Virus record (IMG/VR): IMGVR_UViG_3300022909_002219
Span: 1-37,391 of that record
Length of the DNA: 37,391 nucleotides
Source: a virus
Lineage: Duplodnaviria; Caudoviricetes
Strand: one strand, 5' to 3'
The notes under the pieces are model-generated. The model was not told where the DNA came from and made no database searches. It worked only from the letters and a program-made list of their open reading frames with translations. A program made the position numbers and the translations under genes. Below are positions 1-37,391 of the stretch, piece by piece; within the stretch, counting starts at the first letter, position 1, and each line of letters begins with the position of its first letter.

Positions 1-1096
1 TTATCAAACCAGTGCCTCCCATTGCAATATTTTCTTTAGTAACTGCGGAAGCTTTATAGTCACTATAATTACCCACCCTGATATCTGCGGCACTAGAACT
101 ATCGCTTGGATTTGCAGCAAAAACAATATCGGTTGAATCAAAACTAACTTTATCTTGACTGGGTATATCAAAAACAGTTGGATAAGTTTTTCCATCCCTT
201 GAGCATGCCAATAGCTTAGAATCTCCAATAAAATTAATTAAACTGTATTTATTGTTCGCATTATATATGCAAGTATAATCCACCACCGTACCATCATGCT
301 TGATCACACTCACGCCACCATCGGTGGCCACAGCAATTGTGGGGACGGGTAAACCAGTATCCGCATCAATTGGTGCGTTTGGTAAAATGGTCATGGCGAC
401 GTCGTTGATGTGTTTATTTACAAGATTAGGGGTGGTTACATCTGCGATATTCTGAAAAGTCCCATTTCTATTATAAACTCCTGAGCCGCTTCTATAGCTT
501 TCAGTATAGCCATCCTGTTTGGACCAACGCTCCATTATCTCCGAAATAAAGTTTACGTAAATTAAATGACCATAATTATTACCATCACTACAACCTACGT
601 AAATATTACCATTAATTCCTGTTATGCATGTAGCTGGTCTAGTTATTAAGTATTTACTATTACCACCATTTTCAAACACCATCCACATACTCAAATCTGG
701 ATCATCACCATCATAAATAGTAACCTTGTCTGCTTCCGCCGCAATCACTGCCACCGCAGGAAATTCTCGGCGACCACCGCGAGTCGCAGTATTCAACTCC
801 TCATTGTACCAACTTGTATGTTGTGTACGCTTTCTCCATGCGCCGCCGTCACTATCACGACTAGTATCATACACAAACACATCCACTGCGGTGCCACCAA
901 CCAATGCAGCAATCTCACCAATTTGTAGATCATCCACATTTGCACCGCCGCGCACCAATAAATTTTCATCAGTACCTGTGCGATCCTTTCCGATGTACAA
1001 TCCAAGACCACTCAAGCGGTCACGCATTTTTCTAAAATCCAGAAGCTCGGCGAGTTTTTCGCGCAGGTTTGTTTGTTTTGTTTGTACTGTGCTCAT
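1..1096 (-). CDS. Tail fibre/receptor-binding protein, paralog of 1098..3989 (truncated by left window edge; absent from ORF track)
   Basis: ATG at 1096 immediately after the upstream stop. Open frame MSTVQTKQTNLREKLAELL...AVDVFVYDTSRDSDGGAWRKRTQHTSWYNEELN...NDVAMTILPNAPIDADTGLPVPTIAVATDGGVSVIK continues to the edge; these blocks are shared with the 963-aa protein. Confidence 0.85.
   Translation of the reverse strand, partial: MSTVQTKQTNLREKLAELLDFRKMRDRLSGLGLYIGKDRTGTDENLLVRGGANVDDLQIGEIAALVGGTAVDVFVYDTSRDSDGGAWRKRTQHTSWYNEELNTATRGGRREFPAVAVIAAEADKVTIYDGDDPDLSMWMVFENGGNSKYLITRPATCITGINGNIYVGCSDGNNYGHLIYVNFISEIMERWSKQDGYTESYRSGSGVYNRNGTFQNIADVTTPNLVNKHINDVAMTILPNAPIDADTGLPVPTIAVATDGGVSVIKHDGTVVDYTCIYNANNKYSLINFIGDSKLLACSRDGKTYPTVFDIPSQDKVSFDSTDIVFAANPSDSSSAADIRVGNYSDYKASAVTKENIAMGGTGLI
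278..406. repeat. Conserved block shared with 3171..3299
   Basis: Near-identical DNA encoding NDVAMTILPNAPIDxDTGLPVPTIAVATDGGVSVIKxDGTVVD in both paralogs; flanks do not align. Confidence 0.9.
674..890. repeat. Conserved block shared with 3561..3777
   Basis: Near-identical DNA encoding AVDVFVYDTSRDSDGGAWRKR...DPDLSMWMVF in both paralogs, mostly synonymous differences. Confidence 0.9.
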
Positions 1097-1097
1097 A

Positions 1098-3989
1098 TTA
1101 GTTTTGAATTATTGTGCCTTCAGCTGCGCTGATGCTGTTTGAAATTGCGGTTGTTGTATTGTTTACACGAACAAGTCCGCGGAAATCACTGCGGCCACTG
1201 GCTGTGCCAACATGTAGTAATTGATTGCTGTCATCGTATGCTAATGCAGTCACGGCATCGCTACTGCCATACAATGTGGCTTGTGCGCCATCTTGAAATA
1301 GTACCTTCTCATCGTGGTAGATCTTGGCGATTTGATCGGGTGTTGGAGCTGTTTTAGAAATTCGTAAAAGTGAGAAAGACAATCCTGTAGAAACAGCATT
1401 GTTCGTATTTCCTGAACCTATGACAAGAGGAGCAGTTGTAGCATAAAATGATTGAGTTGTGTATGCATTGTTTGAGTGCCTTAATGTACCATCAACGTAT
1501 ATGTTAAATACGCCAGATGATCTAGTAACAGCGACATTAGTCCAGTTGGGTAAGGTTGAATTGTTACCCATCTGAGCCTCAACCATAGTTGCATACGAGA
1601 TGCCGTCCCAAGAAGCAGTAAATCGTATTCCACCAGCGGCATCTTTATATAATGTCCAAGCCGCATCAACAGTTCGCTTACCAACACCCATCATATCTGA
1701 CGCATCGGTTAAATTCTTAACCCAGAATGATATACAGAAGTCGCCAGCGCCAAATGCTAAATCTGAATTATATGGCTGCTCTAATCTATCTTCGCCGTAA
1801 TCACCACTCGTAAATCCACTGTATGCGACGAGGTCGGCGCCGGGAGCAACTGGGGTTTTGTTTATTTCTCCTACTATTTGTAGGCCGTTATTGTTGACAC
1901 TGCGGTCGTCTACGGCGGGGCGAACGGAGATGTTGTCAACTTCAAGTGACAGATTATCACTTGCAGTGTTAATCATAAAGAAAACCCTCAGATTATCAGA
2001 AGAAGCAACAAAACTATGAGATTTTTTCACAAAAGGTGCATTAGCACCAGAAGACACATATTCTCTACTTATTAACTCAGTATTGGAGGCTAAATCTTGA
2101 ACCATTCCAAACATGTTACCAGTAGTATCAACACCTCTTAGTTCGTAAGATATTGTGTATTTTTTACCAACGACAAAGCTGTCAATATCTTGATATGCAT
2201 AAGCCTGATCTTCTGTTGTTTGGGAAACTTGAAGAACACCATTGTTATCAGATATTGTACCGCGAACAGCAGTCCACCCCGTTGTTCCATTTGAAAAATC
2301 GCCGTTTGTTATGAGTTCTGTTGTGGCTCGAACGCTGACGTTGTCGAATATAACATATGTTCCATCCCCATTTGATAAAGAATTTAATATTATCAATGTT
2401 TCTTGGTGTCGAGCGGTAAAATTAACCATTCCTATATTTCCATTACTAACATCGACTGAATACGAATTACCAGTAGCGTCACTAAAGTATATTCTACCAG
2501 TATTAGACGAATTATTTGCTTCTATAACTTCAGCAGACAATGCATATTGCTTACCCACAATTGTTTGTATGGATATACTTGTTCTAGCATTATTAGTACC
2601 CCCATGTTCGACTTTTAAATTATTATTACTTATCGACAATTGAGCCCCAGCAATAGACGTCCAACCATCTACAGTTCCGTCTCCATTATCATAACCAACA
2701 CTCCCGTCAGCAACAGTTTTAAAATCGCCATTCGTTAACAATTCATCACTATTTACTCCAATTGTTTCCACTGTTGTGTCGCTCAATGTGGCCAATTTTA
2801 TATCGCCGGGCATCCAACCGGTGTTGTATTTGCTATTCACATATGCAACAATAGATTTTTTGGGCTCTGCTTTATTTTCATCAAATAAAGTCAATCCAGA
2901 ACCATTACCAAGTGATTCCGCCTCAATGGCGGTAATTGGATTGTCAGCATTTATAAAAGCAAAATCTCCATAAACATCATTCTCATAAAATGTAATTCCG
3001 TTATCCTTATTTGGTTGCCAATGAGCTATTGCATAATCAAAATCAGGTATATCTAGCGTCCAATAAGATCTCTGCTGGGTAGAATCCATGGTGAATCTAA
3101 TTTTATAGTCTTTTGTGAAGGTGATATGTTCGGTTTGTCTGTAAACAGGATCAGATTGCGTGTTTGTAATATCCACCACCGTTCCATCATCCTTTATCAC
3201 ACTCACACCACCATCGGTGGCCACAGCAATTGTGGGCACCGGTAAACCAGTATCTTCATCAATTGGTGCGTTTGGTAAAATGGTCATGGCGACGTCGTTA
3301 CAATTTGTATTTACGATATAGTTCGTACTATTTTTTTGAGATAAACCTTTACCAGAATTTCTTTCCCCAATCCCTCCAAGATATTCTCTATGGGCACTGT
3401 TTGTAACTCTTTGTGATTTATCTGAAATAAATTTAATTATATATATTGCTTCAGTTGATGTTGTAAGTGATAGTATTCCGTTTAAACAAGTGATTGCACT
3501 ATTAGATGCTGTAGTTGCTCCAATTAAATTATTACTTATTACATAAGATCCACCTTGATTAAACACCATCCACATGCTCAAGTCTGGATCATCACCATCA
3601 TAAATGGTAACCTTGTTTGCTTCCGCGACAATCACTGCAACCGCAGGAAATTCGCGGCGACCACCACGTGTCTCAGTATTCAACTCCTCATTATACCAAC
3701 TGGTGTGTTGCGTGCGCTTTCTCCATGCGCCGCCGTCACTATCACGACTAGTATCATACACAAACACATCCACTGCGCTATCGCTGATCTCGGCAGCAAT
3801 CGCGCGCAATTCTAACATGTCGGCGCTAACATCATCAAGATTCACCGCATCCTGATAAGCCAAGGTTCCCAAATCTTTGTTTAATGGTATTTGATTCGGG
3901 GCGGTGCCAAGATCAGAAGGTGTTATTGGAGCTTGACCGCTAATAGTCAAGTTGTCAAAGTCGGCGGTTTTTGCGGTGAAGTTTTTCAT
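1098..3989 (-). CDS. Tail fibre/receptor-binding protein with two carbohydrate-binding-like domains and a LamG/concanavalin-A-like domain
   Basis: 963 aa. Two EL(L/I)TNGDF...W...DN(V/I)SVR domains (CBM4/9-like) and a LamG-like region GDFCISFWVK...WTNVAVTRSSGVFNIYVDG. Located among fibre genes. Confidence 0.75.
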   Translation of the reverse strand: MKNFTAKTADFDNLTISGQAPITPSDLGTAPNQIPLNKDLGTLAYQDAVNLDDVSADMLELRAIAAEISDSAVDVFVYDTSRDSDGGAWRKRTQHTSWYNEELNTETRGGRREFPAVAVIVAEANKVTIYDGDDPDLSMWMVFNQGGSYVISNNLIGATTASNSAITCLNGILSLTTSTEAIYIIKFISDKSQRVTNSAHREYLGGIGERNSGKGLSQKNSTNYIVNTNCNDVAMTILPNAPIDEDTGLPVPTIAVATDGGVSVIKDDGTVVDITNTQSDPVYRQTEHITFTKDYKIRFTMDSTQQRSYWTLDIPDFDYAIAHWQPNKDNGITFYENDVYGDFAFINADNPITAIEAESLGNGSGLTLFDENKAEPKKSIVAYVNSKYNTGWMPGDIKLATLSDTTVETIGVNSDELLTNGDFKTVADGSVGYDNGDGTVDGWTSIAGAQLSISNNNLKVEHGGTNNARTSISIQTIVGKQYALSAEVIEANNSSNTGRIYFSDATGNSYSVDVSNGNIGMVNFTARHQETLIILNSLSNGDGTYVIFDNVSVRATTELITNGDFSNGTTGWTAVRGTISDNNGVLQVSQTTEDQAYAYQDIDSFVVGKKYTISYELRGVDTTGNMFGMVQDLASNTELISREYVSSGANAPFVKKSHSFVASSDNLRVFFMINTASDNLSLEVDNISVRPAVDDRSVNNNGLQIVGEINKTPVAPGADLVAYSGFTSGDYGEDRLEQPYNSDLAFGAGDFCISFWVKNLTDASDMMGVGKRTVDAAWTLYKDAAGGIRFTASWDGISYATMVEAQMGNNSTLPNWTNVAVTRSSGVFNIYVDGTLRHSNNAYTTQSFYATTAPLVIGSGNTNNAVSTGLSFSLLRISKTAPTPDQIAKIYHDEKVLFQDGAQATLYGSSDAVTALAYDDSNQLLHVGTASGRSDFRGLVRVNNTTTAISNSISAAEGTIIQN

Positions 3990-4003
3990 TTTTTTTTATA
4001 ATT

Positions 4004-6082
4004 TTAAGATTCTAGGGCGGAAATTCTAGCGGCCAGAGATTCATTTTGAGATTTTAGCTGTTCAATCAGCTGCTGTTGTTCTTGGATCGCGGCGATGGCA
4101 TAAGTGAATAAACTATTGTAATCAAGGCCATGTGGGCTGGTTACCGTTCCATCTTGATCAACACCTTCTGGACTGACAGCAAATGCAAGTTCATCAACCG
4201 TCAACACTTGTTGTGCAATAACACCTGCTTCGATGCGATGTTCTACTGGTTCGCCATTAGAATCTACTGGATTGCCGTCAGCATCAAGCTCGAAATCGTG
4301 ATCGGTATCATACATTTCGGTTGTTTTGATGTACTTCTTGGGTGTGATTTTCGAGAGCGTCTCGAGCGCACCAATGATTGGCTGCTCGTTGTGTTTAACG
4401 CGGTCGTCAGAAGTTATCTCATTTGAACCAACATATGATGTGCCTAATATTTTCAACGTACCATTCACATTCAATTTATAAGAACCAGGATCCGTAGTAC
4501 CAATACCTACATTGCCGTTGGAGGCGATACGCATTTTTTCATCTCTATTGCCAACTCCATCATCTGTGCCAAAAACTAAATTTGAATAACGCACACCGTC
4601 TTGCTCTTGTACACTAGCTATATAACTTATTCTACCAAAAGAGTTTCCTGTAGAATAATTCTGAAATACTATACCAACATTATTACCAGCTACGCCAGCA
4701 GACCCTACTTCGTTTCTCAATGTCAAGCTTCCATTTAACCCTGAGTTGCTATTGGCATAAATAGAATTACTATTTGTAACATTAACACTATTGCCAACCA
4801 CTTCCAACTTCGCACTAGGACTCGTAGTACCAATACCTACATTGCCTGTGTTTTTAGGTATTACTAGATGTTGGTCTATTGTAGTGTTATTGTCATCTGT
4901 TGTTCCTAAAAACAAACTGTTAGTTGTACCATCATACCCTACTGTGGCTCCTGTTGAACCTGCAGATTCTTCATAAAAAGTATAGGCTTTATCACCAGAA
5001 GCTGCAGAACTAATCCTTACGTTTCCTGATTCTACATCAAGCTTATACCCAGGACTCGCAGTACCAATACCTACATTGCCTGCGGAGTCGATGGTCATAT
5101 CTGTACGAGTCGCAGATGCAGTACCAAATCTTATATTATGTCCATCACTTCTGATGCATAAGTCATCTGCTAATGCACCAACAAGAATTTGTGAAGTTGC
5201 ACCACACAGACCAACACGAGCTTGACCTACACCACCCTTACTAAATGATTGTATGACATCCTTAGTTCCTGCTACTTCATTAATATCTAACTTCGTAACA
5301 GGATCCGTAGTACCAATACCTACATTGCCGTCGGAGGTGATGCGTACTTTTTCTGTCGCAGAGTTATTGGTGTAAGTTTTGAAAGCCATATAGCTATCAA
5401 TATCGCTGTCAGTAGCAATCCAAGCATTGTCCTTACCAACCTCAATAACACCTGCGTCATTTTTAACTGCTCCGCTATCACGAGATAAGCCAAAACCTAA
5501 CTGGACTGTTTGTAAAGTTGAATTTGCGGTTACATTTTCATTAGCCAAGACAATAGGCATTTGAGAACTGTTTTCGTTTTTCACTACATGCAAAGGTTCA
5601 TTAGGACTCGTAGTACCAATACCTACATTGCCGTCGGATTGCAAATATAAATAGCTTAGGTTTCGAGCTTCACTACGAAAATCAATGCTACCATTTGTAC
5701 TACCAATGGAAAAATCCGTTGAAGCTCCCCCACTATTCTTTTGATCAAAATAAATTTTTCTTGTAGCTCCATTAGTTTGGTCGCTAATTGTAATGTCTCC
5801 ATTACTAACCTCCAACTTCCCACCAGGATTCGTAGTACCAATACCTACATTGCCGGTGTTAAGGATAGTTATTTTTTCTGATGTTCCCCGTGTTATATGA
5901 GCTTTATTTTCTGAGTCTATATAAAACCTAAAACTGTCGATTCCTGTTCCCGATTGGTGACCCAATAGTATTCCACCTAAATTAGTTGGGCCTCCAGCAA
6001 TGTGTAACTTAGAAACAGGATTCGTAGTACCAATACCCACATCACCCGTGAATATACCATTTTTTGTTCTAAAATTTTTCAT
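4004..6082 (-). CDS. Tail fibre with 7 GxVGIGT repeats and C-terminal intramolecular chaperone (peptidase S74-like)
   Basis: 692 aa. Seven G(N/D)VGIGTxxP motifs, then TSDDRVKHNE (S74-type autocleavage motif) and a C-terminal coiled coil. Confidence 0.85.
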   Translation of the reverse strand: MKNFRTKNGIFTGDVGIGTTNPVSKLHIAGGPTNLGGILLGHQSGTGIDSFRFYIDSENKAHITRGTSEKITILNTGNVGIGTTNPGGKLEVSNGDITISDQTNGATRKIYFDQKNSGGASTDFSIGSTNGSIDFRSEARNLSYLYLQSDGNVGIGTTSPNEPLHVVKNENSSQMPIVLANENVTANSTLQTVQLGFGLSRDSGAVKNDAGVIEVGKDNAWIATDSDIDSYMAFKTYTNNSATEKVRITSDGNVGIGTTDPVTKLDINEVAGTKDVIQSFSKGGVGQARVGLCGATSQILVGALADDLCIRSDGHNIRFGTASATRTDMTIDSAGNVGIGTASPGYKLDVESGNVRISSAASGDKAYTFYEESAGSTGATVGYDGTTNSLFLGTTDDNNTTIDQHLVIPKNTGNVGIGTTSPSAKLEVVGNSVNVTNSNSIYANSNSGLNGSLTLRNEVGSAGVAGNNVGIVFQNYSTGNSFGRISYIASVQEQDGVRYSNLVFGTDDGVGNRDEKMRIASNGNVGIGTTDPGSYKLNVNGTLKILGTSYVGSNEITSDDRVKHNEQPIIGALETLSKITPKKYIKTTEMYDTDHDFELDADGNPVDSNGEPVEHRIEAGVIAQQVLTVDELAFAVSPEGVDQDGTVTSPHGLDYNSLFTYAIAAIQEQQQLIEQLKSQNESLAARISALES
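4074..4414. repeat. 341-bp direct repeat (chaperone domain), second copy 6178..6518
   Basis: Manual ungapped alignment at offset 2104 gives about 10 mismatches; in coding direction identity begins at the TSDD motif. Confidence 0.95.
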
Positions 6083-7868
6083 GTTATTTGTTTTCTAGAT
6101 TTTTAATGCGAGAAACCAGGGAGTCAATTGTTGACTGTTGAGATTCATTTTGAGATTTCAAGTCTTCGATTGTTTGTTGTTGTTCTTGGATCGCGGCGAT
6201 GGCATAAGTGAATAAACTATTGTAATCAAGGCCATGTGGGCTGGTTACCGTTCCATCTTCGTCAACACCTTCTGGGCTCACAGCAAATGCCAATTCATCA
6301 ACCGTCAACACTTGTTGTGCAATAATACCTGCTTCGATGCGATGTTCTACTGGTTCGCCATTAGAATCTACTGGATTGCCGTCAGCATCAAGCTCGAAAT
6401 CGTGATCGGCATCATACATTTCGGTTGTTTTGATGTACTTCTTGGGTGTGATTTTCGAGAGCGTCTCGAGCGCGCCAATGATTGGCTGCTCGTTGTGTTT
6501 AACGCGGTCATCAGAAGTGTGAACGGTTACTCCATTGACCGCAATATTTCCATGCACATCCAACTTTTGCAGAGGACTCGTAGTACCAATACCTACATAG
6601 CCGCCGGAGGTGATGGTCATTCGTTTTTGTTTTATTTCAGTAGTGGCATCCGTCCCGAAATGCATTGCATCAATCGAATTATCATATGTAATTCTACCGA
6701 TTGATTTATTGTCTGAATCACCGAACAACACACCTACCAAATTACTTGTTCCACCTGTAATACCGACAAAAGTGTCACCGCTTCCCTGAACATTTAATGG
6801 GTAACCAGGATTCGTAGTACCAATACCTACCTTGCCGTTGGAGTCGATGCGCATTGCTTCTGATATAGTACTTGTAGAACGAGTTTGAAAAGTTAATGCA
6901 CATTTTCCATCTACAGCATTCTCACTTACTGCATGAATTCTTGCTAACGGATTATTACCACTTACTGTCGATACACCTGCAAAAAGATCAATACCACAAT
7001 GACTGTCGGCAGTGTCTTCTTTCATGTTCCGTAATCGCAGCAAATTTCCCGAGGTGCCGCTACTATACAAAGCGCCACTATTAGTATGAACCTCTAACGG
7101 TCTAGATGGACTCGCAGTACCAATACCTACATTGCCGTTTTTCTGTACTCTTAATTTATGACTACCTGATTGATCGGTAATCTTTAAATAAGCCGCCTCT
7201 TCATGAAAATTAGCGTCAGTATTTGTAATATGTAAACCTGCTGGATTACCTGCTGAACTAGGGCTTATCTCAATTTTAGCAATATCACCAGCTATTCTTT
7301 CACCTACTACTTGCAACTTCGCAGCAGGACTCGTAGTACCAATACCTACATGGCCGTCGGAGTGGTTAATTGAAAACCTATTAGCAATAAAAGAGTCATC
7401 ATCAGCAACCGTATCTATCTGGAAAATAGCACCATTGTTTCTGATTAATGAATTTAAATCTGACTGGTCGTTTTCACTAAGCCATATCCTAGGTTGAGAA
7501 CCCTCTAGCTTCATGGATGGCGTACCTCCTGCTATATGCAATTTATAATCAGGACTCGTAGTACCAATACCTACATTGCCATCTTCGTCGATGGTCATTC
7601 TTGCAGCCAGGCCACTTCCATTTTGTCTTGTCGCAAAATACAGCGATGTATTTCTGTCTCCAGCATCTTTAAAATGAGCACCAATTCTTGCTGTTATAAA
7701 ATCTGTACTATTATGGAAATCCAATGATGCAAAATTACCGTCTGTATCAGATTTATTTCTTATTTTTATGCAAGCATTATTATTATTTGCCATAAGATTT
7801 GTAACCGCTTCCTCTCCCTCAATAGTTAATTTAGAACTAGGATTCGTAGTACCAATACCTACATTGCC
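4488..7868. repeat. Array of 13 interspersed 29-bp direct repeats, consensus GGAYYCGYAGTACCAATACCTACATTGCC
   Basis: Copies start at 4488, 4818, 5052, 5301, 5604, 5826, 6018, 6574, 6808, 7108, 7327, 7552, 7840. Core AGTACCAATACC is invariant. Encodes GxVGIGTxxP on the minus strand. Confidence 0.95.
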
Positions 7869-10328
7869 TCCCGAAAAAGCAAATCCTTGGCTTGATGTAA
7901 ATCCAAGCTTAACAGTATCATCACTACCCCATGTGATTCCTGCATCGCTCAATGAACTACTGGCTAAGTTTTTAGCAATAACAATGTTATTATCTTCAAC
8001 CTCAAGAGTTTGAGTATTGATTGTGGTTGTATTACCATTTATTGTTAAATCGCCGCCGACAGTTAAATTTCTTTGAATGCTTACGTTTCGATCATTGTAT
8101 TGAAGATCGTCTGTTCCAAGTTCCCAGTGAACATCTTTTCCGCCAAACACAGTATGAATACGATAGCTTGTTGTAGGAACAGGTTCAGAGAAAATTACAT
8201 GATATCCAGTTTCACTTATACCAGAAGTAGTATACGGAATGATTTCTCCTTCGCCATTTATTTCCAAGCTTGCTGCGATTCTAGGAACATTATCCAAGGT
8301 GCCAATTGAACTTGTCCAATTGATGGCAAATGATTCAGTTCCCTGAGGAACATTCGAGACAAAAGAATTTGGAACCTCTGTGCTGGAACTTGATCCGCCA
8401 ATTCCAAGGGTATCAGGAGAAGCTGCAATCCAAGCGCTTCCGTCCCATTTTATGATATCATTTGTTCCTCCAGCACTTGTGCCCCCAACTGAATTGAAAC
8501 GTATATCCTCAACATATGCAATACCATTAACATCAAGATCGTAAGAATTATTAGGGCTTTCAGTTCCAATACCAACCGATCCTGCGTTATAATAAATGTT
8601 TCCATCTATAGCTGCGTCATCTTCCCATTTTCCAAGATCATCAATGGTTCCAGTTAAAACATCATTACCATTTATTTTGATTCCTTGAGGACCCGAAACA
8701 TTCAAGTTTCCACTGACTATCAAATTATCAGAAAGTTTAACATCTCCGCGATCAAAGTATATGCTATTTACTCCAGTTTCCCAATAAACATCTTTACCGC
8801 CAAACGAAGTATGAAGCTTGTACCCTAATGATGGAATTTCTTTTGCGAAAACTACATGAAAACCAGTCTCACTAACTCCAGACAATACATACGGAATGAT
8901 TTCTCCATCTCCTTCAATTTCTAGCTGAGTGCAAACCGCAGGAATTTCTCCCAATTCCTGAGAAAATTCGACGGCGTGAACCGAAGAGCCTACGCTCATT
9001 TGCTGTATAAAAGATTTTGGAATTTCTCCAGTCAATAAACCTCCTGGATTATTCGCGGCGGGAGCCCAGGTTGCTCCATTCCACATTAAAATCTCTCCAT
9101 TTGTAGGAGTGCCTCCGCCAATCACACCATTAGATTCTACAACAAATTCATTGCCAACAGAAATTTTTGAGGAATCAATAGTGCCAGCATAAACATCTCC
9201 TTGAACATGAAGCTTCTCAGGGCTTGGCGTGCTTGTTCCAATTCCTACATTTCCATAATAATATATATTATTAGCTGTATCTTCAGACCATTTTCCCAAG
9301 TCTTCTACAGTTCCGGTTAAAACAGGATTTCCACCAAGAGTCAAGCTGTTTGAAAATTGCGCGTTAGTCGACTTGATCGTGCCCACCACATCAAGCTCGC
9401 TTGAAGGATTGGTTGTTGCGATACCCACATTTCCTTGATTATAATAGATTTCTCCAGCCTCAGATTCATTCTCTGTCCACTTGCCAAGTTGATCATTCGA
9501 AAGTATGCCGTCAACAACTCCACTAAGAACATCTATATCACCTGTTGCAGAGTCAACAACCGCCTCAAGAGTATCAAGATCTCCGCTGATAACATCTATA
9601 TCACCTGTTGCAGAGTCAACAACCGCCTCAAGAGTATCAAGATCTCCGCTGATAACATCAACGCTTCCAGATAAACTCTCAAAAGCTGTATCATCATCAA
9701 CCTCGGCACTTAAAAGACCACTAACGACCCCGCTGATTGTATCGATATCACCTGTTGCAGAGTCAACAACCGATTCAAGAATATCAAGATCTCCGCTGAT
9801 AACATCAATGTCAGAAGAAACATTGGAGCCTTTTACAAAAAGATTAGCTGCGATTAAAACATCACCGCCTTGTTGTATAAATATTCCACTTCCAGCAGAA
9901 TCACCAAGAGACAATCCATCAGTATCCCTTGCTCTCAATTCATCTCCCTGAAATTGCATACCATCAGAGATTCTAACATGCTCGCTAAATTCCCATGCAT
10001 CAGTAGCATTGTTCCAAAGAATTGTTTTATTGGTGGTTCCTCGCAGAGTCAAGCCCCCTCCATCTGCAGTTATATTGGTAGGATTATCAACGCTACCGAG
10101 CTCTATGTTTTTATCGTCAACAGTTATCTCGCTACTGTTTATGGTTGTCAAGGTTCCATCCACAGAAAGATTACCGCCTACTTTAACATCCCCCGTTACA
10201 TGCAAGCTTGCCTCGGGCACAGTTGTTCCAATACCAACCTTGCCACCACTAATACCAACAATAGCTTCTGTTTCTTCAACAAAGGAACCATCTCCACTTT
10301 TGATTAAATATACTTGATTTTCTGACAT
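6084..10328 (-). CDS. Long tail fibre with coiled-coil stalk, 10 GxVGI(G/A)T repeats and C-terminal S74-like chaperone
   Basis: 1414 aa. N-terminal TTINSSEITVDDKNIELG fibre motif, acidic heptad repeats, two copies of an approx. 85-aa beta domain, GNVGIGT modules and the TSDDRVKHNE chaperone. Confidence 0.85.
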   Translation of the reverse strand: MSENQVYLIKSGDGSFVEETEAIVGISGGKVGIGTTVPEASLHVTGDVKVGGNLSVDGTLTTINSSEITVDDKNIELGSVDNPTNITADGGGLTLRGTTNKTILWNNATDAWEFSEHVRISDGMQFQGDELRARDTDGLSLGDSAGSGIFIQQGGDVLIAANLFVKGSNVSSDIDVISGDLDILESVVDSATGDIDTISGVVSGLLSAEVDDDTAFESLSGSVDVISGDLDTLEAVVDSATGDIDVISGDLDTLEAVVDSATGDIDVLSGVVDGILSNDQLGKWTENESEAGEIYYNQGNVGIATTNPSSELDVVGTIKSTNAQFSNSLTLGGNPVLTGTVEDLGKWSEDTANNIYYYGNVGIGTSTPSPEKLHVQGDVYAGTIDSSKISVGNEFVVESNGVIGGGTPTNGEILMWNGATWAPAANNPGGLLTGEIPKSFIQQMSVGSSVHAVEFSQELGEIPAVCTQLEIEGDGEIIPYVLSGVSETGFHVVFAKEIPSLGYKLHTSFGGKDVYWETGVNSIYFDRGDVKLSDNLIVSGNLNVSGPQGIKINGNDVLTGTIDDLGKWEDDAAIDGNIYYNAGSVGIGTESPNNSYDLDVNGIAYVEDIRFNSVGGTSAGGTNDIIKWDGSAWIAASPDTLGIGGSSSSTEVPNSFVSNVPQGTESFAINWTSSIGTLDNVPRIAASLEINGEGEIIPYTTSGISETGYHVIFSEPVPTTSYRIHTVFGGKDVHWELGTDDLQYNDRNVSIQRNLTVGGDLTINGNTTTINTQTLEVEDNNIVIAKNLASSSLSDAGITWGSDDTVKLGFTSSQGFAFSGGNVGIGTTNPSSKLTIEGEEAVTNLMANNNNACIKIRNKSDTDGNFASLDFHNSTDFITARIGAHFKDAGDRNTSLYFATRQNGSGLAARMTIDEDGNVGIGTTSPDYKLHIAGGTPSMKLEGSQPRIWLSENDQSDLNSLIRNNGAIFQIDTVADDDSFIANRFSINHSDGHVGIGTTSPAAKLQVVGERIAGDIAKIEISPSSAGNPAGLHITNTDANFHEEAAYLKITDQSGSHKLRVQKNGNVGIGTASPSRPLEVHTNSGALYSSGTSGNLLRLRNMKEDTADSHCGIDLFAGVSTVSGNNPLARIHAVSENAVDGKCALTFQTRSTSTISEAMRIDSNGKVGIGTTNPGYPLNVQGSGDTFVGITGGTSNLVGVLFGDSDNKSIGRITYDNSIDAMHFGTDATTEIKQKRMTITSGGYVGIGTTSPLQKLDVHGNIAVNGVTVHTSDDRVKHNEQPIIGALETLSKITPKKYIKTTEMYDADHDFELDADGNPVDSNGEPVEHRIEAGIIAQQVLTVDELAFAVSPEGVDEDGTVTSPHGLDYNSLFTYAIAAIQEQQQTIEDLKSQNESQQSTIDSLVSRIKNLENK
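9528..9659. repeat. Perfect 63-bp tandem repeat (2 units; degenerate third copy 9741..9808)
   Basis: AACATCTATATCACCTGTTGCAGAGTC... at 9528 and 9591; encodes the 21-aa (3 heptad) unit DVISGDLDTLEAVVDSATGDI. Confidence 0.95.
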
Positions 10329-10377
10329 AACTTTATAAAGGGTTTATCGATTCGCGACTTCTTTCATGTTATTGATA

Positions 10378-10383
10378 TACACA
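10378..10383 (-). promoter_or_regulatory. GTGTA motif (putative phage late promoter) upstream of the fibre genes
   Basis: TGTGTATATCAATAAC-ATG in the intergenic gap; the same motif recurs at 7 other gene junctions. Confidence 0.55.
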
Positions 10384-10392
10384 ATCATCACT

Positions 10393-12354
10393 TTAACTAG
10401 AAACAAAATACCTCATGAATATTTTTTTTAGTTCATATGTATAAGCCATAAAATGAAGTATAAATGTATCATCATCAATCATTCGCGGATCAGTGTTGAA
10501 TTTATTCATAGGAAAAATCTTACGATTAAATCCAAAGCCGTCGCTTGATTTCAATATCTTACAGAGTATTTCTTGGTCACCTCCGCTTGCATACAAACTA
10601 CTTTTATCGCCCTTGAATTCCATCCATTTTTTGATTATGTTTTTTGTATAATTATGATTTCTAAAAATTAAAACTCCACTGTTGAGCATAGAATTTTTAC
10701 CCACATCCTCGCAGGCAATTATCTTTTTGGTTGAGCTGCATTTGTCAAGAATATCCTCAAAGCGCTTTTCGGAATTGTATATCACTGTATCTGAATCCAT
10801 CCACACAATATCTTCGTGATCATCAAAGTGATTGAGAATCGCTCGCGCTTTGGACCAATTTGCACTCGCATCATCTTGTAGTTTTTCGCGATAAACATAA
10901 AATGTATAACCTTGTTTTAAACAATAATCTCGCACACTCATTTCAGAACATATCGCATAATCTGCAATCTCAGGAGTATACAAACTAACAATCGCGATTT
11001 TCTTTCCAGGATTGTATGTTGTGAATTTTTCTTTTGGTACTTGTATTTGGTTTAAATGTTTACTTATGTATTTAAGGTAATCGCGGTCAACAAGATTAGA
11101 CCATTCATCTTTCAACCTTAAAAATTCTTGATGTTTTCGCGGATCAACCTCTTTCTCTTGAGGCGGCTCACTTTTCGCGACAACTATTTTTGCAATGTTT
11201 TGCTTTAATTGTTTTTTATATTCGATCCACCAAGATTGTACTTTTTTGGAATGTCCAATTATCCATTGTGAATTTTCAAGAAGTAAGTTTATATCGTTGG
11301 ATATGTTATTCCAAGATCCAGTTTCAATGAGTGGATGTTCGCCAAGTAGATTGTGCCAATAATCATCTTTTTCAACAATTGGTATTGCGCCAACTTCGAG
11401 CGCCTCATACAATCTAAAAGTATCAACGCTCGTATTGCCGCGAGGACATGGTACAAAAATTGACTCGCTCAGTATATTCTTGTACTCCTGGGTGCTCAAA
11501 GAATCTTCAGACCTCCAACCCTCAGCAATGTGAAGATGATATTCGCCATTGCATTTTTTCAATGATTCAATCATTTTTGAGCGATCACCTTGAGCATGAA
11601 CCTGACCAGCAAAACACCAAGTATATTTTTTATCAATTTTATTTTTATATTTTTTTGTATAATTAGAAGTGTCATTAAATACTTCATCATAAAAACTCCA
11701 ATCCAAATCAGTTCTTTTTTTTGTGTCTATTTTTTTTGAACTTGCCGACCCAAGTAGTGGAATTTTTAATTCGTAACCGCTAACCATATAATTTTTTCGA
11801 CCATTAAATTCGTTCTGTTTAAACATAAAGGTATCCCCAAGATGGTGTTTTATTTTTTCAGGAATTTCTATAAAATTGTTTTTGAAGAAACAAAAAAACA
11901 TGCCTGGTCCATGATTAAATAGTTTATTATAAGGAATCAATTCTCTTTTTGACGGAAATGTTTTTTTATTAAATATATGTGTCTCCGGCACGCCGTTACC
12001 ATTTATACTTCTTGGATCAATAAAAACGCAGCCCATATCTTCAGAAACATTATTTAACAAAAACTCAAAAACATCCACATCAATCACGGCATCATCATTT
12101 AAAACACAACACAATTCATTTTTACATAAATCAACCCCCATATTAACACTAGGATTAAAGTACAAACTATACTCAGGAATCACTCTTTTTAATTTTTCAA
12201 AATCATTTATCCATACAGGAGCATCCTTTTCGAGATTATCTATCAAAATAATCTCACCAACAAATTGATTTTTATTGAGCCTGTAAATTGATTCAATTAA
12301 ATAATCGTTTGCTGCCCAAACTGTCGGAATAATCAAAGACACTCTCTTGTTCAT
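10393..12354 (-). CDS. Multi-domain glycosyltransferase: GT2-like + C-terminal half of exostosin/GT47-like + GT34-like
   Basis: VSLIIPT...EIILIDN...VLNDD (GT2); YTWCFAG...SIFVPCPRGNTSVDTFRLYEALEVGAIPIV (GT47); YCLKQGYTF...WSKARAI...VWMDSD...LNSGVLIFRN...GDQ (GT34). Confidence 0.8.
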   Translation of the reverse strand: MNKRVSLIIPTVWAANDYLIESIYRLNKNQFVGEIILIDNLEKDAPVWINDFEKLKRVIPEYSLYFNPSVNMGVDLCKNELCCVLNDDAVIDVDVFEFLLNNVSEDMGCVFIDPRSINGNGVPETHIFNKKTFPSKRELIPYNKLFNHGPGMFFCFFKNNFIEIPEKIKHHLGDTFMFKQNEFNGRKNYMVSGYELKIPLLGSASSKKIDTKKRTDLDWSFYDEVFNDTSNYTKKYKNKIDKKYTWCFAGQVHAQGDRSKMIESLKKCNGEYHLHIAEGWRSEDSLSTQEYKNILSESIFVPCPRGNTSVDTFRLYEALEVGAIPIVEKDDYWHNLLGEHPLIETGSWNNISNDINLLLENSQWIIGHSKKVQSWWIEYKKQLKQNIAKIVVAKSEPPQEKEVDPRKHQEFLRLKDEWSNLVDRDYLKYISKHLNQIQVPKEKFTTYNPGKKIAIVSLYTPEIADYAICSEMSVRDYCLKQGYTFYVYREKLQDDASANWSKARAILNHFDDHEDIVWMDSDTVIYNSEKRFEDILDKCSSTKKIIACEDVGKNSMLNSGVLIFRNHNYTKNIIKKWMEFKGDKSSLYASGGDQEILCKILKSSDGFGFNRKIFPMNKFNTDPRMIDDDTFILHFMAYTYELKKIFMRYFVSS

Positions 12355-15300
12355 GTTTTAAATCCTTTCTTGTATCCCAATGGAATGAATGTTACATTAT
12401 CTGCAACAGCATCTTTTCTATAATATTGTCTAAACACATGTTTAAAGTTTTTGTAATGATCAATTTCGGCGTGACAATGTTCGTCGCTCAAATGAACCAA
12501 TATACAATTTTTATTTTTTAATTTTTCAAAATATTCTTTTTGTTTTGCGCGCAATTGATTTAGGTTTTCGCGGAATTTTTCTGGATATATATTTATGTTT
12601 TTCGCATACATATCACTATATACAATCACACTATTTTCTTCTACAATATTCATATCTTCATTGATAACCACATCAAAATCCTCAAACATCTCACATATAA
12701 AATCTTGTTCAAATAGATTATTTTGTGTGAATATTAATTTATTTTTTGTTTTTATTTTTTTGAGTTGCGGAATGTCAATATTAAATTCAACACAATCAAT
12801 ATCCTCAACGCCCGCGAACACTTTTAATTGATCACCATCTTTGAGAATCGAGCTGCAATAATATTCTGGCCTGATGTCGCCAAGCTCTCGCAAGCATACA
12901 TTTGCAATTTCACCATTCACCAAATCAAACGAAACAAAATATTTTTTATATGCCCACGAAAGTGAGCCTGGTTTTTTCTCAATACTCTGTCGCTCAGAAT
13001 GACAAATCATGGCGTAAGTATTGTCGTCAATTTGCACAGGACAAGTTGCGTTATGGATTTCTGGAGAAACACTTTTCTCTTGTTGCGAAAACTGTATCTG
13101 CTCGATTGACTCGTGCGCACAATACAACAACGGAAACATTGAATATAAACAATAATACAAACCATCATGTTTAAACATTAGCCAATTTTTTTGAATATCA
13201 TCTAATTCACCAGAAAGTGTTCTAATGTATTGTATTTTTCCTGCGCTCAAGTTTACTCGACATATTCCAGGAGACGTTTTTAATCTTAATCCCATTGGCT
13301 TTTTTTCATCCCAAGATCCATTGCCTTTCTTTTTACCCTCAAACACATCAATATTACTCAAGATTGTGCAACATGCCAAGCAAGAAAGCTCTCCATCCTT
13401 CAACTCAACTGTGTTTTCAATGAACCTGACATCTTCAATCTTCAATTTGTTTGTTCCTGCAAGATCTATCATTCTTGAAGTTCTATATGAATATTCATCA
13501 AAAACAAAATCACAATCAATTTTTTTATTACTACCCACCTGCAATTGATATCCCGCGTCACTTCTATAAAAATTTATTCTTTTTCCTGACGAAGATTTAT
13601 AATAAGCAGGACAATCTTGTGGATAAATTTCTGTTCTATACAAAACATATTTTATTCCTTCATGCTCAACAGCTGAAGGATTGATTGTAGACACATCATC
13701 TTGATAAGGCTTGCGACTCAACCCCAACTGTTCTCCCCAATGCTTGATTCCCCAGTTTTTAATTTGAGCATCAACTTCTTTTTTTACTTTTGCGTTTCCA
13801 TTTTTATTTTGAATAACTCTCCTGCCATTTAAGTCTTTTATATATTCATCGCCTCTTGAAAATTCAAGCAGTTTTATCTTCTTACCTTTGTACTCAATGA
13901 TTCCATAATTTTTATCAAAAGAAGAATATTCATCGCGATCCAAAAACATATTCAATGCGCGACCCAAAACTCCAGGCCCCGTAAAATTCAAATAGTCAAA
14001 AATAATATCTTCGGTTTTACTAGCTATCCATGCATTGTTTTGTATATTATCAACAATAATATCTATACAATTTTTCATAATCTCTGAACCGGCAACACAC
14101 CCAAACATACCATTTGTAAGCATGCTGGATCGATGCTTTCTTGCAAAATCTATTGGCGCAAAAAAATCAACGCCATCTAATATAAAATAATCAAACGAAG
14201 CAATCATCAACATATCTATATCACAATAAATTCCTCCCTGCTTATACAACACACAATATCTCCAAAGATCAGCTTTGAATGCGCCAGGTATAATTCGATC
14301 ATAACAATCCAAAACCTTTTTATCAAAATTGTTTTCAATAAAATTCCTTCTTCGCTCAGAATCAAAAAATTCATATTGATATTCGGGATTATAACTCTGG
14401 ATTCTTTCTGTCAAATATTTTAAAAAACCCTCCACATCACAGGTTTCCCATGTCTGAAATATTGTTTTGGGTATAAGGTTCTTTTTTTGTTCATTGATGG
14501 AAAACTTTTCTTCTGCAAATCTTAAATCTGATTTTCTATCTTTTTCTACATTATCATTTTCTTCATGCAATTGATAACTCATTAATGGATTTAAATGAAA
14601 CACCAATTCAGGTGCCGCGAACAATTTATTTTCATTGAAAAAGTTTTGCATAAAGTTGTCAACCGCTTGATCCATTCCAAATTGCTCAACCCACTGACAC
14701 AACAAGCTCGCGCCTTGCTTGCTTAAAATATAAGAGTTCGCATTCATATGCCAAAAATGATCGTCTTTTGTAAAATAATCATTTCTTTTTACTGTATAAA
14801 AATAATCGTTTTGTTTCCGCAATACCTTATGATACTCTGATTTATTCCATGGCTGGCAACCTCCAAGGTAAATCAAAAACGCACCTTTTGGCATATGTTC
14901 GCTGTATATTTGATTCCAAAACTTTGTGAATCCAGGCTTGAAAACTGTATCATCTTCAAGAATTAAATAGTTTTTGGCATCACGATCCATAGTCAATTTT
15001 TGCCACAACCGATAATGACTAATTGCACAACATATCTCAGCCTTAGTTCTTTTTTGCCATGTCTTTGGAAAAAGTTTTTTAACTTCGTCATTCAATTCAA
15101 CCTGATTTGCGTCGACAGCACTAAAACGTTCTGCAAAAAAAGGTAGATTAACACAAATATGATTCAATCTATCAATTCTTCGATCAAGATTGATGAAGTA
15201 ACTTTTTGATATTGCTTTTAATTTTGTATTCATTTTTTCATCCTTCTCGATCCCAATAAAATCACTTAATTCACCACTGGATCTCTCAAGAAGAAACATA

Positions 15301-16001
15301 AAATTGTGTATTTTTCCATATTTTATATTATCTTTTTGCAACTGTTTTAATAAATATTGTTCGGCGTGATAGTATTCCTGTTTTTGCTTTAACCTGGAAT
15401 ACCTTGTGCAATATGTATTTAACGCCCTCTTACTTTTTACCACGGCGAATCGATCATTGATTCCGCCGAACCATCCATAATCTATCTGCGGACAAATATA
15501 ATAATAAGGTGCAAACAATTCTTCATCTCTTGAAAAACAATCTGTATTCAATGGATGAGTATGATACAGATCACTTCTAGATAAAATAAAATAATCATAT
15601 TCATCAATACAAGACTCAATTTTATTATAAAAATATTCTAGACAATAAAGTTGCTTCAACGAATTCTTTATAGATACAAGAGAATTTCCTTCCTTCCATG
15701 CTTCCCCAAAACTCCGAATCTCCACAGCAAGCTCTTCAATTTTTTCGTTTTTACTTCTCGACTCCTGATCATAATATTTTTCTTTAAAATCAAAGTATTT
15801 TTCAATACTTTGATAATCAATATTAGAGCCCTCAAAATTTTTCTGTCTCGGGTTTAAGTAGTTGTTTTGCTTGCTTGTGACTAAAAAATAATCAACATCA
15901 AAATCCCGAAGCTTATCTCTTACATTAACACTAAAAGCAGAATATTGTTTTTCATCAAAATTCTTAACTTGTCCAAAAAATATATAAGCAATCCTAGCCA
16001 T
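12351..16001 (-). CDS. Five-module glycosyltransferase polyprotein: unassigned GT-like + GT25-like + GT32/DXD-like + beta-propeller-like + N-terminal half of GT47-like
   Basis: SYFINLDRRIDRL...EICCAISHYRLW...LILEDD (GT25); IPKTIFQTW...ADLWRYCVLYKQGGIYCDID (GT32); INPSAV...EDVRF...QKNWLMF (GH130-like propeller, tentative); LVHLSDE...VFRQYY...FIPLGY (GT47 N-half). Confidence 0.75.
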   Translation of the reverse strand: MARIAYIFFGQVKNFDEKQYSAFSVNVRDKLRDFDVDYFLVTSKQNNYLNPRQKNFEGSNIDYQSIEKYFDFKEKYYDQESRSKNEKIEELAVEIRSFGEAWKEGNSLVSIKNSLKQLYCLEYFYNKIESCIDEYDYFILSRSDLYHTHPLNTDCFSRDEELFAPYYYICPQIDYGWFGGINDRFAVVKSKRALNTYCTRYSRLKQKQEYYHAEQYLLKQLQKDNIKYGKIHNFMFLLERSSGELSDFIGIEKDEKMNTKLKAISKSYFINLDRRIDRLNHICVNLPFFAERFSAVDANQVELNDEVKKLFPKTWQKRTKAEICCAISHYRLWQKLTMDRDAKNYLILEDDTVFKPGFTKFWNQIYSEHMPKGAFLIYLGGCQPWNKSEYHKVLRKQNDYFYTVKRNDYFTKDDHFWHMNANSYILSKQGASLLCQWVEQFGMDQAVDNFMQNFFNENKLFAAPELVFHLNPLMSYQLHEENDNVEKDRKSDLRFAEEKFSINEQKKNLIPKTIFQTWETCDVEGFLKYLTERIQSYNPEYQYEFFDSERRRNFIENNFDKKVLDCYDRIIPGAFKADLWRYCVLYKQGGIYCDIDMLMIASFDYFILDGVDFFAPIDFARKHRSSMLTNGMFGCVAGSEIMKNCIDIIVDNIQNNAWIASKTEDIIFDYLNFTGPGVLGRALNMFLDRDEYSSFDKNYGIIEYKGKKIKLLEFSRGDEYIKDLNGRRVIQNKNGNAKVKKEVDAQIKNWGIKHWGEQLGLSRKPYQDDVSTINPSAVEHEGIKYVLYRTEIYPQDCPAYYKSSSGKRINFYRSDAGYQLQVGSNKKIDCDFVFDEYSYRTSRMIDLAGTNKLKIEDVRFIENTVELKDGELSCLACCTILSNIDVFEGKKKGNGSWDEKKPMGLRLKTSPGICRVNLSAGKIQYIRTLSGELDDIQKNWLMFKHDGLYYCLYSMFPLLYCAHESIEQIQFSQQEKSVSPEIHNATCPVQIDDNTYAMICHSERQSIEKKPGSLSWAYKKYFVSFDLVNGEIANVCLRELGDIRPEYYCSSILKDGDQLKVFAGVEDIDCVEFNIDIPQLKKIKTKNKLIFTQNNLFEQDFICEMFEDFDVVINEDMNIVEENSVIVYSDMYAKNINIYPEKFRENLNQLRAKQKEYFEKLKNKNCILVHLSDEHCHAEIDHYKNFKHVFRQYYRKDAVADNVTFIPLGYKKGFKT

Positions 16002-17088
16002 CCTGCAATAATCGCATATAGTTTTTTATATTGCTTTCATCGCAAGGTTTGTATTTTCTTAAGAAATTTATAGCATCTTTTTTGTATTGATCTTTTGTTG
16101 ATTCATGGTTTTCTATTGCGGCCTTCAATTGCTTGGCTCCCATTGTCACATCAAAATCAGGATAATAATAACCTAAATTTTCTAACCTAGGGGAATTATG
16201 TATCAAAGGAAGTCCTAAATATAAAACCTCAAAATGAGAATAATTCAATTCATTATACATTTGATGGCTCACCACAGTGTTTCCAAATTTACTAAGAGCA
16301 TCCAATGAACCCCATCTATTGTTAAAGAAACATTTGCTTGTTTCATCAACAATTGTAAATTTGTGCATCAGCTTTTGAAAAAATTTCTTTTCTCTAATTC
16401 TTTCGCAAGAAAATGTATTAATAGAGTCTAGCTCACCAGGAAACATTTGATTAAATTTTTCACAGATAGCCAAAGGAATAATGCAGTTTTTAAGATGAGA
16501 AATATTGGGCTCAAAAATACATATTTTATTTACATCATCTTTTCTAAATTGCGGAGACAATTTTTTCGCAGAGAGTTCTTTTATTTTACTTTCAACAAAA
16601 AATGAATCCCAAATGTACGGCGCAACATGAACATTAGATATATTATAATATGCCTTGATATATTCTTCAGCAAAAGCGTGATGAGGGGAAATCCAAACTT
16701 GAGACAAATACTTGGGCTTATCAAGAGGAACCTTCTTTTCATTCGATGAACATATTCCATAATGTATATCATCCATCAATTTATTACCAAAATGAACAAG
16801 AATAATTTTCAAATCAGGATTTCTTTTTAATAGCTTATCATACATTTCTGGCAACAAGTCAAAGCCTGCCACAATAAGTACATCTAAAATTTCATCCGCA
16901 TCACCTAGCAAGTCATTGAGCATCATACCTTGATGATCCTTGTCTAAAACATGAGCAGGTTTACTGTGAGAGATGTAAAAACATTCATTTCCAGCCTTTT
17001 TAAGCAAGCTGTACAAAAAAACAATGTTTTGCTGCATTCCATTAGCCCAAAATGCCACCGACATATCTAGAGTTATTCCAATTTTCAT
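15994..17088 (-). CDS. DUF2827-like putative glycosyltransferase
   Basis: MKIGIT...FWANGMQQNIVFL, IFEPNI...KNCIIP, VVSHQ...LNY, PLIHNS...GYYYPDFD motifs. Confidence 0.75.
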   Translation of the reverse strand: MKIGITLDMSVAFWANGMQQNIVFLYSLLKKAGNECFYISHSKPAHVLDKDHQGMMLNDLLGDADEILDVLIVAGFDLLPEMYDKLLKRNPDLKIILVHFGNKLMDDIHYGICSSNEKKVPLDKPKYLSQVWISPHHAFAEEYIKAYYNISNVHVAPYIWDSFFVESKIKELSAKKLSPQFRKDDVNKICIFEPNISHLKNCIIPLAICEKFNQMFPGELDSINTFSCERIREKKFFQKLMHKFTIVDETSKCFFNNRWGSLDALSKFGNTVVSHQMYNELNYSHFEVLYLGLPLIHNSPRLENLGYYYPDFDVTMGAKQLKAAIENHESTKDQYKKDAINFLRKYKPCDESNIKNYMRLLQDG

Positions 17089-18155
17089 ACAAATAATTTT
17101 TTATATTTTTCCAATACCAAAGGATTTTTTGGAGAGTACCTATCCAATACTTTTTTCGCGCTATTTTTATATTCTTCTAAATTTTTATCATGACAAGTCA
17201 AGGCCTCTCTCAATGCCTTTGCTCCAAGAATTGTATCGTAATTTGGATAATAGTATCCAGCATCTTTTATGTATTCAGAATTATGAACAAGCGGTATATT
17301 AAAGTGAAGAGCTTCAAGATATGTATAGTTTAATGCATTCATCAATTGATGTGATATAACCACATTAGCTTCTGTAGAAAATATCGTGCTAAACTTTTTT
17401 CTGTTTGCGAAAGTAATTTTACCTTTTTTTGTGATATCTAAATTCCACATCAGTGACTTAAAATATCTTTTATCCATTATCGTTGAAGCGCAGTATACTG
17501 TCAATTCCTCAAAAAGATTTTGATCAGACGCGAATAACTCTTCGGCAATAAAAATACTCGGAATGCAATTCTTTGTCATATTTAGATTGGGCTCGAGTAT
17601 CGCAATATTTTTTTCAAGCCCAGGTTCATAATAACAGCTTTTTCCCGCCTTATTCCAAACCTGCTCATGTATATCAGCATACATAGAGCTCCATATATAA
17701 GGCAGCTCAAAAACCTTTTGGGTTTTATAAAATGTCTTAAAATAAGACATGGAAAACTCATAATGAGGAGAGACCCAAATTTCATCAACACTATGATTAG
17801 GTATGCATACATTATCTAGCTTGCATTGCTCAATATCAGCAAGTAACCTATTCCCATAATGCACATGAATGTTTTTGCAGTTTTTATTTTGAGATTTCAA
17901 AAAATCTACTTTATCGTTCGCAACAACCCAACCTGTTTGCAATAAATAATCAACTTTAGGTAGATTCAACCATTCTTTTTCTTCATAAATTAATAGGTCA
18001 CTTGGCGGATCAATGCATTCATCAATATCATGATTTATAACAATAATAGGATTACAACCAATGTCTTTAATAAGGTCCGCTAAAAATACAATATTTTGTT
18101 GCAAACCATTACAAAAAAGACCTTTATCAAAACTCGCAGTTAATACAATATTCAT
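17085..18155 (-). CDS. DUF2827-like putative glycosyltransferase (tandem paralog)
   Basis: LFCNGLQQNIVFL, ILEPNL...KNCIPS, VISHQ...LNY, PLVHNS...GYYYPNYD; ATGA overlap with the next gene. Confidence 0.75.
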   Translation of the reverse strand: MNIVLTASFDKGLFCNGLQQNIVFLADLIKDIGCNPIIVINHDIDECIDPPSDLLIYEEKEWLNLPKVDYLLQTGWVVANDKVDFLKSQNKNCKNIHVHYGNRLLADIEQCKLDNVCIPNHSVDEIWVSPHYEFSMSYFKTFYKTQKVFELPYIWSSMYADIHEQVWNKAGKSCYYEPGLEKNIAILEPNLNMTKNCIPSIFIAEELFASDQNLFEELTVYCASTIMDKRYFKSLMWNLDITKKGKITFANRKKFSTIFSTEANVVISHQLMNALNYTYLEALHFNIPLVHNSEYIKDAGYYYPNYDTILGAKALREALTCHDKNLEEYKNSAKKVLDRYSPKNPLVLEKYKKLFV

Positions 18156-18168
18156 GTCTCTAAAAGTT

Positions 18169-18174
18169 TACACA
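18169..18174 (-). promoter_or_regulatory. GTGTA motif upstream of the glycosyltransferase operon
   Basis: TTTGTGTAAACTTTTAGAGAC-ATG, 13 nt from motif to the start at 18155. Confidence 0.55.
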
Positions 18175-18178
18175 AATA

Positions 18179-18658
18179 CTAATCTTTATGCACAGCAATA
18201 TCTAAATAATTTCCAGTTTCTAGCATTTGATCCGATAAAGCTACATAAAAACCTGTCTCGGATACGTTGTATGTAGAGTATCCATAAATAAAATCTGAAG
18301 ACTCATCGATTCTCATGGAAACAGATACTTGTGGCGGAGTTGCGTAAAAAGTTGTATCACCGATATCTTGATAATTAAAAGACAAAGTATCAACCCCTGA
18401 AGGAATAATCAATGAAGTGGAGAAAGTTCTTTGAGCATCAATAGCATCATTTAAAGTTTCTCCTAATTTTCTAATTTTTACCCAGTCTGTGGTATTATTT
18501 TCTCCAGTTTTTTCGTAAATAAAATTAGTATCAGAATCAATATAATGAGAACCTACTATTCCAGCAGCTTTTGCACTACCAGATGGCGGCCCCGAATCAG
18601 TAATGAGGGGCTTTCTTATGCCTAAATTAGCATTAACGAAAGTTTCGAACGCGCCCAT
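18179..18658 (-). CDS. Small putative virion protein whose C-terminal beta domain resembles the duplicated domain of the 1414-aa fibre
   Basis: 159 aa directly downstream of the portal-like gene; PPQVSVSMRID...IYGYSTYNVSETGFYVALS resembles IPAVCTQLEIE...IIPYVLSGVSETGFHVVFA. Confidence 0.65.
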   Translation of the reverse strand: MGAFETFVNANLGIRKPLITDSGPPSGSAKAAGIVGSHYIDSDTNFIYEKTGENNTTDWVKIRKLGETLNDAIDAQRTFSTSLIIPSGVDTLSFNYQDIGDTTFYATPPQVSVSMRIDESSDFIYGYSTYNVSETGFYVALSDQMLETGNYLDIAVHKD

Positions 18659-18661
18659 CTC

Positions 18662-20644
18662 TTAATCCTCCTTGTTGCTGTGATACAAAAGAGCTGCAGA
18701 ATACAAATCCAATTCATGCCTCAGCGACAATTCTTGTATTTCATTCATTACTTCCAAAGAAGCTATCTCCTCAGAGTCCTCAACACAAGCGTGAAGTTTA
18801 TCTTGCCAACTCAAAGGGTCTCCGGACGAAACGATTGATTCACACAATTCGTCAATCATTTTCTTTTCGGAATTTTTAAGCTTCTTTTTATTTAATTTTT
18901 TACGCATAGCTTTATAACCACAATCCCTTAATTCCTCAGTAGAGTATATAACTTTTTGAAGATCTTTTCTTGAGTATAATTCCTTGTCTACCGACTTGCT
19001 TTCTTGAGGTATGCCTGATGTACCCACCGGCCTACCCACTTCTCCCTTTGGAGAATTTACTTGATCGTCTCCAACTTCAGGAGCAATCATGGGAACACCC
19101 CCGACAATTGGATTATACATACCCTCTTTTCGTTGTTCAATATACTTTTCTTGAGCAACTTCCATTTCTTCGGGTTTTGGATATGAGCCTTTTTCTAGAA
19201 CATTCATTCCTTGTTCAGGAGTTATGATTCCAAGCTCCATCAATCTAGTGGCGACTCTTTGAAGTTGAACCTCATCTTTTATATCGGTTTGTTCAAATTT
19301 TACAGTAGGATATTTCCTAAAACCAAGGTTTTGGCAAATCATTTTAACCTGAGGTTGCAAGAAATCATGTATGAATGCATTGCGAGATTCTTCTAAACGC
19401 TCTAAAAATATTTTAGCCTTAACTTGAGTATTGCTATAACGCTCATCGCCGACAATCACATTTTGCAAACCTTCTTTAATGTCATTATTGATAACCTCAT
19501 ACTTTGCAGGCCCAACAACTTTACCAATATCAGGAATAACAAACTGAGCTTTCGTTGTATAATCGCTAACAAGAACGCGTCCAACACTTTCGTTTTTGAA
19601 AAGATTCTGCATCGCTTCCATGTTTCTTGGATTTATTCCACCCTTGTCTGGCTCGGCGCCCATGGTTATGAGTAATATAACATTTTCAATTGTGCGACAT
19701 ATGGCTTGATCGATTTGTTTTAATTCTAATTTAAAATTAATATCATCAAGAACAGGGTAACCAAAAGGAATTGCGAAAGGCTCGTAGTCTTGTTTTTTGT
19801 AAAATGAATATACAAGATGCCCAGGATCAAGTTTTATTCTTATTCCATCACTGTTGTATTTTCCTGTGCGAATTTTTTCTTTTGTGTCATCATCTAACGC
19901 TTCATATACCTGTTGGTCATATTCGGTTTTTGGGTTCCTGAGTCGCTCGATATCGTATTCACTCAATATTTTTTCGTATAAACCTGTCTCAAAAGAGGAT
20001 CCTTTTGTTGCAACAATATCATATGGATTCAGTAGGATATAACGAACAGGTAGATTTCCAGGTTTAAGAGCTAAGCTTGAACCGTAAATTTTAGTGAGTT
20101 TATCGAAGTCTGATTTTGAAAACTTTCCATCAACCCTATACATGAAAATATTTCCGCTTCTATAATATTCTCTAAAATACTGATCTTTTAAGTTCCAAAG
20201 ATTGATTCTCTCAAACCATTTATAAACAAAATCTCTTGAGTTTTGAGTGCCCCCTTCAAGATAAATATTAGAATTAGCAAATTCAGACATAACATCAATT
20301 GCATTTCTAAATACAGATATGTTTGCATAAGCTTTCTGACAAAGCTCTATTGTATCCCTTACATTCACTCCGTCTGTCCCGTATACATAAGGAAGCATTC
20401 CGCCAGAAATATTAGAGAATCTGTGCTTTTTATCAGACTTGTGCGTTACATTGCGCCTAGAAGCGAATTCATCGGACCCTGATTGAGATCTAGAGTATGC
20501 TGCTTTAGACTCAATATAGTAAGGTTCACCAGAAGAAGATGGTCCAATTAAAGGAGATTCAATAAAGTCATTCAAATTCGGGGCGGAATCTTTATCAAAT
20601 TTCTTCCAATAATCAGAGCGTTTTACATATTTTCTCTTACTCAT
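18662..20644 (-). CDS. Putative portal protein
   Basis: 660 aa. AYANISVFRNAIDVMSEF...FREYYRSGNIFMYR...YILLNP...FAIPFGYPVLDDI...LMELGIITPEQ follow the order of portal-like motifs; heads the structural arm. Confidence 0.6.
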   Translation of the reverse strand: MSKRKYVKRSDYWKKFDKDSAPNLNDFIESPLIGPSSSGEPYYIESKAAYSRSQSGSDEFASRRNVTHKSDKKHRFSNISGGMLPYVYGTDGVNVRDTIELCQKAYANISVFRNAIDVMSEFANSNIYLEGGTQNSRDFVYKWFERINLWNLKDQYFREYYRSGNIFMYRVDGKFSKSDFDKLTKIYGSSLALKPGNLPVRYILLNPYDIVATKGSSFETGLYEKILSEYDIERLRNPKTEYDQQVYEALDDDTKEKIRTGKYNSDGIRIKLDPGHLVYSFYKKQDYEPFAIPFGYPVLDDINFKLELKQIDQAICRTIENVILLITMGAEPDKGGINPRNMEAMQNLFKNESVGRVLVSDYTTKAQFVIPDIGKVVGPAKYEVINNDIKEGLQNVIVGDERYSNTQVKAKIFLERLEESRNAFIHDFLQPQVKMICQNLGFRKYPTVKFEQTDIKDEVQLQRVATRLMELGIITPEQGMNVLEKGSYPKPEEMEVAQEKYIEQRKEGMYNPIVGGVPMIAPEVGDDQVNSPKGEVGRPVGTSGIPQESKSVDKELYSRKDLQKVIYSTEELRDCGYKAMRKKLNKKKLKNSEKKMIDELCESIVSSGDPLSWQDKLHACVEDSEEIASLEVMNEIQELSLRHELDLYSAALLYHSNKED

Positions 20645-20653
20645 TCATTATGG

Positions 20654-20728
20654 TACACGAAAGTTAAAGTAAAGTCTACTAAAAGTCTAAAGTTAACTTT
20701 TAAACTTTCAACTTTCAAGAAATGTGTA
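20654..20728. promoter_or_regulatory. Divergent control region: back-to-back GTGTA motifs flanking an inverted AAAGT/ACTTT array
   Basis: TACAC at 20654, five AAAGT, central palindrome AAAGTTAACTTT (20689-20700), three ACTTT, GTGTA at 20724; each motif is 9 nt from an ATG. Confidence 0.7.
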
Positions 20729-20737
20729 CATGATTAC

Positions 20738-20917
20738 ATGTCTCAAGAAAATAATAAAAGATGCACTATTACAACTGAAAACGGTGAAATCGGCGGAACG
20801 ATCCTTAACGAATTCGAAGAAATCGGTGGTCCTGATGATGGAGCATTGTTTGCGGTAATAGAATTAGATAATGGCCAACTTATTACAGTCAAAATGTCAG
20901 AAGTTTTTGGCGACTAA
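20738..20917 (+). CDS. Hypothetical 59-aa protein (absent from ORF track)
   Basis: MSQENNKRCTITTENGEIGGTILNEFEEIGGPDDGALFAVIELDNGQLITVKMSEVFGD*; fills the gap and is preceded by GTGTA-N9. Confidence 0.75.
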   Translation: MSQENNKRCTITTENGEIGGTILNEFEEIGGPDDGALFAVIELDNGQLITVKMSEVFGD

Positions 20918-20937
20918 AAGTGTAATACATAATTATC

Positions 20938-21177
20938 ATGAGCGAGCATACAGAAAATCCTAACTTTAGATACAGTAACGATAATCGAGATTTAACGCCC
21001 CAAGCAATCAGTTATCCTTCACAACAAGAAGTGAGACAAGATTCTAACAAGGGAGATCGAGATTACTATCCAAACGATAATGGAGGATATTATGCGAACT
21101 CAAACAGAGACGACATTTCAACCGTAGACCCAACAAACAAAAAACAACCACCAAATTCAAATTATAAAATATTATGA
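20938..21177 (+). CDS. Hypothetical low-complexity hydrophilic protein
   Basis: 79 aa, N/D/Y-rich; GTGTA-N13 upstream; ATGA overlap with the next gene. Confidence 0.65.
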   Translation: MSEHTENPNFRYSNDNRDLTPQAISYPSQQEVRQDSNKGDRDYYPNDNGGYYANSNRDDISTVDPTNKKQPPNSNYKIL

Positions 21178-23249
21178 TCTTTGCTATCTTCACTTTGCTC
21201 TCGGCATTAAGTATTTCTGTTATTGCCGCTTATTTTAGTATCATAGGACTTGCCACAATCTTTCCTGGATCCATAGAGGCTGTTATAGCCATGGGTGCAG
21301 CTCTAGAAGTTGGAAAAATTGTTGCAGCAATCTGGCTTCATAAAAACTGGAAGTCAGCGCCCACAACATTAAAAATTTATTTATTTTCTGCTATTTTAGT
21401 ATTGATGGGAATAACAAGCATGGGTATCTTTGGCTTTCTTTCAAAGTCTCACATTGAACACGAACAAAACAGCGTCAAAGCTCAGGCGCTCGTTGAACAA
21501 GTGGAAACAAAGATATTTCGAGAACAAGAATACATCAAAAGACAAAAAGAGTTGATCACTCAAAACCAACAAAAAAATCAAAACTTATCCGACAAAAGCT
21601 CTGAAAACATCGAACTAGAACAAAAGAAAATAGCTCAACTCACTGAACAACTCGAAAAAGATATTGAACTTGATAATAAAATGCTGGCTCCAATTCAATC
21701 AAGATTAGATAAATTAAATGATGAATTGAATCAAGTAAAAAACAAATCAGGAGGATTATTCTCAAACAAGAAAAAAGATGTTGAAAGTAAAATTGCAGAG
21801 CAATCAGTTGAAAGACAAGAACTTGCTACCAAGAAAAAACAAATAGAAGATCGCATATCAAAATATCGCAACGAAACATCCTCTTTAATTTCTGACATCA
21901 GAAAAAGAATACAAGATTATCAAACAATAGGATTTGAAAAACCTGAAAATGTAGAACAAAAAATAGAACAATTAAATAAAAATATTAGTTCTTCGCTTGA
22001 TAAAATAGATGAACTAGAAAGACAGAAGTTTGATCTTGATGATGGATCCCGCCAACTAGAGGCAGAAGTTGGCCCAATTAAATATGTCGCCGAATTGGTT
22101 GCCGACTTTACGGGCATGGAATTTGACATTGGTAAAGCGGTAAGAATGGTTATCATTATATTGATCTTTGTGTTCGATCCTCTAGCGGTACTGCTCGTCC
22201 TTGCTGCGCACATAAGCTTGAGCAAAAAGTTTCCGAAAGCAATGCAAGACGAAGCTGTGGCCTTTGAGAAAATTGCAGAAATTGAAGCTCAACAAAAGCT
22301 TTTAGAGAAAGAGGAACTAGATATTCAAGAGCGCAAGAAGGATCTTGATCAAGAAAATAAAATACTAGAACTTCAAGAAAATCAAGCCAAAAAGTATCAA
22401 CAAGAAATACTGGAAAACAAAGAAACTTTGCGGCTATTGAAGCTTGAGTCTCAAAAAGAAATACTCAAAAAAGAAGATACATCTGCAATAACTCAAGAAA
22501 TAGAAGAGTTGATTCGCCAAAAAGATATCGAGCAAGAAGAAATACAGGAAATAAAAATACAAAAAAAGAAACTTCTTGATCGCGCAGAAGAAACCATAAA
22601 AAGCGCAAAGGAAATTAAAACTGTTCTTGGCAAACATAATGATCAAAAAAATAAAATAGAAGAATTAAAATCTGAGATATGCATCAACATCGAACAATTC
22701 TCGAAACTTAAAAAACAAATCCAAAAATTAGAATACTCAGAACAAGATGCATCAAAATTAAATAAAAAATTTGAAGCAGATATCATTGAATTAAAAGACA
22801 AAAACCAACAGCTCGAGGATTTGAATAAAAAATTAACCGCAGAAAACACTCAACTCAAAAACAGAAAAATACCCGATCCCAACGAAGATCTTAAAAATAA
22901 AATATCAAATCTCATTGATCAAAAAAATCAAATACTTGAAGAGAATTTAATTTTAAAAGAAAAAGATATATTGAAAATAAAAATTACATCCAAAAATGGA
23001 AAAGACTTTTGTTTATCGGTTGATTCAATATTAGGAGGATGTCACACATTTTCCAAAGAACAAGATTTCTCAGAACAGCAAATCAATTCATTTTGTGATC
23101 TAAGCAAAGAATTGGACAAAGATTGTGAATCTCGAGATGCCGAAAAACTACTCAATCTTTATGAAACAAAAATTATTCAAATTGTTAGCCACAAAATTAG
23201 CAACATTGAATATCGTAAACTGAGACCAAATTATAAATTTTTACCTTGA
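21174..23249 (+). CDS. Membrane-anchored coiled-coil phage protein
   Basis: About three N-terminal hydrophobic segments (AYFSIIGL, ALEVGKIVA, ITSMGIFGFLSK), a long coiled coil, EAEVGPIKY...IFVFDPLAVLLVLAA hydrophobic segment and a second coiled coil. Confidence 0.75.
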   Translation: MIFAIFTLLSALSISVIAAYFSIIGLATIFPGSIEAVIAMGAALEVGKIVAAIWLHKNWKSAPTTLKIYLFSAILVLMGITSMGIFGFLSKSHIEHEQNSVKAQALVEQVETKIFREQEYIKRQKELITQNQQKNQNLSDKSSENIELEQKKIAQLTEQLEKDIELDNKMLAPIQSRLDKLNDELNQVKNKSGGLFSNKKKDVESKIAEQSVERQELATKKKQIEDRISKYRNETSSLISDIRKRIQDYQTIGFEKPENVEQKIEQLNKNISSSLDKIDELERQKFDLDDGSRQLEAEVGPIKYVAELVADFTGMEFDIGKAVRMVIIILIFVFDPLAVLLVLAAHISLSKKFPKAMQDEAVAFEKIAEIEAQQKLLEKEELDIQERKKDLDQENKILELQENQAKKYQQEILENKETLRLLKLESQKEILKKEDTSAITQEIEELIRQKDIEQEEIQEIKIQKKKLLDRAEETIKSAKEIKTVLGKHNDQKNKIEELKSEICINIEQFSKLKKQIQKLEYSEQDASKLNKKFEADIIELKDKNQQLEDLNKKLTAENTQLKNRKIPDPNEDLKNKISNLIDQKNQILEENLILKEKDILKIKITSKNGKDFCLSVDSILGGCHTFSKEQDFSEQQINSFCDLSKELDKDCESRDAEKLLNLYETKIIQIVSHKISNIEYRKLRPNYKFLP

Positions 23250-23274
23250 CTTACTGACGCACATATGGTAAACT
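23246..23274 (+). promoter_or_regulatory. Sigma70-type promoter, probably leaderless
   Basis: TTGACT-N17-TAAACT with TG extended -10; GTG start 6 nt after the -10. Confidence 0.7.
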
Positions 23275-23280
23275 TGTTGG

Positions 23281-23613
23281 GTGAAAAAATTCAACAAGCG
23301 CGAAATAATAAAAAAAATAGTATTCGAACCAGACAAGCAAAAGCGTATATTCTGGGCTCGAGAGATGAAACTATTAAATGATCTGCTAGAAATTTTTCCC
23401 AATCAAGATTTCTGGCAACGTATGACTTTCATTAAAGTTCCTTCTCTTGCCGTGCTTAGAGCTGGCGCTGGACTAAAAAATCTAACAAAAAAATACAAGG
23501 ACTTTAATTATAAAATTCCAGAAAAAAAAGAATTTCCTATAGGAGATAAAACCGGAGAAGATAAAATAATCTCGAAAAAACCAAAAACAATACGACAATT
23601 TATAGATGAGTAA
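23281..23613 (+). CDS. Hypothetical basic protein
   Basis: 110 aa, GTG start after a promoter, overlaps the recA start. Confidence 0.75.
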   Translation: MKKFNKREIIKKIVFEPDKQKRIFWAREMKLLNDLLEIFPNQDFWQRMTFIKVPSLAVLRAGAGLKNLTKKYKDFNYKIPEKKEFPIGDKTGEDKIISKKPKTIRQFIDE

Positions 23614-24712
23614 AACAAAAGACATACAAACAACAGATCAAATAGCAAAATTTCTTTCTGATAAAGATAATCAGAAATATCATTACAACTTCCATGAATC
23701 AGAAGAATACAAAATATCAAGCGGTAGTTTGAATTTAGATATTGCCCTTGGAGGAGGACTTCCAAGTGGAGCGCATAGATTCACAGGAATCAACGAAGGC
23801 GGTAAAACTAGCTGCGCCATGGCATTCGCAAAGAATTTCCAAAAGCACTTTGGAGATAAAGGTATGATTATATACATCAAGAGCGAAGGTAGGTTTAGTC
23901 CCGAAATGATACAGAGATCAGGAATCGATACTGACCCAGAAAAGTTTTTTGTTTTTGATTGCAATATATTCGAAAAAGTATTTGAGCTTGTAAGAGAGCT
24001 TGTTTTTAATAATGATCATGACAAAAAATACATGTTTATCATTGATAGTGTTGATGCATTATGCAGGGTTGGAGATATCGACAAACCATTCGCTGAAAGT
24101 GAGCAAGTTGCAGGAGGCGCATTGATCACATCTGTGTTTCTCAAGAAAATGGTTCTACCCATCACAAAGATGGGGCACACAATGATTTTAACAAGTCAAG
24201 TTCGAGTAGAAGTTGCTACAAATCCTTATGCCGCTAGAGGAGGACCTAAAGTAAAACAAGCAGGCGGAAATGCAATCAAACACTATGCAAACTTTATTCT
24301 TGAATTTGAAGAGCGTTACAATTCCGATCTCATATTTAAAAATCCAACAGCAACCAAATTAGATGAAAAAGGAGAGCCGATAGGTCACTATTGTAAAATA
24401 CGTTTTCGCAAAAGCGTAAATGAAAAAACTGGATCCACTGTTCGCTATCCAATCAAGTACGGCCAAAAAGACGGCAAATCGGTTTGGCGTGCAAGAGAAA
24501 TATTAGACATGCTTTATCTTTTTAATTTGATCGACAAAAAAGGCGCGTGGATATCTGTGTCTGAAGACCTGATCAAAGAGCTTTCAGATAAAAAGTTTGA
24601 GATCAATGAAAAATTTCAAGGAGAACAAAGGTTGATAGACTTCCTAGAAGAAAATGAAAAACTATCTGATTTTCTTTATGAGGATTTCAAAAATTTAACC
24701 AATGCGCTTTAA
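23606..24712 (+). CDS. recA: RecA/UvsX-like recombinase
   Basis: ISSGSLNLDIALGGGLP, Walker A GINEGGKT, Walker B FIIDSV, SQVR, AGGNAIKHYA, KKGAW. Confidence 0.9.
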   Translation: MSKTKDIQTTDQIAKFLSDKDNQKYHYNFHESEEYKISSGSLNLDIALGGGLPSGAHRFTGINEGGKTSCAMAFAKNFQKHFGDKGMIIYIKSEGRFSPEMIQRSGIDTDPEKFFVFDCNIFEKVFELVRELVFNNDHDKKYMFIIDSVDALCRVGDIDKPFAESEQVAGGALITSVFLKKMVLPITKMGHTMILTSQVRVEVATNPYAARGGPKVKQAGGNAIKHYANFILEFEERYNSDLIFKNPTATKLDEKGEPIGHYCKIRFRKSVNEKTGSTVRYPIKYGQKDGKSVWRAREILDMLYLFNLIDKKGAWISVSEDLIKELSDKKFEINEKFQGEQRLIDFLEENEKLSDFLYEDFKNLTNAL

Positions 24713-25112
24713 GACCCTTACAGGGGCAACCCGAACAGTCAAAAAAGCCAAAAACTTTTTGATTGACTGGGACGGTAAAAGCAGAAGTAAAATTCAATAC
24801 AATGCAAAACAATTCCTGAAAAAGTATTGGAACAATCATATTGTATTCGAAGAATTTCCTGTGGCAGGAACAAAGCTATCGCTAGACTTTTATAATGCAA
24901 ACAAAAAAATAGCAGTGGAAGTTCAAGGCAGACAACACACAAAGTATGTTCCATTCTTTCATGGCAAAAATAAAATCAATTATCTCAATCAATTAAAACG
25001 CGATCAAGACAAGTTAAATTTTTGTGAATTGAATGATATACAATTGGTTGAAATATATGATGGAGACGAATTGAGTGAGAAACTTTTCGAAAGTTTTGGT
25101 GTTATTCTTTAG
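24702..25112 (+). CDS. PD-(D/E)xK endonuclease (DUF559/Vsr-like)
   Basis: EEFPV...LSLDFY...IAVEVQGRQH...KRDQDKLNFC...IQLVEI. Confidence 0.75.
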   Translation: MRFKTLTGATRTVKKAKNFLIDWDGKSRSKIQYNAKQFLKKYWNNHIVFEEFPVAGTKLSLDFYNANKKIAVEVQGRQHTKYVPFFHGKNKINYLNQLKRDQDKLNFCELNDIQLVEIYDGDELSEKLFESFGVIL

Positions 25113-25129
25113 TTTGTGTAATATATAGT

Positions 25130-25411
25130 ATGAGCGACGACTATATTGACCCAGAAAATTTGAATAAATTTAATTTGCCAGAAAGTATTTTAACTCAATT
25201 GTTTGAATTCACAGGCTCAACAGGAGGAGATAGCGGATTTATTTTATCATTTGTAAATCAAGATGGCTTGCCTTCTGTTATAACAAAAGCTAATTCCCCG
25301 ATAATTGAAATGGGTTTAAGAAAAGCTTTAGAGCAGTATCTCGAACAGGTAGCCGCACAAGAAATTGGATTAAACTTTCCTCCCGACATGGGAGACGAAG
25401 AAAGCCCTTGA
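25130..25411 (+). CDS. Hypothetical acidic protein
   Basis: 93 aa; GTGTA-N9-ATG upstream (25116). Confidence 0.7.
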   Translation: MSDDYIDPENLNKFNLPESILTQLFEFTGSTGGDSGFILSFVNQDGLPSVITKANSPIIEMGLRKALEQYLEQVAAQEIGLNFPPDMGDEESP

Positions 25412-25436
25412 CTTTTTAAACTAATTCTGGTAAGAT
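25408..25436 (+). promoter_or_regulatory. Sigma70-type promoter, probably leaderless
   Basis: TTGACT-N17-TAAGAT with TG extended -10; dnaB ATG 6 nt after the -10. Confidence 0.7.
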
Positions 25437-25442
25437 GTAGGA

Positions 25443-26957
25443 ATGATATATTCTTACGAACTAGAACAACACCTTATTGCTGGACTAATAAAGCATCCAG
25501 AAAGCTATCCTCTTGTAGCGGCATTTATCAATGAGAATGATTTCTTCGATAAAAACACAATAGTCAATAGAACTATTTTTTGCGTATTAAGGCAATCGCT
25601 TGAAGCAAGTGATGCGCTTGACGAGGTCTTATTAGCTCAAAGAGTTCAGTCTTTAAATATATCATTCGAAGATAATATCAACATTTCAGATTATATTAAA
25701 GCATTATCAATGCGACAAATATCAAAGGAGGGAGTCGTGAAAGCCGCAAAAGAACTTAAAAAAATTACAGTTCGGCGCGAAATACACGATGCATCAATTG
25801 ATGTCGCAAAGAATATGAAATCTTTAAGTTCAAGCGCGTCATTTGATGAGATAGTTGGCGAGGCAGATAAAATATACAATGATAAAATCAATCTCTATGA
25901 AATAGGATCAAACAAGCCTGAAAATTTATTCGATGAAATGGAAGACTTTATTGAAGAACGGGGCAACAACCCAATTGATGAGTTTGGATTGATGGGGCCT
26001 CATGAAAGAATAAATGACCTATATGGCTCGTTATTCAGGCCAGGAAATATCGCTGTGGTTGTTGCTCGTGCTGGAGTTGGTAAGACACAATTCTGCATGG
26101 ACTTTTGTACAAAAGTTTCCGCGATAAATAATCACGTTCCAATTCTTCATTTTGACAATGGAGAAATGAGCAAAGAAGAGTTGATTATTCGCCAATGCTC
26201 AGCTTTATCTGGAGTACCAATGCACCTTCTTGAGACTGGTCGATGGAGACAGGCAGGAGAAGAGGTTATAGAAAAAGTGAGATCAACATGGGAAAAGGTG
26301 AAAGATTTTAAATTTTATTACTACAATGTGGCTGGCCATAGTATTGATAGCATGCTAAATATCATCAGGCGTTTTTATTATTCTGAAGTCGGAAGAGGGA
26401 ATCCAATGATTTTTAGTTTTGATTATATTAAAACGACATACGAAAGACAGAATGGAGCAAGTAGTTGGGAAACGGTTGGTAGAATGGTAGATAAATTCAA
26501 ACAGTTGATTCAGAAAGAATTATGTTTCAACGGCAAACCTGCTGTGGCAATGCTTACAAGTGTTCAAAGTAATAGACTTGGTATCACCAACAACAGAAAT
26601 TCTGAAAATGTAGTTGACGATGAAAGTATCGTTTCTCTCTCTGACCAGATCACGCAATTTTGCTCACACCTATTTTTATTAAGACAAAAAACTATGGATG
26701 AAATTCAATCCGAGCCTGATGACTTTGGAACTCACAAACTCATATGCCTCAAGTACAGATGGCTTGGCAAAGATGTTCATCGAGCCCTTCAACCCGTAGA
26801 AATGCCTGATGGAAGCAAAAGAAAAAATTACATCAATCTTCACATGGAAAATTTCAGCATCAATGAAAAAGGAGATCTTCAAGACATGGTTGACCACATG
26901 GATTCAGAAGGAGTTGGTGTGTTAATGGCAAACGGTCAAGAAGTTCCTAACCTCTGA
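25443..26957 (+). CDS. dnaB: Replicative DNA helicase, DnaB family
   Basis: N-terminal ELEQHLIAGLI, Walker A ARAGVGKT, GEMSKEEL, FDYIK, VQSNR. Confidence 0.9.
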   Translation: MIYSYELEQHLIAGLIKHPESYPLVAAFINENDFFDKNTIVNRTIFCVLRQSLEASDALDEVLLAQRVQSLNISFEDNINISDYIKALSMRQISKEGVVKAAKELKKITVRREIHDASIDVAKNMKSLSSSASFDEIVGEADKIYNDKINLYEIGSNKPENLFDEMEDFIEERGNNPIDEFGLMGPHERINDLYGSLFRPGNIAVVVARAGVGKTQFCMDFCTKVSAINNHVPILHFDNGEMSKEELIIRQCSALSGVPMHLLETGRWRQAGEEVIEKVRSTWEKVKDFKFYYYNVAGHSIDSMLNIIRRFYYSEVGRGNPMIFSFDYIKTTYERQNGASSWETVGRMVDKFKQLIQKELCFNGKPAVAMLTSVQSNRLGITNNRNSENVVDDESIVSLSDQITQFCSHLFLLRQKTMDEIQSEPDDFGTHKLICLKYRWLGKDVHRALQPVEMPDGSKRKNYINLHMENFSINEKGDLQDMVDHMDSEGVGVLMANGQEVPNL

Positions 26958-27991
26958 TGAGTCCCGAAAAAATAAAAGAATCCCTGATTCAATTAGGGTA
27001 CAAGCTGGCAGACAGGGGGTCATATTGGCAAACAAACGCTTTGTTCAGAAATGGTGATAATAAGACCGCAATACAAATATATAAAAACACAGGAGTTTGG
27101 AAGGATCACGTGCAGAACAGCACTTTTTCTCCGTTCAAAAGATTGGTGGAAATAACGCTTGGGACGAACGATCAAAACACATTAAAACAATTCCTTGAAG
27201 AAGATGATCTTGGCGCAAATTACAATAAATTAACATTCTCAGAAAAACTAGAAATGGAAGAAATATACCCAGAAAATTGTCTTGATAGATTGTTGCCTCA
27301 TTATAAATTTTATAACGATCGCGGCATTTCAACTGAAACTCTAAAATCCCTCAAAGGAGGTTTCGCGACAAGCGGAAAACTCAACAAAAGATTTGTGTTC
27401 CCGATATACAATGAGCATAGTCAAATTCATGGCTTTTCTGGTCGAGACATGAGCGGTCTAGATAATCGCCCAAAATGGAAACACATTGGCAAAAAGAAAG
27501 GTTGGATTTATCCTTTGTATGCAAACCCAAAAACAGCGCAAGATATAAACGAAAAAGGTTCAATTATATTTGTTGAAAGTATAGGGGACTTATTGAACTT
27601 GAATGAACAAGGCTTCAATAACGTTCTTGTTACATTTGGCCTCGACATCTCCACGAAACTAATATGTTCAACTCTTTCATTGAATGTTGATAAAATAATT
27701 ATAGCATTAAACAACGACAAAACATCCTCTAGAAATCGAGGCCTAGAAGCTAGCATAAAAAATTACCTAAAACTATTGAATTATTATAATCCAGAAAAAG
27801 TCTGCATATGCCTTCCAACCCAAAAAGATTTTGGAGACATGAGCAATTCAGACTTTGACACATGGAAACAAAAGCTTGAAAGTATAGATTGCGAAACACA
27901 ACAACAATTTATCATTAAAAAAATAAATGAAATATACAAATCATTGCCCAAAACACTATTAAAAAATAAAAAAATAATAATCAATGAGTGA
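26957..27991 (+). CDS. dnaG: DNA primase (DnaG-like, TOPRIM)
   Basis: RFVFPIYN...GFSGR...PKWKH, IIFVESIGD, IIIALNND, KDFGDM; adjacent to the helicase. Confidence 0.85.
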   Translation: MSPEKIKESLIQLGYKLADRGSYWQTNALFRNGDNKTAIQIYKNTGVWKDHVQNSTFSPFKRLVEITLGTNDQNTLKQFLEEDDLGANYNKLTFSEKLEMEEIYPENCLDRLLPHYKFYNDRGISTETLKSLKGGFATSGKLNKRFVFPIYNEHSQIHGFSGRDMSGLDNRPKWKHIGKKKGWIYPLYANPKTAQDINEKGSIIFVESIGDLLNLNEQGFNNVLVTFGLDISTKLICSTLSLNVDKIIIALNNDKTSSRNRGLEASIKNYLKLLNYYNPEKVCICLPTQKDFGDMSNSDFDTWKQKLESIDCETQQQFIIKKINEIYKSLPKTLLKNKKIIINE

Positions 27992-29060
27992 ATTAACAAA
28001 ATTATCCGCGAGTAGAATAAAAACCGCGCAAACATGTAGTTGGACTTATTGGTGCAATTACAAACTTAAACTTCCCGACGCAGGAAATGATGGATCAAGT
28101 CGAGGAACAATTTGCCATAATATATTTGAATTGCTTGGAGACAAGCATAAGCGTGAATACAATAAAATTATAAAAGATGGAAGCATCTGGAATACCGAGG
28201 TTGTTGCCTCGCAAGTCAAAAAAGAAGCAGAAGAACTTGGAGTTGATGATCCCGAAAATCTTGAGCTCATTGATGAAATGATTGTGAATGGACTAAGGTG
28301 CGACTTTTTTGGCGACGAAAATGAAAAGCCTGTATTAGCAGAATCAGAGCGATTTTTTGATCTTGAAATTGATCGCCCTGAAGAAGGAATAAGGTACGCA
28401 GTCAGAGGTTATATTGATAAACTTTTTGTATACAAAGATAATTCCGTAATTATTCGAGACTTTAAAAGCAGCAAGTCCGTATTCAAGGGTAAAGAAATAA
28501 CAGACAATCTGCAGAACCTTATATATTGCCTTGCAGTAAAACATCTCATGCCAGAAACAGAACCTCAAAGTGAATTTTTGTTTTTGAGATTTGACCTTGA
28601 TACTGATTTACTTGGAAACGCAGGCAAGGGTAGAATGAAAATGGACAAGATATCACCAGAAGAGCTTGAAGGCTTTGAACATCAATTAACACAGTTCCAA
28701 AACTATCTTGACAATTTTGATGAAGATTCTGCAAAAAGCAATCTTGCGGCAACACAAGATTATCCAAAAGATGGAACATTTGGAGGTCCATTAGCCTGCG
28801 GTAAAGATGGATACAAAGTGTCACGAGGTCAGCCTATATTGGATGACAATGGAGAACCAATCAAAGCATTCATTTGTCCATTCAGAAAGCCCAGAGATTA
28901 TTGGGCCCTTAAGGATTCAGAAGGCAACATCAAGAAAACAGCTTTTCCTGAAAATAAACACGAACTAGAAGTTGAAGATGGAGATGAAATTGTTAAAATG
29001 AGATATGATGGCTGCCCTCATTGGGAAAACAAACAAAAATTAGATGACTTCCTTGACTAA
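27984..29060 (+). CDS. PD-(D/E)xK exonuclease (Cas4/RecB/AddB-like)
   Basis: LSASRIKTAQTC, RGTICH, E...RGYIDKL...IRDFKS, Q..IY; one N-terminal and three C-terminal Cys. Confidence 0.85.
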   Translation: MSELTKLSASRIKTAQTCSWTYWCNYKLKLPDAGNDGSSRGTICHNIFELLGDKHKREYNKIIKDGSIWNTEVVASQVKKEAEELGVDDPENLELIDEMIVNGLRCDFFGDENEKPVLAESERFFDLEIDRPEEGIRYAVRGYIDKLFVYKDNSVIIRDFKSSKSVFKGKEITDNLQNLIYCLAVKHLMPETEPQSEFLFLRFDLDTDLLGNAGKGRMKMDKISPEELEGFEHQLTQFQNYLDNFDEDSAKSNLAATQDYPKDGTFGGPLACGKDGYKVSRGQPILDDNGEPIKAFICPFRKPRDYWALKDSEGNIKKTAFPENKHELEVEDGDEIVKMRYDGCPHWENKQKLDDFLD

Positions 29061-29454
29061 AAACTACAAAGCAGCAGGTTTACTTGCCAAGTTTAATGAC
29101 TTGGTTCTTCTCGGAAGAAGAAGTGCAAAGTGCCACAATCTTGCTGGCAACTGGTCAATGCCCTGTGGCATTATAGAAACGAATGAGCTTCCAAAGGATG
29201 CTGCTAGAAGAGAATTCTTTGAAGAGACAAACGTAAAAGCTAGTGAAGAAATATATTTTCTTGATGATTTTAAAATGCAAAACGATGATTTTTTTGCATT
29301 GTTTTACATGGAAATAGATAAATTAATCTTTCCAAGCAATGACGCAATTGATGCAATCGAACATGATGAGTGGGGCTTCTTTAAAATAGAAAAAAATTCA
29401 CTTCCTTTGCCCATGACAAAAGAAACAAGAAATGCAATATTGAAGTTGAAATGA
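29044..29454 (+). CDS. Nudix hydrolase
   Basis: Nudix box GIIETNELPKDAARREFFEETNV; EHDEWGFF. Confidence 0.85.
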   Translation: MTSLTKNYKAAGLLAKFNDLVLLGRRSAKCHNLAGNWSMPCGIIETNELPKDAARREFFEETNVKASEEIYFLDDFKMQNDDFFALFYMEIDKLIFPSNDAIDAIEHDEWGFFKIEKNSLPLPMTKETRNAILKLK

Positions 29455-30092
29455 AATATTCTTTTGCGATAGGTATTCCTACTCTTAACAGAGCAGATCT
29501 ATTAAATCCTACCCTTTTAAAATACTTCGAAGATTTTCCAGATGTTGATATATTTATAGTTGACAATGGAAATCAAAATATATTTTCCAGAAAAAACAAT
29601 TTTTACCTGCATGTCTCAAAAGAAAATTATGGAGTAGCTAAATCTTGGAATTATCTTTGTTTTGAAATATTCAAGAATCACGATTACGCTTTGATTTTAA
29701 ATGATGATATATATCTTGGGGCGGATCAAAATTTAGTAAATGATTTTGCAAAAGGTCAATGTATTGATTTGGTCAAATGTCAAAATGATTTTCATTTATG
29801 TTCGTTTATATTATCAAAAACATGCTTTCAAGAATTTAAATTTGATGAAAACTTTTATCCTGCATATTTTGAAGATAGAGATTTTATGCGCAGACTTGCT
29901 TTGTCAGACAGGCAGGTTATGGAAAGCTGTTTCTTGAACCCAGAAATATTCATAAACAGCGCTACAATTTCTGAAAACGGTGGCGACCCCAATATTAATA
30001 AAAACTTTGAAGAACTAGCTCATCTATATATAAACAAATGGGGAGGGCCTCCAGGTTTAGAAAAATTTTCAACACCTTTCGATAGTAAGTAA
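29451..30092 (+). CDS. Glycosyltransferase family 2-like
   Basis: IGIPTLNR, IVDNG, NYGVAKSWN, LILNDD, FDENFYPAYFEDRDF. Confidence 0.85.
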   Translation: MKYSFAIGIPTLNRADLLNPTLLKYFEDFPDVDIFIVDNGNQNIFSRKNNFYLHVSKENYGVAKSWNYLCFEIFKNHDYALILNDDIYLGADQNLVNDFAKGQCIDLVKCQNDFHLCSFILSKTCFQEFKFDENFYPAYFEDRDFMRRLALSDRQVMESCFLNPEIFINSATISENGGDPNINKNFEELAHLYINKWGGPPGLEKFSTPFDSK

Positions 30093-30133
30093 AAATCACT
30101 TTAATTATATACTCATAATTCTATTATCTAATA

Positions 30134-31165
30134 ATGAAAAAAATAATAGTAACAGGCGTAACTGGCCAAGACGGAAGTCACATGGTCGATTATCTATTAA
30201 AGCATACGCATCATGAAATTTATGGTTCGGTGAGAAGATTGAGCGTGAAAAATCACGAGAATATTTTGCACCTAGAAAATGAACCGCGATTTCATTTGAT
30301 TGACATGGATTTAAATGACGCTCACAGTATGCGTGATGTAATACTTGACATTCAACCCGACTACTTTATCAATTTCGCGGCACAATCATTTGTCGCAGGC
30401 AGCTGGAATTATCCAATTCAAACATGGGACACAGATGCAGATGCAGTACTTCATATCCTAGAATCAATTCGCCGATTCGCGCCACACTGCAGATTTTACA
30501 ATGCAGGATCTTCTGAAGAATTTGGAGACGTTATCACAAGCCCTCAGGATGAAAGTCATCCCTTGAGACCCCAAAGTCCATATGGAGCAGCCAAATGCGC
30601 CGCACGACACCTTGTTAGGGTTTATAGAGAATCTTATAATCTTTATGCCGTACAAGGTTGGCTTTTTAATCACGAAGGAAGTCGTCGCGGACTTGATTTT
30701 GTTACCAGAAAAATAACACACACAATAGCTAGAATAAAAATAGCCCTAGAATCAAACAAAACAATTCCAGTTTTAAAACTCGGAAACCTAGAGGCTCAAC
30801 GAGATTGGAGTGACGCTGAAGATTTCATGGAGGGCGTATGGTTAATGTTGAATCAAGAAAATCCCAAAAATTATGTTCTAGGCAGTGGAGAAATGCATAC
30901 TGTTAGGGAATTCTTAAATGAAACCCTGAAGAATGCAAATATCGAATTTAAGTCAGAAGGATCCGAAGATTCCGAAAAGTATTACACGCTAGATGGAAAA
31001 CTAATCTTCGAAGTGGATCCAAAGTTTTACCGACCTGCAGAGGTTCATGAATTATGCGGCGATCCATCTTTAGCTGAAAATGAAATGGGATGGGTCAGGC
31101 GAACAGACTTTCATGGATTAGTTAAAAAAATGTACCAAAGTGATTACATGCTGCTGAGCAGATGA
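30134..31165 (+). CDS. gmd: GDP-mannose 4,6-dehydratase
   Basis: TGVTGQDGSH, AAQSFV, AGSSEEFG, PQSPYGAAK, LFNHE, FVTRKI, LGNLEAQRDW, FYRPAEV. Confidence 0.95.
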   Translation: MKKIIVTGVTGQDGSHMVDYLLKHTHHEIYGSVRRLSVKNHENILHLENEPRFHLIDMDLNDAHSMRDVILDIQPDYFINFAAQSFVAGSWNYPIQTWDTDADAVLHILESIRRFAPHCRFYNAGSSEEFGDVITSPQDESHPLRPQSPYGAAKCAARHLVRVYRESYNLYAVQGWLFNHEGSRRGLDFVTRKITHTIARIKIALESNKTIPVLKLGNLEAQRDWSDAEDFMEGVWLMLNQENPKNYVLGSGEMHTVREFLNETLKNANIEFKSEGSEDSEKYYTLDGKLIFEVDPKFYRPAEVHELCGDPSLAENEMGWVRRTDFHGLVKKMYQSDYMLLSR

Positions 31166-32118
31166 AACAAAAAAAAATCTTTGTAGCAGGACATGCAGGA
31201 ATGGTGGGTTCTGCGGTTCTAGATAATTTAAAATCTCTGGGTTGCGAAAAAATACTAACAAGAACACGAAGAGAATTAGATTTAACCAATCAAGCAGAAG
31301 TAAATAAATTCTTTGGGAGAGAAAGGCCTGAGATGGTCATAATTTGTGCAGCAAAAGTTGGCGGTATTCTTGCAAACAATACATATCGTGCAGATTTCAT
31401 ATATGAAAACCTACAGATAGCAAGCAATTTAATTCATGCGTCCCATGTGTACAATGTTCGCAAGCTTATAAATCTTGGCAGCTCTTGTATATATCCTAGA
31501 GATGCAAAAATACCCATTGTAGAAGAGAGTCTTCTGACTGATGTACTAGAGAAAACAAACGAACCATATGCAATTGCAAAAATAGCAGCCATCAAATTGT
31601 GCGAAAGCTATCACGAACAATATAATCATAATTTTTATTCAATTATGCCTTGCAACATGTATGGGCCCCGAGATAATTTTGACCTAAAAAGCTCGCATGT
31701 TTTACCGGCCCTTATAAGAAAAGTTCACGAAGCAAAAGAAAGTGGCTCTAAAAACGTAGAAGTTTGGGGTAGCGGAAAGCCATTGCGAGAATTTCTATAT
31801 GTCGATGATTTAGCTCAAGCAATAATATATTGCCTTGAAAATGTTGATGCTAAGGATATATACAGTAAAGGAATTTCCCATGTAAATTGTGGATCTGAAG
31901 ATGAAGTTTCTATTCTTGAATTAACAAGCATAATACAAGATGTTATTGGTTATACTGGCGAGATCACTTTCGACAGTTCGAAGCCTGATGGTACTTACCG
32001 AAAAAAAATGAACAACAGTCGAATGATCAACATGGGATGCACGCCAAAACATACATTAAAACAAGGATTAGAAAAAACATACAAATGGTATCTAGAAAAT
32101 AAACAAAAATTTGTGTAA
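31162..32118 (+). CDS. fcl: GDP-L-fucose synthase
   Basis: GHAGMVGSA, AAKVGGILAN, LGSSCIYP, TNEPYAIAKIA, SHVLPALIRK, WGSGKPLREFLYVDD, KPDGT. Confidence 0.95.
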   Translation: MKQKKIFVAGHAGMVGSAVLDNLKSLGCEKILTRTRRELDLTNQAEVNKFFGRERPEMVIICAAKVGGILANNTYRADFIYENLQIASNLIHASHVYNVRKLINLGSSCIYPRDAKIPIVEESLLTDVLEKTNEPYAIAKIAAIKLCESYHEQYNHNFYSIMPCNMYGPRDNFDLKSSHVLPALIRKVHEAKESGSKNVEVWGSGKPLREFLYVDDLAQAIIYCLENVDAKDIYSKGISHVNCGSEDEVSILELTSIIQDVIGYTGEITFDSSKPDGTYRKKMNNSRMINMGCTPKHTLKQGLEKTYKWYLENKQKFV

Positions 32119-32127
32119 TAAATAGCT

Positions 32128-33168
32128 ATGGAAAATAAAAACAACCACTTCTCGGACAGAGTGTTAAATGCTTTGAAACAAAAAGTCGTTGATCATAACG
32201 CAAAATATGCCCAAAAAGTAACACTATCTCAATTACAAAAAGTATATCGTCGCGGATCAGAAATGTTTAGCGAATTTGGGCGACCAGGAAAAACTCGCGG
32301 ACAATGGGCAATTGCACGGGTAAATATGTTTTTAAAAATGGCTGGCGGATCCAATGTAAAAGATGCTTATCGCAAAGCAGATCAAGACATTGCTTGTGCA
32401 GCAATCATTTTTGATGACGGAGTGCGCGAAGAAGCGAAGTTGTTTACAGAAGAAGATCTTATTGCAGCAAAACTTGATATTCACAATAATCAACTACAAG
32501 AAGATCCAAATTTCACAAACGAAATGTGGAGCACAATTTTTATTGAAACCGACGAACTTGGATTCGAAGAATATATCGACGAACAAAGCTGGGCTGCAGA
32601 AAAAAATAAAGGCAAAAAATTAAACAAACCATTTCGCACACCAGGCGGACCAAAAAAGTTTTCTGTTTACGTTAAAAACGAAAAAGGTAATGTTGTCAAG
32701 GTGAACTTTGGTGATCCAAATATGGAGATCAAACGTGATGACCCCGGTCGCCGTAAAAACTTTAGAGCGCGTCACAACTGCGCAAATCCTGGGCCAAAAA
32801 CAAAAGCTCGTTATTGGAGTTGTAAAATGTGGAGTAAAAAAAGCGTCACAAATGTGACCAAGGGCGAAGAAGACTCTCAGGAAGAAATTGAAGAAAAAGA
32901 AGAAACTGCAGAAGCAAAAACAGGACTCTGGGAAAACATTCGCAAAAAGAAAAAGCGCATGGGCAAAAATTACAAACCTGCAAAGCCAGGAAGCAAGGAC
33001 CGCCCCAGCAAGAAAGCTTGGGAAAAAGCTCAATCCGCAGACGAAGAAAAAGATTTCAAGCCTCACATGATGTATGATCCAAAAACGGGAAAAGCTGTAG
33101 AAGCCAAAACATACAAAGATCATCTAGCATTAAAAGAAAAAGGTTATACTCACGAAAAACCTAATTAA
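32128..33168 (+). CDS. Composite basic phage protein of unknown function
   Basis: 346 aa. Modules KVYRRG...RPGKTRGQWAIARVN, LNKPFRTPGGPKKFSVYVK...RKNFRARHNC...ARYWSC, GLWENIRKK, FKPHMMYDPKTG; GTGTA-N10-ATG upstream. Confidence 0.75.
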   Translation: MENKNNHFSDRVLNALKQKVVDHNAKYAQKVTLSQLQKVYRRGSEMFSEFGRPGKTRGQWAIARVNMFLKMAGGSNVKDAYRKADQDIACAAIIFDDGVREEAKLFTEEDLIAAKLDIHNNQLQEDPNFTNEMWSTIFIETDELGFEEYIDEQSWAAEKNKGKKLNKPFRTPGGPKKFSVYVKNEKGNVVKVNFGDPNMEIKRDDPGRRKNFRARHNCANPGPKTKARYWSCKMWSKKSVTNVTKGEEDSQEEIEEKEETAEAKTGLWENIRKKKKRMGKNYKPAKPGSKDRPSKKAWEKAQSADEEKDFKPHMMYDPKTGKAVEAKTYKDHLALKEKGYTHEKPN

Positions 33169-33200
33169 GCTAAAAGTGGCGATAAAGAAAAAAAATAAAG

Positions 33201-33797
33201 TTGGACTTAATAGATAGTAAAGATCGCACGGTTTTGATACTATCTCATTATTGGACACCAATAAACATAACCACTGCGAGAGAAGGCGTCCGAAAATTAA
33301 TGTCCTGCGGCTCTGCGAATGATAAAGATGCAACCGTAAGAGCTTTATGTTATTCGGGAGAACCGTTGCTATGGGAAGAGTGGATTGATTCAGAAAGATC
33401 AAGTTATTATAAAAACCAACCTTTTTTAGGTTCTTGCAATAAGTTATATCCTGTTCCAACAATATTATTGACTACCGCAAGATGGGCATATCAATCAAAA
33501 AACAAACCAAACTTAAGATATTTATATAAAAGATACAAAGGAAGATGTCAAATATGTGGAGATAAGTTTGACATGAAAGACATGACGATTGAACACATAT
33601 ATCCAAAAAGTAAAGGTGGCACAAAAGAGAGTCACAATGTCACACTGACATGTCAAACATGTAACTGTAAAAAGGCCGCGATTTATCCATACAAAAACTA
33701 TAAAGGTGAAGAGCTAGGCCCTTCAAATCCGTATCCTTTCTTTCATGCCTTTCAAAATTGCCGTCCTGAATGGAAGCCTTTCTTGTTTAAAAAATAA
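33201..33797 (+). CDS. HNH endonuclease
   Basis: CQICG...TIEHIYPKSKGG...NVTLTCQTCNCKK; TTG start, exact start uncertain. Confidence 0.85.
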   Translation: MDLIDSKDRTVLILSHYWTPINITTAREGVRKLMSCGSANDKDATVRALCYSGEPLLWEEWIDSERSSYYKNQPFLGSCNKLYPVPTILLTTARWAYQSKNKPNLRYLYKRYKGRCQICGDKFDMKDMTIEHIYPKSKGGTKESHNVTLTCQTCNCKKAAIYPYKNYKGEELGPSNPYPFFHAFQNCRPEWKPFLFKK

Positions 33798-33798
33798 T

Positions 33799-33814
33799 TG
33801 GCACAATGCTTGCA
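33799..33814 (+). promoter_or_regulatory. Sigma54 (-24/-12) promoter
   Basis: TGGCAC-AATGC-TTGCA matches TGGCAC-N5-TTGCW; 43 nt upstream of the hsp20 ATG. Confidence 0.75.
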
Positions 33815-33857
33815 AAATAGAGTTGCACAAATTATAACTCTAACAAAAGGATAAAAC

Positions 33858-34256
33858 ATGTCATATTACTTCAACAATAATAACACAACAAATTCATTCA
33901 ATAAATTATTCGATAATCTAGTTTCTTTTGATTATGATGATTTTCCAGCTCCAGCGAACATTGTATCCAATGATAAAGAAATTTTGATTGAGCTACAAGC
34001 TCCAGGAATCGACAAAAAAGATATAAAGATTGATTGCGAGAATAACATCTTGAGCGTCTCGTGTGACGGCAAGCAAGACCAAAAAGATACAAAATATATT
34101 CAACAACAAATCTTTCATGATGGATTCAAAAACACATTCAAATTAACAGGGGAATTGGATCAAAGTAATATATCTGCAACAATGAACAATGGCATACTCA
34201 ATGTATCAGTTCCTCGCAAAAAACAAAAAACAAAGAACAGAATAAAAATAACTTGA
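33858..34256 (+). CDS. hsp20: Small heat-shock protein (Hsp20/alpha-crystallin)
   Basis: IELQAPGIDKKDIKI...NNILSV...F..TFKL...ISATMNNGILNVSVPR; AAAGGA Shine-Dalgarno upstream. Confidence 0.9.
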   Translation: MSYYFNNNNTTNSFNKLFDNLVSFDYDDFPAPANIVSNDKEILIELQAPGIDKKDIKIDCENNILSVSCDGKQDQKDTKYIQQQIFHDGFKNTFKLTGELDQSNISATMNNGILNVSVPRKKQKTKNRIKIT

Positions 34257-34281
34257 CATTTATGCAAAAATAAGTTATCAT
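34253..34281 (+). promoter_or_regulatory. Sigma70-type promoter
   Basis: TTGACA-N17-TATCAT upstream of the outer-membrane protein gene. Confidence 0.7.
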
Positions 34282-34297
34282 CTACAGTTTAAAAATT

Positions 34298-34951
34298 ATG
34301 AAAACAAAAATACTAACAGTAGCCGCGCTTTCAGCGGTATTTCTTATCAACGCAGCTTTCGCAGCAACAGGATCTTTATCCTTGGGTTACGGCTCTGACT
34401 TTTTTCGAAGGGGCTCGCTTCTCTCTAAAGATTCGCTTCAAGCAGCAGCTTCTTACTCGACACAGGTTCAAGGGGTCACTGCAAGCGCAAATGTTCAAAC
34501 TGCGCATGGCAATGAAAACCTTGAAGATGCATACATCATCTCTGGAGGTTTATCTCAAAAGATTGGATCTTTGTTGACTGTCTATGGCGGACTCGAACAT
34601 GCAGAATCCCTGGGTGGCGCAAGTGAACTTGATGCGGTGGTAGCTGTATCAATTGATACATTATTGTCTCCCTCGATTTCCGCAGCAAGAAATGTAGATG
34701 AAGACTTGTATACCTTTGAGTTGAGCGTTTCTCACGATCTAGACTTAAAGTTTGCAACCTTATCAATCAATGGTTCAGTGGGAAACACGGACACGCGATC
34801 TGTAGACAATGTAGACTACTATTCTGTTGGATTAGGATTATCAAAAGAGCTTCAGAAGGGGTTAACTCTTTCTGTTAATGGAGACTTCGTTGACTCCTCT
34901 TTGATCAAAGACGATTTTTTAATTGGGGCAGCACTTACTGCTTCGTTTTAA
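34298..34951 (+). CDS. Outer-membrane beta-barrel protein (TorF/Gcw_chp-like, tentative)
   Basis: Sec signal peptide ending AFA, alternating amphipathic strands, SDFFRRG motif, C-terminal Phe. Confidence 0.7.
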   Translation: MKTKILTVAALSAVFLINAAFAATGSLSLGYGSDFFRRGSLLSKDSLQAAASYSTQVQGVTASANVQTAHGNENLEDAYIISGGLSQKIGSLLTVYGGLEHAESLGGASELDAVVAVSIDTLLSPSISAARNVDEDLYTFELSVSHDLDLKFATLSINGSVGNTDTRSVDNVDYYSVGLGLSKELQKGLTLSVNGDFVDSSLIKDDFLIGAALTASF

Positions 34952-34977
34952 TATAGTAAGTATAATCGATCACACTT

Positions 34978-35005
34978 GCCGCCTCAGAAATGGGGCGGCT
35001 TTTTT
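34978..35005 (+). terminator. Rho-independent terminator
   Basis: GCCGCCTCA-GAAA-TGGGGCGGC stem-loop followed by TTTTTT. Confidence 0.9.
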
Positions 35006-35073
35006 GTGTATATATTTAATTGAAAAATATCTTTCTTGAGGGTAATATTTCTTATTCTATTGGTATATAAAGC

Positions 35074-36372
35074 ATGAAAAGCAATTTAAAAAAATTAAAC
35101 GAATTAGGCAGAAGAGAATTTATCGCAAATGCCGCTAAAACATGTTTTGGGGTTGGATTGATGCCTATGGTTGGGTCGTACATTCACAACACTGTTGAGG
35201 CTTTGAATCCAGGCTCAAGAATAGCATCTGCAAGACATGTAATATATCTAAACATGTCAGGAGCAATGTCGCACATAGATACCTTCGCTCCAAGACCAGA
35301 TGTGCCAAAAATTCAAGGCAACTTAAAATCAATTTCTACAAGCGCAGATGGAATCATTCTTTCAGAAAACCTTCCCAAGACAGCACAAGTAATGCATAAC
35401 GCCTCGATAATTAAAACAATGAACACTAGTCAAGGCGCGCACATGCAAGCAAGCTACCTGATGCAAACAAGCTATCTCAAAAGAGGTACTATAGTGCATC
35501 CAACTTTCGGAAGCTGGGTTTCAAAACTTTCGGGCTCAATAAACAACACAATTCCAATGAATGTAAAAATTGGAGGAGGTGGAGGAGGATCTGGATTTCT
35601 TGAAGCAAAATATGGTGCGCTTCCAATAAGCAATCCAAAAAATGGACTGGCAAACAGCAAGCTTGCTTCCTATGTTGATCAAGAACACTTCGGCGGAAGA
35701 ATGTCATTAGTAAATAAACTAAATTCAAGCTTTTCAAAATCATATCCTCATAAAAAAGTAAGAGCATATAGCGACTTGTATAAAGATGCAATTAAATTAA
35801 TGAACAGTCAAGATTTAAATGCATTTGATATCAGCCAAGAGCCAGAATCAATGAATGAATTATATGGATCTACAAATTTTGGACAAGGCTGTCTGCTAGC
35901 AAGAAGACTGATTGAAAATAAAGTCAGATATGTCGAAGTCTCGAGAGGAGGGTGGGACACTCATGATAACAATTTTGAAAGAGTTGCAGACAATTGTGCG
36001 GACATAGATCATGCGTTAAGCGGCCTGTTGATAGATCTTGAGCAGAGAGGTTTGCTTGGTGAAACATTGGTTGTATTAACTTCTGAATTTGGAAGAACTC
36101 CAAACATCAACGGCAGAAACGGAAGAGATCACTGGCCTTATTGCTTTAGCGCTTTTCTCGCAGGAGGAGGAATTAAAGGAGGATTCTCATTTGGAGAAGT
36201 GGATGATCAAGGCAGAAATCCTGTGGAAGGCAAAGCGGTTAAGCCTGAAGACTTAAATGCAACTATAGCATATGTTCTTGGTCTTGCTATCAATGATATA
36301 CAATATTCTCCTTCTGGAAGACCTTTTACAGTTGCGCATAAAGGCGAACCTGTTTTTGATGTCATTGCATAA
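35074..36372 (+). CDS. DUF1501 family protein with Tat signal
   Basis: GRREFI twin-arginine motif; ARHVIYLNMSGAMSHIDTF, FGQGCLLARRLIE.KVRYVEV, GWDTH, SEFGRTP, GRDHW, LAGGGIKGG. Confidence 0.9.
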   Translation: MKSNLKKLNELGRREFIANAAKTCFGVGLMPMVGSYIHNTVEALNPGSRIASARHVIYLNMSGAMSHIDTFAPRPDVPKIQGNLKSISTSADGIILSENLPKTAQVMHNASIIKTMNTSQGAHMQASYLMQTSYLKRGTIVHPTFGSWVSKLSGSINNTIPMNVKIGGGGGGSGFLEAKYGALPISNPKNGLANSKLASYVDQEHFGGRMSLVNKLNSSFSKSYPHKKVRAYSDLYKDAIKLMNSQDLNAFDISQEPESMNELYGSTNFGQGCLLARRLIENKVRYVEVSRGGWDTHDNNFERVADNCADIDHALSGLLIDLEQRGLLGETLVVLTSEFGRTPNINGRNGRDHWPYCFSAFLAGGGIKGGFSFGEVDDQGRNPVEGKAVKPEDLNATIAYVLGLAINDIQYSPSGRPFTVAHKGEPVFDVIA

Positions 36373-36398
36373 AAAAGCCTCCCGAAGGAGGCCTTTTT
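36371..36398. terminator. Bidirectional Rho-independent terminator
   Basis: AAAAAA-GCCTCC-CGAA-GGAGGC-CTTTTT between convergent genes. Confidence 0.9.
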
Positions 36399-36415
36399 AG
36401 ATATCTAATAATAAT

Positions 36416-37391
36416 TTAAAAATCATCTTCGAGCGAACCGCTTTGTTGATATTCTCGAACCCTTCTTTCAAAGAAATTGCCCATAGCCTGAACATCAACC
36501 ACCTCACTCAGCCAAGGGAATGGATTCTTGTCGCTTGGAAAACGATAATCTAAACCTATTCCTTCTAATCTGCGATTTCCGATATAATGCATATATTCAA
36601 CAAACATGTCTGCATTTAATCCGAGTATACCCGTAGGAAGAACATCATGAGCGTAAGCAATTTCTAGCTCAACCGCTTTTTTCATATGCTCAACAAATTC
36701 TTCTTGAATTTCTTTAGTCCAGATCTCTGGATTTTGCTCGATTAAAGTATTAATAAGATATGTACCAAATGCAATGTGCGAGCTTTCATCTCTAAGCGTG
36801 TATTTAATTTGATCAGAGATACCTTGAAGCTTGTTTTGACGACCCAATGCAAGTAGCATAGCAAACCCACTAAAGAAGAAGGTTCCCTCGCAAACTATCC
36901 AATAAGTAAGAAAGTTTCTTAACAATTCTTGCTTGCCTTCTATAGTTTCGGTAGAAAAATCTTGACGACTAATATCGTTAGTTATTTCCATCAAGAAATC
37001 ATCTTTAGCTTTAATACTTGGAATAGTCTCGTATGCAGCGAATACTTCCTCGATATCCAAATCAAGGCTATCGCACACATAAACTACCGTAAGGTTGTGA
37101 AGACTTTCTTCAAACGCTTGACGAAGGATGTATTGCCGGCACTCAGCATCCGTAATATATCTAAAGGCACTAAGCAAAAGATTATTACCAACCAGAGACT
37201 CAGATCCAGCAAAAAACCCAAGGCAGCGCTTAACAAGTAATTTCTCATCTTCTGTAATTTCATTATTCTTCCATTGTTTAATATCATTTTGCATACTTAT
37301 TTCAGTAGGCATCCAATTATTGGCACAACTTTTTAAAAATAAATCCCAAGCGTATTTATGTTTGTGAGGTAAAATTCGATTTACTCCAGCT
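36416..37391 (-). CDS. nrdB: Ribonucleotide reductase beta subunit, class Ic-like (start lies beyond right edge)
   Basis: Frame stays open upstream of 37312 (AGVNRILPHKHKYAWDLFLKSCANNWMP); ligand motifs SESLV, EESLH, EGTFF, RDESSH; C-terminal NFFERRVREYQ. Confidence 0.92.
   Translation of the reverse strand, partial: AGVNRILPHKHKYAWDLFLKSCANNWMPTEISMQNDIKQWKNNEITEDEKLLVKRCLGFFAGSESLVGNNLLLSAFRYITDAECRQYILRQAFEESLHNLTVVYVCDSLDLDIEEVFAAYETIPSIKAKDDFLMEITNDISRQDFSTETIEGKQELLRNFLTYWIVCEGTFFFSGFAMLLALGRQNKLQGISDQIKYTLRDESSHIAFGTYLINTLIEQNPEIWTKEIQEEFVEHMKKAVELEIAYAHDVLPTGILGLNADMFVEYMHYIGNRRLEGIGLDYRFPSDKNPFPWLSEVVDVQAMGNFFERRVREYQQSGSLEDDF

Follow-up and report, generated by a model that had tools for sequence, protein, structure and literature searches.

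Homogenised 30-bp joints as favoured seams for module exchange in two phage fibre genes

Organisation of the two fibre genes

The window—i.e. the whole stretch of 37,391 nucleotides analysed here, representing the IMG/VR record IMGVR_UViG_3300022909_002219 of an uncultured marine virus from the Caudoviricetes—carries on its minus strand two adjacent fibre genes, both matching PHROG tail fibre families, in which a short coding repeat, the joint, alternates with unique modules as follows:

6084–10328, minus strand: fibre gene 1, encoding 1414 aa; residues 1–820 forming the constant proximal part, 6 joints and 5 modules, S74-chaperone terminal segment
7869–10328, minus strand: proximal constant region of gene 1; GxVGI(G/A)T four times, not homogenised; 98–99% identical in the relative L001
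7839–7868, minus strand: joint 1; identity with L001 stops here
7581–7838, minus strand: module M1; period 96 aa
7551–7580, minus strand: joint 2; pattern match
7356–7550, minus strand: module M2; period 75 aa; shares homology with Bd2133, second β-helix subdomain; relatives in 7 other contigs
7326–7355, minus strand: joint 3; in run X5, one contig continues through it into a different module from M2
7137–7325, minus strand: module M3; period 73 aa
7107–7136, minus strand: joint 4; pattern match
6837–7106, minus strand: module M4; period 100 aa
6807–6836, minus strand: joint 5; different upstream module in contigs L037 and L038
6603–6806, minus strand: module M5; period 78 aa; found in three contexts
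6573–6602, minus strand: joint 6; different downstream terminal segment in L037
6084–6572, minus strand: terminal segment 1; S74 chaperone, with SDDRVK as cleavage motif; 89% identity to its gene 2 counterpart over 300 nt
4004–6082, minus strand: fibre gene 2, encoding 692 aa; leader of 12 residues, 7 joints and 6 modules, S74-chaperone terminal segment
6017–6046, minus strand: joint 7, the first of gene 2; divergent 5' half
5825–5854, minus strand: joint 8; preceded by a module, period 64 aa
5603–5632, minus strand: joint 9; preceded by a module, period 74 aa
5300–5329, minus strand: joint 10; preceded by a module, period 101 aa
5051–5080, minus strand: joint 11; preceded by a module, period 83 aa
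4817–4846, minus strand: joint 12; preceded by a module, period 78 aa
4487–4516, minus strand: joint 13; preceded by a module, period 110 aa
4004–4486, minus strand: terminal segment 2; SDDRVK motif and S74 chaperone

The pattern search matched the joint 13 times in the window (six copies in gene 1 and seven in gene 2), with 0 matches expected from 100 shuffles, just where an earlier sequence-only reading had placed the repeats; the periods given there (330, 234, 249, 303, 222, 192, 556 across the gene boundary, 234, 300, 219, 225 and 288) were reproduced exactly, and all 11 within-gene periods are divisible by 3, as it had claimed. Nine of the 13 copies are exact, three have one mismatch and one—the first copy of gene 2 (6018–6046)—has three. 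The joint is better described as a unit of 30 bp, i.e. 10 codons, encoding in frame the peptide GNVGIGTTxP, the 13 joints bounding 11 modules in the two S74-chaperone fibre genes. The modules had been described as different sequences, and as DNA they are indeed unrelated; at the protein level, however, a faint relationship could be recognised (best pairwise E about 1e-4).

With regard to the C-terminal chaperone, PF13884 was recognised in gene 1 at residues 1272–1343 (21.1 bits, slightly below the cut-off of 22) and in gene 2 at residues 558–629 (24.1 bits, above the cut-off), and the SDDRVK of both genes represents the SDxxxK motif of S74-chaperoned fibres. By inspection, neither fibre N-terminus has a hydrophobic leader, and both the signal peptide and the conserved N-terminal domain of ~130 aa typical of the MAT fibres are absent, the first joint of gene 2 starting already at residue 13. 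No relatives of gene 2 were found in viral_contigs, and a 660-aa gene had no match among cultured phages. The host is likely a marine member of the Opitutales.

Codon spelling of the joints

The synonymous identity among the array joints is 0.94 vs 0.33 expected, while the four proximal motifs of gene 1 use mixed codons (0.42 vs 0.33 expected), in agreement with the earlier claim that the codons differ there; the claim of identical IGT codons holds as well, the spelling ATT GGT ACT being the same in 13/13 joints. The DNA identity of the joints exceeds what the protein needs. The possibility, raised in the sequence-only reading, that the repeat codons are simply the preferred ones has to be rejected, since ACG is used in 11/11 Thr cases although it is the window's rarest Thr codon (0.10), and GGC, ranking only third, is used in 12 of the 13 joints.

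Loci collected by the DNA pattern carry the joint spelling by construction; among 178 sites from 21 contigs, the AAT/AAC spelling is genome-specific (0.70 vs 0.51; 0 of 10000 permutations). Fibres of cultured marine phages (the S-TIM5 group, S-CRES2, S-SM2 and pelagiphages), whose annotations read virion structural or tail fibre protein, exhibit the same motif with a spacing of 70–110 aa, but differ in homogenisation. It is partial in S-CRES2, which has a spelling of its own (0.65 vs 0.30), and missing from the S-TIM5-group isolates despite a like protein design (0.35–0.50 vs 0.32–0.34), so that homogenisation is dispensable for such fibres; the clade of the window represents the extreme.

Module exchange among relatives

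The repeats had been read as crossover sites, and the switches seen in relatives map into the repeat; fixed module order and content, which the sequence-only reading had set against this, are not seen in the relatives. L001 is 99.4% identical to the window over 1758 nt upstream to joint 1 and has other modules from within joint 1 onwards, M5 occurs in three contexts, one of them within a different fibre gene, and the strains c171 and c369—98% identical over 2484 nt and having four common modules at 89–98%—show the orders a..b c d and a..c x d..b, respectively. Among 90 pairs of sites with a common flank (at least 88% identity), from which exact re-sampled duplicates had been excluded beforehand and which are not independent events, the partner was switched in 77, both partners were kept in 8 and 5 were intermediate; the flank-sharing comparison at 95% or more covers 19 and 20 independent groups. 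Modules thus change neighbours at the joint. Since the count is anchored on motif sites, it cannot measure crossovers falling elsewhere; five of 15 cross-contig nucleotide hits cover modules partially and in L038 the crossover lies inside the S74 domain, so that the joint is a favoured, not an exclusive, seam for crossover. The evidence for module swaps comes entirely from metagenome assemblies (contigs).

In our reading, the joints probably serve as in-frame seams at which modules are exchanged, moved and reordered across positions, genes and phages. Short-homology recombination of the RecA/UvsX type is the likely means, with gene conversion preserving the similarity of the joints, and the resulting fibres, predicted to be trimeric β-helix chains, likely vary host-surface binding.

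Concerning the contig mapping, the depth differs between the modules and the constant part, and run X16 holds the constant part without cover of M1–M3; both are compatible with mixed arrays, but were not counted as evidence, because contig depth and holes prove nothing. At most joints, the mapped contigs start and end in the repeat and are not assignable to this genome.

Structure and diversity of the modules

The structure of Bd2133 (PDB 8OND) aligns with joint–M2–joint across both loops (E 1.8e-10), the joint motif corresponding to the MAT capping loop of the Bdellovibrio β-helix fibres (PMC10769870). As the joint encodes this loop, the swap positions coincide with a seam in the structure. 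Trimeric β-helix chains are predicted for the rebuilt fibres, the trimer by homology; they likely vary host-surface binding, and a role in host recognition or receptor binding is suggested for the modules. Judging from Bd2133 and Bd3182, the capping loop would close one β-helix subdomain, so any order of modules would be expected to fold; each subdomain may then offer a different surface or cleft, and changing host glycans would select for a diverse pool.

The 262 modules form 241 clusters, with 224 of the 262 being singletons. Their pN/pS of 0.66, vs 0.05–0.27 in six control genes or parts, is below 1 and hence compatible with relaxed selection no less than with diversifying selection. Arrays that otherwise differ have several modules in common at 100% identity, suggesting recent spread of these modules.

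It is conceivable, albeit unlikely, that the shuffling is real but neutral, slippage and unequal crossover having homogenised the motif, with the modules as interchangeable, length-setting shaft segments of a fibre whose tip alone binds the host. The pN/pS below 1 and the differing array lengths would agree with that, as would, according to PMC10769870, the cleft seen in Bd3182 but not in Bd2133—the closest solved match—and the MAT specificity demonstrated for tips. The wealth of singletons, however, goes beyond what spacers need, the pN/pS is several-fold above that of other genes, and identical modules in differing arrays point to recent spread; moreover, the terminal segments ahead of the S74 site are short, so that the modules form the distal end after cleavage.

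Crossover position and recombination genes

The sequence-only reading had located a RecA/UvsX gene in the window and no site-specific recombinase; the former was found:

23606–24712, plus strand: RecA/UvsX-like recombinase, the candidate engine; present in 3/3 related records searched

and the latter was recognised neither among the 29 window proteins scanned nor in the profile searches of related records. These searches used known-family profiles (unknown families would be missed) on phage records, one of them, G001, complete, and revealed no PF00589 (tyrosine recombinase/integrase) in six records, no PF00239 (serine recombinase/resolvase) in three, and none of PF07508, ERF, RecT and Rad52 in five. 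G001, scanned at 107 of its 129 ATG-started ORFs of at least 120 aa (ORFs spanning the 20-kb cuts were missed), contains genes for SSB and a Holliday-junction-resolvase-like protein. All matches of UvsX to cultured phages are below 29%.

In the window as well as in 5/5 records, all joint copies are direct and form a single cluster, with no inverted copies, and the joint shows no hairpin (folding z-scores -0.7 to 0.4). The mismatch pattern rules out a single crossover point in the joint, a fixed point being rejected at every position tested (best case 52 mismatches vs 19 expected).

An unrecognised site-specific recombinase or nickase of phage or host might target the joint, the array being an intragenic integron with its crossover point blurred by later gene conversion. 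A clade of large Verrucomicrobiota phages would then draw on hundreds of one-domain fibre cassettes, pooled across the ocean, excised as circles and each a separate glycan-binding unit, with the standard 30-bp connector as the target of the enzyme, and the virion would show a combinatorial, rewritable receptor array. This appears rather improbable. A single spelling is, indeed, common to phages with UvsX only 47–49% identical, sequence identity falls off abruptly at the edges of the joint, the position-free moves of single modules look like cassette excision and re-insertion, and there is a weak dyad symmetry about the joint's central base; the dyad is, however, largely imposed by the peptide, two of the four free position pairs failing to pair, and recognition of the joint by dyad or hairpin is unsupported. 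The enzyme is further disfavoured by the lack of known recombinase families in the records searched, the missing hairpin, the rejected fixed crossover point, the different spellings in other lineages and the exact joint sequence being present in 0 of 185,579 cellular genomes.

That the swaps are artefacts of assembly, with chimeras arising at the 30-bp repeat where populations are mixed, is most improbable: although most joints interrupt the Logan contigs, which are built from 31-letter words, re-sampled strains repeat their arrays (L035 being 99.99% identical to window positions 1–7234), 46 junctions were found again exactly across contig groups, the joints at 6574, 6808, 7108 and 7327 are bridged by single contigs in the window order, the swapped modules have their own SNPs and joint variants not creatable by a misjoin, and some identity ends at the motif in cultured S-TIM isolates, too.

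With short-homology recombination, the preferred reading, crossovers between any two joints—of co-infecting phages or within one genome—would cause in-frame loss, gain or swap of whole modules. Entry would be limited to modules with joints matching the local spelling, and each crossover would copy that spelling; homogenisation per lineage and genome would thus follow. It should be pointed out that a homology of 30 bp, reaching about 50 bp if the looser flanks are counted, is little for recombination of the RecA type, which speaks against that part of the reading.

Comparison with known systems

Integrons and shufflons also reorder repeat-bounded units in an array, but depend on a cognate tyrosine recombinase acting at sites that are folded or inverted. 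The array shares the repeat-bounded reordering, whereas neither a cognate tyrosine or serine recombinase, nor an attC-like fold, nor inverted sites, nor a fixed crossover were detected in the phage records. The reverse transcriptase encoded in cis by diversity-generating retroelements was likewise found in 0/3 records and not among the window proteins.

Closer parallels exist among T4-like phages. The T-even adhesins gp37/gp38, too, have conserved motifs between variable segments of a host-recognition gene, with exchanges in or near the motifs and without a dedicated recombinase, according to PMC3157838 (Tetart 1996, 1998 as cited there); exchanges in or near conserved motifs are seen in the array as well. 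The monomeric gp38, however, has four segments at fixed positions (PMC3157838), whereas the array involves dozens to hundreds of subdomains moving between positions, genes and phages, and its joints, unlike gp38 as described there, are homogenised at synonymous sites. In the PeSL cassettes of RB49 and phi1, short DNA repeats are the homologous-recombination sites for inserting, deleting and replacing cassettes; PMC2839356 likens them to integrons, reports mini-circles as demonstrated and found no recombinase beyond the T4-like machinery. A PeSL is, however, an intergenic promoter/stem-loop that moves whole ORFs (PMC2839356), while the joints lie inside coding sequences, in frame and without folding, and move subdomains.

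As for the protein design, the Bdellovibrio MAT fibres Bd2133 and Bd3182 resemble the array by their S74 chaperone with SDxxxK, capping-loop motif, serial β-helix subdomains and mosaic design, but they are exported bacterial proteins with a conserved N-terminal domain, described as tip-swapping; the excerpted account treats neither DNA identity of the loop nor reordering of shaft modules (PMC10769870). Literature searches yielded no published description of joint-based shuffling of fibre modules, and the excerpts of PMC12906663 and PMC4611503 contain nothing on such a mechanism.

In its working, the array resembles T-even motif swapping and PeSL cassettes, but its cassettes are intragenic and position-free. 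Modular evolution would accordingly extend below the gene level, a common connector moving subdomains between positions, genes and distant phages with the frame kept and the fold likely kept. The array also offers a natural test of the minimum homology for phage recombination, of how a common spelling comes to be standard in a community, and of how variable host surfaces are followed by phages whose marine bacterial hosts degrade polysaccharides, and the module pool represents a large untapped set of small, putatively trimeric domains that may bind glycans.

Joint array in two fibre genes

Thirteen matches to the joint, a 30-bp in-frame repeat, were found in the window at exactly the coordinates given beforehand, with 0 expected by chance; nine copies are exact, three carry one mismatch and one carries three. 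They sit, as the sequence-only reading had claimed, in two neighbouring genes; these are minus-strand genes of 1414 aa (gene 1, joints 1-6) and 692 aa (gene 2, joints 7-13), both matching PHROG tail fibre families and having a Peptidase_S74 chaperone as their C-terminal end. Each copy encodes the peptide G-x-V-G-I-G-T-(T/A)-x-P. Synonymous identity is 0.94 across the 13 joints and 0.42 across the four proximal motifs (the GxVGI(G/A)T copies in the constant part of gene 1), with 0.33 expected in both cases, confirming that the latter use different codons. The joint codons are not the preferred ones, since ACG, although the rarest Thr codon of the window, is chosen 11 of 11 times in joints. The pattern is real, and largely as had been proposed.

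Switching of modules at the joints

The related locus L001 is 99.4% identical to the window across 1758 nt as far as joint 1, beyond which it contains unrelated modules flanked by the same repeat. Module M5 of gene 1, preceded in the window by M4 and followed by terminal segment 1 (the S74-bearing end of the gene), has a different module before it and the same terminal segment after it in L038, and in L037, in a different fibre gene, the upstream module of L038 with a different terminal segment. Seven further contigs contain relatives of M2; just two of these contigs have an upstream neighbour in common, and the upstream neighbour seen in the window is found in none. The strains L100 and L109, 98% identical across 2484 nt, have four common modules (89-98%) arranged as a..b c d and a..c x d..b, respectively. 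Contigs of the sequencing run X5 differ at joint 3, which one of them crosses in the window order and another crosses into a different module.

Altogether, 490 motif sites were collected from 77 contig groups (129 loci) and reduced to 447 by collapsing exact duplicates, the site pairs being counted when at least one 70-nt flank was common at 88% or more. Among the 90 flank-sharing pairs, a change of partner is seen in 77, both partners are retained in 8, and the other 5 are intermediate; three of the eight partner-keeping pairs are proximal motifs outside the array and only three are array joints. The collapsed duplicates came mostly from five re-sampled strains with exactly reproduced arrays (46 junctions), which argues for reproducible assemblies; L035 is 99.99% identical to window positions 1-7234. 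Clustering at 88% places the 262 modules from 41 contigs (median period 80 aa) in 241 clusters, of which 224 are singletons. That modules are shuffled at the joints, as initially suggested, is almost certain.

At L038:1-770, M5 and terminal segment 1 pass, through a crossover within the S74 domain, into the gene-2 end, so that the entire gene-2 array is absent from this place in the contig; this may represent a deletion or another layout, or perhaps a chimera.

Mechanism of exchange

The joint spelling behaves as predicted by concerted evolution, the choice of AAT or AAC being genome-specific (0.70 vs 0.51) and the cultured phages of the same protein design ranging from S-TIM5, -61 and -66, with no homogenisation (0.35-0.37 vs 0.34 expected), to S-CRES2, with a different joint spelling (0.65 vs 0.30 expected). 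The joint forms no hairpin, its copies are all direct and clustered in five of five records, and no spare copies were found elsewhere in five of five. The earlier statements on RecA/UvsX and on site-specific recombinases also held: UvsX is encoded in three of three records searched, and searches of three to six records per family detected neither a tyrosine or serine recombinase nor a reverse transcriptase, ERF, RecT or Rad52. Less probably, an unknown enzyme or a host enzyme drives the exchange. An enzyme cutting at one point would leave the 5' bases travelling with the upstream module and the 3' bases with the downstream one; position 8, however, shows no linkage to the upstream module, and position 25 shows little to the downstream one. 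When each module group contributes a single pair (19 and 20 groups), a single fixed crossover point is rejected, since mismatches at every tested point reach roughly three times the expected number or exceed it (52 vs 19 at the best-fitting point, the bases within a pair not being independent). Further crossovers lie within modules (5 of 15 cross-contig matches are partial) and, in L038, within the S74 domain.

The rejection of a fixed crossover point, the lack of a hairpin and of any dedicated recombinase detected in the records searched, together with the presence of UvsX and the concerted spelling, favours short-homology recombination with gene conversion, by which the modules would be exchanged. 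Patches below 50 bp are cited as enough for T4-type recombination in the Discussion of PMC2839356, and the joint with its looser flanks lies within that range.

Structure, selection and known systems

The best solved-structure matches are Bdellovibrio MAT fibres, the joint-M2-joint stretch aligning to Bd2133 with an E-value of 1.8e-10. PMC10769870 identifies the joint motif as the capping loop of trimeric β-helices, and, from the alignment numbering, the Bd2133 subdomain boundary (E813/N814) would fall at the motif end, so that a swap at a joint would exchange whole subdomains. In Bd3182 two capping loops bound a cleft, for which a comparison is drawn with the O-antigen clefts on phage spikes, and Bd2133 has no such cleft. 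The pN/pS ratio is 0.66 in shared modules (16 pairs, ends trimmed); comparing the window with L001 gives 0.05-0.27 for six control genes or parts, a seventh showing zero differences; this fits exposed, host-contacting units with a predicted binding function. A homology-driven mechanism with a host-binding role appears probable.

The system works like T-even adhesin shuffling, where exchange occurs at conserved motifs (PMC3157838), and like PeSL cassettes (PMC2839356). The array nevertheless falls outside integrons, shufflons, DGRs and PeSLs; the fibre proteins are related to MAT fibres but lie outside MATs proper. The distinction of the array lies in cassettes of one domain each, in frame and not tied to a position, with a connector that is standardised at the DNA level and common to a phage clade. 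The full-text literature searched, covering few subscription papers, yielded no account of such fibre-module joints and no match to GNVGIGT, and none of the matches listed for VGIGT concerned phage fibres.

Relatives, host and other variable genes

Most genes of the window, a 37-kb virus record, are shared (UvsX 91%, helicase 89%) with G001, a 184-kb record rated 100% complete. G001 also has genes for a terminase, lambda-like minor tail proteins and SSB, and one resembling a Holliday junction resolvase. The DUF1501 protein of the window is 72-79% identical to proteins from 22 Verrucomicrobiota records (the best 22 of 80 loci), labelled mostly Opitutia or Opitutales, which makes a marine Opitutales bacterium the likely host. 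The stretch is present in runs from salt-marsh, estuary and marine metagenomes. The following further features were observed:

Window 2-1096 and 1098-3989: a pair of fibre-like paralogues, one truncated at the contig end
Window 9513-9813: a tandem repeat of 63/84 bp, acidic, within fibre gene 1
Window 11632-12346: N-terminal GT2 part of a 653-aa glycosyltransferase
Window 34298-36372: host-like genes, an outer-membrane beta-barrel-like protein (labelled by inspection) and DUF1501, closest to marine Opitutales

G001 has an additional PSCyt2/PSD1 gene adjoining DUF1501. The fibre-like paralogues, one of which (963 aa) has a laminin G domain, are a second mosaic system, with blocks 86-88% identical (273-426 with 3166-3319; 663-927 with 3550-3814) and unrelated sequence between them; the same blocks occur in relatives L027 and L084-L087. 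Gene 2 (6047-6082, MKNFRTK) and the 963-aa gene (3960-3989, MKNFTAK) have similar short leaders, perhaps a shared virion anchor. At the acidic repeat, L001 has 28 additional residues, and a 162-bp repeat differs between L073 and L082. The GT2 part, absent in L001, L009 and L104-L105, is a domain-level insertion or loss; its gene belongs to a block of glycosyltransferases with two DUF2827 genes. Upstream of the M5-bearing fibre gene, L037:100-3750 encodes a long Asp/Gly-rich repeat protein with DxDGDG motifs. The cultured cyanophage S-CRES2 (L134:7275-9930), a single gene of which carries seven joints of one spelling followed by five of another (12 in all), provides a culturable model for the joint system.
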